Of a DNA stretch of 64,000 bases, positions 1-64,000 are shown piece after piece. The notes beneath the pieces were generated by a model. That model had not been told where the DNA came from. It saw only the letters and a list, made by a program, of their open reading frames with translations, and searched no databases. Position 1 is the stretch's first letter; each line of letters starts with the position of its first letter. This DNA comes from Candidatus Bathyarchaeia archaeon (GTDB lineage: Archaea > Thermoproteota > Bathyarchaeia > Bathyarchaeales > Bathycorpusculaceae). The stretch lies in contig JBBFKZ010000001.1 of NCBI GenBank assembly GCA_037481775.1, forward strand, positions 179,378-243,377. The letters run 5' to 3'. The position numbers were made by a program, and so were the translations under genes.

Positions 1-808
1 TCAATTATATAATTATAATTTGGGTCAGTATCCAACAAGTGGAAGTGGATACATAACCGACACCATCGGGCAAACTACGGTTCCAAAAAACCAGACTATA
101 CCAGTTTCCTCAACGGATTTTCGAGATGCCAACGGGAACTGGAAAATGAAAATAACTGGAACCAAAATCACCTATACGCAGTTTGAAATGCACGTTGACT
201 GGATAGAATTTAAACCGACACTGTTTGATGTTTACCGCCTTAATGTCGTCAATAATTTTGCAGTGGATTTATCAACTTATCCGCGGGAACACATTCAGGG
301 TTTAGAGTTGCTAATTAAGTATAAAGTCTCCGAAAGCTCGGAAAGATGGTTCTTAAAAGCGTATAACTGGCGCGCCGCTGCTTTCAGTGATGTAGGCTTC
401 AACGTTACAGCTGGAAGCCAGCCGATACTTGGTGAATGGACTGAGTACGCTATAGCTGTTACAGACGATTGGGCTGATTACGTAAACGAAGAGGGCCTGG
501 TTCGTGTAGAGCTTTTTGATGAAGGCACAGGTGCAAATCAGACTGTGTTGGAAATCGACTTCTTTGCAGTAAGAGTCATAATTGATGCCACACGCATAGA
601 CGTGAAAAACTCGAGTCCAATAAGCGTTCGCATCGTAGCAGTTTGGGTCATAAACTCTACAATGCATCAGCGCTACGATGTAGACATGTTGCTTAACGCT
701 GGAGAAGCGGCAACGTATATCCGCGCGGACATAAAAATGCCGCAAGATACTTTTTTGGCAAAGGTTGTTACAGAAAGGGGCAATGTAGCCGTTTTCTCAA
801 AAGACTAA
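1..808 (+). CDS. 5'-truncated secreted/surface protein, archaeal pilin/archaellin-like C-terminus
   Basis: Frame is open from the window edge (QLYNYNLGQYPTSG...). Beta-rich, Thr/Asn-rich; ends with IVAVWVIN...KVVTERGNVAVF, resembling archaeal type IV pilin-like C-termini. Confidence 0.55.
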   Translation, partial: QLYNYNLGQYPTSGSGYITDTIGQTTVPKNQTIPVSSTDFRDANGNWKMKITGTKITYTQFEMHVDWIEFKPTLFDVYRLNVVNNFAVDLSTYPREHIQGLELLIKYKVSESSERWFLKAYNWRAAAFSDVGFNVTAGSQPILGEWTEYAIAVTDDWADYVNEEGLVRVELFDEGTGANQTVLEIDFFAVRVIIDATRIDVKNSSPISVRIVAVWVINSTMHQRYDVDMLLNAGEAATYIRADIKMPQDTFLAKVVTERGNVAVFSKD

Positions 809-1788
809 TCAGCGCCTAGTTTCTTTTTTAACGAAACTATAGCTTCTTCTTGGTTTTCAGCCTCTATTGAATCGATGTTATACAATTCTGCCATTTTCTT
901 CCCGTTTTCGCTGAGTTTTGGAATTGCAATTAAGTAGGCTTTTTCAGGTGAAACATCGAATATCTTGGCAAATAATGCGATAACTGGCTGTTCTGACACA
1001 ACTTTTTCAGTCGTAGTTGCCAAATCAAGCACGATCATTTTCTTTGGCTCGTCGCCTTTGTAGGCAGCTATGTCGAAGGAATGGTTTGCGCCCGATTTGC
1101 CTTTGAGAATCGCGGGGCTTTCAACCGTTAATCCTTTTTCTACGAGAGTTTCTCGTATTGTAGCAATCGCAAACCAGTTCAAGAAGGATTCTGCTTTGAT
1201 ATTCTCTGTTATTTTGTACGCGTACACGTCTCTGATGACACATTCTTCAAATGTGGAATTTGTATGGCAGTTCCTGCAGAAATTGATGGTTACGGGAATG
1301 TCAAAGCTTTTACCGCACTCGTTGCACGTGCACCAGATTCCTGCTTTTCTATAATCAACATCAATTTTTCTCAGCGGTTCACGACATTTCGGGCAGACAT
1401 ATTTGTCTCCTTCAAGAAAGTTCTCCTCTACGTCCATGTAGCCGCATTTTATGTGCTCTATCAACGCGCTTTTTTGAATATTAATTGATTTACAGAAGGG
1501 GCAACAGTAACGAACAGAAATGTTTGCGGAATCACATTTTGGGCAAAAAATGACTTTGTCATAAAGCTTCCTTTCCAAGATACCTGTAGCGTAAAGCTTG
1601 TTTAAGAAAGGCAAGACCTGCGCCTGGTCACCTACAATGTCCTCCACTACTGGGTATTTATAACCGGCTTTTGGATCGTAAACAGGTTCAAGGCTTTCAA
1701 ATTTTCCGCTCAGAAATTTGCTTAACAAAACTTGTACATTCCGATCCTTATAGAGTGTAGGCGTCTCTTTTTTTTCAGTATTTTGCAT
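805..1788 (-). CDS. TackOD1 (thaumarchaeal output domain 1)-like Zn-ribbon protein with C-terminal restriction-endonuclease-like domain
   Basis: wHTH-like start followed by repeated CxxC/HxxC pairs (CPKC, CPFC, HIKC, CPKC, CNEC, CRNC). C-terminal GKSGANHSFDIAA segment. Confidence 0.7.
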   Translation of the reverse strand: MQNTEKKETPTLYKDRNVQVLLSKFLSGKFESLEPVYDPKAGYKYPVVEDIVGDQAQVLPFLNKLYATGILERKLYDKVIFCPKCDSANISVRYCCPFCKSINIQKSALIEHIKCGYMDVEENFLEGDKYVCPKCREPLRKIDVDYRKAGIWCTCNECGKSFDIPVTINFCRNCHTNSTFEECVIRDVYAYKITENIKAESFLNWFAIATIRETLVEKGLTVESPAILKGKSGANHSFDIAAYKGDEPKKMIVLDLATTTEKVVSEQPVIALFAKIFDVSPEKAYLIAIPKLSENGKKMAELYNIDSIEAENQEEAIVSLKKKLGAD

Positions 1789-2066
1789 TTTATTCGATCT
1801 CTTCTGATGAACCCTTTGTTTAGCCTAAATTAATTACTCAGTGTTTTATATTTTGTTGAATTTGCAAATATTACTTTTACGCATGCCGTCCTTCTTAGTT
1901 TTGAGTTAAACGTTTCAGCTCATTTTGAAGTATGAACGATTTTTTGGAGAAAACGGTTTGTATCTTCAACCTGCAGCTTATCAGAAGCGCTATTGCGCTT
2001 ATGAGTCAGCTTTTTTAACGCGAAACCCGTATTCACACTGTGCACGTACATGGAGAAGGTAGCTGA

Positions 2067-2948
2067 ATGACAGATTACCCTCGTTTTGGCCCAGCGGGAA
2101 TTCCGCCTCTCTTCAAAATTCTAGGTGCAGAATTGGCTGATGTTCCAAGACTTTTACGGGAAGAAGGGCTAGACGCTTTTGAGTATCAGGCAGTCCGCTG
2201 GGGGCAAACTCCTCAACTTAGGCGGGAGGATGCTGAGGCGCTCGGTGCTGAGGCAAGAAAGAATAATGTTTTGCTTAGTGTTCACGGTTCCTATTATGTT
2301 AATCTCTGTGGTAAAAAAGAGGTTGTGGAAGCAAGCAAAAGGCGCTTAATCGCCTGCGCAACTGCGGCGCAGTGGATGGGCGCTTACATTTTGGTTTTTC
2401 ACCCCGGGTTTTATGGGCGCATGGAAAAAAGCTACGCTTTTAAAACCTGCGTCGAGGCATTGAAGGATACTGTTTCAGCTCTGAATGGTATGGGGGTTAC
2501 CGTGAAGTTAGGTCCTGAAACCATGGGGCGAGTTTTCCAAGTAGGCACATTGGAAGAAATCTTGGCTATTTGCGAAGAAGTTGAACAGACCCTGCCTGTT
2601 ATTGACTGGTCGCATCTATACGCTCGACATCAAGGGGGCTTCCGAAAAACAGATGATTTCCGCGCTATAGTTGAAGAAGTTGAAAAAAGATTAGGGCCTG
2701 AGGCGGCGAGAAGCATGCACTGTCACTTCAGCAGAATTGAGTACACGGCCAAGGGTGAAAGGCGCCACCATGTACTAGACGAGAAAAGGTATGGCCCAGA
2801 CTTCGAGATGCTGGCAGAGGTTATAGCTGAATTTAAAATGCGCCCTGTCGTCATATGCGAAACGCCGCTTTTAGATGTAGACGCAATGAAAATGCGCGCA
2901 ATCTTTAGAAGCATTGTGGAAAATAGTGAAGGCGCTGGCAAGTCATGA
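2067..2948 (+). CDS. nfo: Endonuclease IV (AP endonuclease 2 family)
   Basis: RFGPAG start; SVHGSYYVNL, VFHPG, GPETMG, IDWSH, HCHFS, ERRH and ICETP metal-ligand motifs. Confidence 0.9.
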   Translation: MTDYPRFGPAGIPPLFKILGAELADVPRLLREEGLDAFEYQAVRWGQTPQLRREDAEALGAEARKNNVLLSVHGSYYVNLCGKKEVVEASKRRLIACATAAQWMGAYILVFHPGFYGRMEKSYAFKTCVEALKDTVSALNGMGVTVKLGPETMGRVFQVGTLEEILAICEEVEQTLPVIDWSHLYARHQGGFRKTDDFRAIVEEVEKRLGPEAARSMHCHFSRIEYTAKGERRHHVLDEKRYGPDFEMLAEVIAEFKMRPVVICETPLLDVDAMKMRAIFRSIVENSEGAGKS

Positions 2949-3064
2949 ATGAAATATGCAGCAAGAGGCTACAGTTGGGATTCTTAGTTAGCGGGAAGTC
3001 AGCTACTTATGGGAGAAGCTTGAATCGCGCGGGGTATAAGCTTGTATGGGAAATAATTTTGTTG

Positions 3065-5761
3065 TTAACTTAGGAAACTTTCCAGTTTAGTTAGTCCGAT
3101 GATTTCGTCGAAGCTTAAGCCCAGCGCATCCAGCACTTGCTCAAAAGTTGACTGTAAGTATGCAATATATTTGTCCACGTCAACTTCATTGTTTGTCGCA
3201 AGCTCTACTGGTTTTACATGAGGCTCCCTAACGGTTTTGACGAAACTAATCAAATCGCCTGCTCGGATTTCTATACCGTTCTTTTCCAAAATCTTGGCAG
3301 CTTTAACGTGCTGTGGCGTGGTTTTCGTGTAGCGGTAAAGCTCTTCACCTAAAACAACATGAAAGGCAAGTTCGCTGAGGCTTTCCCATTCTCTTCGCTT
3401 CAGCCGCATGTAACGCTCACGTACAATGTTGGCTATGTCCTTCTTCGCCTTTTCGAAGTCCGCCGGCGTCTTAACCTGCGCAAGCCGCTCTTTCATCTGG
3501 TTAAACGCGTTTTTTATGTAGATGGGTATGTGCTTTTTCTTTCCTGTAAGCCCCTTAACGTCTACAGTGCCGTCTTCCAAAACACCCAGATAATTCTTTT
3601 TGCGGCTGCTGAAAACTGCGTATCTGTAAACTTTATCCACGTCTATATTCATTTTTAGCGCTTGCTCGGTCCAACGAGCTAGCTCGGCAATTTGCTCCTT
3701 AGTGGGGTTCTTAAGGAAAAGGCTATCCGTGTCCCCGTAAAGCACCTGTATACCTAACTCGCCGGCTTTGTTGAGTATTTGCGTTATAGCATGGCGGCCT
3801 ATGGCTGCAGTGGCTTCCGCTACTGGCGGGCAATACAAATCGAAGCTGGCGGCTCCGAAAACTCCGTAGCTGGCGTTCAAGATAACTTTTAATGCGCCTT
3901 GGGTGATGCCATACCAGCTTCGCAGCTCAGCAGGCAAGCTTTTGTCTTTGGCTTTTAGTTTGTACCAGCGTACACGTAAATCTCTCAATGAGCCAATAAG
4001 CAGGCTTTCTAAGGCTCGTTTTCTGGTGCAAACCCAATGCGGCGTGCCAGGTATCACATTTTGGCGGCATTCCGAATGTGGACAGAGGATTGACTGGTAG
4101 CCGAGGTTCCAAACCTTAATTATTGAAGGATATAGGCTTGGAAAGTCCATGACGGCGACGTTGAAGTGGACGCCGGGCACGGGTTCGACGACTATGGCGC
4201 CTTTGTATTTTTTGCCTTTGATGATGGCGGTGGTTGCGGTTTTGCCTTTCTTCGCAAGTATGTCTTCAGCGTTGGGAATCAGCATGTTGCGTCTGCGGTG
4301 CTCTCGGTGCATGAAGTTGCGTATCCAGCGGCTTACTCCCTGGCGGCTTACGTCTTCCATGGGCATGCTGCTTATTCGCGCGAGAACGAGGATTAGCTTC
4401 ATGGCTAGCTCGTCTTCGACGCTGGTCAGTTTGAAAGTGATTTCTGAGTCTCTGAGGCAGTATTGCGCCAGTTCGGAGTAAGTTAGTTCTCCGAAGCTTT
4501 TTTCCAGCCGAATTTTTTCCACGCCTATTATGGCTTTGCCCACGTCATCAAGTGTCACGTCTCGATAACGATTGTTGTAGGCGTAGATTTGAATTGACCT
4601 GTTGAAGAAGAACTTGTATAAATCAATGTGCACGCCATATTTCAGTAAACAGACGCGCTTACCAACCTCTATGGGAATCTCGCTCTTTTTAATACCTAGA
4701 TTCAGCGCGCGGTGAGCAAGATAGCGTAGGTCAAAATCGTCGCCATTGAAAGTTAAAATGAACGGGTATTCCCATAGCACTTCAAAGACCGCTCTGAGCA
4801 GTTCTTCTTCCTTATCAAAATATTCCAGAGAAACGTCCGCAGGCAAGTGTTCTTTTCCCTCACGGACACCTTCGCGTCTTAGAAGAAGCACTCTTTTTTT
4901 ATTGTCTGAGCTGTATACGGAAACACAGATGATTTTATATTCAGCCTTGCGCGGGTCTGGCACTCTCGTGGAGACAGGCGCGTAAACCTCTATGTCAATG
5001 GCTGCTCTGCGAAATTTAGGCGCAGGATACTCCAGCAGCCTCGCCCAACTTTCAACGTATTCAAGTTCTTCAGCTGACTCCTCTTTGAAAATGGCCTTTA
5101 TCTGCTCAAGAGTTTCTTCAGTCTTCTCCAAGGTTACAGGAACAAGGTTGCCGTTTTTGACTTCATAGATCATTCCTGGAAAAAGCTGTCTATCATAAAT
5201 GTAGCATTGGTAGTACTTTATTCGTGCCTCCCAAACCTTTGCTTCTTCATTATTCACCATTCCTTCAGATATTTTCGGGAAATCCTCCGGTATTATGTCT
5301 CTTATAGTGCCTTGTGGGCGGCCACCTATAGCTAAAGGATCATTTGCAACAATTTTTGTTACCTGCACTTTCCTATCGAGAAGGGGATCGAACTTTTCTT
5401 CAAGAACAAAACGGTCAAAACCCTCATGCTTCACTAGTCGATCAATCTTCTCCAGCTCGTATTGTGAAAGGTTGGTGAAACAATAAGGCTTATGCCCAGT
5501 GTTATCATACCAGAAATAAATTTTTTCCGAGATAGGCTCATAGAGTTTAATCACCGCTTTCCTTGACTGCCCATCGTAGGCTGCTGAAACAAAATATGAC
5601 GGCGGCAGGTTCTCTGGTGCTACAGGAGGAAAAGCAAGTTTTGCTGCCTTTTTCGCGTCAGCAGGCGTCGCTTCAGTGCTGAACGCAACAGCTTTTGGCG
5701 CAGCTTCGTTGGGAGATTTCTTCTCCACCTGTGAATAGTCCAGTAAACTTCTCTGTGCCAT
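3065..5761 (-). CDS. polB1: Family B DNA polymerase, PolB1 type
   Basis: Exonuclease motifs DIE and FNGDDFD; polymerase motifs DFPSLYPS, KVILNASYG, YGDTDS, KKNY; N-terminal YDG...W.DNTGHKPYC characteristic of PolB1. No intein. Confidence 0.95.
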   Translation of the reverse strand: MAQRSLLDYSQVEKKSPNEAAPKAVAFSTEATPADAKKAAKLAFPPVAPENLPPSYFVSAAYDGQSRKAVIKLYEPISEKIYFWYDNTGHKPYCFTNLSQYELEKIDRLVKHEGFDRFVLEEKFDPLLDRKVQVTKIVANDPLAIGGRPQGTIRDIIPEDFPKISEGMVNNEEAKVWEARIKYYQCYIYDRQLFPGMIYEVKNGNLVPVTLEKTEETLEQIKAIFKEESAEELEYVESWARLLEYPAPKFRRAAIDIEVYAPVSTRVPDPRKAEYKIICVSVYSSDNKKRVLLLRREGVREGKEHLPADVSLEYFDKEEELLRAVFEVLWEYPFILTFNGDDFDLRYLAHRALNLGIKKSEIPIEVGKRVCLLKYGVHIDLYKFFFNRSIQIYAYNNRYRDVTLDDVGKAIIGVEKIRLEKSFGELTYSELAQYCLRDSEITFKLTSVEDELAMKLILVLARISSMPMEDVSRQGVSRWIRNFMHREHRRRNMLIPNAEDILAKKGKTATTAIIKGKKYKGAIVVEPVPGVHFNVAVMDFPSLYPSIIKVWNLGYQSILCPHSECRQNVIPGTPHWVCTRKRALESLLIGSLRDLRVRWYKLKAKDKSLPAELRSWYGITQGALKVILNASYGVFGAASFDLYCPPVAEATAAIGRHAITQILNKAGELGIQVLYGDTDSLFLKNPTKEQIAELARWTEQALKMNIDVDKVYRYAVFSSRKKNYLGVLEDGTVDVKGLTGKKKHIPIYIKNAFNQMKERLAQVKTPADFEKAKKDIANIVRERYMRLKRREWESLSELAFHVVLGEELYRYTKTTPQHVKAAKILEKNGIEIRAGDLISFVKTVREPHVKPVELATNNEVDVDKYIAYLQSTFEQVLDALGLSFDEIIGLTKLESFLS

Positions 5762-5984
5762 CCCGATTCTCGTCCCTAGCCTACACTTATAGGCTAGCGC
5801 AGACTAAAATCTTTACCGACCACGCGCAGCGGAGTTACGCTACTTCAGAATGCAACTATTTGCTTGAAATAGATAATAAGACGATAGCCCCTCTATAGGT
5901 TTCTGCATTGAATTGCTAATATGCGCCAAATATGACGGGTGCTGCCGAGAAGCGCATGTGCAAAAACATATCTTACGTATTTCA

Positions 5985-6383
5985 CTATGCTGTTTGAGCC
6001 ATTTGTTGCTCTTTTTTACTTTCTGCGGGTTTTTGTGGTTTTTCAATGATTTTCGCGTTTATCTGCACGATTTCGTCGGTTATTATGTTTCCTCGTACGG
6101 TTTTTCGTTTTCGTTCTCCTTCTTTTTTAGGGTTAAAGCCTGTTCCGCCGCTCAGTATGACTTTTCGGCGGCCGCCGCCGTGCACGTTTGCCCTCATGGG
6201 TATTCCGTCTTTGTCTGAGCCGCCTGTGATCTGTAGCTTGTGCGCTGGTAAATCCACTATGGAGCCGTCTACTACCTCGCCGATTTTTCTTCCAATGAGT
6301 GGTGCTGCACGTGTTTCTTCAAGCTCAACTACCTTTGAAGTTCCCGTCTCCGGGTCAGATACTATTACCTTGAATTTAGCCAT
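5985..6383 (-). CDS. rps6e: 30S ribosomal protein S6e
   Basis: ITGGSDKDGIPM and GERKRKTVRGN motifs. Confidence 0.97.
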   Translation of the reverse strand: MAKFKVIVSDPETGTSKVVELEETRAAPLIGRKIGEVVDGSIVDLPAHKLQITGGSDKDGIPMRANVHGGGRRKVILSGGTGFNPKKEGERKRKTVRGNIITDEIVQINAKIIEKPQKPAESKKEQQMAQTA

Positions 6384-6525
6384 GTGTCACTTTACTCTCC
6401 AGCGAAGTATGAAGTTAAGTATCTCTCTATTAAGGATTTATGGCGAATATGCCGCTGTTCAAGCCGTAAAAGTGCTTTTCTCTGGCATAAACATTTTAAT
6501 CCAACCCTAGAGAAGTCTTGCTGTT

Positions 6526-7719
6526 ATGTGGCGGTTGGGCTTCTTCTTCCACGAAATTGCGTTCGGCTTGCTTTCGATATTTATCCCTCTGTATGTAGTA
6601 ACACCAGCTGTTGGTGGTTCACTAGTTGACCTAGGCATAATGACTTCCTTAGCACTGCTTTCGGCTATACCTGCCTCCTTCTTCTGGGGTTACATCTGCG
6701 ACAGAACCAGACATTATAAGCTCTACATTCTTCTGTCGTTTATTTCACTGGCTGTTATACTTTACCTTCTGACCTTCGCCACAGACGTTCGCACGTTCAC
6801 TTTTCTTTACGTAGTAATGGCTGTCCTTCACGTCGCCCATGAAGCACCAAAAAACGTTCTGATAGCCGAGCACTACCCAAGGGAAGATTGGGGGAAATCC
6901 TATGCCCTTTATGAGGGCTTTACGGAGATCGGTTCACTAATTGGCTTGCTAATAGGCTTGTTTACGTTCACAGCTGCTTTAACCCCCCCTCTCATCTTGT
7001 TTCTGTGCAGCGGCTTAAACTTGGCAGCTTTTATTTTATCCATCTTCTTAGTGGCGGATCCGCTTATAATCTTCGAAAGAAGACTGGTCAGCATAGAAAA
7101 AAAGATTGACTACACCTACAACGGCTCGCGGATCTTTGCTAAGCTTTCGGATGGATTATCTCTTCGTGAAAAGTTCAAAAGCGAAAACTTCAAGGTATTT
7201 AGCGCTGGCTTGGTTCTTTTTTCTCTGGCTTCCAGCTTATTCTTCACGCCGCTGCCAATATTCTTCTCCAAAGCGCTTGACTTACCCGAGAACATGGTAT
7301 TCCTGATTTACGTGCTAAATTCCAGCGGCGTCATGTTCGGTTACTTTTTGGCAGGAAAAAAAGCGGCTTCTCCAAATGCAAAATTGCATGTTCAGCGGCT
7401 TGCGCTTCTTCGAGGCACATTAGTTCTCGCATTGGTCTTCATAGTCAATTTGGCTTTCTCGCCGACGCCTTTGGCCTCCGTAATCTTGATTTTCATGGGT
7501 TTCGCATACGCTTTTTATCATATTCTAACGCTTTCGCTGTCTATGGAGTTGATTCCCGCTGGAAAAGCAGGTTTGTTTGATGTGCTTGTGGGCTTAGGCT
7601 CCTCTTTAGGCTCTTTTCTAGGTCCTTTCTTGGCTGAAACCTTTGGTTTTCTGCTTCAGTTCATGATTGCAAGCGCCATATTCTTTATGGCTTATGTGTT
7701 TTTCAAACTTTTTTACTGA
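6526..7719 (+). CDS. MFS transporter
   Basis: 397 aa with about 12 hydrophobic helices; motif-A-like WGYICDRT. Confidence 0.85.
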   Translation: MWRLGFFFHEIAFGLLSIFIPLYVVTPAVGGSLVDLGIMTSLALLSAIPASFFWGYICDRTRHYKLYILLSFISLAVILYLLTFATDVRTFTFLYVVMAVLHVAHEAPKNVLIAEHYPREDWGKSYALYEGFTEIGSLIGLLIGLFTFTAALTPPLILFLCSGLNLAAFILSIFLVADPLIIFERRLVSIEKKIDYTYNGSRIFAKLSDGLSLREKFKSENFKVFSAGLVLFSLASSLFFTPLPIFFSKALDLPENMVFLIYVLNSSGVMFGYFLAGKKAASPNAKLHVQRLALLRGTLVLALVFIVNLAFSPTPLASVILIFMGFAYAFYHILTLSLSMELIPAGKAGLFDVLVGLGSSLGSFLGPFLAETFGFLLQFMIASAIFFMAYVFFKLFY

Positions 7720-7742
7720 AAAAAAGAAAAGAGAAATGAGAA

Positions 7743-9197
7743 TTATTCTGTATGTACTCGGAATAGGTCGATGTCTTCGCGCATTGCTGGTGTTAGCTCT
7801 AAGAATTCTCTGACTGCCCGCTCCACGTCTTTCGCTTGTGTTACGTATCTTCCAACGATAATGACGTCCGCGCCTTTCTCCAACGCCTCTTTTGCAGTTT
7901 CCGGTACTATTCCACCTGCGACGGCTATTAGAAATCGTTTGTCCGGGAAGGTTTGGCGCAGTTTCGGTATCAGATCCAGCCCAAGGGTTTTCCCTGTTTC
8001 CTGATCTATTCCTCTGTGGATTACAATCATGTCTGGAAACTCTTTAAGCTGCTTAAGCTTTCCAATGGGGTCTTCCACGTTCAGCATGTCCACAACACCG
8101 TAGATGCCAAGTCGTCTTGCTTCGTGCACAAAAGCGTCTAATGTTTCAGGCGGCGCCAGACCGGCGGCAACCACCGCGTCGGCCGTGTCCTCGTAGGCTA
8201 TGTCAACTTCAACTTTTCCAACATCCAAAGTCTTCAAGTCAGCAATCATAAACGCGTCTTTGGCAACCTGCCGTAGCTCGTTTATCACGCGGGTTCCGTA
8301 ACGTTTGATTAATGGCGTCCCAACTTCGATGATTATTCTGTCGCTTCCAGGCATCTGAGAGAGAACCTTCTTAGCCTTATCCAGTTCTGGTGGGTCAAGC
8401 GAAATCTGCAGGTAAGGCGGTCTCCACAAGCGCGGAACCTTGAAGCCCATTATCGGGTGCTTAGCGCGGTCTTTCTCGTAGAGCATCTTGTCAAGCGAAG
8501 GATACTTATTTAAGGCTCTGCGTAGCGCCAGCTTTGTTGCGCCATAATTGTACTGGTATATCTTGCGATAATCGCTTGCCTGAGGATGAATAAAGACGCT
8601 GCATATGATCACCCAGTCATCCACCTTCTCCCTTGGAATGATGCCCTCCTCCACCGCGTCCGCAACTGCCTTTGCAACCGCAGCTTGGGCTGGACCGAAA
8701 ATTTTCCCAGCATCCTCCATGTTCTTCACAGTAACCTTCGGCACAAGCAGCGTGTGCGGCTTAGGCGGAAGATTCGGCCGAATAACCGACAGCAAAGGCG
8801 TGTGCCCTGCTGAAAGATTCGACAAACTGGTAGCGAAAGCTTGCCCAACAGGCCCGTTTTTGTCGCCTATTAGGAGATCTATATGCGCTACCTCGCTTCC
8901 TTCTCCCAAGAGGGCTTCGCCAATCAGGTATGTAGGCCCTGATTCTTCGACACATTCATCCGTGAACGGCATCGGTATGCGGTTCACAATGTCTTTAAAG
9001 TCGACATTGAACTCTTTAAGCCAAGTGTAAAGAGTATCTCGGTGTATATTAAGCTCCTTTGCGGTGCCTGCAACTGTCGGTCTTGTCGGTTTCTGTCCCT
9101 GCGAAAGTCTGCGTTCAACTTCTTTTTTAGCGGCTTCCGTCACAAGTTTTATGAAATCGTCTTTTGTTTCAGGCTTTTTAGTGTCTATATCCGACAT
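7743..9197 (-). CDS. fae-hps: Bifunctional formaldehyde-activating enzyme / 3-hexulose-6-phosphate synthase with extra N-terminal HTH domain
   Basis: Fae motifs GEALLGEGSEVAHIDL, GHTPLL, GPAQAAVA; Hps motifs IEVGTPLIK, ADLKTLD, AVAGGI. Start moved to ATG 9197, which has a TATA-like box about 35-40 nt upstream. Confidence 0.93.
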   Translation of the reverse strand: MSDIDTKKPETKDDFIKLVTEAAKKEVERRLSQGQKPTRPTVAGTAKELNIHRDTLYTWLKEFNVDFKDIVNRIPMPFTDECVEESGPTYLIGEALLGEGSEVAHIDLLIGDKNGPVGQAFATSLSNLSAGHTPLLSVIRPNLPPKPHTLLVPKVTVKNMEDAGKIFGPAQAAVAKAVADAVEEGIIPREKVDDWVIICSVFIHPQASDYRKIYQYNYGATKLALRRALNKYPSLDKMLYEKDRAKHPIMGFKVPRLWRPPYLQISLDPPELDKAKKVLSQMPGSDRIIIEVGTPLIKRYGTRVINELRQVAKDAFMIADLKTLDVGKVEVDIAYEDTADAVVAAGLAPPETLDAFVHEARRLGIYGVVDMLNVEDPIGKLKQLKEFPDMIVIHRGIDQETGKTLGLDLIPKLRQTFPDKRFLIAVAGGIVPETAKEALEKGADVIIVGRYVTQAKDVERAVREFLELTPAMREDIDLFRVHTE

Positions 9198-9301
9198 TTC
9201 TGTCGCCTCTGCGTCTGTATAGCGAGACGTGTATATAAGAATGTCGGAGCAAAACAATTGTTTCAACGAGAGCACAGCTGTTTTTTCTGAAATTCTGTCG
9301 G
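9190..9301 (-). promoter_or_regulatory. fae-hps promoter with palindromes and repeated TGTCG half-sites
   Basis: CGACA-TTTC-TGTCG (9192-9205); TCCGACATT/AATGTCGGA inverted pair (9190-9198 and 9240-9248); TTATATA on the minus strand (9232-9238); AAACAATTGTTT (9252-9263); TTCTGTCG repeated at 9293-9300. Confidence 0.45.
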
Positions 9302-9496
9302 CTAAGAAGTTGATTGTTAAGGCATAACACTTTTGGTTTAAAGAAACTGCTCCTGCATTGGGCTGATATCTGTGTGCATTCGTGCGCTGCGCGCTCTGTA
9401 AGTGTATAAGCGGTTAGCGCTAAAATTTAATAGTCCCTTAGATTTAGCGGTACATCTATATCTCCGCGTGTACTCTGTGTTAGCAAATATTCAACG

Positions 9497-9697
9497 GTGT
9501 CCTGTATGTTTAGGCTTAATTGGGTGTGTTTAAGCTTGATCTTGCTTGGTTTTGTGCTTTTTCTTTACGGCGCTAACTTCTACGACGCAATAGTTGGCTG
9601 GCTGGGCGTTTTCGTCATTCTTGGAGGTGCACTTGCGCTTCTTCTTTTATACATTTATTGCGAGTTAAAGAAACAAGGATCTGTTCAGAAGCCGTAG
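9497..9697 (+). CDS. Small two-TM membrane protein
   Basis: Two hydrophobic helices around YGANFYDAIVGW; basic tail. Confidence 0.65.
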   Translation: MSCMFRLNWVCLSLILLGFVLFLYGANFYDAIVGWLGVFVILGGALALLLLYIYCELKKQGSVQKP

Positions 9698-11220
9698 AGT
9701 CCACTGTACTTTTCTTCTAAATACCGCAAGTAAGGCTCAGCGTCCAGTTTTCTTCCAGTTACTTTAGTTATCAAGTCTGGCGGGTCATACAAGGCGCCAT
9801 GTGAATGAACGTTTTTAGCAAGCCATGCTATGATGTCTTTCGCGTTGCCCTGTGCAAGTTGGCTTCGCCAATCTTTTATATCGCTGGCTAAAGCGGCGAG
9901 CAGCTGCCCACTGTAGATGTTGCCTAAAGCGTAGCTTGGGAAGTAGCCGTAGTACCCGCTTGCCCAATGCGTATCTTGCATCACTCCTTCAGAGTCATTT
10001 TCAATTTTCAAGCCAAGAAGCTCCTCGTACTTTTGATTCCATACCTCTGGCAGCTGACTAACTTCGACTTTGTTTCCGAACAGGTCCTTCTCAATTTGGA
10101 ATCGAATTATTATGTGAAGGCAATAGGTTACCTCGTCGGCTTCCACGCGAATCTTTGAGGGCTTAACCTCGTTTATAGCGTGCACAAACGGGTCTAACTC
10201 AAGATGCGCTAGGCTCGAGCCAGCTATTGCTTTCAGCTTAGGTAGGAAGCTAATCCAGAATTCTCTGGAGCGCCCTACAATGTTTTCCACGAAGCGGGAT
10301 TGAGATTCATGTATACCATAAGAGCAGCTTGCGCCGACAGGCTGGTATTTCCATTCTCTCGGCAGTCCCTGCTCGTACAATGCGTGTCCAGTTTCATGAA
10401 GCACCGAGAAGATTGAAGATGCGAATTCTTCAGGGTAATAGTGTGTTGTAATTCTCACATCGTCATAATATCCCGTGGTGAAGGGATGCTCCGTTTCATC
10501 GATGCGCCCAGCGGCATCCGACGAGCTAACATCGTAGCCCATTGCCTCTGCAAGAGCTTTCGCGATTTGCCGCTGCGCTTCAATTGGAACATTGCATTTA
10601 AGCACCGCTGTATTCGGCTGGTTTGGCGCATTCTGAATCTTCCTAAGCAGAGCAACTAGCCCCTTTTGAAGCTGCTCAAAAATAGGCGCGATTGCCGCAG
10701 CGGTCATTTTAGGCTCAAAAATATCTATAAGCGCATCATAGGGTGTTGCTGTTGCCTTGACTTTCATGAGAATTTCTGCTTTTTCCCGGTTAAGCTCCAC
10801 AAGTTTCTGCAGCTCAGGCTGAAGCAGGCTGAAGCATTTTGCAGCTTTTGCTTTTTTCCAACTGTTCACTGTTAACGCTTGCTGCTTGGCGATTTCTGCA
10901 ACAAGCTTTTCCGGCAGCTGAGTTTGCTCATCATAATTTTTCTTGATAAGATAGACATTCCGCTTTTCTACCTCAGTTAAAGTGTCATATTGTGGGCTTG
11001 CGAGTATTTCGTTTAAGAGCTTTCCAATTTCTGGTGAAGTGCTCATCTTATGGCTGATGCGGCTTAACAGCGCAAGCTGCTGGCTCCGCTGCTCGATGCC
11101 CCTAGGCGGCATCATGGTTTCCATGTCCCAGTGAATTATGGCTTCAGCGGATTGCAGAACAATCAAGTCTTTGGCTAATTCAAGCAGCTTTTTATATGCT
11201 AAGTGCACTTCGGATGCCAT
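9685..11220 (-). CDS. Carboxypeptidase, M32 family (Taq-like)
   Basis: HPF, DVRITT, HETGH, HESQ, IRVEAD, QDTHW and GYFPSYALG motifs. Confidence 0.96.
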   Translation of the reverse strand: MASEVHLAYKKLLELAKDLIVLQSAEAIIHWDMETMMPPRGIEQRSQQLALLSRISHKMSTSPEIGKLLNEILASPQYDTLTEVEKRNVYLIKKNYDEQTQLPEKLVAEIAKQQALTVNSWKKAKAAKCFSLLQPELQKLVELNREKAEILMKVKATATPYDALIDIFEPKMTAAAIAPIFEQLQKGLVALLRKIQNAPNQPNTAVLKCNVPIEAQRQIAKALAEAMGYDVSSSDAAGRIDETEHPFTTGYYDDVRITTHYYPEEFASSIFSVLHETGHALYEQGLPREWKYQPVGASCSYGIHESQSRFVENIVGRSREFWISFLPKLKAIAGSSLAHLELDPFVHAINEVKPSKIRVEADEVTYCLHIIIRFQIEKDLFGNKVEVSQLPEVWNQKYEELLGLKIENDSEGVMQDTHWASGYYGYFPSYALGNIYSGQLLAALASDIKDWRSQLAQGNAKDIIAWLAKNVHSHGALYDPPDLITKVTGRKLDAEPYLRYLEEKYSGLYGF

Positions 11221-11371
11221 TTTTTTGTTTGTCTCCTGTTGTGCTTCTTTTAGCGAGCGCTTGCAAGAAAAGACTTGTGTTTCTAAATGAGGCTGCAGCG
11301 GTTGGCGCCTAATGTTGAACGTCGGTAAATCTTAATAACGGCTCGTGTAATCTGTTTTTGTGTGGTGTGGA

Positions 11372-11644
11372 ATGAAACGGAAGTTGATGGAGATACTGGC
11401 TTGCCCCATAGACAAGCATCACCCGCTTGAGCTTTATGTTTTCGAAGAAAAAGATGAGATAACTGAGGGTTTGATTGTCTGCCCTAAGTGTCTTCGGTGG
11501 TATCCGATACGAGATGAAATTCCCGAGATGTTGCCTGATGAGCTGCGGAAAGAAACTGAAGATTTGCCGTTTTTGAAGAAATGGCGAGAAAAAATTCCTG
11601 AAAAAATAGTTTTCGAAGGTAAACCTTTTAGTCTGAAACGGTAA
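11372..11644 (+). CDS. Trm112 family methyltransferase activator
   Basis: LMEILACP...LIVCPKCLRWYPIRDEIPEML. Confidence 0.9.
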   Translation: MKRKLMEILACPIDKHHPLELYVFEEKDEITEGLIVCPKCLRWYPIRDEIPEMLPDELRKETEDLPFLKKWREKIPEKIVFEGKPFSLKR

Positions 11645-11652
11645 GAAGCGTT

Positions 11653-12600
11653 TTACTCCAGTTTTATTGCTTTATTCTTTGCTGAGGAGCGTAAGGCTGC
11701 TTCCGCGATCTCCAGCGCCTTTAAGCCGTCCACACCGGTTATCAGCGGCTTCTTCTTCGCTAGTATGCAATCGGCGAAGTGCTGCAACTCGAGTTTTAAG
11801 GGCTCCTGCCAAGCGTATCTCGGCATTAAAGTTGCTTTTTGATCCTCAATCCATAATTCCTGCGTCATGTAATCAAGCCGCATTATGGCGTTGCTGCCCG
11901 TGACTGTGAGCAGCCGCGTTTTATACGGCGTTAACCAGTTAGATTCTATAAACGCGCTTTTTCCATCTTTGTAGGTAAGCATTATCTGCGCGTAATCCTC
12001 AAACTTTCTGTGCATCATGCTTCCTGTTTTTGCGTAAACCATGATGGGCTCCTCATCGAATATGAAACGCATAACATCTATGTCATGTATTGCCGTGTCT
12101 TTAACTACGCCTACATCGCCTATCCTCTCAGGCCACTGAGAAAACCGCTTTGCAGTTGCACATACAAGTTCGCCGATTTCCTTTTTCTCCACCGCTCTTC
12201 TAATGTGCTGCAGCCCAGGAATAAACCTCATCAAAAAGCCAACTGTCAAGTGCAAGCCGTTTTTCTCGGCTGTTTCCAGAAGCGTTTTCGCCTGCTTCGT
12301 GTTCGCAGCCATGGGCTTCTCGACTAAGACATGCTTTCCAGCGTTAAGCGCCTTCAAGGCCTCCTTCGCAAGCATGGTTGACCATGTGCATACGCTTACG
12401 GCTTCAATATCCTCATTTTTCAGCATTTTCGCGCTATTCGTGTATGCTTTGATGCCATACTGTCTGGCTATGCTTTTTGCTCTTTCAGCGTTTACGTCGC
12501 AAACAGCCACCAACTCTGTGGATTCAATCTCTTTATAGGCGCGCGCATGATTTTTTCCCCAGCCTCCTACGCCTATTACCGCTACGCCCAGCTTTCTCAT
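11653..12600 (-). CDS. Gfo/Idh/MocA oxidoreductase (WbpB-like nucleotide-sugar 3-dehydrogenase)
   Basis: GVGGWG, VEKP and DTAIHDID motifs; lies in a sugar-nucleotide operon. Confidence 0.88.
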   Translation of the reverse strand: MRKLGVAVIGVGGWGKNHARAYKEIESTELVAVCDVNAERAKSIARQYGIKAYTNSAKMLKNEDIEAVSVCTWSTMLAKEALKALNAGKHVLVEKPMAANTKQAKTLLETAEKNGLHLTVGFLMRFIPGLQHIRRAVEKKEIGELVCATAKRFSQWPERIGDVGVVKDTAIHDIDVMRFIFDEEPIMVYAKTGSMMHRKFEDYAQIMLTYKDGKSAFIESNWLTPYKTRLLTVTGSNAIMRLDYMTQELWIEDQKATLMPRYAWQEPLKLELQHFADCILAKKKPLITGVDGLKALEIAEAALRSSAKNKAIKLE

Positions 12601-13952
12601 CTATTTCTTACTCCTCGACCTAACCCACGATATATGAACCCTTCTTTTTCAACTTTTTGTGTTTCAATCACGCCTGCCAAATCAACCAAAGCCGGAGGCG
12701 CCTTCATAACTGCATATAGCTTTTTGAGATTTAGACGTTTAAAAACGTCCAGCGGGCTAATTATCATTATGCAGTCTGCGCCTTCTGCAGCTTCAATTAA
12801 ACTTTTTTTAAGCATACGCGACCCACTTGCCTGCTCATATACTGAAGGCACGGGGTCATAGAGGTTCAGCTTCGCGCCTTTCTTTTCCAGCATATGCACA
12901 AGTTTTTCCGCCGCCGTCTGAGGCTGAAAGTTGCCCAGCAAAGCAATTCGCGCTCTTCTTAATGTTTTCCCACAGCCGTGCAGCGCATCTTGCGCCAAGT
13001 TGACTGCGTGACTTGCCATCTGCTCATTGATTTGCCTAGCAAGTCCCGGCAACCGAAGCTTGACTGTTAGGTTTTCGGCGTTTTCAAGCAGAAGGTACGC
13101 GCCATCTCGGCAGTTTTCCTCAGCAATCGTCGGTGAGAAACCTGTATCTTGCAGGCCTGCGGCTTTTATAGTTTCAATGTAATCTATGCCTGCGCTTTCA
13201 CAGAAAATAGCTAATTCGTTAGCTAATGCCATGTGTGCATCTTTTTTTGCGATGGCAAAGAGCGTAGCGGCCTCAGCAGTTTTTATGTCACTTATCTTGT
13301 GTACAGCTTTTTCAGTTACGGTTTCTAAGACTTTTGAAGCGGAGTCTAAGCTGTTTTTGTCTACGGCAGCTATCTTTAACTCTTGGTCTCTAATTGTGAC
13401 AGACCTTTGGCTGTGTGGAATATAAATGGGGTTGTAGGCAAAACCTAGTGAATCGCCCACTTTGAACCCTGAGGTGTTCTCCAAAAGCTTTTTGATGACG
13501 CCTTCTGTAACACCGAACCCTGTTATGCCCGCGTAAATGACCAATGTGTCCCTATGTAGGGCTACACCAACCTGTTTGCATATCTTCTCTATTTCTGAGT
13601 AATCTGCTCTTTTCTTATCATCAAATTTTACTGGAATTGCTATAAGTATTATGTCACTCTGAGAAACCGCACTTTTTAAATCGCTTGTGGCGCTTATCTG
13701 CCCTGTTTTTGCAAAGCGTTTCAATTTAATCTCTGCTTCGCGGGCCACGTAGGGCACGTTGCCCTTCGCTATGCTCTTAATCACGCTCTGGTCTAAATCT
13801 GTGCATATAACTCTGTAGCCTGCTTCAGCGAAGGCAACAGCATAAAGAATGCCTGTTTGCCCGCAACCCACCACGCTTACCATGTATGCTTGACGCTTTT
13901 CAGCTGTGTCTATTTCTTCGGGTTTCAAATGTAGAATCGCGGGCATCAGCAC
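12597..13952 (-). CDS. UDP-glucose/GDP-mannose dehydrogenase family protein, degenerate active site
   Basis: GCGQTG Rossmann motif, LLENTSG, ALANEL and C-terminal YRGLGRG are present. Catalytic motifs are altered (AEAATL, AEENC). Confidence 0.8.
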   Translation of the reverse strand: MLMPAILHLKPEEIDTAEKRQAYMVSVVGCGQTGILYAVAFAEAGYRVICTDLDQSVIKSIAKGNVPYVAREAEIKLKRFAKTGQISATSDLKSAVSQSDIILIAIPVKFDDKKRADYSEIEKICKQVGVALHRDTLVIYAGITGFGVTEGVIKKLLENTSGFKVGDSLGFAYNPIYIPHSQRSVTIRDQELKIAAVDKNSLDSASKVLETVTEKAVHKISDIKTAEAATLFAIAKKDAHMALANELAIFCESAGIDYIETIKAAGLQDTGFSPTIAEENCRDGAYLLLENAENLTVKLRLPGLARQINEQMASHAVNLAQDALHGCGKTLRRARIALLGNFQPQTAAEKLVHMLEKKGAKLNLYDPVPSVYEQASGSRMLKKSLIEAAEGADCIMIISPLDVFKRLNLKKLYAVMKAPPALVDLAGVIETQKVEKEGFIYRGLGRGVRNR

Positions 13953-13975
13953 GTGTTCTCCAAAAGTTTACTTAT

Positions 13976-15343
13976 TTAAAGGGTTTTGAGGATTTTTTCA
14001 AGCTTCAGACTATACTCTTCAACTAGCTTCCGTGCTTTCTCTGGGCTTTTCGCTTCCGCGTATAACCTATAAATTGGTTCAGTTCCGCTGGGTCTTATCA
14101 GAATGGAGCTTTTATCCTCAAACCATATTTTTACGCCGTCAATGGTGCTTATGTTTAAGCCTTGCACTTGACCAAGCAGTTTTTGAAGTACTTTGTCTTT
14201 TTTGTCTTCTGGGCACTCAATCTTTCCTTTTTCAATGAAATACTGTGGTTGCTCTGCAATCAACTGCGAAAGCGTCTTGCCTGCTTTAGCCATTATCTCC
14301 AGGATTAGGGCAGTTGTCATCGAGCCGTCGCGAACCGCTTGGTGTGGACCGTAAAAAACTCCGCCGTTTTCTTCACCGCCCAGCTTCGCTTTTATTGCTT
14401 TCATCGTTTGAGAAACCGTTACGCTTCCAACCTTGGTCCAAACTATTTCGCCACTATAGGCGTCGGCAACATCCTTTACAAGCGTTGAGGAACTGACCGG
14501 CGTGACTATCTTTTCATTTGGGTTTCTAATGAGAAACTCTTTTTCAATCAACGCGAAGGTCTTGTCGCCCCAGTGAATTTCTCCCTTTTCGTCTACAAAT
14601 ATGGCTCGGTCAGCGTCTCCGTCAAATGCAACGCCTAAATCCGCGTCCACAGCCCGCACAATCCTCGCAAGCTCTGTTAGGTTTTCTGGGCGCGGCTCCG
14701 GCATTCTGCCCGGAAAAGTTCCGTCAATATTAGCGTTAATCGTGGTGACTTTACAGTTTAATTCACGTAGAAGACGCGGCGCTGCAAGACTGCCAACGCT
14801 ATTAGCTGTGTCCACTACAACATGAATTTTTTTTCTTGCTATCTCAGAAACATCCACGTGTTTCTTTATTGCTTCGATGTACTCGTCATTTACTGTTGGC
14901 AATTCATGCGTAGCGCCCAGTTTATTCCATTCAGCAAATACTTGCTTGCCTTCAAAATAGATTTTCTCTATTTCAATTTCCTGCTCGTGAGAAATTTCTA
15001 TGCCATCTTTCCAGATGACTTTTATGCCGTTATATTCAGGTGGGTTGTGCGACGCCGTTATTATTACGCCACCGTCCATGCAATGATTTTTTATCGCATA
15101 TTGCAGTGCAGGAGTTGGCGCCATCCCCGCGAAATACACGTTGCAGCCAGTGGCTACTAAGCTGGCGGTGACTGCCTTAGCAAACATTGGGCCGCTGGTT
15201 CTAGCGTCATGTCCCAGTAGCAGGTTTTTCTTTTTGAAGAAAGTTCCGATGGCTGAGCCTATTTTCACTGCCATTTCAGGAGTTAATTCCTTGTTTGTTA
15301 ATCCGCGGATGCCGTTTGTCCCGAAAAGCTTGTTTGCACCCAT
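13976..15343 (-). CDS. glmM: Phosphoglucosamine mutase / phosphohexomutase
   Basis: FGTNGIRG, TASHNP, DGDADR, GGEENG and RPSGTEP motifs. Confidence 0.92.
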   Translation of the reverse strand: MGANKLFGTNGIRGLTNKELTPEMAVKIGSAIGTFFKKKNLLLGHDARTSGPMFAKAVTASLVATGCNVYFAGMAPTPALQYAIKNHCMDGGVIITASHNPPEYNGIKVIWKDGIEISHEQEIEIEKIYFEGKQVFAEWNKLGATHELPTVNDEYIEAIKKHVDVSEIARKKIHVVVDTANSVGSLAAPRLLRELNCKVTTINANIDGTFPGRMPEPRPENLTELARIVRAVDADLGVAFDGDADRAIFVDEKGEIHWGDKTFALIEKEFLIRNPNEKIVTPVSSSTLVKDVADAYSGEIVWTKVGSVTVSQTMKAIKAKLGGEENGGVFYGPHQAVRDGSMTTALILEIMAKAGKTLSQLIAEQPQYFIEKGKIECPEDKKDKVLQKLLGQVQGLNISTIDGVKIWFEDKSSILIRPSGTEPIYRLYAEAKSPEKARKLVEEYSLKLEKILKTL

Positions 15344-15363
15344 TCTTGAGTCTCCCGTTCTGT

Positions 15364-16452
15364 TTAAAAGATAATATTGGCTCTTAAATGGTTTTCAGAA
15401 ACTTCTTTAGCTGGGCAAACTGCTGTTCCTTCCGCAAGTGAGACGCCGTCTTTGATTTTCGCTTGATCGGCTACAATGCAGCCCATGCTGATTTTGGCTT
15501 TTTTCCCTATAGTGACGGCTTCACCTATAATCGCACCCTCTATCATTGTGTAGTCATCTATTTGCGCATCTGGAAAAATTACCGAATCGCGTATTTGCAC
15601 GTTTTTCCCAACGATAACGTTTTTCCCCAGTATCGCGTATGGTCCTATCACAGAGTTTTCGCCAATAGAAATCCCCTTGTCTAAAGCCACGGGTTGCCTA
15701 ATTTCGAACTTGCCTGCCGCGCATACTTTTTGAGTTTTGGCAAGTGTATCGAGAATAATTTTGTTCGTCTGCAAGTACTCCTCTGGCTTGCCAATGTCTT
15801 TCCACACCCCACTAATGACATGCCCATAAAGTTTGCCTTCTCCCGCCAATTTCGGAAAGACCTCTCGCTCCATCGATACTGCTCTCCCTTTTGGAATATA
15901 ACTTAGGACCTTCGGGCTGAGCACGTAAATCCCCGCGTTTATCAAGTTGGTCGGCGCTGTGCCCTTTGCTGGTTTTTCAACGAATCTCTTCACGAGCCCT
16001 TCCTTCGTAATTTCGGCTACTCCGTATCTGCTTGGGTCTTCAACTTCGCAGAGAGCAATTGTGGCTAAAGCGTTGGTTTCTCTGTGGTTCGCTACTATTT
16101 CTTCATAGTTGACATATGCGAATATGTCGCCGTTTAAAACTAGGAACGGCTCTGCGTTGTCTAGTAGCTTTTCAGCCTTTTTTATTGGCCCTGCTGTTCC
16201 AAGCGGCGTTTTAGGTGGATCAATGGAGTATCTTATCCGTAATCCGCTTTTTGGGATTCGCTGCTTTTTAATGTAGAATTCTGTTTGCATATTAACTGCT
16301 AATATCGCATCTTTGATGTCGCTTCGCGCAAGTTGCTCGAAAATCCATTGAAGCAAAGGCTTGTTAACTATCGGAAACAAAGTTTTAGGTCTTGTGCAGC
16401 TCAGCGGTCTCAATCTGGTGCCGAATCCACCTGCAAGGATTAAAGCCTTCAA
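15364..16452 (-). CDS. Sugar-1-phosphate nucleotidyltransferase with left-handed beta-helix (mannose-1-P guanylyltransferase/GlmU-like)
   Basis: LAGGFGTRLRPL, PLGTAG and FVEKP motifs; hexapeptide repeats. Confidence 0.92.
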   Translation of the reverse strand: MKALILAGGFGTRLRPLSCTRPKTLFPIVNKPLLQWIFEQLARSDIKDAILAVNMQTEFYIKKQRIPKSGLRIRYSIDPPKTPLGTAGPIKKAEKLLDNAEPFLVLNGDIFAYVNYEEIVANHRETNALATIALCEVEDPSRYGVAEITKEGLVKRFVEKPAKGTAPTNLINAGIYVLSPKVLSYIPKGRAVSMEREVFPKLAGEGKLYGHVISGVWKDIGKPEEYLQTNKIILDTLAKTQKVCAAGKFEIRQPVALDKGISIGENSVIGPYAILGKNVIVGKNVQIRDSVIFPDAQIDDYTMIEGAIIGEAVTIGKKAKISMGCIVADQAKIKDGVSLAEGTAVCPAKEVSENHLRANIIF

Positions 16453-16757
16453 TCAACGTCACCCTTTAAAGGGGATTATACTATCTGTATGTTTTAATAT
16501 AAACAGTTATGGCGGAAAATTGCCAGCGTACTGCAAAAGCTAAAGATTCAGTCCCGTACTCCTCCTATAAATAGGCGATTTTGATTTAGCCCAAAATTTT
16601 TTAGTGATAATTTTTGTCGCTTAATCATCTTTATTTGTTTATTGAACTAAGAGGAAACAGCTGAACATTGCATGTTGAATATAACCTGCTGGTTTTCGAT
16701 TAAAATACTGCGTTACGGTTATATGTTGCTGGTGTAAAACAGAAGGGGAGAACGCCT

Positions 16758-18200
16758 ATGTCAGACATGGGAGTAACCGTTAAAAAAAGCGAAAACTTCT
16801 CAGAATGGTACACGGAGGTAGTTTTAAAATCAGGGCTAGCTGACTACGCCCCAATAAAGGGTTGCATGGTTTTCCGCGAGCTTTCCTACGCCATCTGGGA
16901 GAAAATCCAGGAAATTTTCAACAAGAAGATAAAGGCGACTGGCCACAAGAACGTTTATTTCCCCATGTTTATACCTGAGAGCTTTCTGAAGAAAGAGGCA
17001 GAGCACTTTGCAGGGTTTATTCCAGAAGTTGCTTGGGTAACCGAAGGTGGCGATTCACCATTAGAGGAGAGGCTCGCCGTAAGGCCGACTTCTGAAACGA
17101 TAATTTACGCTACTTACGCGAAATGGATTAGAAGCTGGCGAGACCTGCCAGTCAAGCTTAATCAATGGTGCAATGTTGTCAGATGGGAAACCAAGGCAAC
17201 TAAGCCCTTCCTTAGAACCAGAGAATTCCTATGGCAAGAGGGGCACACTGCACATGCGACAAAAGCTGACTCAGATAAAGAAGTGATGGACATCCTAAAC
17301 GATTACAAGGATTTAATGGAAAACTACCTCGCAATCCCCGTGCTTATCGGCGTGAAAACCGACAAAGAAAAGTTCGCTGGCGCTCTTTACACGACAACGC
17401 TGGAAGCAATGATGCCTGATGGGAAAGCTTTACAGATGGGTACATCACATAATTTGGGACAAAATTTCGCCAAGGTTTTTGACATAAAATTCATAGGAGA
17501 AGATGAGAAGGAGCATCATGTTTGGCAAACCTCATGGGGCATATCCACACGGCTGATAGGCGCGCTTGTTATGGTTCACGGCGACGACAAGGGCTTAGTA
17601 ATCCCTCCGAAAGTTGCGCCAATACACGTTGTCATAGTGCCTATACCGTACAAGGACGCGGACTCCACGGCGATATTGGCAAAAGCCAAAGAAATTCTGG
17701 CAAAACTCGAAGCGTGTGGCATAACCGCAATTTTGGATGATAGAGAAGAATACACGCCTGGATGGAAATTCAACGAGTGGGAACTGAAGGGTGTGCCCAT
17801 ACGTATAGAGATAGGCCCAAGAGATCTTAAGCAAAACCAGCTAACCATAGCGAGAAGAGACACCTGCCAGAAAACTGCAGTTAAGATGGAAGATGCCGTG
17901 CAAGCTGTAGAAAAGCTCCTTGAGGACATCCAAAGCAACTTGTACGCCAAAGCTAAAGCAGCCTTAATGGAAAAAACAACTACTGTGCGTAGCTATGATG
18001 ATTTTCAGCGGACGCTCCGAGAGAAAGGCGGCTTCATCAAAGCGCCTTGGTGTGGTAGCAGCGACTGCGAAGAGAAGATCAAGGACGAAACAGGCGCCAC
18101 AATTAGGCTGAAACCATTCGAAAAAGAGGCGCCCACAGCCAACTGCATTTGCTGCGGTGCAAAAGCTGTGGAAATGGTGTACTTCGCCAAATCCTATTAA
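16758..18200 (+). CDS. proS: Prolyl-tRNA synthetase (archaeal/eukaryotic type)
   Basis: RPTSET, RTREFLWQEGHT and SWGISTR motifs; C-terminal Zn site and FAKSY. Confidence 0.98.
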   Translation: MSDMGVTVKKSENFSEWYTEVVLKSGLADYAPIKGCMVFRELSYAIWEKIQEIFNKKIKATGHKNVYFPMFIPESFLKKEAEHFAGFIPEVAWVTEGGDSPLEERLAVRPTSETIIYATYAKWIRSWRDLPVKLNQWCNVVRWETKATKPFLRTREFLWQEGHTAHATKADSDKEVMDILNDYKDLMENYLAIPVLIGVKTDKEKFAGALYTTTLEAMMPDGKALQMGTSHNLGQNFAKVFDIKFIGEDEKEHHVWQTSWGISTRLIGALVMVHGDDKGLVIPPKVAPIHVVIVPIPYKDADSTAILAKAKEILAKLEACGITAILDDREEYTPGWKFNEWELKGVPIRIEIGPRDLKQNQLTIARRDTCQKTAVKMEDAVQAVEKLLEDIQSNLYAKAKAALMEKTTTVRSYDDFQRTLREKGGFIKAPWCGSSDCEEKIKDETGATIRLKPFEKEAPTANCICCGAKAVEMVYFAKSY

Positions 18201-18215
18201 ACAGCATCTGCTTTA

Positions 18216-20048
18216 CTATTCAGCTATCTTGACGTACTTGCCAAGCTGCTTGGCCACATCATCTAACCCAAGCCTCTTCAATGTTGCTTTTCTCGGTATT
18301 CCCCGCTCATCCCAGCCTCTCTTCTGATAATACTTTTGTAGCATAATATTGTAATTTTCCAAGTCGAGTTTGGCACCTTTCAGGGGTCCTTTAGTTAACG
18401 GCTCTTTAAACCATCTTACAGGCGGCACGTCCATCTCACTTGACCAGCGGCTTCCATACTCGCGCACCCAAAAAGCTCGAATCAAATTCCATACGCGCTC
18501 GCCTATTTCATTTAGTCTGTTCCAAGTGAACTCCACGCCAGTGGCAACGCGGAGAAAACGAGTGTACCACTGCAGTTCTAACCCAAGCGAAATACTTGGG
18601 AACCGGCAAACTGTTAAAGATTCAAAAACTCCACCGCGCTGATGCTGCATCTCTATAATCTTGACAATTTTTTCTTCGCTATAGCTTCCGCGGTTAACTT
18701 TAACTTCCCAGGAAATCAGCCATGCATCCTTATGATGCGCGCCAATTGCGCTGGTGCCGTAAGCCAACGCCATGCCGGGCGCAGCGTGGCAATTGTAGGC
18801 GGAGACTTCTAACCCCTTAACGTGCATTGCCCACTCGTTTGCGCCGTAACCTATTTTTGCAGCGGCAGCTTGTGCTCCTTCAGCGAGAACATCGCCTAGT
18901 CCGCGCCTATACGCTATGTCTTCAATTAGCTGTTTGGCTTCCGCATATTCTCCCCAGTTGAGCTTATCAGCGATTCGATGCTTCTCGGATGCTTCAATGG
19001 CAAAGCCCAACACGTTGCCAAGCGAAATCGAGTCTAGGCCCAGTTCGTCTGCCATGCGGTTTAAAGCCGCAACCTGTCTGAGGCTGCCTAATCCTATATT
19101 AGCACCGAGCATTGCCACGTTCTCGTAATCCAGCTCCGCTTCCCTTCTATGTGCGTCTCTGATAACATTGCCGCATGTCATGTTGCATTGGGGGCAGCCG
19201 CGGTTGGAAACCTTGATTTTCTCCATGGCGAAACCGCCTATCTTGTCTGCTTTATCAAAAACGGCTTCTTGGAAATTGAAGGTTGGTAGCACACTATTTT
19301 CTTGGCTCCACTCTATAGTTGACATTGTTCCCTGCCGTTTCCAAAAGGTGTAGAGAGGCAATGTTAACACTTCCCTGTAGCTTGCTGCACTAAGCTCTTT
19401 CATCTCTTTAGGATATGCAAGCGGCAGGCTGTCAAAACCTTCAAAAACGACTGCTTTCAGATTTTTGGAGCCCATAACTGCGCCCATTCCAGGTCTTCCA
19501 CCCGAACGGCCTTCCTGAGCGATGACGGTGGCAAACTTGACGAGGTTCTCCCCTGCTGGGCCAATAGATACAATGCCCGCGCTTTGTCCATAAATGTCCT
19601 TCAGCTGTGCCTCGGTTTCGAATGTGCTTAAGCCCCAGAAATCTTTAGCGTCCACAAACTCGGCCGTTTTATCCTTAATATGAAGAATGATAGGTGTCTC
19701 TGCTTTTCCCTCAATAATAACGGCGTCGTAACCAGCTTTACGCATCTGAACCGCAGCGGTGCTCCCAATGTTTCCATCACCATAACCGCCTGTCAGAGGG
19801 CTCTTCGCTGCTACAACAAACTTACCGCTGTTCGGTAAGCCTATCCCCGTCAATGGCCCAGCCGCAAAGACAAGCTTATTTTCCGGCGATAGTGGTTCGG
19901 TTCCAGGTTTTAGCCCGTCCCACAGAATCTTGGCGGCGAAGCCTCTGCCGCCGAGAAAATTCAGGGCCATGTTCGCGTCATATGACTCTGCAACTGCCTT
20001 GTTCTTGCTTAGGTTAACTTGCAAGAAAACTCCATTCCACCCAAACAT
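18216..20048 (-). CDS. Tungsten-dependent aldehyde:ferredoxin oxidoreductase family protein
   Basis: FLGGRG, KSPLTG, IGPAGENLV, GAVMGSKNLK, CxxCxxxC and DELGLD motifs. Start set at MFGWNG. Confidence 0.93.
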   Translation of the reverse strand: MFGWNGVFLQVNLSKNKAVAESYDANMALNFLGGRGFAAKILWDGLKPGTEPLSPENKLVFAAGPLTGIGLPNSGKFVVAAKSPLTGGYGDGNIGSTAAVQMRKAGYDAVIIEGKAETPIILHIKDKTAEFVDAKDFWGLSTFETEAQLKDIYGQSAGIVSIGPAGENLVKFATVIAQEGRSGGRPGMGAVMGSKNLKAVVFEGFDSLPLAYPKEMKELSAASYREVLTLPLYTFWKRQGTMSTIEWSQENSVLPTFNFQEAVFDKADKIGGFAMEKIKVSNRGCPQCNMTCGNVIRDAHRREAELDYENVAMLGANIGLGSLRQVAALNRMADELGLDSISLGNVLGFAIEASEKHRIADKLNWGEYAEAKQLIEDIAYRRGLGDVLAEGAQAAAAKIGYGANEWAMHVKGLEVSAYNCHAAPGMALAYGTSAIGAHHKDAWLISWEVKVNRGSYSEEKIVKIIEMQHQRGGVFESLTVCRFPSISLGLELQWYTRFLRVATGVEFTWNRLNEIGERVWNLIRAFWVREYGSRWSSEMDVPPVRWFKEPLTKGPLKGAKLDLENYNIMLQKYYQKRGWDERGIPRKATLKRLGLDDVAKQLGKYVKIAE

Positions 20049-20221
20049 GCGTATCACCGCGCGCGTGTGCCATATAATAAACGACGGAAATAAAAGTTTA
20101 ATCAACCGTTACGAATACTGTCCTCTACAGAACACATGCATTTTCATTCGGGTTCCTCGGTTCTTCGGAAGCTTTATGTTTTGGAATAGCGCAAGTGTGA
20201 AGTTATGCAGGGGCTTTAACA

Positions 20222-21424
20222 GTGGTGCGCATAAAAATTACAGAACGAGCAAAATCTGTTGAATACGCAATACGTGACGTAGTAGTTAACGCCGGATCCT
20301 TAGCAACTACCGGTAGAAAAATTTTCTACCTAAACATAGGTGATCCTGTAGCGTTTGATTTTCCCACGCCTCCGCATATCAAACAAGCTCTTTGTGAGGC
20401 TGTCCAGTCTGAAAAGAACTATTATGCGCCTTCAGAAGGGCTGCTTGAGCTGAGGCAGGCAATTGCTGAAAAAGAAAAAAAAGTCAATGGCGTAGACATA
20501 ACTGCAGAAAATGTTCTAGTTACCGCAGGAGTCTCAGAAGGAATCCGTATGGTTATATCGGCGCTGATAGAGAAAGGCGATGAAATTCTTGTTCCCGGAC
20601 CCGCGTATCCGCCGTATATCTCCTATGCGAAGGCGTATTATGGAAAGCCAGTCACTTACGAAACAGTAGAGGAAGAAAACTGGCAGCCGAACATTGACGA
20701 TTTGCGGAGGAAAATTTCGAAGAAGACACGGGCGATAGTGATAATCAATCCAAATAATCCCACAGGCGCGCTTTACAGGAGAAAGGTTGTCAAGCAAATA
20801 TTAGACATAGCTGGCGAGCATGATCTGCTGGTTTTGTCAGATGAAATTTACGATCAGATACGATACGTTGAAGAGTGCGAAAGCACCGCGCATTTAGCCA
20901 AAGACTTACCCGTAGTAGGCTTGAATGGCTTCTCAAAAGTGTACCTCATGACGGGCTGGCGGCTTGGCTACATATACTTCCATGAGCAAAACGGCGAGTT
21001 ACAGGAGCTGAAGGAAAGCATAGAAAAAGAGCAGCGCATCCGAATCTGCGCTAATACCCCCGTCCAAGTTGCGGGAGTTGCCGCGCTGAAGGGCCCGCAG
21101 GATCATGTGAAAGATCTCGTTGAAAGGCTTAGAGTTAGACGAGACTACGCATGGAAGAGGCTGAATGAAATCGAAGGAATAAGCTGCGCGAAACCTGAGG
21201 GTGCCTTCTACGTGTTTCCGAAGATTCACGGTGTCGGCGCAAGGTGGAAGACAGACATGGAGTTTGCCATCGAACTCTTAAAAGAAACAGGTGTTCTGCT
21301 AGTGCATGGTTCAGGCTTTGACCCCGCCTATGGCGCTGGGCATGTTCGAATGGTGTTCCTTCCTCCAATTGAGACGCTGGAGCAAGCCTTCAACGCGATA
21401 GAACGCTTCATGAAAAAGAAGTAG
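20222..21424 (+). CDS. Class I/II PLP aminotransferase (alanine aminotransferase-like)
   Basis: YAIRD, LNIGDP, NPNNPTG, DEIY and SKVYLMTGWRLG motifs. Confidence 0.92.
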   Translation: MVRIKITERAKSVEYAIRDVVVNAGSLATTGRKIFYLNIGDPVAFDFPTPPHIKQALCEAVQSEKNYYAPSEGLLELRQAIAEKEKKVNGVDITAENVLVTAGVSEGIRMVISALIEKGDEILVPGPAYPPYISYAKAYYGKPVTYETVEEENWQPNIDDLRRKISKKTRAIVIINPNNPTGALYRRKVVKQILDIAGEHDLLVLSDEIYDQIRYVEECESTAHLAKDLPVVGLNGFSKVYLMTGWRLGYIYFHEQNGELQELKESIEKEQRIRICANTPVQVAGVAALKGPQDHVKDLVERLRVRRDYAWKRLNEIEGISCAKPEGAFYVFPKIHGVGARWKTDMEFAIELLKETGVLLVHGSGFDPAYGAGHVRMVFLPPIETLEQAFNAIERFMKKK

Positions 21425-21455
21425 CCCGAAAAGCCTCTAATGTCCTGCTTCGGGT

Positions 21456-22355
21456 TTATTGGTAAATTGGCACTCCCTCGGCGGGGTCGGCGATTGCCTT
21501 CTGGAAGGCATCCATCAGCCTTTTCGTAACTGGCCCGGGTTTTCCTTCGCCTATTTGCCGCTTGTTCACTTCCCTTATGGGCACAATCTCCGCTGCAGTG
21601 CCAGTGAAGAATGCCTCATCGGCGGTGAACAACTGGAAAGGCGTAATATTGCATTCGGTTACTTCGTATCCTAAGGTTCTGGCAAGCTTGATCACAAACT
21701 GCGCTGTGATGCCTGCTAATGCGCCTGTAGTGCTTGGCGGAGTAAAGATTTTCCCGTCCTTGACTATGAATAGGTTTTCACCTACTCCTTCGGCTATGAC
21801 GCCGTTTTTGTCTAAGCAAATCGCTTCGTCAGCGCCACTTGCAGTAGCCTCTATTTTGCCCAGCACGCTGTTAAGGTAGTTTAGCGATTTTATCTCATGT
21901 GTGGAGGCGTCCACGGGGTTTCTTCTGACCCAGCTTATCATAGTGGAGATGCCCTTTTCTTTTGCTTCCTTCGACATTATGGAAATCGAGTCAGTTATGA
22001 TAATCACAGAAGGCTTGGGGCACTTCCGCGGATCCAAGCCAAGGTCACCTACTCCTCTAGTAACTACAAGGCGTATGTACGCGTCTCTCAGCTTATTTCT
22101 GCGCAGCGTTTCAACAACGGCTTGTATCATTTCCTCTTTTGTTAAAGGTATTTTGAGCATGATGGCATGGGCTGAGCGGTACAAGCGGTCAATGTGCTCT
22201 TTTAGTTTGAAGACGACGCCGTTGTAGGCGCGGATGCCTTCAAAAACTCCGTCGCCGTATAGTAGGCCGTGATCGTAGACAGAGATCTTGGCCTGAGATT
22301 TCGGATAGTATGCGCCGTCTATGTAGACTTGCAGCTCTTTTTCCATGGCTTTCAC
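21456..22355 (-). CDS. ilvE: Branched-chain amino acid aminotransferase
   Basis: YGDGVFEG, KSLNY, LAGIT and FFTGTAAE motifs. Confidence 0.95.
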   Translation of the reverse strand: MKAMEKELQVYIDGAYYPKSQAKISVYDHGLLYGDGVFEGIRAYNGVVFKLKEHIDRLYRSAHAIMLKIPLTKEEMIQAVVETLRRNKLRDAYIRLVVTRGVGDLGLDPRKCPKPSVIIITDSISIMSKEAKEKGISTMISWVRRNPVDASTHEIKSLNYLNSVLGKIEATASGADEAICLDKNGVIAEGVGENLFIVKDGKIFTPPSTTGALAGITAQFVIKLARTLGYEVTECNITPFQLFTADEAFFTGTAAEIVPIREVNKRQIGEGKPGPVTKRLMDAFQKAIADPAEGVPIYQ

Positions 22356-22426
22356 TTCGATATTGGCGCTTTTATTGTAAACATTGTTTGATATATTTTT
22401 TGGCCGTGATCTATATGCTTCATATA

Positions 22427-24304
22427 TCAGCCGTAGAATTGCGGTCTTTTGGAGAGTTGCATAGGCAAGGGCAACGGCTTAAACGGCTTGCCCTGCAGCT
22501 TATCGACGATTTTTGTTATCAACTCGTCTAGCTTTAGAGTTTGCACTTTACCGTGGGCTTCTCGGTCTCGCACTGCGAGAACGCCTGATTCGAGTTCTCG
22601 TTGACCCACAACGATGATGTAGGGAACCCATTCCATCTCTGCCTCGCGGATTTTCTTCTGCAGCGTGAACGCTCTGTCGTCAATGTCTACGCGTATATTG
22701 TGCTCAGCCATTTTGCGCGCGATTTCCTCAACTTTCTCTGTGAAGCTGTCTGAGATGGGTATTAACCGCACTTGTGTAGGCGCCAGCCACAGGGGCAGCA
22801 TGGGCAGTTTGCCGCTTTGCTGCTCGCGATAGGCTTTTTCCAGCAATGCATAAACACATCTTTCGATGGCGCCGCTGGGTGAGCAGTGCAGAATCAGCGG
22901 ATGCTGCTTTTGACCTTTCTCGTCAACGTAGGTTATCTCATATCTCTTCGCGTTTTCAACATCTATCTGATCGGTGGAAAGCGCTGCAGCCTTGTCCTGA
23001 TTATCCACGAAGTTGGCGTCCCATTTCAGCGTAAAGTAGAAGAAGCGTTCTGTCCACATTTCCACCAGCATGGGTTTGCCGAAGATTTTGGCCAAATCTG
23101 CAATGAAGTCCTTGTTTTCCTCGTAGAAGTCCTTTGTGAAGCGTATGGCAATTTCGTAATCCTCCTTTGACAAGCCGATGCTACTCAAAACGCTTATGCA
23201 AAGGTTAAAGCGCTTCTTAAACTCCTGCTTCGCCTGCTCCAAATCAGTGCAGAAAGCGTGGCAGTCTGGCATGGTGAATGCGCGTAGCCGCTTTAAGCCT
23301 ACGACCTCGCCGCTTTTCTCGCGTCTGAAACTGTAGCGGGTTAATTCGTAAACTTTAAGCGGCATCTGCTTGTAAGAGAACTGTGCATCATGCATCATCA
23401 AAAACTGACCGAAGCAAGCGGCGAACCTTAGGAAGAGTTCCTTGTCCTCTGTTTTCAGCAGGTACTGACGCGCGGGAAAACGATTCAAGTAATTCGCCAA
23501 GCTGGGATGATTGAAATCGTACATGACGGGTGTTTCCACTTCCATGGCGCCGTAGGCAATTATCTCTGAAGTCACAAACTGCTCAAGAAGAGATTTGATT
23601 AAACGCCCCTTTGGGTACCAGCGAATATTGCCGGGGTCACTGCCCTGTTCGTAATCAGCTATTTCCAACCGCTTCATCAAGGGCACATGCGGAGGCATCT
23701 GTTGGCTCGCGCGGACTTTTGAGATTTCATATTTGGCGAACTTTTCAAGATTCACATGCCCCTTGAAGTTGAAATCTTCGACTGGCGTAAGCTGGCCATC
23801 GGGCTTAAGAATGTGCCAATAAGACTTCAACTTCTCCTCAGCCTTTAACGCTTCAGAAACCTTTTCCTCCGGCTTGGCAGCGGTCTCAGCAGCTGAGGGC
23901 GCGTAGGAGCGGGCCTGCTCCGCCAGCGGATGCGCTTTGATGGAGATTGTGAACTGCTTATTCCATCCGAAAGGCGCGCGATAGGTTTCTATGCCCTTCT
24001 GCTTCGCGTAGGCTTCCATGGCCTTTATCACCTTTAGCGCTTCGGAAGGCTTGGACAGGTTGCTGCTTAAGTGCGCAAACGGGTAAATCAAGATTCGATT
24101 AACCTTAAGCTTCTCCAAGAAAACCGCAACATCGTCTATGGCTTTCTTCGCTAAAGCTGCATCGTCGCCTTCTTCGATGGCGGTAAAGAGCACAACGACT
24201 TCCTCAATGCGGTTTTCTTCCCTGCTGGCTTCTTCAGCCATAGCTATTTCTTTCTCAATAGGCTTGAACACAATGAAGTTGGAATGTAACTGGAGTATCC
24301 GCAT
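22427..24304 (-). CDS. thrS: Threonyl-tRNA synthetase, archaeal type with N-terminal editing domain
   Basis: MRILQLH start; YPFAHLS, APFGW, LRFAACFG, RLRAFTMPD and HCSPSG motifs. Confidence 0.97.
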   Translation of the reverse strand: MRILQLHSNFIVFKPIEKEIAMAEEASREENRIEEVVVLFTAIEEGDDAALAKKAIDDVAVFLEKLKVNRILIYPFAHLSSNLSKPSEALKVIKAMEAYAKQKGIETYRAPFGWNKQFTISIKAHPLAEQARSYAPSAAETAAKPEEKVSEALKAEEKLKSYWHILKPDGQLTPVEDFNFKGHVNLEKFAKYEISKVRASQQMPPHVPLMKRLEIADYEQGSDPGNIRWYPKGRLIKSLLEQFVTSEIIAYGAMEVETPVMYDFNHPSLANYLNRFPARQYLLKTEDKELFLRFAACFGQFLMMHDAQFSYKQMPLKVYELTRYSFRREKSGEVVGLKRLRAFTMPDCHAFCTDLEQAKQEFKKRFNLCISVLSSIGLSKEDYEIAIRFTKDFYEENKDFIADLAKIFGKPMLVEMWTERFFYFTLKWDANFVDNQDKAAALSTDQIDVENAKRYEITYVDEKGQKQHPLILHCSPSGAIERCVYALLEKAYREQQSGKLPMLPLWLAPTQVRLIPISDSFTEKVEEIARKMAEHNIRVDIDDRAFTLQKKIREAEMEWVPYIIVVGQRELESGVLAVRDREAHGKVQTLKLDELITKIVDKLQGKPFKPLPLPMQLSKRPQFYG

Positions 24305-24318
24305 GGGCTTGCTTTCTC

Positions 24319-24543
24319 CTAGGCGCTGAAACGCCACTTATCAATAGTTTTATCCTTTTTAGTCTTCTTCTTAAACTCCTTGTAATGCTCCCTGCAAAGA
24401 TAAACACGTTTCTCGCTGCTGCTGACGTTCAAGCCAGCAGACTTGGCCTTCTGAGCGGAAAGCGAGCGGACAGCCTCCCCGCTGCAGCCAGACACGCTGC
24501 ATTTGACTCCTTTGTCTATGCGTCCCACAGTTCTTGTCTCCAC
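24319..24543 (-). CDS. Small basic C3H Zn-finger protein
   Basis: CSVSGC...YLCREH; Lys-rich; tightly packed in the operon. True start may be GTG 24528. Confidence 0.8.
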   Translation of the reverse strand: METRTVGRIDKGVKCSVSGCSGEAVRSLSAQKAKSAGLNVSSSEKRVYLCREHYKEFKKKTKKDKTIDKWRFSA

Positions 24544-24568
24544 ACAGCTTTACGCACTACAATAGACA

Positions 24569-25495
24569 TCATTGCTTAATTCCTTTTTCATAAATGCCGC
24601 GTGCTCTCTCATAAATTTCCTCTTTCTCGCCGAAGAACGTCGGCCCCACGCCTTCAACGACCAGCGACGCTGCGGCGGCACCCACGCAAGCGCACCATAC
24701 TGGGTCTTTCTGGTGGATGTACTCTGCTAAGAAGCCGCCTATGAACGTATCTCCTGCGCCTGTAGGGTCAATTGCCCTTCTGGAACGGCATGCTGGAATA
24801 GTATATTGCGCTCCGTTCTTGGAAAGCACAGCGCCTTTAGCGCCTAACGTAACAATGACTGTTTTAACGCCAAAGTCATGAACCGTTTTTATAGCTGATT
24901 TCAAGTCCGCACGCGCCGTCAACGCGCTGATTTCATCCTGAGAAGATTTGTAGATGTCAACGAGGCTGAGCACATCAGGGTCCAATTGCGCCTGTAGCGT
25001 TACAGCGCCTGCCGCGTCGAAACTGCGTAGTAAACCCTGTGGATCAAGGGATAAAATCTCCGCAGAAGCTCTTAACCGCTCCATCACCTCATATGAGACT
25101 TCGCCTGCGACCGGCGCGATGTGGACTGCTTTGGCGTACAGAAACCGCGGTAAATCGCATACATCCAGCGCAGAAGCTTTGCTTGTTAATTTCAGCATTC
25201 TGCCTGCCAAATCGCTGCTGTATTCGAGTTTAAACCGTGTTGTCTGCTCCTCAGCGCGTTTCGTAACACTGGACAGATCTATGCCCTCGGCGCCAAGCCA
25301 CCACATGTAAGCCTCTGGAAAATCTCCGCCTACCTTCGAGATAACGGAAACCGCTGCACCTAGCTGTCTCGCGGCAAGCGAAACATATGCTGCGGCTCCG
25401 CCTAAAATGGTAAAAGGGCGACAGTGACTTGGCAGGTGAATGGTGTCTATAGTGAAATGCCCAACTACTGTAACGTCAGAAGCATGGAGTGCCAT
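24569..25495 (-). CDS. PfkB family carbohydrate/nucleoside kinase
   Basis: GGAAAY, LDPQG, VTLGAKG and DPTGAGD motifs. Confidence 0.92.
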   Translation of the reverse strand: MALHASDVTVVGHFTIDTIHLPSHCRPFTILGGAAAYVSLAARQLGAAVSVISKVGGDFPEAYMWWLGAEGIDLSSVTKRAEEQTTRFKLEYSSDLAGRMLKLTSKASALDVCDLPRFLYAKAVHIAPVAGEVSYEVMERLRASAEILSLDPQGLLRSFDAAGAVTLQAQLDPDVLSLVDIYKSSQDEISALTARADLKSAIKTVHDFGVKTVIVTLGAKGAVLSKNGAQYTIPACRSRRAIDPTGAGDTFIGGFLAEYIHQKDPVWCACVGAAAASLVVEGVGPTFFGEKEEIYERARGIYEKGIKQ

Positions 25496-25626
25496 CTAAC
25501 CCCTCTTCTAGAAAACACGTATGGCGCATGTGCTATATAGGAATGCTTGAACCCAGAAGCGTATTTTTAGCCACGTTTACGCTGTGAGCCACAAGCGACG
25601 TGCCTTATGCGAAGCAGGATGAAAAA

Positions 25627-25989
25627 TTATGATTGAAGCAGCAATATTGCTTTCGCCAAGTCGCCTTCACATTCTTCCAGCGCTTTCCGAGCTTCTTCTA
25701 TGCTTTTTCCCGTCTGGTCAGCCACAAGCTTAACGTCTTCTTCAGACACAACGAACCCTGATGCACTGGCAACGGCACGTTCAGGCGCTTTTTCCGTGAC
25801 TTTTCCGCCGATGATCTGAAAAATTTTCTGCCCTTGCATCTCAAGAATCGCCACTTCAGGCTGCTCAATCGTTATCTCCTTGCTGCTTGTTTTTATGATA
25901 ACCTGCTCCACATCTGGGACAGCGTCCATATTCATGCCCAAGCGCTGCATCATGCGTCTTGTCTCTCGAGGGCTCATACGTTTATGCAT
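25627..25989 (-). CDS. nac: Nascent polypeptide-associated complex protein
   Basis: RRMMQRLG NAC domain plus UBA-like EEDVKLV...GDLAKAI. Confidence 0.95.
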   Translation of the reverse strand: MHKRMSPRETRRMMQRLGMNMDAVPDVEQVIIKTSSKEITIEQPEVAILEMQGQKIFQIIGGKVTEKAPERAVASASGFVVSEEDVKLVADQTGKSIEEARKALEECEGDLAKAILLLQS

Positions 25990-26033
25990 AGGAACCGCAT
26001 CCACAAACTATTCTGCGGTAGCGCCTCATATAC

Positions 26034-26504
26034 TTAACTTTCCTTGGCGCTTCCATGCCTAACCTTCACGGCGACTCCTGTCTTAAACGCCCTCATCTCA
26101 GCGCTTGACAACAAAGCGCGGCCAACAGCCAAAACCCGATTATCCTCATCGACGACTATTACTTCGTCCTTGGCGTGGACAGCGTCATCCACCTTAACTA
26201 CATGTGCTGCAAAAACGTCGCCGCCGTCGGCCACGAACTCGGAAACGTCTCTTCTTACAGTAACAAAGCAGCGGGCGAAAGCTGCGTTTTCAACAATTAA
26301 TTTAGCTGCTGTTATGCTTAAGGATAGCAAGCCGTCAGTGGGGCGGATAGTTGCGAGTCTCTTGCCATTTAAATTAACGTAGCGTATTCTGCCCGTGGCT
26401 TTCGAGTACATTACCTCAACGCTCTCCGGAAATAGTTTCGCGCCTACTCCTTTTCCGAACTGGTAATCCGCTATGCTTCTGAGCTGCTGTAACTCGTTGC
26501 GCAT
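26034..26504 (-). CDS. PUA-domain protein (archaeosine tRNA-guanine transglycosylase C-terminal-like)
   Basis: IADYQFG, TGRIR, VFAAHV, DEVIVV and GVAVKVRHG motifs. Start moved downstream of the divergent-gene overlap. Confidence 0.88.
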   Translation of the reverse strand: MRNELQQLRSIADYQFGKGVGAKLFPESVEVMYSKATGRIRYVNLNGKRLATIRPTDGLLSLSITAAKLIVENAAFARCFVTVRRDVSEFVADGGDVFAAHVVKVDDAVHAKDEVIVVDEDNRVLAVGRALLSSAEMRAFKTGVAVKVRHGSAKES

Positions 26505-26583
26505 TTCTATTCGCCATTGCGCCATTTTGTTTCGACAACTATAAACATCACCAAATAATAAAAACAGTATAGGTGAAGAACCA

Positions 26584-27114
26584 GTGCGATGCGAAGTCTG
26601 CGGCCGCAAAATTCACGGCACACCAATCAATGCTGTAATCGAAGGCGCTAAGCTAATGGTGTGTGCTGAATGCTCAAAACACGGAAAAATAATCAGCGAA
26701 GAAGAGGCCGACTTAAGGCAACAGCAACTTAAAAAGCCTTCACCGGCCACGCCGCTGGTGCAGAAAAAGAAGGTCGCGCCGGCCTCAGTTGAAATCACTC
26801 AGGAGGTTGTGGAAGGCTATCATGTCAAGATAAGGCAGGCGCGAGAGAAGCTGGGGCTTTCCCATGAGGAACTGGGCAAGAAGATAAATGAGAAGGCATC
26901 TGTTTTAAGCAAGATTGAAACTGGAAAAATGGCGCCTGACAACGTTCTAGCCGCCAAGCTTGAGCATGCCTTGAAAATCAAGCTGCTTGTTCCAGTCAAA
27001 GATGAGGTTGCGCCTACAATGCTAAAGGCACCGAACCGCGAGACAACTCTAGGCGACCTTATAGAGCTAAACAAGAAAAGCGCGGAGGAATCCACAGAAC
27101 GAAAGCAATCATAG
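26584..27114 (+). CDS. mbf1: Archaeal multiprotein bridging factor 1 (Zn ribbon plus HTH)
   Basis: CEVCG...VCAEC; Cro-type HTH (IRQAREKLGLS); TLGD motif. Confidence 0.95.
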   Translation: MRCEVCGRKIHGTPINAVIEGAKLMVCAECSKHGKIISEEEADLRQQQLKKPSPATPLVQKKKVAPASVEITQEVVEGYHVKIRQAREKLGLSHEELGKKINEKASVLSKIETGKMAPDNVLAAKLEHALKIKLLVPVKDEVAPTMLKAPNRETTLGDLIELNKKSAEESTERKQS

Positions 27115-28370
27115 TGCAGCGACGCTTAAGTCACGAACCCTCAAGTTTAGAAGAACTTAAAAAACTCGCGGAAGCAGCTGGCTACACTGTCGTCGCAGAA
27201 ATAGAGCAACTGCGCGAGCCTGACGCCCGTTACCAGATAGGCGCCGGAAAAGTGGAAGAACTCGCGCGTCTCGTCAAGGAAACCGCTGCCGAAAAAATAA
27301 TTTTTGACAATACGCTTAGAACAGTCCAAGCTTACAATTTAGCGAAAGCCACCGGCGTCGAAGCCATCGATCGTTTCAAGCTTATTCTTGAAATCTTCAC
27401 GAAAAGAGCCACGACTACTGAAGCAAAACTGCAGATTCAGCTGGCGACGCTGCAGTATGAGCTTGCGCATGCTAAGGAGCGGGTAAGACTAGCTAAGCTG
27501 AAAGAGCAGCCGGGATTCATGGGGCTCGGCGCCTATGAAGCAGACGTTTACTACGAAGCCGTAAAAAGGCAGGTGCACACTATCCAGCGTAAACTCCGTA
27601 AAATACGAGAGAAACGGTTTCTGCACCGAGAAAGAAGAACCGAATTAGGTTTTTCCACAATTTCCTTAGCTGGATACACAAACGCCGGAAAAAGCTCATT
27701 ATTCAACGCTTTAACAGAAGAAACAACCCATGTAGGAAACGCACTGTTCACGACGCTCTCAACAACAACACGGCTTGTCGAGGTTTCAAAGAGAAAGTTC
27801 TTGTTAACCGACACCGTCGGCTTCATAGATCGCTTGCCCTTGACATTAATAGAAGCTTTCCATTCAACCCTTGAAGAAACCATTTACTCCGACCTCATAA
27901 TACTGGTGCTGGACTTAAGCGAACCAATAGAAACAATCGAAAAGAAAAACAACATCTGCCTAGAAACAATCGATCACATCGGCGCAACAGGCATACCCAT
28001 CATCACAGCGCTAAACAAAATCGACCTGTTAACTGAGGCTGAAGCTAAACAGAAATTCGACGCGCTAAAGGACAAAACGAAGAACCCAATTCTTGTGTCG
28101 GCACTACATCGGATAAATCTCGACCAGGTAAAGAAGGCGATACTGGAAAAACTGGAAGATTATGTGCAAGCATCTCTTTCTGTGCCGTTAACGCCTCAAA
28201 CCATGCCCATAGTTTCTTGGGTTCACGAAAAAGCAGACGTAAAAAAAGCAAACTTCATGAATGATTCTGTAGAATTAATTTTTGAGGCAAAGCCTCTATT
28301 CGCTGAAAAAGTAAAAAAACGCGTGGAAGCTCTCAATGGAAAATTCGAGCAATTCTACAAATCCCAATAG
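27114..28370 (+). CDS. hflX: Ribosome-splitting GTPase HflX
   Basis: GYTNAGKS, LFTTL, DTVGFI and NKID motifs. True start is possibly about 15 nt upstream (see findings). Confidence 0.96.
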   Translation: MQRRLSHEPSSLEELKKLAEAAGYTVVAEIEQLREPDARYQIGAGKVEELARLVKETAAEKIIFDNTLRTVQAYNLAKATGVEAIDRFKLILEIFTKRATTTEAKLQIQLATLQYELAHAKERVRLAKLKEQPGFMGLGAYEADVYYEAVKRQVHTIQRKLRKIREKRFLHRERRTELGFSTISLAGYTNAGKSSLFNALTEETTHVGNALFTTLSTTTRLVEVSKRKFLLTDTVGFIDRLPLTLIEAFHSTLEETIYSDLIILVLDLSEPIETIEKKNNICLETIDHIGATGIPIITALNKIDLLTEAEAKQKFDALKDKTKNPILVSALHRINLDQVKKAILEKLEDYVQASLSVPLTPQTMPIVSWVHEKADVKKANFMNDSVELIFEAKPLFAEKVKKRVEALNGKFEQFYKSQ

Positions 28371-28929
28371 CACCGAAAAGCAATCGCAGGAAATCGTTGT
28401 ATTAAGATGGGGCCATAGACCACAGAGAGATGCACGCCTTACAACGCATGTAGCACTAACCGCACGGGCGCTGGGCGCTTCCGGGCTTCTGCTCTCCGAC
28501 ACGACGGACGAAAAAATAAAGGCAACCGTAGAAAAGATCACACGAAACTGGGGTGGAAGCTTCTTTTTTGAAATGGGCATACCCTGGAAAAAGGCGGTAA
28601 GCGCTTGGAAAGCTAAAGGCGGCATAGTTGTTCACTTAACAGTTTACGGAGAAAACATACAAACAAGCGATGTTCTTAAAAGAATTCGAAAATCGGGTAA
28701 GCCCATCATGGTGCTTGTTGGAAGCCAAAAGGTTCCCAGAGAATTTTATTCAAAAGACGTTTCTGACTTCAACATTGCCATCGGAAATCAACCGCACTCA
28801 GAATGTGCAGCGCTTGCAGTTTTCCTAGATCGCTTTTTTGAAGGAAAAGAACTAGCCAGAGACCTTGCAGAAGCAAGAATAACTGTGGTGCCTCAAAAAA
28901 GAGGTAAAAAAACAATAGTTAAACGTTGA
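28336..28929 (+). CDS. trm56: tRNA (cytidine(56)-2'-O)-methyltransferase
   Basis: RWGHRPQRDARLTTHV, HLTVYG and NQPHSE motifs. Confidence 0.96.
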   Translation: MENSSNSTNPNSTEKQSQEIVVLRWGHRPQRDARLTTHVALTARALGASGLLLSDTTDEKIKATVEKITRNWGGSFFFEMGIPWKKAVSAWKAKGGIVVHLTVYGENIQTSDVLKRIRKSGKPIMVLVGSQKVPREFYSKDVSDFNIAIGNQPHSECAALAVFLDRFFEGKELARDLAEARITVVPQKRGKKTIVKR

Positions 28930-28996
28930 TTATTGCTTGAAACGTGAATAAGAGTTTTATTGTAGCATCGTACTAATTATAGTAGGAAAACGGCCT

Positions 28997-29509
28997 ATGT
29001 TATCAACTGTTGATGATGCAATGTTAATAAAAGTTGCAACGGCGCTGGGCGATGAAGACGCCGTGAAACTAATTGAGCATCTAAAAAGTGTAGACGAGAT
29101 TACAGATGATGAAATCGCTAACAAAACAGGCATCCGACTAAACATAGTGCGCAAAATTCTCTACAAGCTTTATGACCACTCGCTCGTAAGTTTAAGAAGA
29201 ACTCGAGATCCCAAAACAGGCTGGTTCATCTTCCACTGGAAACTACAGCCAGACCAGCTTGAAGGCTTCATTTTAAGCCAAAAACGCCGCGTTCTGGAGA
29301 AGCTGAGCATTAGGCTGGAATATGAGAAAAACCATGACTTTTATTATTGTAACACCGAAGGCTGCAAACGAATCCCATTCGAGGAAGCCGTGGAACTAGT
29401 TTTTCACTGCCCAACCTGCGGCAAACCATTAGTGCATTATGCAAATGAAAAACTTGTGCAAAATTTGTCAGAGAAAGTTGAGCTGTTGAGGAAGGAACTG
29501 GGTGAGTGA
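28997..29509 (+). CDS. tfe: Transcription factor E (TFIIE-alpha)
   Basis: wHTH TDDEIA...VRKILYKL, GWFIFHW, and Zn ribbon FHCPTCG. Confidence 0.96.
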   Translation: MLSTVDDAMLIKVATALGDEDAVKLIEHLKSVDEITDDEIANKTGIRLNIVRKILYKLYDHSLVSLRRTRDPKTGWFIFHWKLQPDQLEGFILSQKRRVLEKLSIRLEYEKNHDFYYCNTEGCKRIPFEEAVELVFHCPTCGKPLVHYANEKLVQNLSEKVELLRKELGE

Positions 29510-30032
29510 AAAGCTTCCAACAAGGGAGCAAGCCCTACGGATTCTCCAAGAATATAAATGCTCCCCCGAAGTTATAGAACATTGCAAAGCAGTTTCCAAG
29601 CTTGCACTGGAAACAGCACATGCACTCAAAAGAAAAGGCTTCAACATTGACATGACACTGGTGGAAATAGGAGCTCTACTCCACGATATAGGCCGCTCTG
29701 TAACCCACACCGTTCATCACGCAGTCATCGGCGCTGACTTAGCGGAAAAAGCAAACCTCCCTAACTCAGTAATTTCTATAATTAAACGGCATGTCGGCGG
29801 AGGAATAACCGCGGACGAAGCAGAAGCCTTAGACTGGCCAAGAGATGTTTATGTGCCAGTTACCCTCGAGGAAAAGATAGTTGCATACGCTGACAAGCTA
29901 ATTGAACGCGCTGATGTTGCGCCCATAGAAGTAACCATCGAGAAACTTCGCCGAGAAGGGAAGCATGAAGCGGCTGAGAGGGTTCGCAAACTTTACGATG
30001 AAATAACAAGCCTCATGGGCGGCGATCCATGA
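29502..30032 (+). CDS. HD-domain metal-dependent phosphohydrolase (TIGR00295-like)
   Basis: LLHDIGR, RHVGGGI and EEKIVAYADK motifs; follows tfe as in the conserved archaeal order. Confidence 0.9.
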   Translation: MSEKLPTREQALRILQEYKCSPEVIEHCKAVSKLALETAHALKRKGFNIDMTLVEIGALLHDIGRSVTHTVHHAVIGADLAEKANLPNSVISIIKRHVGGGITADEAEALDWPRDVYVPVTLEEKIVAYADKLIERADVAPIEVTIEKLRREGKHEAAERVRKLYDEITSLMGGDP

Positions 30033-30814
30033 CAGCGCTGACGCTGCTGACAAAGGCCTACGGAACCAGCCAGCTACAACAAATCGATGAAGCCCTCAAA
30101 CTGACGTTTCAAGGTTTAGCTGTAGAAACAAAAATTTTAGGCACAATAGCTGACGGCTGGGTACATATAGAGCTTACAGGCGAAGACGAGAAAATAGCAA
30201 CAAACTACCTAATCAAGGAAATAGGCGTCTGCCCACGCACCCTCAGAAACCTTAAAAAATCTTCCACCTTGAAAGGATACCTATCAAACTTGACTGGCCA
30301 AAAGCTATTGGTGGACATAGGCGTTTTCGAGCCAAAAATCATTCCCGCAGTCATATTCATGCAGCGTTTGCAAGCGCAGCTTATGGCTGGAACCCTAGTT
30401 CCTCACGGAAAGCTTGCCGAACTCTTTGGTTTCTGCAAAGGCTTACCCTTGAATGTAAAGATAACTAGGTTAAGCGAAGCGGAAAGTTACATAGAAGCCG
30501 ACTTGTCAAGTAAACAAATTGCCAATTATACGCTCTGGCGAGAATCACTGCTTGACAGACTAATTGTGCTAGGCGTATCTTTCAACGAGGTAAATAAGGC
30601 ACTGGTGCATGCAAAATTGTACAGAGATGTTATCGATGTAGAATCTTTAGGGCTGCTTGAACATGCACTAACATGCAAGCTTGGAACCGACGCAGCAGGA
30701 TTAATCCCAAAAATCGGCAGGATTCTGAAAGGAGCAACTTTTGCTGTTTTTGACGCAAAAAAGAATTATGAACTTGAATTTAAAAAGCAAGATTTCCATT
30801 CATCCGTTAATTAA
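30029..30814 (+). CDS. DUF2110-like conserved archaeal protein
   Basis: GEDE, VDIG and LTCKLGTDAAGLIPKIG; conserved position after tfe and the HD gene. Confidence 0.75.
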   Translation: MTALTLLTKAYGTSQLQQIDEALKLTFQGLAVETKILGTIADGWVHIELTGEDEKIATNYLIKEIGVCPRTLRNLKKSSTLKGYLSNLTGQKLLVDIGVFEPKIIPAVIFMQRLQAQLMAGTLVPHGKLAELFGFCKGLPLNVKITRLSEAESYIEADLSSKQIANYTLWRESLLDRLIVLGVSFNEVNKALVHAKLYRDVIDVESLGLLEHALTCKLGTDAAGLIPKIGRILKGATFAVFDAKKNYELEFKKQDFHSSVN

Positions 30815-30901
30815 AGGCTTGCTGCTTTAGCATGTTCTCCAGCGACCGCCGCCTTTATGAACCAGTTAACTGCTGATAATAGTCGAGTGTGCCTAAAGTA
30901 C

Positions 30902-31492
30902 ATGACTAATGGTGCCGTCTTTCCTAAAATCAAAGTAGTCGCGCTTGACTTTGACGGCGTAATCACAAACCTGAATGTTGATTGGGATGCCGCGCTTCAT
31001 TTGGCATCCACTGCAGCTGGCTACAACATTGAAAACCTTATTCCTTTTTACGAAGCCACCTATGGAACACCAGTTTTTCAAAAAGCCAGCAAGTTAATCG
31101 AACAGCTTGAATTGGAAGCACTAAAAGACGCTGAGCTTGCACCTTACACAGTCGAGTTTCTGGAAAAGCTTGCCGAACTAAAGGTTGCCATTTACATAGT
31201 TTCAATGCAAAGCATGCACGTAGTAAAACAGTTTCTCAACAAACACGGCCTCTCAGCTTACATTAGCGATGTAGTAACTCGCGATAAATGTCCAAGCAAA
31301 AAAGCCCAAGTTCTCTATGTGCTGGAAAAATCCCGTGTTCGCCCTGAACAAGTTCTGTTGGTCGATGACTCCGCTGGCAACATCACCAATTGCAAAGTAC
31401 TAGGAATAAGTTGCTTCCACTTTGAGAAACAACAAAACCCGCAAAAAACAAAGGAAATGTGGGATGCAATACTGAAACGCGTAAGAGGCTAA
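30902..31492 (+). CDS. HAD superfamily hydrolase
   Basis: Motif I LDFDGVI, motif II VS, motif III K and motif IV VDDS. Confidence 0.88.
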   Translation: MTNGAVFPKIKVVALDFDGVITNLNVDWDAALHLASTAAGYNIENLIPFYEATYGTPVFQKASKLIEQLELEALKDAELAPYTVEFLEKLAELKVAIYIVSMQSMHVVKQFLNKHGLSAYISDVVTRDKCPSKKAQVLYVLEKSRVRPEQVLLVDDSAGNITNCKVLGISCFHFEKQQNPQKTKEMWDAILKRVRG

Positions 31493-31554
31493 CAGCCTCC
31501 AACCCTTAAACAAGAGAGTAGCATTTAGTGGTGTATTCTTCAAAACAGCGAAAG

Positions 31555-31629
31555 TGGGCCGGGCCGGAGTTGAACCGGCGACCTCAGCCTCGTAAGGGCT
31601 GTGTCCTAACCAAACTAGACGACCGGCCC
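31555..31629 (-). tRNA. tRNA-Val(TAC)
   Basis: Cloverleaf with GGGCCGG acceptor stem, anticodon arm CAGCC-CTTACGA-GGCTG and T-loop GTTCAAC. No intron; CCA not encoded. Confidence 0.97.
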
Positions 31630-31743
31630 TCTTTTCTTTTCCCAATCTTAATAGGATTGCTTAAATAAGTTTTGAGCGTGGCAAATAAATATTTTATAAT
31701 GCCTTATGGCTTTAGTAGTAGAACCAAGCCACGTAAAGGTGAT

Positions 31744-32823
31744 ATGTTGAAAAGAGTTGTCGTTACCGGCGCCGGCGGACCTGCAGGAATAAATTTTATT
31801 ATGTCGCTTCGCGTTGCACCGGAAAAAATCTTCATTTTAGGCACAGAAGCCAATGAGTACTTCGTTCACTTGTCGCCTGCCGATAAGAAATATCTAGTTC
31901 CAAAGGCCAAAGACTCTGCATACATTGACAAGTTGAACGAGATCCTGCGAAAAGAGAAAGCCGACTTCTTGCATGCTCAACCGGATGTTGAAGTGGAGGT
32001 TGTTTCGGAAAATCGTGAAAAACTAGAGGCAAACACGTTTTTGCCTTCGAAAGAAGCCGTCAAAACATGCCAAGACAAACTTAAATCCGCTGAAATCTGG
32101 ATGAAAAAAGATGTGCCAGTAGCAAAAACCGTGGAGATACAGACAGAGCACGATGTTGAGCGGGCGTTTGAAGAGCTTGGAACCCCCTTGTGGATTAGAG
32201 CCCGCCATGGCGCCGGCGGCATAGGAAGCACCCCCGCGTACAATAGAGAAACAGCTCTTGCGTGGATAAAATATTGGAGAGCGCGAAACGCCAGTTGGGG
32301 TTTCATTGCACAGGAGACTCTTCCAGGAAGAAATGTGGCTTTTCACAGCATTTGGAAAGATGGCGAACTTGTGACGTCCATGGCAAGAGAACGAATTGAA
32401 TACATATACCCGCATCTTGCTCCTTCAGGCATAACAGGCACGCCTGCTGTTCAAAGAACCATACATGACGAGAAAGTGAACAAGATTGCTACGGATGCGG
32501 TGCTTGCCATAGACCCGAATTTTAACGGATTAGCCTGTGTGGACCTGAAAGAAAACAGGGATGGCACTCCATGCGCCACTGAAATCAATGCTGCCCGAAT
32601 GTTCACAACATCCTTCTTCTTTTCCTTCGCCAGCAAAATTCTAAGAAAAGACCATTACGCCAACATTCCCTACCTCTACCTTAAACTTGCATGTAACGAG
32701 AGCATACCTGAAATTCCCAAGTACAATATACTGCCAGAAGGCGTTTACTGGATTAGGCACATAGATGCACCAGCCAAGCTTGTGCAAAATGGCTACGTTA
32801 TTGGAGAAATGTACCGCTGGTGA
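31744..32823 (+). CDS. ATP-grasp protein (CarB-like, glycan-cluster associated)
   Basis: VTGAGG, CQDKL, IAQETLPG and EINAAR ATP-grasp motifs. Confidence 0.85.
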   Translation: MLKRVVVTGAGGPAGINFIMSLRVAPEKIFILGTEANEYFVHLSPADKKYLVPKAKDSAYIDKLNEILRKEKADFLHAQPDVEVEVVSENREKLEANTFLPSKEAVKTCQDKLKSAEIWMKKDVPVAKTVEIQTEHDVERAFEELGTPLWIRARHGAGGIGSTPAYNRETALAWIKYWRARNASWGFIAQETLPGRNVAFHSIWKDGELVTSMARERIEYIYPHLAPSGITGTPAVQRTIHDEKVNKIATDAVLAIDPNFNGLACVDLKENRDGTPCATEINAARMFTTSFFFSFASKILRKDHYANIPYLYLKLACNESIPEIPKYNILPEGVYWIRHIDAPAKLVQNGYVIGEMYRW

Positions 32824-32829
32824 ATATCG

Positions 32830-33816
32830 ATGAAAGTATGGTATGACGCGTGCACAGGCAAACACATGCGCTACGGCTCTGCGATAGCAAAAACACTCAG
32901 AAACCGCGGACACGAGGTAATATTAACTACGCGGCAACATCCTGACACTCTACAAGTCGCAAACTTCCTAAACGAAAAACCCATTGTTATAGGAAAATAT
33001 AACCCAAAATCTTTAGCTTCTAGACTTAAGGCTGGGCTTCAACGCCAGCTTTCATTCTGCAAATTATTCGGAAAAAATCCGCCTGACTTTGCTGTTTCGC
33101 ATAGCTCTGTTGACCAAATAAGAGTGGCTTTCGGCTTAGGCATTCCAGTAATCGCTACCATCGACACAGTGTACGCTGAAGCGGTGAACAGGCTTACTCT
33201 TCCACTCGCAGACTATATTGTGGCTTCTAAGGCTATTCCCGAAGAAGTTCTAAAAACCTACAGCGTTAAAGGCGAGATTATTGGTTTTAACGGCGTGGAC
33301 GAAGTAGCTTGGATTAAGGATTTCACTCCTACAGTAGAACATGCCTTCAAGAACCCATTGATTGTCGTGCGGGAAGTCGAGGAAAAAGCCGCTTACACCG
33401 CGAAAAAATTTTCCTTAATGCCCATAGCGAAAAAGCTAACTCGCCTCGGAAATGTTGTTTATCTTTCGAGATACCACCGAAAAGAGATTAAAGACCTAAT
33501 AGTTCCGAAAGGGTTTGTTGATTCTGCAAGTTTAGCCGCTCAAGCAGACTTATTCGTCGGAGTCGGCGGAACCATTACCAGAGAAGCAGCATTGCAGGGG
33601 ACACCAGCAATAATTATTGACTTTTACCAGAAGCAACACGTAAATGATTATCTGATGGAGAAAGGTTTCCCGATTTTTAAGGCAACGCCCGCAGAAGCCT
33701 ATCGCTTAGCTGAAACGCTTATAGGTAAAAAATGGAATGTCCACAGTAAGCTTCATGAACTCGAAAGCCCAGCAGATACAATTGAGCAGATAATCAGCCG
33801 AAAATTTAAGGGATAA
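32830..33816 (+). CDS. DUF354 family GT-B fold protein
   Basis: MKVWYD...GHEVILTTR, VAFGLGIP and GGTITREAALQGTP. Confidence 0.85.
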   Translation: MKVWYDACTGKHMRYGSAIAKTLRNRGHEVILTTRQHPDTLQVANFLNEKPIVIGKYNPKSLASRLKAGLQRQLSFCKLFGKNPPDFAVSHSSVDQIRVAFGLGIPVIATIDTVYAEAVNRLTLPLADYIVASKAIPEEVLKTYSVKGEIIGFNGVDEVAWIKDFTPTVEHAFKNPLIVVREVEEKAAYTAKKFSLMPIAKKLTRLGNVVYLSRYHRKEIKDLIVPKGFVDSASLAAQADLFVGVGGTITREAALQGTPAIIIDFYQKQHVNDYLMEKGFPIFKATPAEAYRLAETLIGKKWNVHSKLHELESPADTIEQIISRKFKG

Positions 33817-33819
33817 ACT

Positions 33820-34839
33820 ATGCAGATTGAAGGAACGAATGTCTTGATCACTGGTGGCGCCGGATTCATAGGTTCGCATTTAGTAGATGAATACCTTAAA
33901 AATGGTGCAAACAAAGTTGTAGTTTACGACGACTTCTCAACTGGAACAACAAAAAATCTCGAGCACATAAATGACAGTAGGCTAATAGTTACCAACGGTT
34001 CTATTCTCGACAAAAATCGCCTTTACAATATTTTAAGAGACGCTAAAATCAATATTATAGACCATCAGGCGGCAGAGCTTGAGGTGTACCGCGGAATAAC
34101 AGATTCAGAAGCAGACGCATACACAAACATTCTAGGAACACTAAACGTATTAAATGCTGCATTAAAAAACAAAGTGGAAAAAGTATTATTCGCTTCTTCA
34201 GGCGCAGTTTACGGTGAAGCAAAATCACTTCCAATTGATGAGGATCATCCTTTAGAACCACATTGGCCTTATGGCGTTAGCAAACTTTCCGCTGAAAAAT
34301 ATGTGCTGCAGTACCATAAGCTCTTCGGCTTAAACACAACTGCCTTCAGATATGGAATTGTCTATGGCCCAAGAGAATGGTTTGGCCGTGTCTTGACGAT
34401 GTTCATCAAAAGGATATTTCTGGAAAACAAGTCGCCGGTCGTATTCGGCGATGGTGCTCAAACACGGGATTACGTCTATGTGGGCGATGTAGTGAGAGCC
34501 CACATATTAGCGATTAAAAACTTTAGCGCTGACGGGCAAGTGTTTAACATAAGCAGCGGGCGGGGAATTTCTATAGGTAATTTAGCAAAACTACTCGTTG
34601 AAATGTCAGGCAAAAATTTGGAAATTATATATGATAACCCCGAAGAGGGAACAGCTTCAAGCTTTCAGCCAGAACGCATCAGACTCAGTGGCGAATTAAA
34701 AAACTTTATCCTAGACCATCGCAAGGCTCAAAAAGTTTTGGGTTGGGCTCCAATTACCGAGTTGAAAGATGGCTTAATCAAGGAGATAGATTGGATTTTG
34801 AAAAATTCAGAAAGATGGAAAACAAAACCCCGAGTTTGA
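33820..34839 (+). CDS. NAD-dependent nucleotide-sugar epimerase/dehydratase
   Basis: TGGAGFIG, SSGAVYG, YGVSK and RDYVYV motifs. Confidence 0.94.
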   Translation: MQIEGTNVLITGGAGFIGSHLVDEYLKNGANKVVVYDDFSTGTTKNLEHINDSRLIVTNGSILDKNRLYNILRDAKINIIDHQAAELEVYRGITDSEADAYTNILGTLNVLNAALKNKVEKVLFASSGAVYGEAKSLPIDEDHPLEPHWPYGVSKLSAEKYVLQYHKLFGLNTTAFRYGIVYGPREWFGRVLTMFIKRIFLENKSPVVFGDGAQTRDYVYVGDVVRAHILAIKNFSADGQVFNISSGRGISIGNLAKLLVEMSGKNLEIIYDNPEEGTASSFQPERIRLSGELKNFILDHRKAQKVLGWAPITELKDGLIKEIDWILKNSERWKTKPRV

Positions 34840-34950
34840 GCAAAACGCATTCCAGCTTTAGGCTAAAAAATCTGCGTGCTTTTTCTGTCAAGAGTTTTTA
34901 AACTTAAAATAACACTATCGCAATTATGTGTTTTTCTGAGGGCTAAACAA

Positions 34951-35826
34951 TTGGAAGAACAAAAAGTGCTAGTCGTAGGTTTGGGCGAGATTGGTCGCCC
35001 GCTATTTGAATTGTTAAAAGAAAGTGGCCGCTTTCAAGTTTACGGTTTTGATGTTGACGAGGAAAAAATGTTGGAACTTGCGCAAAATGTAGAAGTGTTT
35101 CCTAATAAAGTGGACGTTATGCATATTTGCATTCCATATCAGTCGAAAGAAACCTTCATAGATGCTGTAGTTGATTATGCTAATAAATATCAGCCAAAGT
35201 TACTAATTATTAATAGCACGGTTCCGCCGAGAACAACCGTTGAAATCTCTGAAAGATGCAAATGTTTAGTTTCGCATTCGCCTATTTTTGGTACACATAA
35301 AAATCTAGAGTACATGAAATGGGAAATAAGGCGCTGGACGAAGTTGGTCGGCGCCGTTGATGCTGCAGCAAGCGAAGCTACATGCAAGCACTTCGCAAAA
35401 GCAAGGATTAAATGCAAAATTCTAAAAAGCCCGATAGAGACAGAGTTAGCTAAACTTTTCGAAACTATATACTCCGCTTGGATGATCATCTTTTTCCAAG
35501 AGATGCATCGTATCTCAAAACATTTCGGAGCTGACGTCGACGCTATAGCCGGCGTTATTGAACAGATACACCGCGTAAGATTGGATAGGCCAGTATGGTA
35601 TCCAGGCGTTATCGGTGGCCACTGCTTGATTCCTAATACTGAATTACTTCTTAAAAGCTATGATTCGGAATTTTTACGGTTGATTTTGAAGTCTAATGCG
35701 AGAAGGAAAGAAGAGATTAAGGACGGAGAGATTTACAGGGAGGTGGAGAAGGTTAAAATGAGGTGTGAAGCTCTCCAAAGAGATTTGATGAAGCTTTTGG
35801 AAAACAAAGAAAATAGTAGAGTCTAA
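34951..35826 (+). CDS. Short UDP-glucose/GDP-mannose dehydrogenase family protein lacking the C-terminal domain
   Basis: GLGEIG, NSTVPP, TELAKL and IGGHC are intact; only about 290 aa. TTG start inferred. Confidence 0.85.
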   Translation: MEEQKVLVVGLGEIGRPLFELLKESGRFQVYGFDVDEEKMLELAQNVEVFPNKVDVMHICIPYQSKETFIDAVVDYANKYQPKLLIINSTVPPRTTVEISERCKCLVSHSPIFGTHKNLEYMKWEIRRWTKLVGAVDAAASEATCKHFAKARIKCKILKSPIETELAKLFETIYSAWMIIFFQEMHRISKHFGADVDAIAGVIEQIHRVRLDRPVWYPGVIGGHCLIPNTELLLKSYDSEFLRLILKSNARRKEEIKDGEIYREVEKVKMRCEALQRDLMKLLENKENSRV

Positions 35827-35989
35827 TCTAAACTGCAAAGCCCTAACCTCGTTAACACGAACCTATCCTTTGCACATGAAGGGGTTTGAAGAATAGACTG
35901 CGCCGCAGTAGTAAATGTTAAAGTCTAATCCTTGTACCATTTCCGTCGCTAAATACAAGTGCTTTTCTTTTGTCGCCTCATGTTACAGG

Positions 35990-36268
35990 GTAACTGCTAC
36001 TTTCTGTATTTTTGAATTTTGGGTTTTTGCGGTTTATGAGTTCTTGATGGTTTTTGTTCTCTCTTATGTTGTATATGTCTGTGTTTCAGGTTATTAGGGC
36101 ATCGCATTGGTTTACGGTTGTTGATAGAATTAAGCAGTCTATGAAGTCGGTGATATGTTCTGATTATTTTTAGGGCTGTCAGTAGGGATTGTGCTCTTGT
36201 GGATTTCTATGGTTTTTCATTATTTCTTTAAATGCCACGGCACGGATACTTTTTACTACTCTTTCCAG
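35990..36268 (-). pseudogene. Decayed PIN-domain (VapC-like) nuclease remnant
   Basis: Manual translation across frameshifts gives ERVVKSIRAV / LLTALKIIR / DFIDCLILSTTVNQCDALIT*NTDI, matching the PIN C-terminal D-x2-D...T-x-D pattern. Boundaries are approximate. Confidence 0.65.
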
Positions 36269-36403
36269 TTATTTAATTAGACATAAAATAAAAAGGCAGA
36301 ATTCCTGCATTACTAATTGTAAATGTAAATTTGCAAAGTTTATAACTATTATACCCATCACCTTAACAGTTTCATAAGTGTAAATAATGCTGGTAAAAAT
36401 TAG

Positions 36404-37219
36404 TTAAGATTCGGTTCTGTAAAAGGCTGAAATAAAACCTCTAAAAAACGTCATAGTTCGCATTATTATAAAAGGAATTAATGGTGGGTATCTATATCTT
36501 ATCGACAGTTTAATCGCAAAAAATGGGGAATAAAGCAAGGATTTTGCCACCTGACTTAATGTTCTTGTATTACTCATTGCAACCCTTTTCCCGCCGTAAT
36601 ACCACTTTCTTTTTAAAGATTTAAGATCTATGGCAAACACGTGTTTCGCCGTCAAAGGTACTGTCACGACTTTGAAACATAGTTCTCTCACATCTTTGCT
36701 GAATAGTACATCTTCATCGGAAAACAAAGCATCTTTGAACATTATTTCATCGAACACTTCTCGCCTAACCAGCATGCAACCACAACTAAGCCACCATTTA
36801 CTTGGATGACTTTCATTATATTTCCAATATAATTCTTAACACTTACCCCAAACACTGCTTATGTAACTTTCAACAAAACTGATGCAAGCAATATCTGCCC
36901 CTTTATTCAAAGCATTAACTAAAGCTTCTATTAATTGCCTAGAAACAATGATGTCTGAGTCCAGCACCAGAATATAAGGTTGCTTTGCTTTTGATATTCC
37001 AAAGTTTCTAGCATATCCTACTCCATGATGTTTTATGTGATAATAGCGAATTTTTGGCGATTTAATGATGTTGACGTTTAAGGTACTTCCATCATCAACC
37101 AAGATTATTTCCTTTATCAGATCATGCAACAGTAACGGTTGAATACACAAAGGCAAACTAAACTTTACATGAGTGTGTAGCTGAGGATTGGCGTAAAAAG
37201 GAATAACAACGCTTATCAT
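36404..37219 (-). pseudogene. GT2 glycosyltransferase interrupted by one in-frame TAA (36836-36838)
   Basis: ISVVIP, VDDGS, ARNFG and LDSD, then VWGKC*ELYWKY...GCMLVRREVF...DEDV in the same frame. Confidence 0.85.
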
Positions 37220-37226
37220 TAGACTC

Positions 37227-37757
37227 TCAACTCTTAATAGCAGTAACGATAACGTTTTTTTCGCTTAATGTTGAGGGTAAAATCATTTTTACAATTTTAT
37301 CCAGTGTTTTATGCGGACTAAAAACTAATGGCAAGGTTGCATATTTGAAGTGGATCTTTGAAAAACCAGCGTTTAACAAGATATTTTCCATTTCTGCCAT
37401 AGACCAGCAAGCTATATGGCCCTTGTCACTGAAAACCTGAGGCAGACCTCTCATCTGCCTAAGAATTATTCTCCAATGGAAAATATTCGGAGTACTCAAT
37501 TCCAATATTCCTCCCTCTTTTAAAACTTGGCGTATTTCTCTTAGACATAACAATGGGCTTTCTACATGTTCTATCACTTCGTAAAAGCATACTTTATCAA
37601 ATACTCCTAGTTTAAATGGGAGATGGTGCGCATCTCCGCAAATGAAATCTTTGGGTTTGTTTTTGGGATGCTTGCATAAGTCTATGCAAACATTGCCTCT
37701 CGCAATGTCAAGTTCATCGGTCCCTGAACCAACATCTAAAATGAGCATACGCATCAC
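37227..37757 (-). CDS. Class I SAM-dependent methyltransferase
   Basis: LDVGSG, GDAHHLPF, EVIEHV and LSTPN motifs. Confidence 0.9.
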   Translation of the reverse strand: MMRMLILDVGSGTDELDIARGNVCIDLCKHPKNKPKDFICGDAHHLPFKLGVFDKVCFYEVIEHVESPLLCLREIRQVLKEGGILELSTPNIFHWRIILRQMRGLPQVFSDKGHIACWSMAEMENILLNAGFSKIHFKYATLPLVFSPHKTLDKIVKMILPSTLSEKNVIVTAIKS

Positions 37758-38911
37758 CGTATCCTCAATACGTTATGATATAGGTCGTAAACTTTTCTAG
37801 CGTGAGCGATAAAGGAGTGATGCTTTAAAACATATTCTCTAGCGTTTCTCCCTATATCTGCTATTAAGCTTTGATTCGTGATAGTTGTTTCAATGGCTTT
37901 TGCGATTGATTCTGAATCTTTTTCTTTTACGAGTATACCGTTTTTCATGTTTTGTATAATTTCATGCATACCGCCAATATCAGAACATATCGTGACTTTG
38001 CTGCATGCCATCCCCTCAAGCATGGCGAGCGATGATGCTTCTTGAACTCCATGGGACGTTATTGATGGTATTAGAATAATATCTGCCATAAAATAATATG
38101 GTACTATTTTGTCATGAGGGATTAACCCAGCAAAATAAATTCTATCATCTCCATTCGCTTCTTTAACTAATTTATCTTTTTCCGGTCCATCTCCGGCAAT
38201 TACCATTCTTACTTTTCTGTTTTTTATATGTCTCATAGCTTGGACGGCATAAATTACGCCGTTTTTTTCGACAAGTCGTCTAGGCACCAAGATAATTGTG
38301 TCGTTTTCGCTGAATCCCTGCTTTTTTTTAAGTTTATTTTGTTCTTCTTTCGAGATTGGTCTGAACATCTCTGTGTCAATAGCGTTGTGCATTACGCTAA
38401 TTTTGCTAGCAGGGTAATTAAACTCTGAAATAATGTATTCTTTTAGTCGTTGATCAACAGTAATTACGTATTCTGCATTTTCAATTCCTTCTCTCTCAAG
38501 TTTCAAAAGATAAGGATATAGTTCTTCACGAGCTTTTTTACTTTTTATAAACTCTATGTTTTCCCTCGCAAAATACCCGTGAAGAGTTAATATCTTTGGG
38601 GCGGCTCTTTCACCTGTGCTTATCAATGATAAGACGTCGTGAGCATGAATTATTTCGAAAGTGTTTTCAGGAATATTTCTTCTTAAGTAATTTATCATCC
38701 ACTTAATTTTATACTTGTAACCATACTTTCCTCCTACGATAAGTCTAGTGCTTCGTTTGATCTGTTCCCAAAGGTCCTTCGGGTTGTAATAGTGAGTGAC
38801 AACTTTAACACCCAATTCTTTAAGTCCTTTTTCTAGCAGTAGTAAGTGGATATGTTTTCCTCCAAGAAGTGTTATGTATGGGTTATCTGTAGAGACGAGA
38901 AGTACACGCAT
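37754..38911 (-). CDS. GT4 glycosyltransferase
   Basis: IHAHD, TLHG, RRLVEKNG, GDGP and E-x7-E (EASSLAMLEGM). Confidence 0.92.
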   Translation of the reverse strand: MRVLLVSTDNPYITLLGGKHIHLLLLEKGLKELGVKVVTHYYNPKDLWEQIKRSTRLIVGGKYGYKYKIKWMINYLRRNIPENTFEIIHAHDVLSLISTGERAAPKILTLHGYFARENIEFIKSKKAREELYPYLLKLEREGIENAEYVITVDQRLKEYIISEFNYPASKISVMHNAIDTEMFRPISKEEQNKLKKKQGFSENDTIILVPRRLVEKNGVIYAVQAMRHIKNRKVRMVIAGDGPEKDKLVKEANGDDRIYFAGLIPHDKIVPYYFMADIILIPSITSHGVQEASSLAMLEGMACSKVTICSDIGGMHEIIQNMKNGILVKEKDSESIAKAIETTITNQSLIADIGRNAREYVLKHHSFIAHARKVYDLYHNVLRIR

Positions 38912-39856
38912 TTAACTACTTCCCACATAATCATAAATTTTCATTAACCTTTCTAAAACCATATCCAACGCATGTTCACACTTAAAATACGCATACTCTT
39001 TTTCCCACAAATTATTATCCGCATTTTTTACGGCATTTGCAATTTCATTTTCAGTAGCGACATTTTTCAATGGAAATTTTTGATATTCCTGAAAATCTGA
39101 CGCAACATACGTTATTACTGGCCTACCACATGCTATAGCTTCCAGAGAGACCACTCCCAATGACCCAAGTTTGAATCTATCTATAACCACATCTGCATCC
39201 CAATAATATTGATTAAGTTTTTCATGAGGAACTTTTGGCATTACGTTTAAATGTAAGCCCAATGAATGAGCCAAAGATAAAGTTTTCTTAAAATCAGCAC
39301 CATGGGCAATGATCTTGACCTCTACTTCGTCTTTAATCTTGCTTAAAGCTCTTATAGCTATGTTAGTGCCTTTTAAATTCCAATTTGAATCACTGGCAAT
39401 AAGTACCCGTTTTTTTCCATGATGCAAATTTAATGGTTTCGGAAAGAAAAGTTTCATGTCCACCGGGTTAGGCAGGTATTCAGCATCTTCCCTAAATCTT
39501 TTAGCTATGCCGAGAATATCTGGTGTACTAACAAGCACTTTATCACACCTTTTTAAGTTATGCCTAACTAATCTACCCCATACGGGATGGTTAAGGCTTG
39601 ACCGTAAATCGCTTCCATGGGCATGACCAATTAATGGTTTTTTCCCCAGCTTAGCCGCAATATAACAATCCTGAAGAAGATAATGCACGTGATAAATATC
39701 AGCCTTAACCCTCAGGATATTATGGGCTAAACCAAAAGTTTTACTCCACAAACCCCTGCTCCTCTTAATCTGTCTTCGCTTAATATATGAAGGCAAATAC
39801 TTAAGCAGAGTCTCCCCCACATAAGCACAATCATTAATCATAGCAACCTCAAACAC
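38912..39856 (-). CDS. GT4 glycosyltransferase
   Basis: HAHGSD, PNPVD and LEAIACGRPV motifs. Confidence 0.88.
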   Translation of the reverse strand: MFEVAMINDCAYVGETLLKYLPSYIKRRQIKRSRGLWSKTFGLAHNILRVKADIYHVHYLLQDCYIAAKLGKKPLIGHAHGSDLRSSLNHPVWGRLVRHNLKRCDKVLVSTPDILGIAKRFREDAEYLPNPVDMKLFFPKPLNLHHGKKRVLIASDSNWNLKGTNIAIRALSKIKDEVEVKIIAHGADFKKTLSLAHSLGLHLNVMPKVPHEKLNQYYWDADVVIDRFKLGSLGVVSLEAIACGRPVITYVASDFQEYQKFPLKNVATENEIANAVKNADNNLWEKEYAYFKCEHALDMVLERLMKIYDYVGSS

Positions 39857-40117
39857 GGTTATCCTCAGCCATCAAAGAGTCTATAATTAGACATAAAAAC
39901 GAGAACTATATCAATCTTATCCGCCAAAATGAGACACAAAATTCTTAATATGGCTTTTTACCCCCTGCTCACCAAATCCGCAAAAGTTTCCAACTTTTAG
40001 TGACCAAGAAAATGTTCACGTATAACTGCAAATCTGCCGATTATACGATTGAAAAACTTTGGGAAAGGTAGGCGTGGCTTACACCTTTAAATATGTTCGG
40101 TTAATACATTTCGTAGA

Positions 40118-41617
40118 ATGGCAAAGGAGACGACGTTGCTAACTCTCAGAATTGATGTTGACTACCCTTATCCTTCAAGACTGCGAAGTTTCATCTACAC
40201 AGCCTTCAGCATCAGCTTCGGTGGAGACTACCTTAAGAACTCGAAGATACTCGCACGGATGATCAACGAATCGCCAAGGCCTGTCAAAGCATACTGGTTT
40301 TTCACTCCAAAAACAATTCCCGACGCAGAGTTACTAACACTGCTTAACCCAGAGCGCCACGAGATCGCGTTGCACATAGCAAACGAGCCGTATAAAGAGC
40401 TGAGTCTTATTGAGGCGAAAACAGGGAGAAAGATAAAATATTACACAGTTCACGGCACCTCGCGTTTTCTTGCCCGATTAATGTGGAAACGATGGCGATA
40501 CAAATCTCCGCCGATCCCCAAAAACTACCCGCTACAATCATTTTACCAATTCAAAACTCTAAGCCTAGATGTTACATGTCGCCTCTATCCGGAAGAGTAT
40601 GCTGCCAAAATTGCCGAAGATGCCGCGGCCAGCGGGCAAGTTCTGCATATTCACCCCATCTGGCTTTTCCAAAGAGGAACAATAAACCCTAGAGGCCCAT
40701 TCTATGAGGTGCTGAGGAGAATTCTGGTCGTGGACAATGAACTTGACACATTGGCATTGCAGCGCAAAGTGTTCTTCAACATAGCAAGAGACATTGGCGA
40801 GTACGAGCGTGATATTGCGCCAACAGAGGAATTTTTGAAAAAGTTAAGAGCGCGCGACATAGACATATTTACGTTCATAGAGCGGAGTTGGTGTTCTAAA
40901 TTGCCTACGCCGCTACGCCACGGGGTGCGTGAAGAAGACAATATAGCGATTTTGCATGTTACTTCATTTGAGGATTGGTGGAAAACCATTGACAAGAAAA
41001 CCCGTAATATGGTCCGCAAAGCAGAGAAAAGTGGAATTGAAACGCGGGAAGTAGAAGTTAATGATAAGTTTGCTGAAGGCGTATGGCGAATTTATAATGA
41101 AACTCCAATAAGGCAAGATAGGGCATTTCCACATTATGGGATATCGCTTGACACGGTTCGGCAAGGAGTATTTTCCGCTAAAAACTGCGTCTTTATAGGT
41201 GCGTATTTGCAGGATGAATTGGTTGGATTCGCGCAGCTGGTTATAGGCGACAATATTGCAATTTTGTCTCAGTTGCTTTCGTTGCAGAAGCATTTTGATA
41301 AGGCCGTGAATAACGCATTAATAGCAAAGTCTGTTGAGCTTTGCGGAAAAAAGGGAATAAACTGGCTCATGTACGGACGAATTGAAACTGCGCATCCTTC
41401 GCTTGATCGCTTTAAAAGAAGTAATGGTTTCTCCAAATTTTCTTTAACACGATTTTATGTTCCCTTAACAAGGAAAGGAAGAATTGCGGTAAAACTGGGG
41501 TTGCATAAAGACCTGAAGGATGCCCTGCCCAAGTCCGTGAGATATGCGCTTCTGCCGTTGTACTGTTGGATAAGCAGAACGAGGGTGCGGGTTAAATTAA
41601 TGCTGAAGGGGAATTAG
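40118..41617 (+). CDS. Polysaccharide-deacetylase-like / GNAT (FemAB-like) fusion protein
   Basis: N-terminal RIDVD...HEIALH...VHG...HIHP (NodB-like barrel); C-terminal KKTRNMVRKAEKSG...SLDRFKRSNGF (Fem-type GNAT). Confidence 0.7.
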   Translation: MAKETTLLTLRIDVDYPYPSRLRSFIYTAFSISFGGDYLKNSKILARMINESPRPVKAYWFFTPKTIPDAELLTLLNPERHEIALHIANEPYKELSLIEAKTGRKIKYYTVHGTSRFLARLMWKRWRYKSPPIPKNYPLQSFYQFKTLSLDVTCRLYPEEYAAKIAEDAAASGQVLHIHPIWLFQRGTINPRGPFYEVLRRILVVDNELDTLALQRKVFFNIARDIGEYERDIAPTEEFLKKLRARDIDIFTFIERSWCSKLPTPLRHGVREEDNIAILHVTSFEDWWKTIDKKTRNMVRKAEKSGIETREVEVNDKFAEGVWRIYNETPIRQDRAFPHYGISLDTVRQGVFSAKNCVFIGAYLQDELVGFAQLVIGDNIAILSQLLSLQKHFDKAVNNALIAKSVELCGKKGINWLMYGRIETAHPSLDRFKRSNGFSKFSLTRFYVPLTRKGRIAVKLGLHKDLKDALPKSVRYALLPLYCWISRTRVRVKLMLKGN

Positions 41618-41623
41618 AGTGTT

Positions 41624-42292
41624 TTGAATGAGCCGGAAGAAACCTACTGGGAGCGCGTCAATAAGTCCACTAAAATGGGTGTCTACCTAACAAGGGTTGA
41701 AACGCAGTTTATTTTTGCTTCCCTTGGTCTAAAAGCAGACGGTCTGGTTGTTGATGTTGGAGCTAATGCCGGTCGCTTTTCTCTTCCTGCCGCAGAAATT
41801 ATGCGTGTAGTTGCTATTGACTTGGATTTATACGCACTTAAGAGATTAAGATTGAAAACTCAAGATGTGGCTGTTGTTTTAGCCGATGCAAGATTTATTC
41901 CATTAAAAAATAGTGTTGCCGACAATGTTATAATGATCGAGTTGCTAGATTATGTTGAAAACTCAGAAGCGCCAATATCTGAATGTGCTCGGATCCTCAA
42001 AGATGCCGGTGCAATTTTCCTTTCGTTTGGAAACAAATCCAGTTTAAAAGGAAGAATTAAAGGCTTCTCTGGGAAGTCTTATCGTTATTCTTATCAAGAC
42101 ATTTTGCGTGTTCTGAAGGCTGAGAAATTTAAAATTGTTGAAAAGATGGGTTTCAACTGGTTGCCCTTTGGGCGTGATTCCAATAATCCTGCTATTTATT
42201 TGTTTGCCAAAGGCGAAAGAATCTTGGGGTTAAGGAAGCTTGCGAGATTTAGTCCATGGGTGATAATCCAAGCAGTCAAAGTTGCTGAATGA
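41624..42292 (+). CDS. Class I SAM-dependent methyltransferase
   Basis: VDVGANAG, ADARFIPL and ECARILK motifs. Confidence 0.85.
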   Translation: MNEPEETYWERVNKSTKMGVYLTRVETQFIFASLGLKADGLVVDVGANAGRFSLPAAEIMRVVAIDLDLYALKRLRLKTQDVAVVLADARFIPLKNSVADNVIMIELLDYVENSEAPISECARILKDAGAIFLSFGNKSSLKGRIKGFSGKSYRYSYQDILRVLKAEKFKIVEKMGFNWLPFGRDSNNPAIYLFAKGERILGLRKLARFSPWVIIQAVKVAE

Positions 42293-42460
42293 AGCTTTAT
42301 ATTATTTTTTGTTTGGCCGCCTTTGTGTTGTTGCTTTTGCGGTTGGGTTGAAGGCAAGTTTGCTCTTTGCTTGCATGCTAAGAAAATTTTCAAAGGAAGC
42401 AGAATGATGTGGCGCTTCGCGCTGTTATGAGTGCGTTGTTTTCGTTGGTGCCTACGTAAT

Positions 42461-43507
42461 TTATTTTTCTTGAGTTTTGGCAATTATCAGTGGGAAGTAA
42501 TCGTAATATTCGGTTTCGTTTTCTTTGTAAATCAAGTAGGGTGTGTCGCCTATGCCGTCGCCATTTGTGTCTGTGCCATTATAATCGCTCCAGTAGTTGC
42601 CCTCTCTGCCATTGTCCCATGTGTTTGGCAGATTTACTGAGACGTGGCCTGTGGGCATGTTGTCTATGAAGCTGTTATGGTACAGTACGTTGTCTGTGGA
42701 TTGGTAGAGAAAGATGCCCATGTTGTTATTTTTTATATAATTCTTTGTTATGGTGGTTTTGTTTGCGTATCTCATGTAAATTGTGTAGTTGGCGTGTGAT
42801 GTGAACGTGTTTTCTGAGATGGTGTTTTCTATGGATTCTTTCAGCCAGATGGCATACATCTTATTCTTCGTCAGGTTGTTTTCGTAGATGATGTTGCCGT
42901 TTGAGGATGCCTCAAGCCAGATGCCGCAGTGATTGTTTGTCAGAGTATTTTGGGAGATGAGGTTGTTGGATGCGGCGCTTAGGTAGATGCCGAAATCGAA
43001 ATTTTGGATTTTAATGTTTGTTACTGTAACGTTTCTTCTTCCAGTTAGGTCTATGCCTCTGGAGAGGTATTCCTCTGTTCCGTTGAGCGTGTGGCCGTTT
43101 CCGTCAATTATTACGTCGTCTTTCCCTACTATTATTGGGTTAGAAATGTCTGCGGTGAACAAGTAACGGTTGCTTCCATCATTCACGATTGGCGCATTGG
43201 ACGGGTTAATTGTGCCGTCGGGCATGATGACGATATAGCCGCTTACAGGTGTTACTGGAGTTGTGCCATCCGTCGGTGTCGCGGGCGTTGTTGAAAGCTG
43301 CCATAATCCATAAACTCCCAAAATCACGATAAGCGCGAGAACCGCGAGAAGTATTTTTCCCTTCGGCATTTTTCGAGGCTTTCTCTTGGCTTCACGTTCC
43401 ATCTGAATCTTGAAAGCCTCTTCAGCGCGCTGCTGCCTTTTTTGTCTCTCGCGCTGTATTTCCCGCCAGCTTTTCTTTTTTTCTTTTTCAGGCATATTTT
43501 CTTGCAA
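42461..43507 (-). CDS. Membrane-anchored right-handed beta-helix (NosD/CASH-like) protein
   Basis: Charged N-terminus, one TM, Thr/Pro linker, GIxL...N repeats and GNYWSDY...DGIGDTPY. Confidence 0.85.
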   Translation of the reverse strand: MQENMPEKEKKKSWREIQRERQKRQQRAEEAFKIQMEREAKRKPRKMPKGKILLAVLALIVILGVYGLWQLSTTPATPTDGTTPVTPVSGYIVIMPDGTINPSNAPIVNDGSNRYLFTADISNPIIVGKDDVIIDGNGHTLNGTEEYLSRGIDLTGRRNVTVTNIKIQNFDFGIYLSAASNNLISQNTLTNNHCGIWLEASSNGNIIYENNLTKNKMYAIWLKESIENTISENTFTSHANYTIYMRYANKTTITKNYIKNNNMGIFLYQSTDNVLYHNSFIDNMPTGHVSVNLPNTWDNGREGNYWSDYNGTDTNGDGIGDTPYLIYKENETEYYDYFPLIIAKTQEK

Positions 43508-43857
43508 CCTTTACAAGCTTCTTTCTGCCTTTCCGATGGCGGTATTGTCTATTAAAGATTTTTCGAAATTGAACCTTAATATGTTAAAATTTCCTTTGTA
43601 CTGTTGAAAATCATGTTTTGCATTTAGCTTTAATTGCCGGGTTAATTGAAAGGCAGAAGGTATTAGCCAATAAATTTTTGCCCTTATATTGACGGCTTAT
43701 TATAAGCAGATTTAGGTAGAGTTCTGTCTATTGATATTTATAGAGTCTTGTTTGAAAGAAATTACGTGCTGGTTCAGCAAAAAATGTGCTCTGCAACCGC
43801 AGTAACCGGCGATCTTCGTCTGTCGGTAGTGGTTAAAAGTTACCAAATTGTATTCGC

Positions 43858-45126
43858 TTATCCTTGCATTTTGAATCTCAGTATTGCTGCTATGCCGCCG
43901 AACGCGTTTTTCAGCATCTGTCCTTCTTCGGTTTCGGTGGAAATAATTTCCACTTCAGCGTTGGCTTGTTCAGCTAACTCTGCTAATTCGTCAATTATGT
44001 CTTGCTTATCTGCAATAAACAAGGAAGGTGCTTGACACTTTGGGCATGGCTTTCCCGTCAAGCCTTGCTCAAACTCCAGCAACGCTTGGGTTTTAACAGT
44101 GTGTTTTTCCTCGTAGCCACATGCGTTGCACTTAACTGTAACACGTAAAAGATCAACTTTCTCCGAGATTAAAAGCGTTCTAACAGCGCCAGCAGCGAGC
44201 GCATTACGCACTTCTGCTTCGCCGTAAGTAATCATTCCAGTGTCATGGCCCACTTCGTAAAGGAACTGTTGCATAATCTGCTTCTCTTCGATGTAGCGGA
44301 CTTTCCGCATTATTTCAGGCGCTTTTTCCACGACTTCCTTAACGCCTTGTTCTTCGACATAAGCAGTGTCGATTGTGTCGATAATCTTGTTCTTTAACTG
44401 ATAATTAAGGTAATCGCCTTTTTCGAAATCGTACTTTGTCGGTCCTGGACCAGCGATGATTATGCCCTTCAAGTTGTCTATGGGCAAGAATACCTCGTTA
44501 GCATGTTGCCCCACACGTGTAAAATACTCGTTAAGCTGCATCTCCCTCAAGCGCTCGTATCTCCTTGCTGACTGCCCTCCTGCGCGCGTTTTTCCGCCAA
44601 CACCTGAATACATCTGTCGGACTATCTCAAGCCGCTTACCCTGCAGAGTGGCAATTGTAGCGCCTGTAGCGTCGATTAGGAGGATACCATAAGTCTCTTT
44701 TTCCTTAAGCAACTCCTGTAGATGTTCAGTGTGAAATCGCGAGTCACAGCGGTATAGGTAAATCTTGATGGGCTCAGGTGGTATAATGACATAAGTTTCT
44801 ATTTTTTCACTGCCTGGACCTCCGCCTTCCTGTGGAATGGCGCCACAGAAAATAACTAGGCCGTTCTCTCCGGAGTCCTTGAATAGCTTAAGCCGTTGCT
44901 GCACCTTCACGATGGCTTCCTGCACATTCTTGCGCGTGGTAGTGGACTTAATGTTTGAGGCTGTGCCATACTCGTCGCGTAGCATGTTAATGGCGTCGCT
45001 AATCTGCTTCCCAGGAGGGATATAAAGCGTAATCAGCTCTGTATGACTGCCTGTTTTGCTGGCTAACATGTTCAGCATTTTTCGCAATCTGAACAGTTCC
45101 AGCGAGGATTTTTTTGCTGTGCTCAC
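43858..45126 (-). CDS. prf1: Peptide chain release factor aRF1
   Basis: NIKS, YRCD, GGQS and FGGIAAILR motifs. Confidence 0.98.
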   Translation of the reverse strand: MSTAKKSSLELFRLRKMLNMLASKTGSHTELITLYIPPGKQISDAINMLRDEYGTASNIKSTTTRKNVQEAIVKVQQRLKLFKDSGENGLVIFCGAIPQEGGGPGSEKIETYVIIPPEPIKIYLYRCDSRFHTEHLQELLKEKETYGILLIDATGATIATLQGKRLEIVRQMYSGVGGKTRAGGQSARRYERLREMQLNEYFTRVGQHANEVFLPIDNLKGIIIAGPGPTKYDFEKGDYLNYQLKNKIIDTIDTAYVEEQGVKEVVEKAPEIMRKVRYIEEKQIMQQFLYEVGHDTGMITYGEAEVRNALAAGAVRTLLISEKVDLLRVTVKCNACGYEEKHTVKTQALLEFEQGLTGKPCPKCQAPSLFIADKQDIIDELAELAEQANAEVEIISTETEEGQMLKNAFGGIAAILRFKMQG

Positions 45127-45208
45127 GAATTTCCACTCGTCATGATGTAAGCTACAATTACGTTATTAACGGTTAAAATAAAAGTTGCTACCCTAAAAAA
45201 GGGTAAAA

Positions 45209-46189
45209 TTATAGTGCTTGAAGCACTTCCTTCAGAAAAGCCTTGTACGGCCCAAGCTTTCCGCCATAGTTGCCTGAGGAAATCTTCACCACGCCATGCA
45301 CGCTTGCCGCCGCTGTTACGCCTTGTCTCATGGCGTTTTTAACAGCGTCAAGCGTCAAGCCGTTAATGACAATTTCGTAAACACAATTCACGTTTTCTGG
45401 AACAACTGAATCAGAGACCACTGTGCGCAGTGTTGGACAGTAGGGATGATTCGTTGAAGCCTTCATCTTATACTTGAGGGAGCCAGCCTTGCTGCCTGCA
45501 CGGCATATGCCGCCTGGAAACGGCATAATAACGTCAGGTGCGTTTGCGCGTATAGCATCCGCTGCTGCTTCAGCCGCTTTAAGTCCAGAAGCTTGGTTCT
45601 CAGCGAATATCATGAAGTTGCCTCCTGCCACTGCTTCCTGTGCTCCGAAGCCATCTTCAACTATGAAGTTGCCTTCCATGACTGGGATTTTCCAGCATCT
45701 GCGCTCGCCAACCATAGTCTTTTTCTGGAATCCGTCACCGAAATACCGCAAGCTGCTGCCAACTCTAAGCACACGTTTCGCGGTTGTTAAACCATTGAAC
45801 GCTGCAGTTGTTGGGCAGGTCATAACACATTGGCCTATGCGCTCCATAAGTTGATGTTTAAGCTCAAAGCGATCACGGTTGTAAATTTGAATAAGCACGC
45901 CTGGACGTTTATCTGGCGTCTGGTCAGTTGGCACCATACGTTCGATAGCGGCTTCTGCCGGTGCCATAATAACGCTGGTGGCGAATCCTGTAGTCACATT
46001 TGCGGCTGTTAGAGCCCATTTTTCATTTTCCGCCGTTATCAGTACACGACTAGCCCATAAAGGAAACATTTCCGCGAAGGTGTCAACAACAGTGCAGATG
46101 TGTTCTGTTTTGGCGGATCTCACAGTGAAGGTTTTCGTTTTTTCATCATAATTGAGTATTTCCAGCTTATTTTCAGTTTTAGATGCCAT
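45209..46189 (-). CDS. ftr: Formylmethanofuran:H4MPT N-formyltransferase
   Basis: DTFAE, TGFATSVI, TPDKRPG, RIGQCVMTCPT, YEIVING and GNYGGKLG motifs. Confidence 0.96.
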   Translation of the reverse strand: MASKTENKLEILNYDEKTKTFTVRSAKTEHICTVVDTFAEMFPLWASRVLITAENEKWALTAANVTTGFATSVIMAPAEAAIERMVPTDQTPDKRPGVLIQIYNRDRFELKHQLMERIGQCVMTCPTTAAFNGLTTAKRVLRVGSSLRYFGDGFQKKTMVGERRCWKIPVMEGNFIVEDGFGAQEAVAGGNFMIFAENQASGLKAAEAAADAIRANAPDVIMPFPGGICRAGSKAGSLKYKMKASTNHPYCPTLRTVVSDSVVPENVNCVYEIVINGLTLDAVKNAMRQGVTAAASVHGVVKISSGNYGGKLGPYKAFLKEVLQAL

Positions 46190-46433
46190 TTTTCATTTCA
46201 TCCTTCTCTGTTAATATGCCCAAGTTGTGATTCAGTTATTTCTCGCTCTCATTTAAGAGTTTTCGTGGCAAATGCACCATTTTTTCACGTTATACTCTGC
46301 CGAAGTTGCTGAAATTGCCATTGTTCCATCCGTTCTTAACTAAACACGAAGATTGGACTTGTAAGGCTTTGTGCTTTAGGAAAAAGTTATAGCACAGACA
46401 AGCATTAAGCCTTCTTCACTAAGAGGGTTAAGT

Positions 46434-47513
46434 TTGCCGGAAATTCGAGTAGCACTCGTGGGAGTAGGCAACAGCGCATCCGCTCTGATTCAGGGAACCC
46501 AATACTATAAAGACGCGAAAGAAGATACTACCGTGCCTGGGTTGATGCATGTAAATTTCGGCGGGTATCACATAAGAGACATAAAGTTTGTTGCAGCCTT
46601 CGATGTAAATAAAAACAAAATTGGAAAGGACCTTTCCGAAGCCATATTCACTGAGCCAAACTGTTGCCCAGAATTTGCTTCTGTTCCAAATCTAGGCGTC
46701 AAAGTTTCTGCTGGACCCATTTTAGATGGTGTAGCGAAACATATGGAAAAAGTCTTCAACGTCTATGACGAAAAAGCACAAGGTAGCGATGATGTGGTTA
46801 AAATTTTAAAGGAAACAAAAGCCGACGTGCTGGTGAACTATCTGCCGGTGGGAAGCCGAGAAGCCACACGCTTTTACGCACAAGCAGCCATCGATGCCGG
46901 ATGCGCCTTTGTAAACTGCATGCCAGAATTCATCGCTTCTGATCTGGAATGGAGCAAAAAATTCGAGCAAGCAGGACTTCCCGTAGCAGGAGACGACATA
47001 AAAAGCCAAGTAGGCGCAACCATACTGCATCGAACTCTCGTGCGCCTGTGTCTGGATCGCGGCGTCATAGTTGACGAGACTTACCAGTTGAATCTTGGCG
47101 GAGACACCGACTTTCTGAACATGACAGTTGAAAATAGGCTGAAGACAAAGCGGATAAGCAAAACAGAAGCTGTTACAAGCCTAGTTCCATACGAGTTGCC
47201 CACCCGAATCGGCCCATCCGACTATGTTCCTTTTCTCAAGAATAAGAAAATATGCTACATAACGCTCAAGGGAAGAAAATTCGGCGATCGCCCCATAACC
47301 ATAAACGTCAAACTCGAGGTTGAAGATTCACCGAACAGCGCAGGCGTAGTTATCGATCTGATCAGAGCCGTGAAACTTGCTTTAGACAGAAAAATCAAAG
47401 GCGCGCTCATTAGTGTGTCTGCGTACGCGTTTAAGCATCCGCCAATCCAGGTGCCTGACTCTACAGCTAAGCAGTGGGTAGAAGACTACATAGCAGGCGT
47501 AAGAGACCGCTAA
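46434..47513 (+). CDS. ino1: myo-Inositol-1-phosphate synthase
   Basis: GVGNSAS, NYLPVGS, GDDIKSQ, SKTEAV and DSPNSAG motifs. Confidence 0.96.
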   Translation: MPEIRVALVGVGNSASALIQGTQYYKDAKEDTTVPGLMHVNFGGYHIRDIKFVAAFDVNKNKIGKDLSEAIFTEPNCCPEFASVPNLGVKVSAGPILDGVAKHMEKVFNVYDEKAQGSDDVVKILKETKADVLVNYLPVGSREATRFYAQAAIDAGCAFVNCMPEFIASDLEWSKKFEQAGLPVAGDDIKSQVGATILHRTLVRLCLDRGVIVDETYQLNLGGDTDFLNMTVENRLKTKRISKTEAVTSLVPYELPTRIGPSDYVPFLKNKKICYITLKGRKFGDRPITINVKLEVEDSPNSAGVVIDLIRAVKLALDRKIKGALISVSAYAFKHPPIQVPDSTAKQWVEDYIAGVRDR

Positions 47514-47607
47514 GTCTTCTACGTATTTTTCCTCTGAAATTTTGGGGATTTTATGAAAGCTTTTAAGGGCTGAACGTTCAAATACCATTTTAAGAGGTGC
47601 AGCTTGT

Positions 47608-48018
47608 ATGGTAAAAGTAGATGGATATGAAGTCCCTGAAGGGCTTTACTATTCAAAGGATTTTGCTTGGGTAAAAATTGAAGGCGACAAAGTCCGCATG
47701 GGCATAACGGATTACGCTCAGAAGCAGTTACGCGAAATAGTTTATGCCGATCTGCCAACGGTAGGCGCTGAAGTGAAACAGAATGAGCCTTACGGTACGC
47801 TTGAATCGGTGAAGGCTGTTTCCGACGTGATTGCCGCGGTAAGCGGAACCGTAGAGGAAGTTAACACGGAAGTTCTGTCTAAGCCAGAAATTCTGAATGA
47901 AGACCCTTACGTGAAAGGCTGGCTGATCGTTGTGAAGCCTTCAAATCTACAAGTAGAGCTCTCTAATTTGATGGATTTCGACAAAGCAGTGGAGTGGCAT
48001 AAGACTCAGACAAAATGA
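47608..48018 (+). CDS. gcvH: Glycine cleavage system H protein (lipoyl carrier)
   Basis: GITDYAQ, ESVKA (lipoyl-Lys) and NEDPYVKGW motifs. Confidence 0.95.
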   Translation: MVKVDGYEVPEGLYYSKDFAWVKIEGDKVRMGITDYAQKQLREIVYADLPTVGAEVKQNEPYGTLESVKAVSDVIAAVSGTVEEVNTEVLSKPEILNEDPYVKGWLIVVKPSNLQVELSNLMDFDKAVEWHKTQTK

Positions 48019-48030
48019 AGGAAGCGTGGA

Positions 48031-49377
48031 ATGGGTAAGCGAATAATCGTTATTGGCGCTAACGCTGCGGGAGTTGAAGCCGCTTCAGCGGCACGGAAAA
48101 AAGATCATGCTGCAGAAATCACGCTGATAACGCAGGAGAAAACTGCCGGGTATTCCCGTTGCGGCTTGCCCTTCGTAATCGGCGGGCAAATCCCAAGCTT
48201 TAAAGATCTAATTGTTTACTCGCAGGCTTACTTTCAGATGATGAAGCTGAATTTGAAAACCGAAACCAAAGCTACCGCCATAAACACGAAAGACAAGACA
48301 GTAACAGTCATCGACAAGACGGGCGCCACAGAGATGCTACAATATGACAGTCTTGTCATAGCCACGGGCGCTGACGCATTTACTCCACCAATCAAGGGAT
48401 CGGAAAAGCAGGGGGTCCTCAGTCTCCGCACTTTGGAAGACGGCGAGAGGATTCTTCAAGCAGTGCAGAGCGGCGCTAAATCAGCAGTTGTCATGGGCGC
48501 TGGCTTAATTGGGCTGGAAACAGGCGTAGCGTTAACTGAGCGTGGTTTGAAGGTTACTGTTGTGGAGATGCTGCCGCAGATTTTGCCACAAATGCTCGAC
48601 GCGGACATGGCGCAGATGGTTCAAGGGCATCTGCAGGAGCGTGGCCTGTGCATTCTCACGGAGAAAGCTGTAGAAGAGTTTCTCGGCGGCGATAAAGTGA
48701 ATGCGATCATGGCTGGTGGCGAAAAAATAGAAGCTGACCTTTTCCTCAGCGCTTTTGGTGTTCGCGCAAACACCAAGCTGGCAGCGGAAGCCGGAATCCC
48801 AATAGGCGAGTCAAGAGGCATCAAAACAAACGCCAGAATGGAAACTGAAGTCAAAGATGTTTACGCGGTTGGTGACTGCGCGGAAACTCCGCACTTGATC
48901 ACTCATAAGCCTGTGTGTCCCCAATTAGGTACTGTTGCGGTCAAGCAGGGTAAAGTGGCGGGGATAAATGCTGGCGGAGGTTATGCCCTCTTTCCAGGCG
49001 TATTAGCCTCAGCCGTAACGCGGCTTTTCGATATAGAAGCTGGAGTGACAGGGTTAACTGAAAACGCCGCGAGGAGAGCTGAACTTGACGTGATCACAGG
49101 GGCCATAAGCTCGAAAACAAGGGCTGACTACTATCCAAAGGCGTTACCCATCAAAGTCAAGCTTGTTGTTGAAAAAGAGTCTCAGCGTATCGTGGGCGCA
49201 CAGATAGTTGGTGGTGAAGAGGTCACGCAGCGGATAAACGCTTTGTCTTTCGCTATTCAGAAGGGCATGACCGTGCGTGAATTAGCTAAAGCGGACACAG
49301 CATACGCGCCGCCGCTGAATGAGACTTGGGAACCCATGATTTTGGCTGCAGAAATGGTGCTGATGAAACTTCGCTAA
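48031..49377 (+). CDS. CoA-disulfide reductase / NADH oxidase family flavoprotein
   Basis: FAD motif IGANAAG, YSRCGLP redox Cys, NADH motif GAGLIG, VYAVGD and YAPP. Confidence 0.9.
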   Translation: MGKRIIVIGANAAGVEAASAARKKDHAAEITLITQEKTAGYSRCGLPFVIGGQIPSFKDLIVYSQAYFQMMKLNLKTETKATAINTKDKTVTVIDKTGATEMLQYDSLVIATGADAFTPPIKGSEKQGVLSLRTLEDGERILQAVQSGAKSAVVMGAGLIGLETGVALTERGLKVTVVEMLPQILPQMLDADMAQMVQGHLQERGLCILTEKAVEEFLGGDKVNAIMAGGEKIEADLFLSAFGVRANTKLAAEAGIPIGESRGIKTNARMETEVKDVYAVGDCAETPHLITHKPVCPQLGTVAVKQGKVAGINAGGGYALFPGVLASAVTRLFDIEAGVTGLTENAARRAELDVITGAISSKTRADYYPKALPIKVKLVVEKESQRIVGAQIVGGEEVTQRINALSFAIQKGMTVRELAKADTAYAPPLNETWEPMILAAEMVLMKLR

Positions 49378-49453
49378 AACCTCCTTTTTTTATTCGTGAA
49401 AAGGGAATACTGATAAATTGAGGAGAATATTTTACCTTACAAAAGTGATTTGA

Positions 49454-50479
49454 ATGTCTGGAACTTACAATATTGCTGTGTTAAAAGGTGATGGAATAGG
49501 CCCAGAAGTCACCGATGCAACCATAAAAGTATTAGAGGCAGTGCAGGACTCCTCAGGGCTGAGGCTCAATTTTCTCTATGGTGAAGCAGGTTATTACTGC
49601 ATAGAAAAATACGGTACTAATCTGCCTGAAGAAACAATTGCGCTATTAAAAAAAACAGACGCTTGTCTTAAGGGTCCAATGACCACGCCAGAAACACCGG
49701 GCGCGCCTGTTAGTGTAGCCGTAAAAATCAGGAAAATGTTTAACCTTTACGCTAATGTGCGCCCTTGTCGCTCTTTTCCAAATGTGGAAGCATTAAAACC
49801 GAACATAGATTTGATTGTGGTTCGTGAGAACACTGAGGGCATGTACTCTGGCATTGAGTATGAAGTTGCGCCTGGAGTAGGCATAGCCCTGAGAGTAATT
49901 ACCAAGGATGCTTCTCTACGTGTTGCGGAATTCGCCTTTAAACTTGCTGCCCAACGGAAAAAACACTTAACTTACGTGCACAAAGGCAACATCTTAAGAG
50001 TAACTGATGGAATTTTCAAAGACGCTGTGAACGCCGTTGCGCCCAAGTATCCTGATGTAGTCGTTGATGATGTACACATAGATGCCATGACAATGCATCT
50101 GGTTAAAAAACCTGAAACTTTCGATGTCATAGTAACCACAAACTTATTCGGGGATGTGCTTTCAGATGAAGCCGCCCAAGTTACGGGCAGTTTAGGTTTA
50201 GCTGCTGGCGCAAACATAGGCGACGCATACGGTATGTTCGAGCCCGTTCATGGTTCAGCGCCAAAGTATGCTGGGCAGAACGTTGTTAATCCTATAGCTA
50301 CAATAATGGCTGCCCAGATGATGTTGGACTATCTAGGCGAAAAAGCGGCTGCAGCCAAAATTGAAAATGCCGTTATGCAAGTGCTTCGCGAAGGAAAAGT
50401 GCGGACGAAGGATTTAGGCGGTTCCTTCACTACAAGCGAAATGAGCAATGCTATAGCATCAAAAGTTAGGGCGCTCTAA
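49454..50479 (+). CDS. Isopropylmalate/isocitrate/homoisocitrate dehydrogenase family (LeuB-like)
   Basis: GDGIGPEV, RENTEG, HKGN, NLFGDVLSD and EPVHGSAP motifs. Substrate not resolved. Confidence 0.92.
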   Translation: MSGTYNIAVLKGDGIGPEVTDATIKVLEAVQDSSGLRLNFLYGEAGYYCIEKYGTNLPEETIALLKKTDACLKGPMTTPETPGAPVSVAVKIRKMFNLYANVRPCRSFPNVEALKPNIDLIVVRENTEGMYSGIEYEVAPGVGIALRVITKDASLRVAEFAFKLAAQRKKHLTYVHKGNILRVTDGIFKDAVNAVAPKYPDVVVDDVHIDAMTMHLVKKPETFDVIVTTNLFGDVLSDEAAQVTGSLGLAAGANIGDAYGMFEPVHGSAPKYAGQNVVNPIATIMAAQMMLDYLGEKAAAAKIENAVMQVLREGKVRTKDLGGSFTTSEMSNAIASKVRAL

Positions 50480-51307
50480 GACTTCAAAGTAAGTGGAGGA
50501 GTCAACATGGACTTCAAGCTTGCCGTTTGTTCCTTCTTTAACTTTTGCGTTAACCAACTGTAAATTCACATTTACTTTCAATGTTTTTTCCAGTTCTTCT
50601 GCTTTTGCGTTCCAAGCGACAACAGATACCTCGCCAGTTTCGTCTGCCAGCGTAAAGCGCATCACTGTTCCTTCGCTCATGTCACTTCTTGAAAACTTGG
50701 AAGTAGGAAACAACTCTTTAACTGTGCCCAGAAGATGAATATCCTTATGCGCTCTGCTTATCTTGCTTATTTTTGTAGCAAACTTGGCGATAAAAGGGTA
50801 ATCCTCCGCCCTTACGCCTTCTGGTTCAATTTCGATTCGGCTTTTATTGCCAACATGTAACTCCACCTTGCCCTTGCGGTCTTCCTTGGTATATCCGTGA
50901 AGAAAACGAACAATTTGCCCAGCTTTAAGTGCGCCTTTTTCCACTACCTCGGCTTTATCATTCCATAAAATAACACGCAGTGTAGAGTCTTTATCAGCAA
51001 TAATTAAGCTTGCAAATTTTCCCGGCGTCTCTCCCTCAAAGCTTCGTGAAGGATAAACTGCAACCACACGGCCTGTTATTGTAACGTCATTTAATCCTGG
51101 AACCAAGTGGCGTATGTGTAATCTCTCATGAACGTGATCTTTCAGAATTTCCACTTTGTATCTTGCGGCAATTAAACGGAGAAGAGTCTCATCTGCTATA
51201 AGCCCACTAGTTTTACTTTTCTCCGCTTTCAAGTTTTCAAGAATTTGGTTTCGGCTGAGTTCTGGATGTTTAGATAGAATTTGAGTGATTATCTCTTCAG
51301 CGGACAT
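50459..51307 (-). CDS. OB-fold ssDNA-binding protein (RPA-like, two OB folds)
   Basis: Two repeats of V...ADxxGx(L/V)xVxxW...LEVHV plus an N-terminal helical domain. Confidence 0.85.
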   Translation of the reverse strand: MSAEEIITQILSKHPELSRNQILENLKAEKSKTSGLIADETLLRLIAARYKVEILKDHVHERLHIRHLVPGLNDVTITGRVVAVYPSRSFEGETPGKFASLIIADKDSTLRVILWNDKAEVVEKGALKAGQIVRFLHGYTKEDRKGKVELHVGNKSRIEIEPEGVRAEDYPFIAKFATKISKISRAHKDIHLLGTVKELFPTSKFSRSDMSEGTVMRFTLADETGEVSVVAWNAKAEELEKTLKVNVNLQLVNAKVKEGTNGKLEVHVDSSTYFEVLERPNF

Positions 51308-51438
51308 GTTTTGATGTCAGAACGGATAAAAGCGCCTAATCCATTTTAAAGTTTCTGTGATAGTTTCCGATCATACGATTCGGCTAAGTTTATTAAAAAC
51401 GTCCTTTCCCCTCTTAAGATGAAGTTGGGCGAAAGAAA

Positions 51439-51702
51439 GTGTTAGACTCCACGTCTCTTTACGCGCTTGGCATAACAATGGTTTTCGTCGGTATAATGAT
51501 TATAGTAGTCACCCTGATTTTGCTAGCTCTTTCAAGTGCCAAAACAGGAAAAGTCAAAGGCGGAGGCGCGGTGATAATTGGTCCTGTTCCAATAATCTTC
51601 GGAACAGACAAGAAATCACTTAAAACTGTCTTGTTGCTTTCCCTGGCGCTTACTGCCATGCTTATTGCCTTACTGATTCTGCAGCATTTGTTACCGAAGT
51701 AA
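51439..51702 (+). CDS. DUF131 family membrane protein
   Basis: GGGAVIIGPVPIIFGTD motif between TM helices. Confidence 0.88.
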   Translation: MLDSTSLYALGITMVFVGIMIIVVTLILLALSSAKTGKVKGGGAVIIGPVPIIFGTDKKSLKTVLLLSLALTAMLIALLILQHLLPK

Positions 51703-51718
51703 AAAGGAGGCGCAATGA

Positions 51719-52024
51719 GTGATGGCTAATGAAGAAAACCAAGAAACCTTTGAGGAAGGGACACCTATATCTAATAAAATCTTTTTGTTTTTGATTATAG
51801 GCATAGCTACAGTCGTAGTTGGTATGATAATGATTTTTATAGCTGCGGTTCTCTACGACGGGGGTTCCGCAAGTGCAGGCGCAGTTATTTTCATTGGTCC
51901 ATTTCCAATAATAATCGGTGTAGGTCCCGATGCTCCTCTGATAGTTTTATTCAGCATAATCATCGCTATTCTAAGCATTGCGATGTTTTTAGTTATTAAT
52001 AAAAAACTAAAGTTTAGTGGCTAG
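51719..52024 (+). CDS. DUF131 family membrane protein (paralog)
   Basis: AGAVIFIGPFPIIIG motif between TM helices. Confidence 0.82.
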   Translation: MMANEENQETFEEGTPISNKIFLFLIIGIATVVVGMIMIFIAAVLYDGGSASAGAVIFIGPFPIIIGVGPDAPLIVLFSIIIAILSIAMFLVINKKLKFSG

Positions 52025-52149
52025 CTTTCATCGCTTGCTTGCTCTTCTTCTTTACCATAGTATGAATACAAGAATATTAGCAGTAAAGCGACAAAAGTGG
52101 ATGCCATGATGATATACTCCAAAGTCAGGAAATACGCGCTTAAATCCAT
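52021..52149 (-). CDS. 42-aa single-TM microprotein (not in the ORF track)
   Basis: MDLSAYFLTLEYIIMASTFVALLLIFLYSYYGKEEEQASDES*. GGAGA RBS-like sequence and TTTAAATA TATA-like box upstream. Confidence 0.6.
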   Translation of the reverse strand: MDLSAYFLTLEYIIMASTFVALLLIFLYSYYGKEEEQASDES

Positions 52150-52253
52150 AGGTGATTCTCCGTCTCTCGCTTATTCAGTCAACGTTTTAATATTTAAACA
52201 GTAGCCCTCCCTAACCCCGCTGAGTTACTTGCCTACTGTCTTAAGTGCGTTGT

Positions 52254-54524
52254 TTAGCTGATGATCTCGTAGCCAACTTTGCCTTCTTTGGTTTTTTTAG
52301 GCACAGTCATGATGAACTTGGCGCCTTGCCCTTCTCTGCCAGTTTCCACTATTGCCCAACCATAAGCTTCACATATCTTTTTTATCAAATAAAGGCCGTA
52401 ACCCGTACCTTTTCCGTAGCCTTCTTGGAAAAGATGTTTCTTAAAGTTTTCAGGTATTCCTACCCCATCGTCTTCGTAGATGAGTTTAAGCTGATTTTCT
52501 TCTTCTTCGTAGTAAACTCTGATTCTGCAGGTTTTTTGGCCATACTTCAGCGTATTATCGATTAAATTATAGAACATTTGCCGCAGCAAAGAATCGGCAA
52601 GAACCATTAGTCCATGGCACTCGTTAATAAGCTTCACGCCTTTTAAATCCGAAAAAAGAAACGCTGCTTCGTTAACATGCCTTTCCACGTCAACGTATGA
52701 AAGTTCTTCCACGCCAACTTGCACGTAAACTTTTTCAAAGTCAATAATTCGCAGTATTTGCTGAGATATTAACTCTAACTCCTCCAACTGTTGTGCAACT
52801 TCTGTTTTGTCGCTTATTCGTTTTTTCAGAATATGGATACATCCGTTCAAAGCAGAAAGCTTGTTCCGAATGTCATGTCGAGTTAAACTCTCGACTACGT
52901 GCAGTTTTTCATTAAGCTCCACCACTTTTTGTAGTGCCTCACTGATAACTTCTTGCATCCACTTTTGTTCAGTTATGTCAGTTGAAACTCCAATTGATCC
53001 AGTAACCTTCCCTTTGGCATCCTTAATTGGCGCGTATGTTACAATTATTGGAAAATTATTGCCAGCGCGTTTTTTGGCAATAAATTCGCCTGACCATTGT
53101 TCTCCTCTGGCTAATCGATCCATAATGTCTATTGCTTGCTCTTTTGATGCCTCTGCAGCAGTCACGTCTATAATGTTGCGACCTAGCGCTTCTGCCTCTT
53201 TCCACCCATAGAGTTGCTCGGCGCTCTTGTTCCAGTATATGATTTTTCCTTCTGTATCCGCTGCGATTATAGCTTGTCCTACGGAGTTAAGCAAATGTGC
53301 TTGTAAACGGTTTTTTTCAGCGGTTCTTTTGCTTTTTGTGATGTCTCGGAAGACACCCAAAAGCAGTTTTTTGCCACCTACTTCTATTAGATTAGCTTTT
53401 ATCGAAACATCTCTAATCTCTCCTGTCTTAGTGATAACTTGATCTTCTATTGTAAAACCGCCGGCGGTTTCGCGATGTTGTTCAAAAGTTTTACTAAACT
53501 TTCCATCAATCGATGATGGCGGGTGAAGGAAGCGTTGGTGCATGCCTATTATTTCCGATTTTGGTCTACCAACTAGCTCGGTTGCGGCGCGGTTGCAGTC
53601 AACAAGAATCCCTGTTTCGGCGTCAGCAACGAAAATGGCATCCATGCTTTCTTCAAATAAGGTTCTGTATTTTTCTTCTGATTCTTTTAAGGCGTGTTCA
53701 ATTCTTTTCTGTTCAGTAATATCGCGAGCAGTAATCAGTATGCCCGTGACCTGGTTGTCTTCACTTGTTAAAACCCTTGATGTCCCCTCCATGAGCACGT
53801 AGTTTCCGTCAGCATTCTTACATCGAAGTTCAAGTTTTCCTCCTGAACGATCCATGAACACTTTTTCTATGGCATTCAATACAGCTGGCAAATCGTCTGG
53901 ATGAATAAATTCGGAAATGGATCTTCCTACTATTTCGTTTGGTTCATAACCTAAAACCCATTTGTGCGATGCACTGGCATAAGTAATTACCAAATTTTTG
54001 TCAACTAATAATAGTGTCTCCTGTATGTTCTCAGTGATCAAGTGGAGACGATTTTCAGCTTCCCGCAAAAGTTTTCCAGTTCTCTGTTCCCTAACCGCAT
54101 TATAGATGCTTCTTTTCAATTCAGCATACGTTGCTTCAGCAGATCCTTCATTTCTAATATATCGATATACTCCAGAATTCAAAGCTTCAATAGCAATTTC
54201 TTCTTTAGCTTTACATGTGAACAATATAAATGGAATAGCGTTTCCTTTTTGTCTTAACTCTTTTAAAAGTTCTAAACCGTTTTTCTCTGGCATCCTATAA
54301 TCAGCAACGACCACGTCATATTCCATGTTTCTTAACTTTCTAAGCGCTTCTCTAGCAGACGAGGCTACATCGACAAGTAAGTTCGGTTCTTCTAGAAATT
54401 GCTTTGCAACAACCAAAAAACCTCTATCGTCACACACATGCAGTACTCTTATTGGTTTTTCTTTACAGAGATTTACATATACTTCACTTGTTGGCGCAAC
54501 GGCGACTTTAGTCATCCAAATCAA
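52254..54524 (-). CDS. Cytoplasmic hybrid sensor kinase: REC-PAS-PAS-PAS-HisKA-HATPase
   Basis: REC (ADYRMP), three PAS/PAC domains, H-box TRHDIRN, N-box IDNTLK, G1 DDGVG and G2 GTGYGL. Confidence 0.93.
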   Translation of the reverse strand: MIWMTKVAVAPTSEVYVNLCKEKPIRVLHVCDDRGFLVVAKQFLEEPNLLVDVASSAREALRKLRNMEYDVVVADYRMPEKNGLELLKELRQKGNAIPFILFTCKAKEEIAIEALNSGVYRYIRNEGSAEATYAELKRSIYNAVREQRTGKLLREAENRLHLITENIQETLLLVDKNLVITYASASHKWVLGYEPNEIVGRSISEFIHPDDLPAVLNAIEKVFMDRSGGKLELRCKNADGNYVLMEGTSRVLTSEDNQVTGILITARDITEQKRIEHALKESEEKYRTLFEESMDAIFVADAETGILVDCNRAATELVGRPKSEIIGMHQRFLHPPSSIDGKFSKTFEQHRETAGGFTIEDQVITKTGEIRDVSIKANLIEVGGKKLLLGVFRDITKSKRTAEKNRLQAHLLNSVGQAIIAADTEGKIIYWNKSAEQLYGWKEAEALGRNIIDVTAAEASKEQAIDIMDRLARGEQWSGEFIAKKRAGNNFPIIVTYAPIKDAKGKVTGSIGVSTDITEQKWMQEVISEALQKVVELNEKLHVVESLTRHDIRNKLSALNGCIHILKKRISDKTEVAQQLEELELISQQILRIIDFEKVYVQVGVEELSYVDVERHVNEAAFLFSDLKGVKLINECHGLMVLADSLLRQMFYNLIDNTLKYGQKTCRIRVYYEEEENQLKLIYEDDGVGIPENFKKHLFQEGYGKGTGYGLYLIKKICEAYGWAIVETGREGQGAKFIMTVPKKTKEGKVGYEIIS

Positions 54525-54694
54525 CTGTGACTATTCCATTGCGATTAGGCTGCAAAGATTAAATTGGTTATGAATTAGCTGTATGAATTAGTATTCACAA
54601 GTAATAAGACAAACCGATCAAGCTAGCTGTGGCTGAACATGCTTGGATAATGGTTTATATTAATCGCTGTTTAAACCTACACTTGATTAACTCT

Positions 54695-55234
54695 ATGAGC
54701 AATAGGCGTATTCTCTTTTACGAGTTGGCTGGCGTCGTTTTCATAATTATCTTTGGAAGCATGTTACATTTTACTTTTGAGTGGTCTAGTCGGCAAATAA
54801 TTGTTGGAATTTTTTCAGCAGTTAACGAAAGCGTATGGGAACACTTGAAACTTGGTTTCTGGCCTGCCATAACCTTTGCACTTATCGAATTCAAATATCT
54901 GCGGAAGTTGGCTAACAATTTTCTACTGGCAAAAGCGGTTGGCATCTATCTAATTCCTGCAATAATTATAGTTATCTTCTATTCCTATACAGCTATTCTC
55001 GGAGAAAGCATATTGGCCATAGACATTATCACGTTCATCATAGCCGTAATCGTTGGCCAAGCAGTAAGCTACAAATTATTGACTGGAAAAATATTGCCGC
55101 CAAAACTAGCTTTGATCTCATTGATCGCTTTGTTCCTATTGGGTCTCGCCTTTCTGCTCTTCACTTTTTACCCGCCGGTGTTTCCGTTGTTTCAGGATCC
55201 AATAACAGGGAAATATGGAATCGTTAGCCATTAA
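54695..55234 (+). CDS. Integral membrane protein (DUF6512-like)
   Basis: LHF...VNESVWEHLKL motif, about 5 TM helices and C-terminal FQDP. Confidence 0.75.
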   Translation: MSNRRILFYELAGVVFIIIFGSMLHFTFEWSSRQIIVGIFSAVNESVWEHLKLGFWPAITFALIEFKYLRKLANNFLLAKAVGIYLIPAIIIVIFYSYTAILGESILAIDIITFIIAVIVGQAVSYKLLTGKILPPKLALISLIALFLLGLAFLLFTFYPPVFPLFQDPITGKYGIVSH

Positions 55235-55263
55235 ATCTGCACGCGTGTATAGGTGTGAGTGCT

Positions 55264-55608
55264 ATGCGTATGTGGATGGTTGACCCGAAAATCATGTGCA
55301 CGAACCATTTGCTGGGAGAGCATTCAGAAATACACTTGTTTGTTTGGAACATCGATGCGGGTCACTCGGTTAAGGGTTATATAGACAAGGGATTACTTGA
55401 AATTCACAACTTGTACCATCGCCATGAAGAACTCGCTCAAGAATTAAGAAGGAGAGGGTATCAGCATAATTCTGAACTGAATACAAAATGGCGGTTGGCA
55501 AAGAATGCAGGTTCAGTAGATAAGCGTCAGAGCCTTAAAGAGCTTATCCGCAGGTGCGCAAAATGCAGGGAAAGATACTGCTTGTTTGGAGCTGAAAGCA
55601 AACGTTGA
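55264..55608 (+). CDS. Pyrimidine-dimer DNA glycosylase (T4 endonuclease V family)-like protein
   Basis: MRMW...HLLGEHSEIH and ELRRRGYQH, the family N-terminal and E-x3-RG motifs. Confidence 0.75.
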   Translation: MRMWMVDPKIMCTNHLLGEHSEIHLFVWNIDAGHSVKGYIDKGLLEIHNLYHRHEELAQELRRRGYQHNSELNTKWRLAKNAGSVDKRQSLKELIRRCAKCRERYCLFGAESKR

Positions 55609-55733
55609 TGTTGCATCATTTCTTGGTGTTTCATCCGTGTAATCGCTTATTCAATAAACCTAAAAAGACAATTGTGTTTAACTCAGATTCAGTTTTCGAG
55701 TTCATAATGGTTATTAAAGCGGATTATTAAAAA

Positions 55734-56486
55734 GTGGTGAAGGTGTTGCTATTGACAGAAACAGTAAAACCTGAACCAGCAGTCATCACAACTGAGACTC
55801 CTAACATAAAAGAAAATATTGCCAAGAGAAAAACCATTGTTTATCAAGCACCTATTGATCCAACTGTGATAAGAGTTTCTGGTGAGAAACTAAAGCTGAG
55901 CCTTTTCGCAAAATTTGGTTTATTCAAACCTAAACCAGAAGAAATACAATTTGTTTCAATAGAAAAATATTACGAACCTTACATGGTGATTAGTGGCAGA
56001 TACTTCCTTGATTACTATCGCAAATGCACGTACACCTTCAGAGTTGACGATGCAGTCAAAGAAGTTGTTCTTTTAGGTAACAAATTCATACCTGAAGAAT
56101 CAAACGCTGGTAGAAACTCCGGATTTGTTAAAGTTAATGGCGAAGAGCGATTAAATAACGAAACAAAAGTTTTCTTAGTTTTAGACAAAAATGGTCGAGA
56201 CACCATGCTTAACAAGCTTCCATCTGCACCTGCCGAGAAAAACCCAAGCAAAATACTCAAGGAATTTGGAATAGAAGAATTTGCCGAAAATGCAGACATA
56301 AACATTGTCAGAGAAAGAATAGCAAAACGCCCAGCCGACTTAAGCAGGATAATAGAAGAAGTGTTTGAAATAAATGAACGCTCAGTGATCTACACGCCTA
56401 GGTTCAAGCTGTTGTTCAGAAATGTGAAAACTGGTGAAGAGAAAACATTAGTGTTGGACGGTGTTACATCAGAAAAAATAGGCTAG
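55734..56486 (+). CDS. Hypothetical protein
   Basis: 250-aa ORF with YEPY, YTP and C-terminal DGVT; no family recognised. Confidence 0.7.
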   Translation: MVKVLLLTETVKPEPAVITTETPNIKENIAKRKTIVYQAPIDPTVIRVSGEKLKLSLFAKFGLFKPKPEEIQFVSIEKYYEPYMVISGRYFLDYYRKCTYTFRVDDAVKEVVLLGNKFIPEESNAGRNSGFVKVNGEERLNNETKVFLVLDKNGRDTMLNKLPSAPAEKNPSKILKEFGIEEFAENADINIVRERIAKRPADLSRIIEEVFEINERSVIYTPRFKLLFRNVKTGEEKTLVLDGVTSEKIG

Positions 56487-56631
56487 TATAAACGCATCTG
56501 AATCGCGTTAACACGGAAAAAGACAGTATTAATTCAGCAATTCAATAAGTGAAATCGGAAATAGTAACTATAAAGCCATAGCGCTCACTTTTTCTAACCA
56601 CTCTAACTCTGATAAGCATAACCTGGCTCAT

Positions 56632-57570
56632 TTAGCACGCTGAATTTTTCGTTTTCCTTTTAAAGTAAACAACTAAACCTGTGGCAAAAGCCATAGCCAA
56701 AGCAATGATTAAAATGGCAAGCAAAAATGGCATAATAGCAAACTGTTGATCCGGAAGTGTTGGGGGTAAAACGGATTTGAAATTTGGAATTGATATTGGC
56801 TTCACCAAAGGGTGATAGTCTTGAAATGTTCGTCTTTCAAAGCCGCTAGAATCCGTGATAACATAAGGCGTATCCCAAGCTTCTGCAGAATCAGCTTTAG
56901 AGGCGTTCGGATACCTCTCTAAATAGTCGCTCCAGTAGTTTCTGTCAAACGTTTCAATTCCGCTAATTGCTAAATGAGCACCAAAAACAATGTTATTTTC
57001 AACTACGAAATTATTGCTAACGGCAAAATGCATGTATATGGCAGGTGAACCGCCAATAGTGCAGCGGGTAATGTTGTTGCCTGTGTTTCCCCAGAGCGCT
57101 ATACCCAAACTTTCCCATGTGAAACCGCCTGTTCCATTGCGGCTTACAAAATCGTTTGAGATATAATTCCCATGGAAGGTGTGGTTTCCCCCGAATTTAC
57201 ATTCTATGCCTATGTGGAAATTTGTTATTCTCAAGTTCATTACCGTTACATTCCAAACGTCAAGTTCAGAAGGGTGTTTGTTTGCTTCACTTGATATTTC
57301 GATTCCTGTTCCATTATTGGCGTTAAGCGTGAAACCTGCGCCGTCAATTGTGATGTTGCTTTTTTGGACTTTAATGTTGCCTGAAACATTGCCAGTGAAA
57401 AGGTAAACGTCTCCGGCACGCTGAATTTTGTCCGTTCCTGCGAGGCTTCCATCATTTTCGATAATGATAGTTGCGTGATTCTGAGCAACTGCAAAATCAA
57501 TTATCTGAAAACCAAATGTAATAAACGCCAACAGAAGCATCAACGCAAGCACTGCCGCTGGTTGCCTCAT
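56632..57570 (-). CDS. Secreted beta-helix (NosD-like) protein with C-terminal membrane anchor
   Basis: Signal peptide; IDGAGFTL, NYWSDY and DTPY..DYHPL; C-terminal TM followed by YFKRK. Confidence 0.85.
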   Translation of the reverse strand: MRQPAAVLALMLLLAFITFGFQIIDFAVAQNHATIIIENDGSLAGTDKIQRAGDVYLFTGNVSGNIKVQKSNITIDGAGFTLNANNGTGIEISSEANKHPSELDVWNVTVMNLRITNFHIGIECKFGGNHTFHGNYISNDFVSRNGTGGFTWESLGIALWGNTGNNITRCTIGGSPAIYMHFAVSNNFVVENNIVFGAHLAISGIETFDRNYWSDYLERYPNASKADSAEAWDTPYVITDSSGFERRTFQDYHPLVKPISIPNFKSVLPPTLPDQQFAIMPFLLAILIIALAMAFATGLVVYFKRKTKNSAC

Positions 57571-57602
57571 GGCAAAATCCCAATTATCATAATGTCAAAG
57601 CA

Positions 57603-57648
57603 GATACTTAACTCTCCTCAGAGAACAGATTGTTCTCGCTGAGGAACA
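57603..57648 (-). promoter_or_regulatory. Shared promoter/operator element, copy 1
   Basis: Perfect palindrome GAGAACA-GAT-TGTTCTC (57621-57637); second GAACA 21 bp away; TATA-like TTAAGTA on the minus strand about 35 nt before the ATG. Confidence 0.7.
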
Positions 57649-57725
57649 CTAATTCTAATAGCATGCTGTTATTTTGTGAATGCACGTTTCTTTCGCTAAG
57701 TTTTCTGAAAAAGTTTGTGCTGTGA

Positions 57726-57798
57726 AGCTGGGGATGGGAATTGAACCCACATAGAGCAGCTCTGCAGGCTGCCGCCTGAACCGTTCGGCCACCCCAGC
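57726..57798 (-). tRNA. tRNA-Cys(GCA)
   Basis: GCTGGGG acceptor stem, anticodon arm GCAGC-CTGCAGA-GCTGC, T-loop GTTCAAT and U73 discriminator. No intron. Confidence 0.96.
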
Positions 57799-57873
57799 AA
57801 GCTGATTCTAGGCTTGAGACTCAAATAAAAATATTGTTGAATGGGTAGAAAAATTTTGGGCTACTTAGTTATT

Positions 57874-59046
57874 TTAGCCCACACAAAAACCGAACTTTTC
57901 AATGCTGGACGGAAGTATCTTTTCTTCTATCAGCAGCTCCCGTAGGCATACTGGATCTGTTTCCAAGTAGTCGCCTGTGCAAGCGTAGGCTCTTCCTCTG
58001 CAGCCACCACATGTTGCACGGTATTCGCATGCACCGCATTCCCCTTTGAGCAAACTGCGTTTCCTAAGTTCCCTGAGAACTTCAGAGTTATACCAGATGT
58101 CTGCGAGGCTTTGCTTACGGATGTTGCCGACCTTCACGGGCAGAAAAGTGCAGGGATAAACATCTCCGTTGGGTCTTAGGCTGAAATAGAATATGCCTGC
58201 ATGGCATCCGACGCTGGCGTCAATCCAGAACTGCTTAAGCAGCAGATCCTTCGGTTTAGTGCCATTTGCTCGATGCATTTCTGACACGATTTCCGGGTAA
58301 AGCGGAAGCCCGCCTGACATCGTAAAAACCATTTCCTGCGTTTCTTGAACATGCTGCAGATACCTTATTAGGCTGGCTCGTTGTGTTTGATCCATGACTT
58401 GATCCATGACGGCTTTTCCGCGTCCTACAGGAACCAAGTCGTAAACTGCAACTTGATCGGCACCTAACTTGGCTACAAGCTCTATTCTCTTCGGGATGTC
58501 ACTGTAGTTGTCTTTCATCGCCATAGTAGTGATCACGACTTCCAAGTCAACATCCAAACAGGCTTCGATTGCATGAACCGCTTTTTCAAAGGTGCCTGGT
58601 ACGTTTCTAAGTTTATCGTGGCATTCAGGGTTTGACGAGTCAATCGGGATACCTACAGCCATGATTCCAGCTTCCTTGAGCTGCACTGCCGCTTTGTGGT
58701 TGAGTAGTATGCCATTTGTCAGCAATGCCGGTATAATGCCTACGTCAACGCAGTGCTCTGCAAGTGCCAAAATAAAGTCTTTCCTAAGCAGCGGCTCCCC
58801 ACCACTGAATATTAGGGCTTTAGTTCCAAGGCTCGCCATCTCCTCTATCGCCCGCATCGCTTCTCCTAAACTAAGCTCGTCTGCTAATGCCTCTCGTGCT
58901 TCAACATGGCAGTGCAAACATCTAAGGTTGCAGGCTTTAGTTACAGCGTAAGATACGATTAGCGGCGTGTTTTGTTCTCCCTTTAGACCCTTACCTAAAA
59001 GCTTTTGGCGAAGCAGCAATTCTATCAGTTTAAGCCCAATTCCCAT
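57874..59046 (-). CDS. Radical SAM / SPASM protein (AhbC/AhbD/NirJ-like)
   Basis: CNLRCLHC, SGGEP, GC...GDVYPC and CGACEYRATCGGCRGRA...DPVC. Confidence 0.92.
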   Translation of the reverse strand: MGIGLKLIELLLRQKLLGKGLKGEQNTPLIVSYAVTKACNLRCLHCHVEAREALADELSLGEAMRAIEEMASLGTKALIFSGGEPLLRKDFILALAEHCVDVGIIPALLTNGILLNHKAAVQLKEAGIMAVGIPIDSSNPECHDKLRNVPGTFEKAVHAIEACLDVDLEVVITTMAMKDNYSDIPKRIELVAKLGADQVAVYDLVPVGRGKAVMDQVMDQTQRASLIRYLQHVQETQEMVFTMSGGLPLYPEIVSEMHRANGTKPKDLLLKQFWIDASVGCHAGIFYFSLRPNGDVYPCTFLPVKVGNIRKQSLADIWYNSEVLRELRKRSLLKGECGACEYRATCGGCRGRAYACTGDYLETDPVCLRELLIEEKILPSSIEKFGFCVG

Positions 59047-59109
59047 TCTATGTAATGCTCCTTCTATTGCTTACCCTGTTCGAGCTTTAGCCGGGTTTGG
59101 CGCTTGAAT

Positions 59110-60063
59110 TCAGGATTTTGAGTGGATCATCCACGTTTGGATAGCTCTTCGCAGAATCCATGCCACAGCGAAGATAACTGATACAGCAATTACTGCAATT
59201 AGCAGATTAGGTCCAATGTCTACTTGAGCTGTAACCGTTTGCGTTTCCGGTGCCAGGTCGCTTATTTGAATTTCATCAATAGTGACGACCGCATCGTGTC
59301 CAAAATAGACTTCTGTCCCATTTATTATCTTGCCCTTTGGGTTTTGTGTTCCGTATATTGCTTTAACAGGCTGCTCGACGCCATTCACGTACAAGTGCAT
59401 GCCCGTGGCGAGGTCACGCTTAAAGGCCACATGTATCCACTCATTTAGAGGAACAACAGGCTCCGTGGTCACGATCTCGTTGAAGCCGTCGGTGTCGGTG
59501 TAAACGTAACCACTGAGCGCTCCTGCAGCCACAGCATAGCCATTCTGAGGTAAGCCTGCCTTTACGGCAATGCCATAGATTCTGGTGACGTTTTCTGTAG
59601 AGGCGTCGGTGCGTGTGCATTTTATTACGATGTTGTTATAGGTTACGTTTTTGAAATCTTGCATGTTTATCCAAGCTTCAATTTTGATTTCCTTCTGGAT
59701 GTCGAGGCTTGTGGAAATGGGTATGTATATGGGCTGAGGTGAAGGCGGAAAGCCTACCAAAAATCGAATAGGCACATACACCCCATTGTTTCCATCGAAA
59801 CTCATGGCCTTGTTAAATTTGCCTTCAACCAGCAGCGGCGCTTTAGGTGTTGCTACCAAAATTCCTGGATTTTGACCTATGGCATCGGGTGTTACTTCTT
59901 TATAGCCGTCTGGCAAAACTTCATCTAGATGCCACAAACTAACAGTGTAAGCTGCTCCTGTATTAAGTGCCTCTACGGCTGCTGTGAATCCTGTGCTTAA
60001 GACGCCTATAAGAATCAGCGTAAGCATTGTCTTTGTTGACTTCTTACTTTCTCTCTTTATCAT
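59110..60063 (-). CDS. Secreted LamG-like jellyroll protein with C-terminal TM anchor
   Basis: Signal peptide; WHLDE, GKFNKAMSFDG, WIHVA, LYVNG and IDEIQI; C-terminal TM. Confidence 0.85.
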   Translation of the reverse strand: MIKRESKKSTKTMLTLILIGVLSTGFTAAVEALNTGAAYTVSLWHLDEVLPDGYKEVTPDAIGQNPGILVATPKAPLLVEGKFNKAMSFDGNNGVYVPIRFLVGFPPSPQPIYIPISTSLDIQKEIKIEAWINMQDFKNVTYNNIVIKCTRTDASTENVTRIYGIAVKAGLPQNGYAVAAGALSGYVYTDTDGFNEIVTTEPVVPLNEWIHVAFKRDLATGMHLYVNGVEQPVKAIYGTQNPKGKIINGTEVYFGHDAVVTIDEIQISDLAPETQTVTAQVDIGPNLLIAVIAVSVIFAVAWILRRAIQTWMIHSKS

Positions 60064-60230
60064 TTAATTCCTCCGTGTTGCGCGTGTGATTTGCGGTAAT
60101 TGTGACTAGTTAAAGTTGTTTCAAAATAATTGCCTATCGCTGTCAAAAATAAGATTGGCAATGGCGAAGCCTTGAATAAACAAACATCGAGCTCCATACA
60201 ATCATCTCATTTTTACCCAATATAACAAGT

Positions 60231-60276
60231 GATTTATTACTCTTCTTAGGGAACACACTGTTCTTACAGAAGAACA
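60231..60276 (-). promoter_or_regulatory. Shared promoter/operator element, copy 2
   Basis: GAACA-CAC-TGTTC (60251-60263) plus GAACA at +21; 33/46 ungapped identity to 57603-57648. Confidence 0.7.
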
Positions 60277-60444
60277 TCCAACAACTGCGCTTTCGTCTAT
60301 TTCAGAAGTTTAGGATATGCTCTGATTTTTCGATCTCTAACAACGGAATCAAAAAATCTTTAGAAGAACATATTTCCTTATGATTAAATAAACTAATACG
60401 TGGCAACCGACAAAAATAATCACTGTATACATGAGGCTTAAAAT

Positions 60445-60903
60445 TTGGCGAACGCAAATGCTGTAGATCTTGAGGGTACAACATTAAGCGTTTACCTTTA
60501 CACTGTTAGGAAAGGCAAGCCAGTGGGTCCGCGCGACGTCATGAAAGGCGTACAACTTAGCAGTCCCAGCGTGGCTTACAGGCACCTGCAGAAGCTCGAA
60601 GATATGGGCTATTTACAGAAAAATCAGTACGGCGAATACATAGTAAAGAGTAAAGCCGCTGTGAAAGGGTATATCTGGATTGGGCGGCGAATAATGCCGA
60701 AAATGCTGTTTTACGCCGTTGTTTTCATGTGTATTCTAATTACTGAAATTGTTGTTCTCGCTTTGCATTATCCAGTAGAAAATTACGTGTTCAAAATTTT
60801 CTTTCTATTGTTAATATTGATAACAGGCTCTGCTATGTGCGTATTTGCAACTGAGTGGTTAATGCAGCGCAAGCACACTAAGCGAAGCATCCAAATAGAA
60901 TAA
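60445..60903 (+). CDS. Membrane-anchored winged-helix transcriptional regulator (wHTH plus 2 TM)
   Basis: GTTLSVY...GPRDV...LSSPSVAYRHLQKLEDMG wHTH followed by two hydrophobic helices. Confidence 0.85.
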   Translation: MANANAVDLEGTTLSVYLYTVRKGKPVGPRDVMKGVQLSSPSVAYRHLQKLEDMGYLQKNQYGEYIVKSKAAVKGYIWIGRRIMPKMLFYAVVFMCILITEIVVLALHYPVENYVFKIFFLLLILITGSAMCVFATEWLMQRKHTKRSIQIE

Positions 60904-61017
60904 TCCCCTAAGCAATTTTCCGAGGATGTTCAAGTGGCGCTATTCAAAAAGGAAGGTTTAAATAAATTACACCTTACTTTCGTAGTTAGCTCAAGTTTGA
61001 ACGGTTGAAAAAGTAGA

Positions 61018-61494
61018 ATGTCACAAGAATATCGCCATATACTGCGTATATTGGGTAAAGATGTGCAAGGCACCTTAAAGACTGTATATGCTCTAACACA
61101 AATCAAGGGTATAAGCCTGCGTTTATCAAACGCTATACTGAAAAAGGCAGGAGTAAACCCTGATTTGAGGGTAGGTTACCTCACAGAAACAGAAATTGAT
61201 AAAATAGAAGATATAATCAAAGAACCGGCAAAATATGGATTGCCAAACTGGCTTTTTAATAGAAGAAAAGAAACGGAAACAGGGAAAGATGTTCACCTAA
61301 TAGGCGCTGATTTAGTTCTCAGGACAAAAATGGATATTGATCAAGCGAAAGAAATCAAATCTTGGCGCGGCTACCGCCACGCTTACGGCTTAAAAGTACG
61401 CGGGCAGAGAACAAAAACTACTGGAAGAGCAGGAAAAGCTTTAGGCGTCAAGAAGAAGGCAATTATGCAGAAGCCTGGAGGAGCATCAGCCTAG
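61018..61494 (+). CDS. rps13: 30S ribosomal protein S13
   Basis: PNWLFNRRK and RHAYGLKVRGQRTKTTGR motifs. Confidence 0.98.
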   Translation: MSQEYRHILRILGKDVQGTLKTVYALTQIKGISLRLSNAILKKAGVNPDLRVGYLTETEIDKIEDIIKEPAKYGLPNWLFNRRKETETGKDVHLIGADLVLRTKMDIDQAKEIKSWRGYRHAYGLKVRGQRTKTTGRAGKALGVKKKAIMQKPGGASA

Positions 61495-61508
61495 TCGGGT
61501 GAAGATTA

Positions 61509-62087
61509 ATGGGTGATCCAAAGAAGCAACGCAAAAAGTATGATACTCCGCGTTTTCCTTGGCGCAAAGACATACTGCAGGAAGAGCTTAAGCTGTTAGG
61601 GCAGTATGGCTTGAGGAATAAGCATGAATTGTGGCGCCACAAAACCTTTCTCTCAAAAACCCGCGGCATAGCTAGATCGCTTATAGGAAAGACGCCTGAA
61701 GAACGCGCAAAAATGGAAAATGAACTTCTTGTGCGCTTGAAAAAACTCGGTGTTCTTCCAGAGACCGCAGTGCTTGACAATGTGTTGGACTTAAACATCG
61801 AAGATATTCTTGAACGTAGGCTTCAAACAATAGTTTTCAGAAAGAATTTGTCAAAGACAATCTATCAAGCTCGGCAGTTGATAACTCACGGTCACATAAT
61901 TATCGGAAATCGTAGAGTAACGGTGCCAAGCTACTTGGTGTCAAAAGAAGAAGAAGCGCAAATTGGATATGCTCCGCAAAGTGCATTGGCGAACCATGCT
62001 CATCCGTTGCGTCAGGCAATGGCAACTGTTGCCAAGCCGCTAGAAATAGAACAACCTAAAGAAAGAAACGTGCGAAGGAGGAAATAA
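61509..62087 (+). CDS. rps4: 30S ribosomal protein S4
   Basis: MGDPK, YGLRNKHELW, LERRLQT and ARQLITHGH motifs. Confidence 0.98.
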   Translation: MGDPKKQRKKYDTPRFPWRKDILQEELKLLGQYGLRNKHELWRHKTFLSKTRGIARSLIGKTPEERAKMENELLVRLKKLGVLPETAVLDNVLDLNIEDILERRLQTIVFRKNLSKTIYQARQLITHGHIIIGNRRVTVPSYLVSKEEEAQIGYAPQSALANHAHPLRQAMATVAKPLEIEQPKERNVRRRK

Positions 62088-62090
62088 ATT

Positions 62091-62492
62091 TTGAGCAGTA
62101 GCAAACGAAATGAAAAATGGGGTATTGTTCACATCTATAGCTCATACAACAACACTATGATTCACATAACTGACATTTCAGGTGCAGAAACAATTGCGCG
62201 TACAAGCGGCGGAATGTTCGTTAAAGCCGACCGCATGGAGTCTTCGCCCTACGCGGCTATGCGCGCCGCCACGGCAGCGGCAGAAATAGCCCGCGACAAG
62301 GGAATAACGGCTATCCACATCAAAGTCCGAGCTCCAGGCGGCTCAGGGCCGCGGACACCTGGGCCGGGTGCTCAAGCTGCTATACGAGCGCTTGCAAGGT
62401 TTGGCTTTCGCATAGAACGTATTGAAGAGGTTACGCCTATTCCTCATGATGGCACAAGAAGGCCGGGCGGTCGAAGAGGAAGACGCGTATAA
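62091..62492 (+). CDS. rps11: 30S ribosomal protein S11
   Basis: SSPYAA, PGPGAQ and TPIPHDG..RRGRRV motifs. Confidence 0.98.
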
Positions 62493-62597
62493 CTCTTCAC
62501 TTTACACTTTATTAACAGAAAAATTGAAATAATGCACTGTTACTTTTATTGAACCGCACAGTCATTATTCATAACTATTATGGAGTGGCAACATCAA

Positions 62598-63413
62598 GTG
62601 GAAATAAAGATACTCAACAAGAATGCAACAAGTATGGGTATAATAATACGAGACGCGGATGTTGCATTAGTGAATGCGTTGCGGCGAATAGCGCTTGCTG
62701 AAGTGCCAAGCATGGCCATAGATGAAGTTGTTATAATTGATAATTCATCTATTTTACAAGATGAGATAATAGCTCATAGGTTAGGTCTGACTCCGCTAAA
62801 AACCGACTTGGACAGCTATAATCTTCCTGAGGATTGTGAGTGTAAAAGCGAGTTTGGCTGTAATCTCTGTCGTGTAACTTTCACGTTGGACGCGGAAGCA
62901 AATGAAGGAACACGCACAGTTTATTCAGGTGAATTAGTTTCAGAAAATCCTGAAATAGTTCCAGTTTCCGATAAAATTCCCATTATAAAGTTAGCTAAAG
63001 GACAAAAACTAAAGCTTGAGGCATATGCCAGACTTGGCAAAGGGAAGAACCATGCTAAATGGCAGCCAGTCTCTACGTGTGCTTACAAGTATTTCCCAAA
63101 AATTGAAGTGGCAAATGAAAAATGTGATGGCTGCGCGAGATGTGTGGCGATATGTCCCAAAAAGGTATTGGCCATTAAGGAGAATAAGTTGGTAGTGCGT
63201 GATCTTTTAGCATGCAATCTATGCATGGACTGCGTTGAAGCTTGCCCACAGAAGCCACCAGCTATAAAGGTGACATGGGAGAAAAATGCCTTCGTAATGA
63301 GCATAGAATCCACAGGCGCACTTCCTCCAGAAAGAATTATTCAGGAAGCAGCTAAAATATTGGATAAACAATTAAAGGAATTCGAAGAACAAGTGAAGGT
63401 TGAAGTAAAGTGA
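62598..63413 (+). CDS. rpoD: DNA-directed RNA polymerase subunit D (Rpo3) with ferredoxin-like domain
   Basis: NALRR, AHRLGL and HAKWQP motifs; two CxxCxxCxxxCP motifs. GTG start inferred. Confidence 0.97.
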   Translation: MEIKILNKNATSMGIIIRDADVALVNALRRIALAEVPSMAIDEVVIIDNSSILQDEIIAHRLGLTPLKTDLDSYNLPEDCECKSEFGCNLCRVTFTLDAEANEGTRTVYSGELVSENPEIVPVSDKIPIIKLAKGQKLKLEAYARLGKGKNHAKWQPVSTCAYKYFPKIEVANEKCDGCARCVAICPKKVLAIKENKLVVRDLLACNLCMDCVEACPQKPPAIKVTWEKNAFVMSIESTGALPPERIIQEAAKILDKQLKEFEEQVKVEVK

Positions 63414-63772
63414 ATAGAACCAAATCTACAAATCCTGAACTCGTCCAGCTTATTAATTTTCTAAGAAAGCAGGGCAGAGAAAAAAACGCGGCTATTTGGC
63501 TGGACGTAGCGAGATATCTATCTAAGGTGAGACGGCAAAGTGTCGCTGTAAACTTGAGTCGAATAAATAGATATACACAAAAAAGCGATGTAGTAGTCGT
63601 GCCGGGAAAAATCTTAGGCGCAGGCTCACTGGATCATTCGATAACAGTGGCTGCCTTCGATGCTTCTGAAAGAGCAAAGGAAAAAATAGCCGCGGCAAAA
63701 GCAAAATACTTATCTATTCCCGAGCTTGTGGAAACAAACCCCAAAGGTTCAAACATTAAAATAATCCGGTGA
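63410..63772 (+). CDS. rpl18e: 50S ribosomal protein L18e
   Basis: TNP, VNLSRI, VVPGKILG and NPKGS motifs. Confidence 0.97.
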   Translation: MNRTKSTNPELVQLINFLRKQGREKNAAIWLDVARYLSKVRRQSVAVNLSRINRYTQKSDVVVVPGKILGAGSLDHSITVAAFDASERAKEKIAAAKAKYLSIPELVETNPKGSNIKIIR

Positions 63773-63776
63773 AAAA

Positions 63777-64000
63777 ATGCAGACCACTAAACCTCAAGTT
63801 ACCATAGTGAATGCGGATGGGCTTATCCTTGGTAGAATGGCTAGCGAGATCGCTAAAAAACTGCTGAACGGCGAAAAAGTAATTGTTGTTAATGCTGAGA
63901 AAGCTGTACTGTCGGGGAAAAGGAAAAGTAAGGTGGCGGAAGCTAAAGAGTTTCTTGAAGTTGGTTCGCCTGGTCGAGGGCCTTTTCATTATAGACAACC
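63777..64000 (+). CDS. rpl13: 50S ribosomal protein L13, 3'-truncated by the window edge
   Basis: Manual translation MQTTKPQVTIVNADGLILGRMASEIAKKLLNGEKVIVVNAEKAVLSG...RGPFHYR; expected operon position. Confidence 0.95.
   Translation, partial: MQTTKPQVTIVNADGLILGRMASEIAKKLLNGEKVIVVNAEKAVLSGKRKSKVAEAKEFLEVGSPGRGPFHYRQ

Follow-up and report, generated by a model that had tools for sequence, protein, structure and literature searches.

The window analysed here, a 64,000-nucleotide stretch of a Candidatus Bathyarchaeia archaeon contig, carries on its reverse strand a gene in which a predicted helix-turn-helix (HTH) head precedes a bifunctional enzyme, formaldehyde-activating enzyme (Fae) joined to 3-hexulose-6-phosphate synthase (Hps), and an array of short repeats lies over the promoter and the first part of the coding sequence (Table 1). 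Members of the Bathyarchaeia abound in sediments and are uncultured, and to our knowledge almost nothing is known of their gene regulation; the host of this contig is an uncultured archaeon of sediment or hot springs. The open reading frame named in the preliminary description exists and encodes 484 amino acids, and the stretch before the Fae domain, 89-91 residues long, contains the string quoted there, TVAGTAKELNIHRDTLYTWLKEF.

Table 1. Features of the HTH-Fae-Hps gene and its promoter (coordinates are those of the window).
Feature	Position	Strand	Basis or remark
HTH-Fae-Hps, whole gene	7743..9197	(-)	484 aa + stop
N-terminal HTH domain (predicted), aa 1-75	8973..9197	(-)	AF2 pLDDT 87.3; structural neighbours; conservation
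Head helices, aa 12-32, 42-48, 53-62, 67-73		(-)	AlphaFold2 model of residues 1-75
Probable recognition helix, aa 53-62	9012-9041	(-)	
Linker, aa 76-89, variable; contains Met76 (not conserved)	8931..8972	(-)	pLDDT <50 for aa 78-89 (full-length model); alignments variable
Fae (formaldehyde-activating enzyme) domain, aa 90-250	8448..8930	(-)	PF08714, TIGR03126
Hps (3-hexulose-6-phosphate synthase, OMP-decarboxylase fold) domain, aa 261-465	7803..8417	(-)	PF00215, NF009833
Distal hexamer CCGACA, -105 site	9296..9301	(-)	54 bp upstream of the -52 site
Hexamer CCGACA, -52 site	9242..9247	(-)	BRE position, 3 nt upstream of the TATA box
TATA box TTATATA	9232..9238	(-)	conserved in related loci; 34 nt upstream of ATG
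GAGG, Shine-Dalgarno-like	9209-9206	(-)	read from sequence
GAGG (9209-9206), then pentamer CGACA (9205-9201)	9201..9209	(-)	
Inverted hexamer TGTCGG over the start codon	9191..9196	(-)	A-TGTCGG = Met-Ser-G..
Two intragenic hexamers, CCGACA-aga-CCGACA	9075..9089	(-)	encode P37T38 and P40T41 (KPTRPT)

Both halves of the enzyme are recovered by profile searches well above threshold. The Fae half matches PF08714 (Pfam) over residues 92-250 (E 6e-73; 244.5 bits against a cut-off of 27) and TIGR03126 (266.3 bits against 118), and the Hps half matches PF00215, the OMPdecase/Hps family, over residues 261-465 (E 3e-34; 119 bits against 27). The NCBIfam profile for bifunctional Fae/Hps, NF009833, scores 583.2 bits (cut-off 274), with residues 90-483 aligned to profile positions 2-390 of 392. 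TIGR03128, the Hps/RuMP_HxlA equivalog, reaches 128.3 bits and stays below its cut-off of 200; since NF009833 and PF00215 cover this half, the Hps is of the Fae-fused archaeal type and not a stand-alone HxlA equivalog. The Fae part condenses formaldehyde with H4MPT, and the Hps part interconverts hexulose-6-phosphate with ribulose-5-phosphate and formaldehyde. No 6-phospho-3-hexuloisomerase scored above the family cut-off in this genome.

The conserved start is the ATG at 9197, with the pattern NTG-TCG-G at the aligned position in 110 of 113 related loci. The frame remains open further 5' to a GTG at 9275, from which the product would have 510 residues, and the TATA box lies downstream of that GTG. 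Full-length relatives are present in 32 of 41 related genomes; the intact loci have no stop or frameshift between head and Fae, and the fusion of head and enzyme in one polypeptide is confirmed.

The N-terminal stretch is far from a chance occurrence: of 1066 similarly long candidates, 933 match residues 1-95 at E<=0.01, and the matches listed are mostly of 479-484 amino acids and carry Fae and Hps. The survey of architectures found the extension in near as well as remote homologues, in the related genomes and as 335 stretches in species-representative genomes. In 29 sequences the head residues P40, T41, H52, R53, D54, T55, L56, W59, V65 and F67 are invariant. A search of this genome for paralogues of the head gave no significant hit, the next best having E 0.027. 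Residues 1-75 model as four helices with good confidence (Table 1), and the 50 neighbours listed by VIA-align consist entirely of HTH DNA-binding domains and transcription proteins that contain an HTH (N-terminal domains of TetR proteins, AraC-type proteins, sigma-factor chains), at Z 4.6-6.4 and rmsd 1.9-3.6 A over 49-63 residues, a range in which, Z being below 8, the likeness can also reflect a common small-helical arrangement. A Foldseek search of the PDB with the head model gave no match at E<=0.001, and the best hit of a PDB sequence-profile search was a phage protein (E 0.11). The predicted fold fits the earlier proposal that the head is an HTH DNA-binding domain.

The family label attached to that proposal, Fis/TetR-like, holds as a resemblance only. 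None of the Pfam HTH families attains its gathering score with the head: the isolated head scores 25.6 bits with HTH_29 (gathering 28.1), 24.7 with GP3_package (29.4), 21.2 with HTH_28 (25) and 19.1 with HTH_23 (24.6). Matches at E<=0.01, all below gathering, were obtained for 27 of 29 members with HTH_28, 26 with HTH_29, 25 with GP3_package and 24 with HTH_23; HTH_8 matched 8 of the 29, and the whole protein studied here scores 10.5 bits with it (gathering 22). The head pattern G-T-A-K-x-L-x-I-H-R-D-T-L-Y-x-W-L, which may be set beside the HTH signature ...LGIsRxTLYrKL..., resembles the Fis/NtrC-type HTH_8 as well as HTH domains of transposase/terminase type (HTH_28, HTH_29, HTH_23, GP3_package). 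The nearest language-model clusters are of the Fis family (score 0.86), which we take as a lead only. Membership of the TetR family was rejected: there is no TetR_N match in Pfam, the head is followed by Fae-Hps and not by a TetR core, and the likeness is limited to the predicted fold, which resembles N-terminal domains of TetR proteins at Z ~5.

The promoter of this gene is marked by copies of the hexamer CCGACA. Among 108 unique upstream sequences, which come from related loci and are not independent events, CCGACA is found at -54..-48 in 105, its inverse TGTCGG overlaps the start codon in 105, and a distal copy stands at -107..-102 in 35. The -105 and -52 sites are 50-54 bp apart, spacing in the array is mostly 51-54 bp, and the array steps over the gene's own promoter at ~53 bp. 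Within the coding sequence of 100 sequences, hexamers occur 144 times at +90..+119 and 74 times at +210..+229; the +215 copy is present in most relatives and absent from this gene. The pentamer next to the GAGG forms CGACA-gaaa-TGTCG with the start-codon site and is conserved only in the genus and in a few relatives. One locus (L026) is without the start-codon copy, and one HTH-type locus of another order (L149) has degenerate copies and one exact hexamer. From the TATA position only, we infer that transcription starts ~13-15 nt upstream of the ATG. Of the 24 sequencing runs listed, 20 contain the stretch in full or in part, and none of these 20 is an RNA run.

The Ser2 codon is TCG in 98 of 99 sequences, a codon that makes up 14% of the Ser codons in the enzyme part, and among 100 sequences CCG encodes P40 in 82 and ACA encodes T41 in 95; at the control positions, CCG encodes P9 in 8 and ACA encodes T55 in 61. 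CCGACA accounts for 214 of the 257 Pro-Thr dipeptides encoded in the head-coding part, for 5 of the 49 in the part coding for the enzyme and for 76 of the 1213 in the genome as a whole. The hexamers in the first 230 coding bases are under selection at the nucleotide level, with synonymous codons fixed.

This 1.82-Mb genome holds a single CCGACA that is followed after 1-4 nt by TTATATA, and in five other genomes a looser pattern matched seven times, five of them at the fae-hps promoter. The cluster of hexamers at this gene is the only one in this genome that spans a promoter. We sought a larger regulon among the other candidates and rejected them: the other dense hexamer cluster (C1:176068-176193) sits within the coding frame of a membrane protein, and the remaining phased hexamer pairs are at chance level. 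No second target promoter of the hexamer was found in this genome, so the pairing of head and hexamer gains no support from a regulon. The general BRE region in this genome is A-rich and not CCGACA, and crude longest-ORF starts yielded no other TTATATA promoters for comparison of the BRE; there is a small residual chance that the -52 site is a CGACA-like BRE.

A natural swap control is offered by the Fae-Hps genes with an HTH head, with another head and with none. By sequence profile, the same enzyme in other Bathyarchaeia orders carries a putative ribbon-helix-helix (RHH) head that replaces the HTH: among 7 members, the RHH_1 profile picks up six (best E 8.6e-6) and ParD_antitoxin all (best 1.9e-4), and the first member scores 13.4 bits, below the threshold of 20.5. 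When repeats were counted in the 470 nt upstream of the enzyme part, at least three CCGACA hexamers were found in 105 of 106 HTH-type genes, and GTGACAC in one of the 106. All 28 RHH-type genes have GTGACAC/GTGTCAC, 24 of them two or more copies, and two or more CCGACA in none; head-less Fae-Hps genes have the two repeats in 1 of 11 and 0 of 11. A composite of the RHH-type repeat matched seven times in 5 genomes, six of them at that promoter, and all repeats of the RHH-type genes lie upstream of the TATA box. The type of repeat co-occurs strictly with the type of head, CCGACA with HTH and GTGACAC with RHH. The candidate self-operator array and the second, unrelated DNA-binding head in sister orders go beyond the preliminary description.

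The reading that we favour, at a probability of roughly two in three, is that this gene encodes a trigger enzyme, comparable to PutA, BirA or RbkR, that regulates its own gene and for which the hexamer array is the candidate operator. A catalytic and a predicted DNA-binding domain share one polypeptide, and a candidate specific operator, recognised by computation only, lies at its own promoter. The polypeptide has three parts, a predicted 75-residue HTH head, a flexible linker of ~14 residues and the bifunctional Fae-Hps, and each head would read one CCGACA hexamer. The hexamers would lie on one face of the DNA, ~53 bp apart or double that, in the order -105, -52 over the BRE next to the TATA box, inverted at the start codon (~+14 to +20 from the presumed transcription start), +108/+117 and, in most relatives, ~+215. 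The enzyme is presumably oligomeric, and may then present several heads that bind the array cooperatively and control transcription of their own gene. Repression seems more probable than activation, since of the two near-invariant sites one overlies the BRE/TATA edge and the other the stretch occupied by RNA polymerase. Formaldehyde, H4MPT, ribulose-5-phosphate and hexulose-6-phosphate are possible modulators; DNA binding by the head, cooperativity through the oligomer, the direction of control and any response to these substrates or products are alike inferences. The preliminary description had proposed an enzyme-regulator fusion, and the modelled head, its presence in homologues and the lack of conservation of Met76 support it. 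A bolder version, which we regard as doubtful, is that oligomeric Fae-Hps with one head per subunit forms a flux-sensing nucleoprotein machine that wraps or loops ~330 bp of promoter and 5' coding DNA through same-face hexamers ~53 bp apart and releases it depending on how its formaldehyde/H4MPT or pentose-phosphate sites are occupied, a design that would have arisen at least twice (HTH with CCGACA, RHH with GTGACAC). If so, strong selection would tie the dosage of a formaldehyde-producing or -consuming step to the level of its metabolite.

Three other explanations have to be weighed against autoregulation by the fused head. The mature enzyme might be without the extension, with translation from Met76 (MPFTDEC) or from about residue 90 and the upstream frame serving as a leader or as a separate small product. 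Met76 is present in this genome, and canonical methanogen Fae-Hps is ~392 residues long (the length of NF009833); yet residue 76 is Met in just 6 loci of the 19 at family level, all of one genus, and mostly Thr in alignment A3. Head residues that are invariant across an order, the conserved Shine-Dalgarno sequence and start at 9197, and the unbroken frame from head to Fae in every intact locus also speak against such a start, as does the nature of the short forms examined: L055, L095, L050 and L084 are assemblies with a frameshift, and L033 and G025 are cut by the end of a contig. We give this explanation almost no credence.

It is also possible, but unlikely, that the array is the operator of a separate transcription factor, and that the fused head has another role: it might bind other DNA or RNA, aid oligomerisation or direct localisation. 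The head does fall below the threshold of every curated HTH family, its structural scores are of the middling kind typical of small helical domains, and its pairing with the hexamer is read from sequence; against this, the motif type follows the head type exactly and neither type goes with head-less genes, several hexamers lie under synonymous constraint within the head's own coding sequence, and no other promoter of this genome was found to carry the motif, which would be unusual for a free-standing factor. Alternatively, the hexamers might act mainly in the mRNA, where UGUCGG at the start would pair with CCGACA ~105-220 nt downstream and mask the start codon, the -52 copy being a strong BRE variant. 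The start and downstream sites are exact reverse complements, and the probability predicted for the start hexamer to pair with a downstream copy has a mean of 0.34 and is above 0.5 in 31 of 100 sequences; it is 0.5 or less in the other 69, however, and 0.002 for this gene's own sequence. Two of the copies, at -52 and -105, are placed 5' of the TATA box and outside the presumed transcript, the -52 copy being the best conserved, the 51-54-bp phasing is a property of the DNA helix, and the RHH-type repeats are entirely upstream of the TATA box. We consider the mRNA explanation very unlikely.

Precedents for an autoregulating trigger enzyme exist in bacteria and archaea. PutA of Escherichia coli and Salmonella is a bifunctional enzyme with an N-terminal RHH DNA-binding domain that represses its own operon, and the RHH-Fae-Hps of the sister orders has its parts in the same order. 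PutA differs in being a bacterial proline enzyme that switches via membrane association upon flavin reduction. BirA (biotin ligase/repressor) and NadR also join an N-terminal HTH to an enzyme, and their ligand state governs operator binding; enzymes and heads are unrelated to those described here, and their operators are dimeric palindromes, in contrast to the phased hexamer array. The canonical methanogen Fae-Hps (FaeB-HpsB, NF009833), which the enzyme part matches at 583 bits, is without an N-terminal DNA-binding domain; head-less forms occur within Bathyarchaeia too. The archaeal riboflavin kinase RbkR is fused to a winged HTH and autoregulates, its DNA binding being tuned by the substrate CTP and the product FMN, and comparative genomics predicted its operators, that of its own gene included (Rodionova et al. 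2017, PMC5397151). Like HTH-Fae-Hps, RbkR is an archaeal metabolic enzyme with an N-terminal HTH-type DNA-binding domain; it differs in being a CTP-dependent kinase with a winged HTH and a multi-gene regulon, whereas the motif described here stands at its own gene only, as single hexamers phased at ~53 bp that reach into the coding region. We found no description of a DNA-binding head on Fae-Hps in a search of the openly accessible literature.

A central enzyme of C1 and pentose metabolism appears to read its own promoter, with a candidate protein and a candidate DNA word both in hand. If true, HTH-Fae-Hps would be a second, mechanistically distinct archaeal trigger enzyme alongside RbkR and a compact switch responsive to formaldehyde or pentose phosphate, and one enzyme would have convergently recruited different DNA-binding folds.

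In a 50%-representative library the best matches to the head are short proteins, and 42 proteins of 41-132 amino acids match it overall. We considered a free-standing head gene among them, and none of those examined was convincing: P0179, P0181 and P0186 run on into Fae sequence, and P0178 stops after 91 amino acids. In the source annotations the full-length forms are named 'bifunctional Fae/Hps', and the short fragments go by 'hypothetical protein', 'transposase-like protein' or 'formaldehyde-activating enzyme, partial'.

The NCBIfam model for bifunctional Fae/Hps, NF009833, spans aa 90-483 of the gene product (583 bits versus a cut-off of 274). Because this match and the Pfam match to Fae begin at aa 90-92, about 90 residues lie N-terminal to the enzyme, and the helix-turn-helix (HTH) string quoted in the preliminary description is found among them. 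This N-terminal extension is a real, conserved domain. Residues 1-95, searched against proteins of similar length, gave 933 matches at E<=0.01 among 1066 candidates, and the 120 matches listed were mostly Fae+Hps proteins of 479-484 aa. Of 41 related genomes, 32 have a full-length match (residue 1-8 to 484, no internal stop). When heads of 29 family- and order-level relatives are aligned, P40, T41, H52, R53, D54, T55, L56, W59, V65 and F67 are invariant. Scanning species-representative genomes for [IV]HRDTLYxW yielded 346 stretches, 335 of which encode a relative; the best 80 titles comprise 73 Bathyarchaeia/Bathyarchaeota/Bathyarchaeales, 2 Crenarchaeota/MCG, 2 'uncultured archaeon' and 3 bins otherwise named (Acidoferrum, Limnocylindrales, Methanocella). 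Within the source genome, G000, the head has no significant paralogue (next best match, E 0.027).

Conservation extends to the start codon. NTG-TCG-G stands at the aligned position in 110 of 113 related loci, GAGG lies 9-12 nt 5' of ATG 9197, and the alternative GTG, at 9275, lies upstream of the conserved TATA box (9238-9232). The suggestion that translation might instead begin at Met76 (MPFTDEC) is very unlikely: that position is Met in 6 of 19 loci, all from the archaeon's own genus, and the majority residue is Thr.

Positions of the gene, its domains, its neighbours and the window's copies of the hexamer
Feature	Position	Strand	Remark
HTH-Fae-Hps ORF	ATG 9197 to stop 7743-7745	-	484 aa
Fae domain	aa 92-250	-	Pfam
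OMP-decarboxylase/Hps fold	aa 261-465	-	Pfam
Hexamer CCGACA, -105 site	9301-9296	-	window copy
Hexamer CCGACA, -52 site	9247-9242	-	window copy
Hexamer inverted (TGTCGG), start codon	9196-9191	-	window copy
Intragenic hexamers	9089-9084, 9080-9075	-	window copies
Convergent MFS transporter	6526-7719	+	neighbour gene
M32 carboxypeptidase	9685-11220	-	upstream neighbour, same strand as fae-hps

AlphaFold2, given the 29-sequence alignment, models the N-terminus as a helical HTH-like domain (pLDDT 87.3; helices 12-32, 42-48, 53-62 and 67-73). In the full-length model (pLDDT 71.9) confidence persists through the head but drops under 50 at aa 78-89, suggesting a flexible tether. Structural scores for an HTH head are middling. 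With Foldseek no PDB match reached E<=0.001; Rex, sigma factor, TetR, AraC, Fis and resolvase were among the weak rows at the top of its list. A VIA-align comparison with 48,161 chains returned 17 at Z>=5, led by the AraC-type regulator 3mkl_B (6.4); every one of the 50 rows listed is an HTH DNA-binding domain or a transcription protein containing an HTH, and such Z scores may reflect a common helical arrangement. Sub-threshold Pfam matches among the 29 heads were to HTH_28 (27), HTH_29 (26), GP3_package (25), HTH_23 (24) and HTH_8 (8), and a protein atlas placed the head nearest Fis-family clusters (score 0.86), a lead only. The predicted fold and the sub-threshold matches together make the head a predicted HTH that belongs to no curated family. 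The earlier label 'Fis/TetR-like' can stand for a resemblance alone, since no Pfam HTH family reaches its gathering score.

The promoter and 5' end of the gene carry copies of the hexamer CCGACA and its reverse complement, TGTCGG. Upstream regions of relatives read tCCGACA-nTn-TTATATA, and the start is always ATG-TCG-G. Among 108 unique upstream sequences, CCGACA occupies -54..-48 in 105, TGTCGG occupies +1 in 105, and a minority (35) have CCGACA at -107..-102; these loci are kin, so that the hexamer counts are not independent. One locus (L149) has degenerate copies only and another (L026) is without the start-codon hexamer. Spacing is 49-55 bp (mode 53) from the -52 site to +1, and 50-54 bp from -105 to -52. 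Further hexamers fall within the coding region: in 100 sequences, 144 occur at +90..+119, where a KPTKPT motif contains two copies offset by 9 nt, and a further 74 at +210..+229, a copy that the window's gene lacks. Codon choice indicates that the intragenic hexamers are held at the nucleotide level. CCG encodes P40 in 82/100, P37 in 71/84 and P75 in 71/81 sequences, versus 8/100 for the control P9; across the enzyme part, 21% of Pro codons are CCG. ACA encodes T41 in 95/100, versus 61/100 for T55 and 51/97 for T45. In the head-coding part 214/257 Pro-Thr dipeptides are spelled CCGACA; the corresponding figures are 5/49 for the enzyme part of these genes and 76/1213 for long open frames genome-wide. 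Next to the start codon, Ser2 is TCG in 98/99, compared with 14% of all Ser codons across the enzyme part.

In the 1.82 Mb of G000 the hexamer occurs 527 times. CCGACA with TTATATA 1-4 nt downstream occurs once, at the fae-hps promoter; other TATA-like boxes are preceded by A-rich sequence, not CCGACA. Five other HTH-type genomes yielded 7 matches to CCGACA-N2-4-TTWWAWA, of which 5 fall at the fae-hps promoter (reversed-pattern control, 0-4 matches per genome). Three clusters of at least 3 hexamers within 130 bp exist in G000: the fae-hps locus, C4:101168-101257 and C1:176068-176193. The last, with 5 copies in 125 bp some 3.2 kb ahead of the window, sits in the 3' portion of a frame for a 326-aa membrane protein (...VIMVSVMSVMGGSIGLLSPDML...) and is probably a coding coincidence. 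No regulon past fae-hps itself emerged in G000.

The enzyme part is present in 189 of the 301 genomes of the class sample, and the HTH head in 69 (strongly in 67), nearly all in the window's order (families f1 47/48, f6 6/6, f7 12/12, f2 1/1), with one further genome, G047, in a different order. Twenty enzyme-part loci sampled mostly from other orders included two further forms. Head-less genes start within a few residues of YLIGEA. The other form carries an extension of about 55 aa, RAPGRIT-EQY-FLE..V..G.Y.S.SEA.RAAI, a ribbon-helix-helix (RHH) pattern with sub-threshold Pfam matches to RHH_1 (6/7) and ParD (7/7). At E<=5e-20 it was located 40 times, in 39 of the 301 genomes, its loci (L140-L146, L150-L179) belonging to other Bathyarchaeia orders; weaker matches were short, unrelated RHH ORFs.

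The upstream word changes with the head. In the 470 nt that precede the enzyme part (each distinct sequence counted once; L095, L133, L159 and L055 dropped for truncation or frameshift), CCGACA/TGTCGG occurs at least three times in 105 of 106 HTH-headed sequences, at least twice in none of the 28 RHH-headed and at least once in 1 of the 11 head-less. GTGACAC/GTGTCAC is found at least once in 1, 28 (at least twice in 24) and 0 of these, respectively, and it lies upstream of the TATA box in 28/28 RHH-type sequences. Typically, the composite GTGWCAC-N6-GNCAC precedes their TATA box by about 13 nt, and a distal copy follows about 55 bp farther upstream; the composite has 7 matches in five RHH-type genomes, 6 at the fae-hps promoter. 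A FastTree of 139 enzyme parts (unrooted, SH support only, six short rows left out) requires 4 head-label changes against a minimum of 2, consistent with few gains or losses of heads. For the RHH form, the closest precedent by domain order is PutA, which reportedly has a comparable arrangement.

Given its hexamer array, its HTH head and the phasing of the sites, HTH-Fae-Hps is best read as an autoregulating trigger enzyme, for which we infer effector, sign of regulation and binding alike. With the TATA box centred some 40 nt 5' of the ATG, transcription would, at the usual archaeal TATA-to-start distance, begin at about -13 to -15. The -52 hexamer would then overlap the BRE, and the start-codon hexamer would lie at about +14 to +20 relative to that start. 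Positions of both kinds are ones at which archaeal repressors obstruct TFB/TBP or RNA polymerase. That single hexamers recur at intervals of five helical turns suggests one head per site, with an oligomer binding the array cooperatively; Fae forms pentamers, and enzymes of the OMP-decarboxylase fold form dimers. An unlikely alternative is that the hexamers act mainly in the mRNA, where UGUCGG could pair with a downstream CCGACA. Of 100 sequences, 31 have a predicted pairing probability above 0.5, but the window's own has 0.002, and pairing cannot account for the hexamers upstream of the TATA box. Among archaeal precedents for such a trigger enzyme, RbkR (PMC5397151) comes closest. Listings and abstracts from the openly searchable literature contained no account of Fae-Hps bearing a DNA-binding head.

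With a 487-bp spacer separating it from the carboxypeptidase gene, fae-hps looks monocistronic. In this spacer, upstream of the promoter, a 66-aa hydrophobic ORF (9497-9697, + strand) slightly overlaps the carboxypeptidase gene end on the opposite strand; Pfam gave no match for it. No 6-phospho-3-hexuloisomerase above the family cut-off was found in G000 (96.7% complete); the best SIS-domain match, C6:63205-63933 (68 bits, cut-off 160), lies in an open frame of 401 aa that contains two SIS-like stretches.

Two same-family genomes have two Fae-Hps copies each: G132 (C105, C94), with the head on both, and G197 (C138, C58), where the second is a 425-aa open frame. Apparent stand-alone or truncated forms at L055, L095, L050 and L084 come from frameshifted assemblies in which the protein goes on in other frames, and at L033 a contig end cuts the gene. 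Multiple frameshifts in the fae-hps genes of these four long-contig MAG assemblies therefore account for artefactual 'stand-alone' heads (80-118 aa) and 'Fae-only' forms (273-306 aa) in public protein sets. In a 50%-representative library, four proteins of 314-641 aa (P0192, P0195, P0199 and P0209) contain 6-7 tandem HTH-unit repeats (...AEIAKKLGIT..TLY.YL..RNVPINR...); E values of their matches to the head profile range from 4e-19 to 2e-8.
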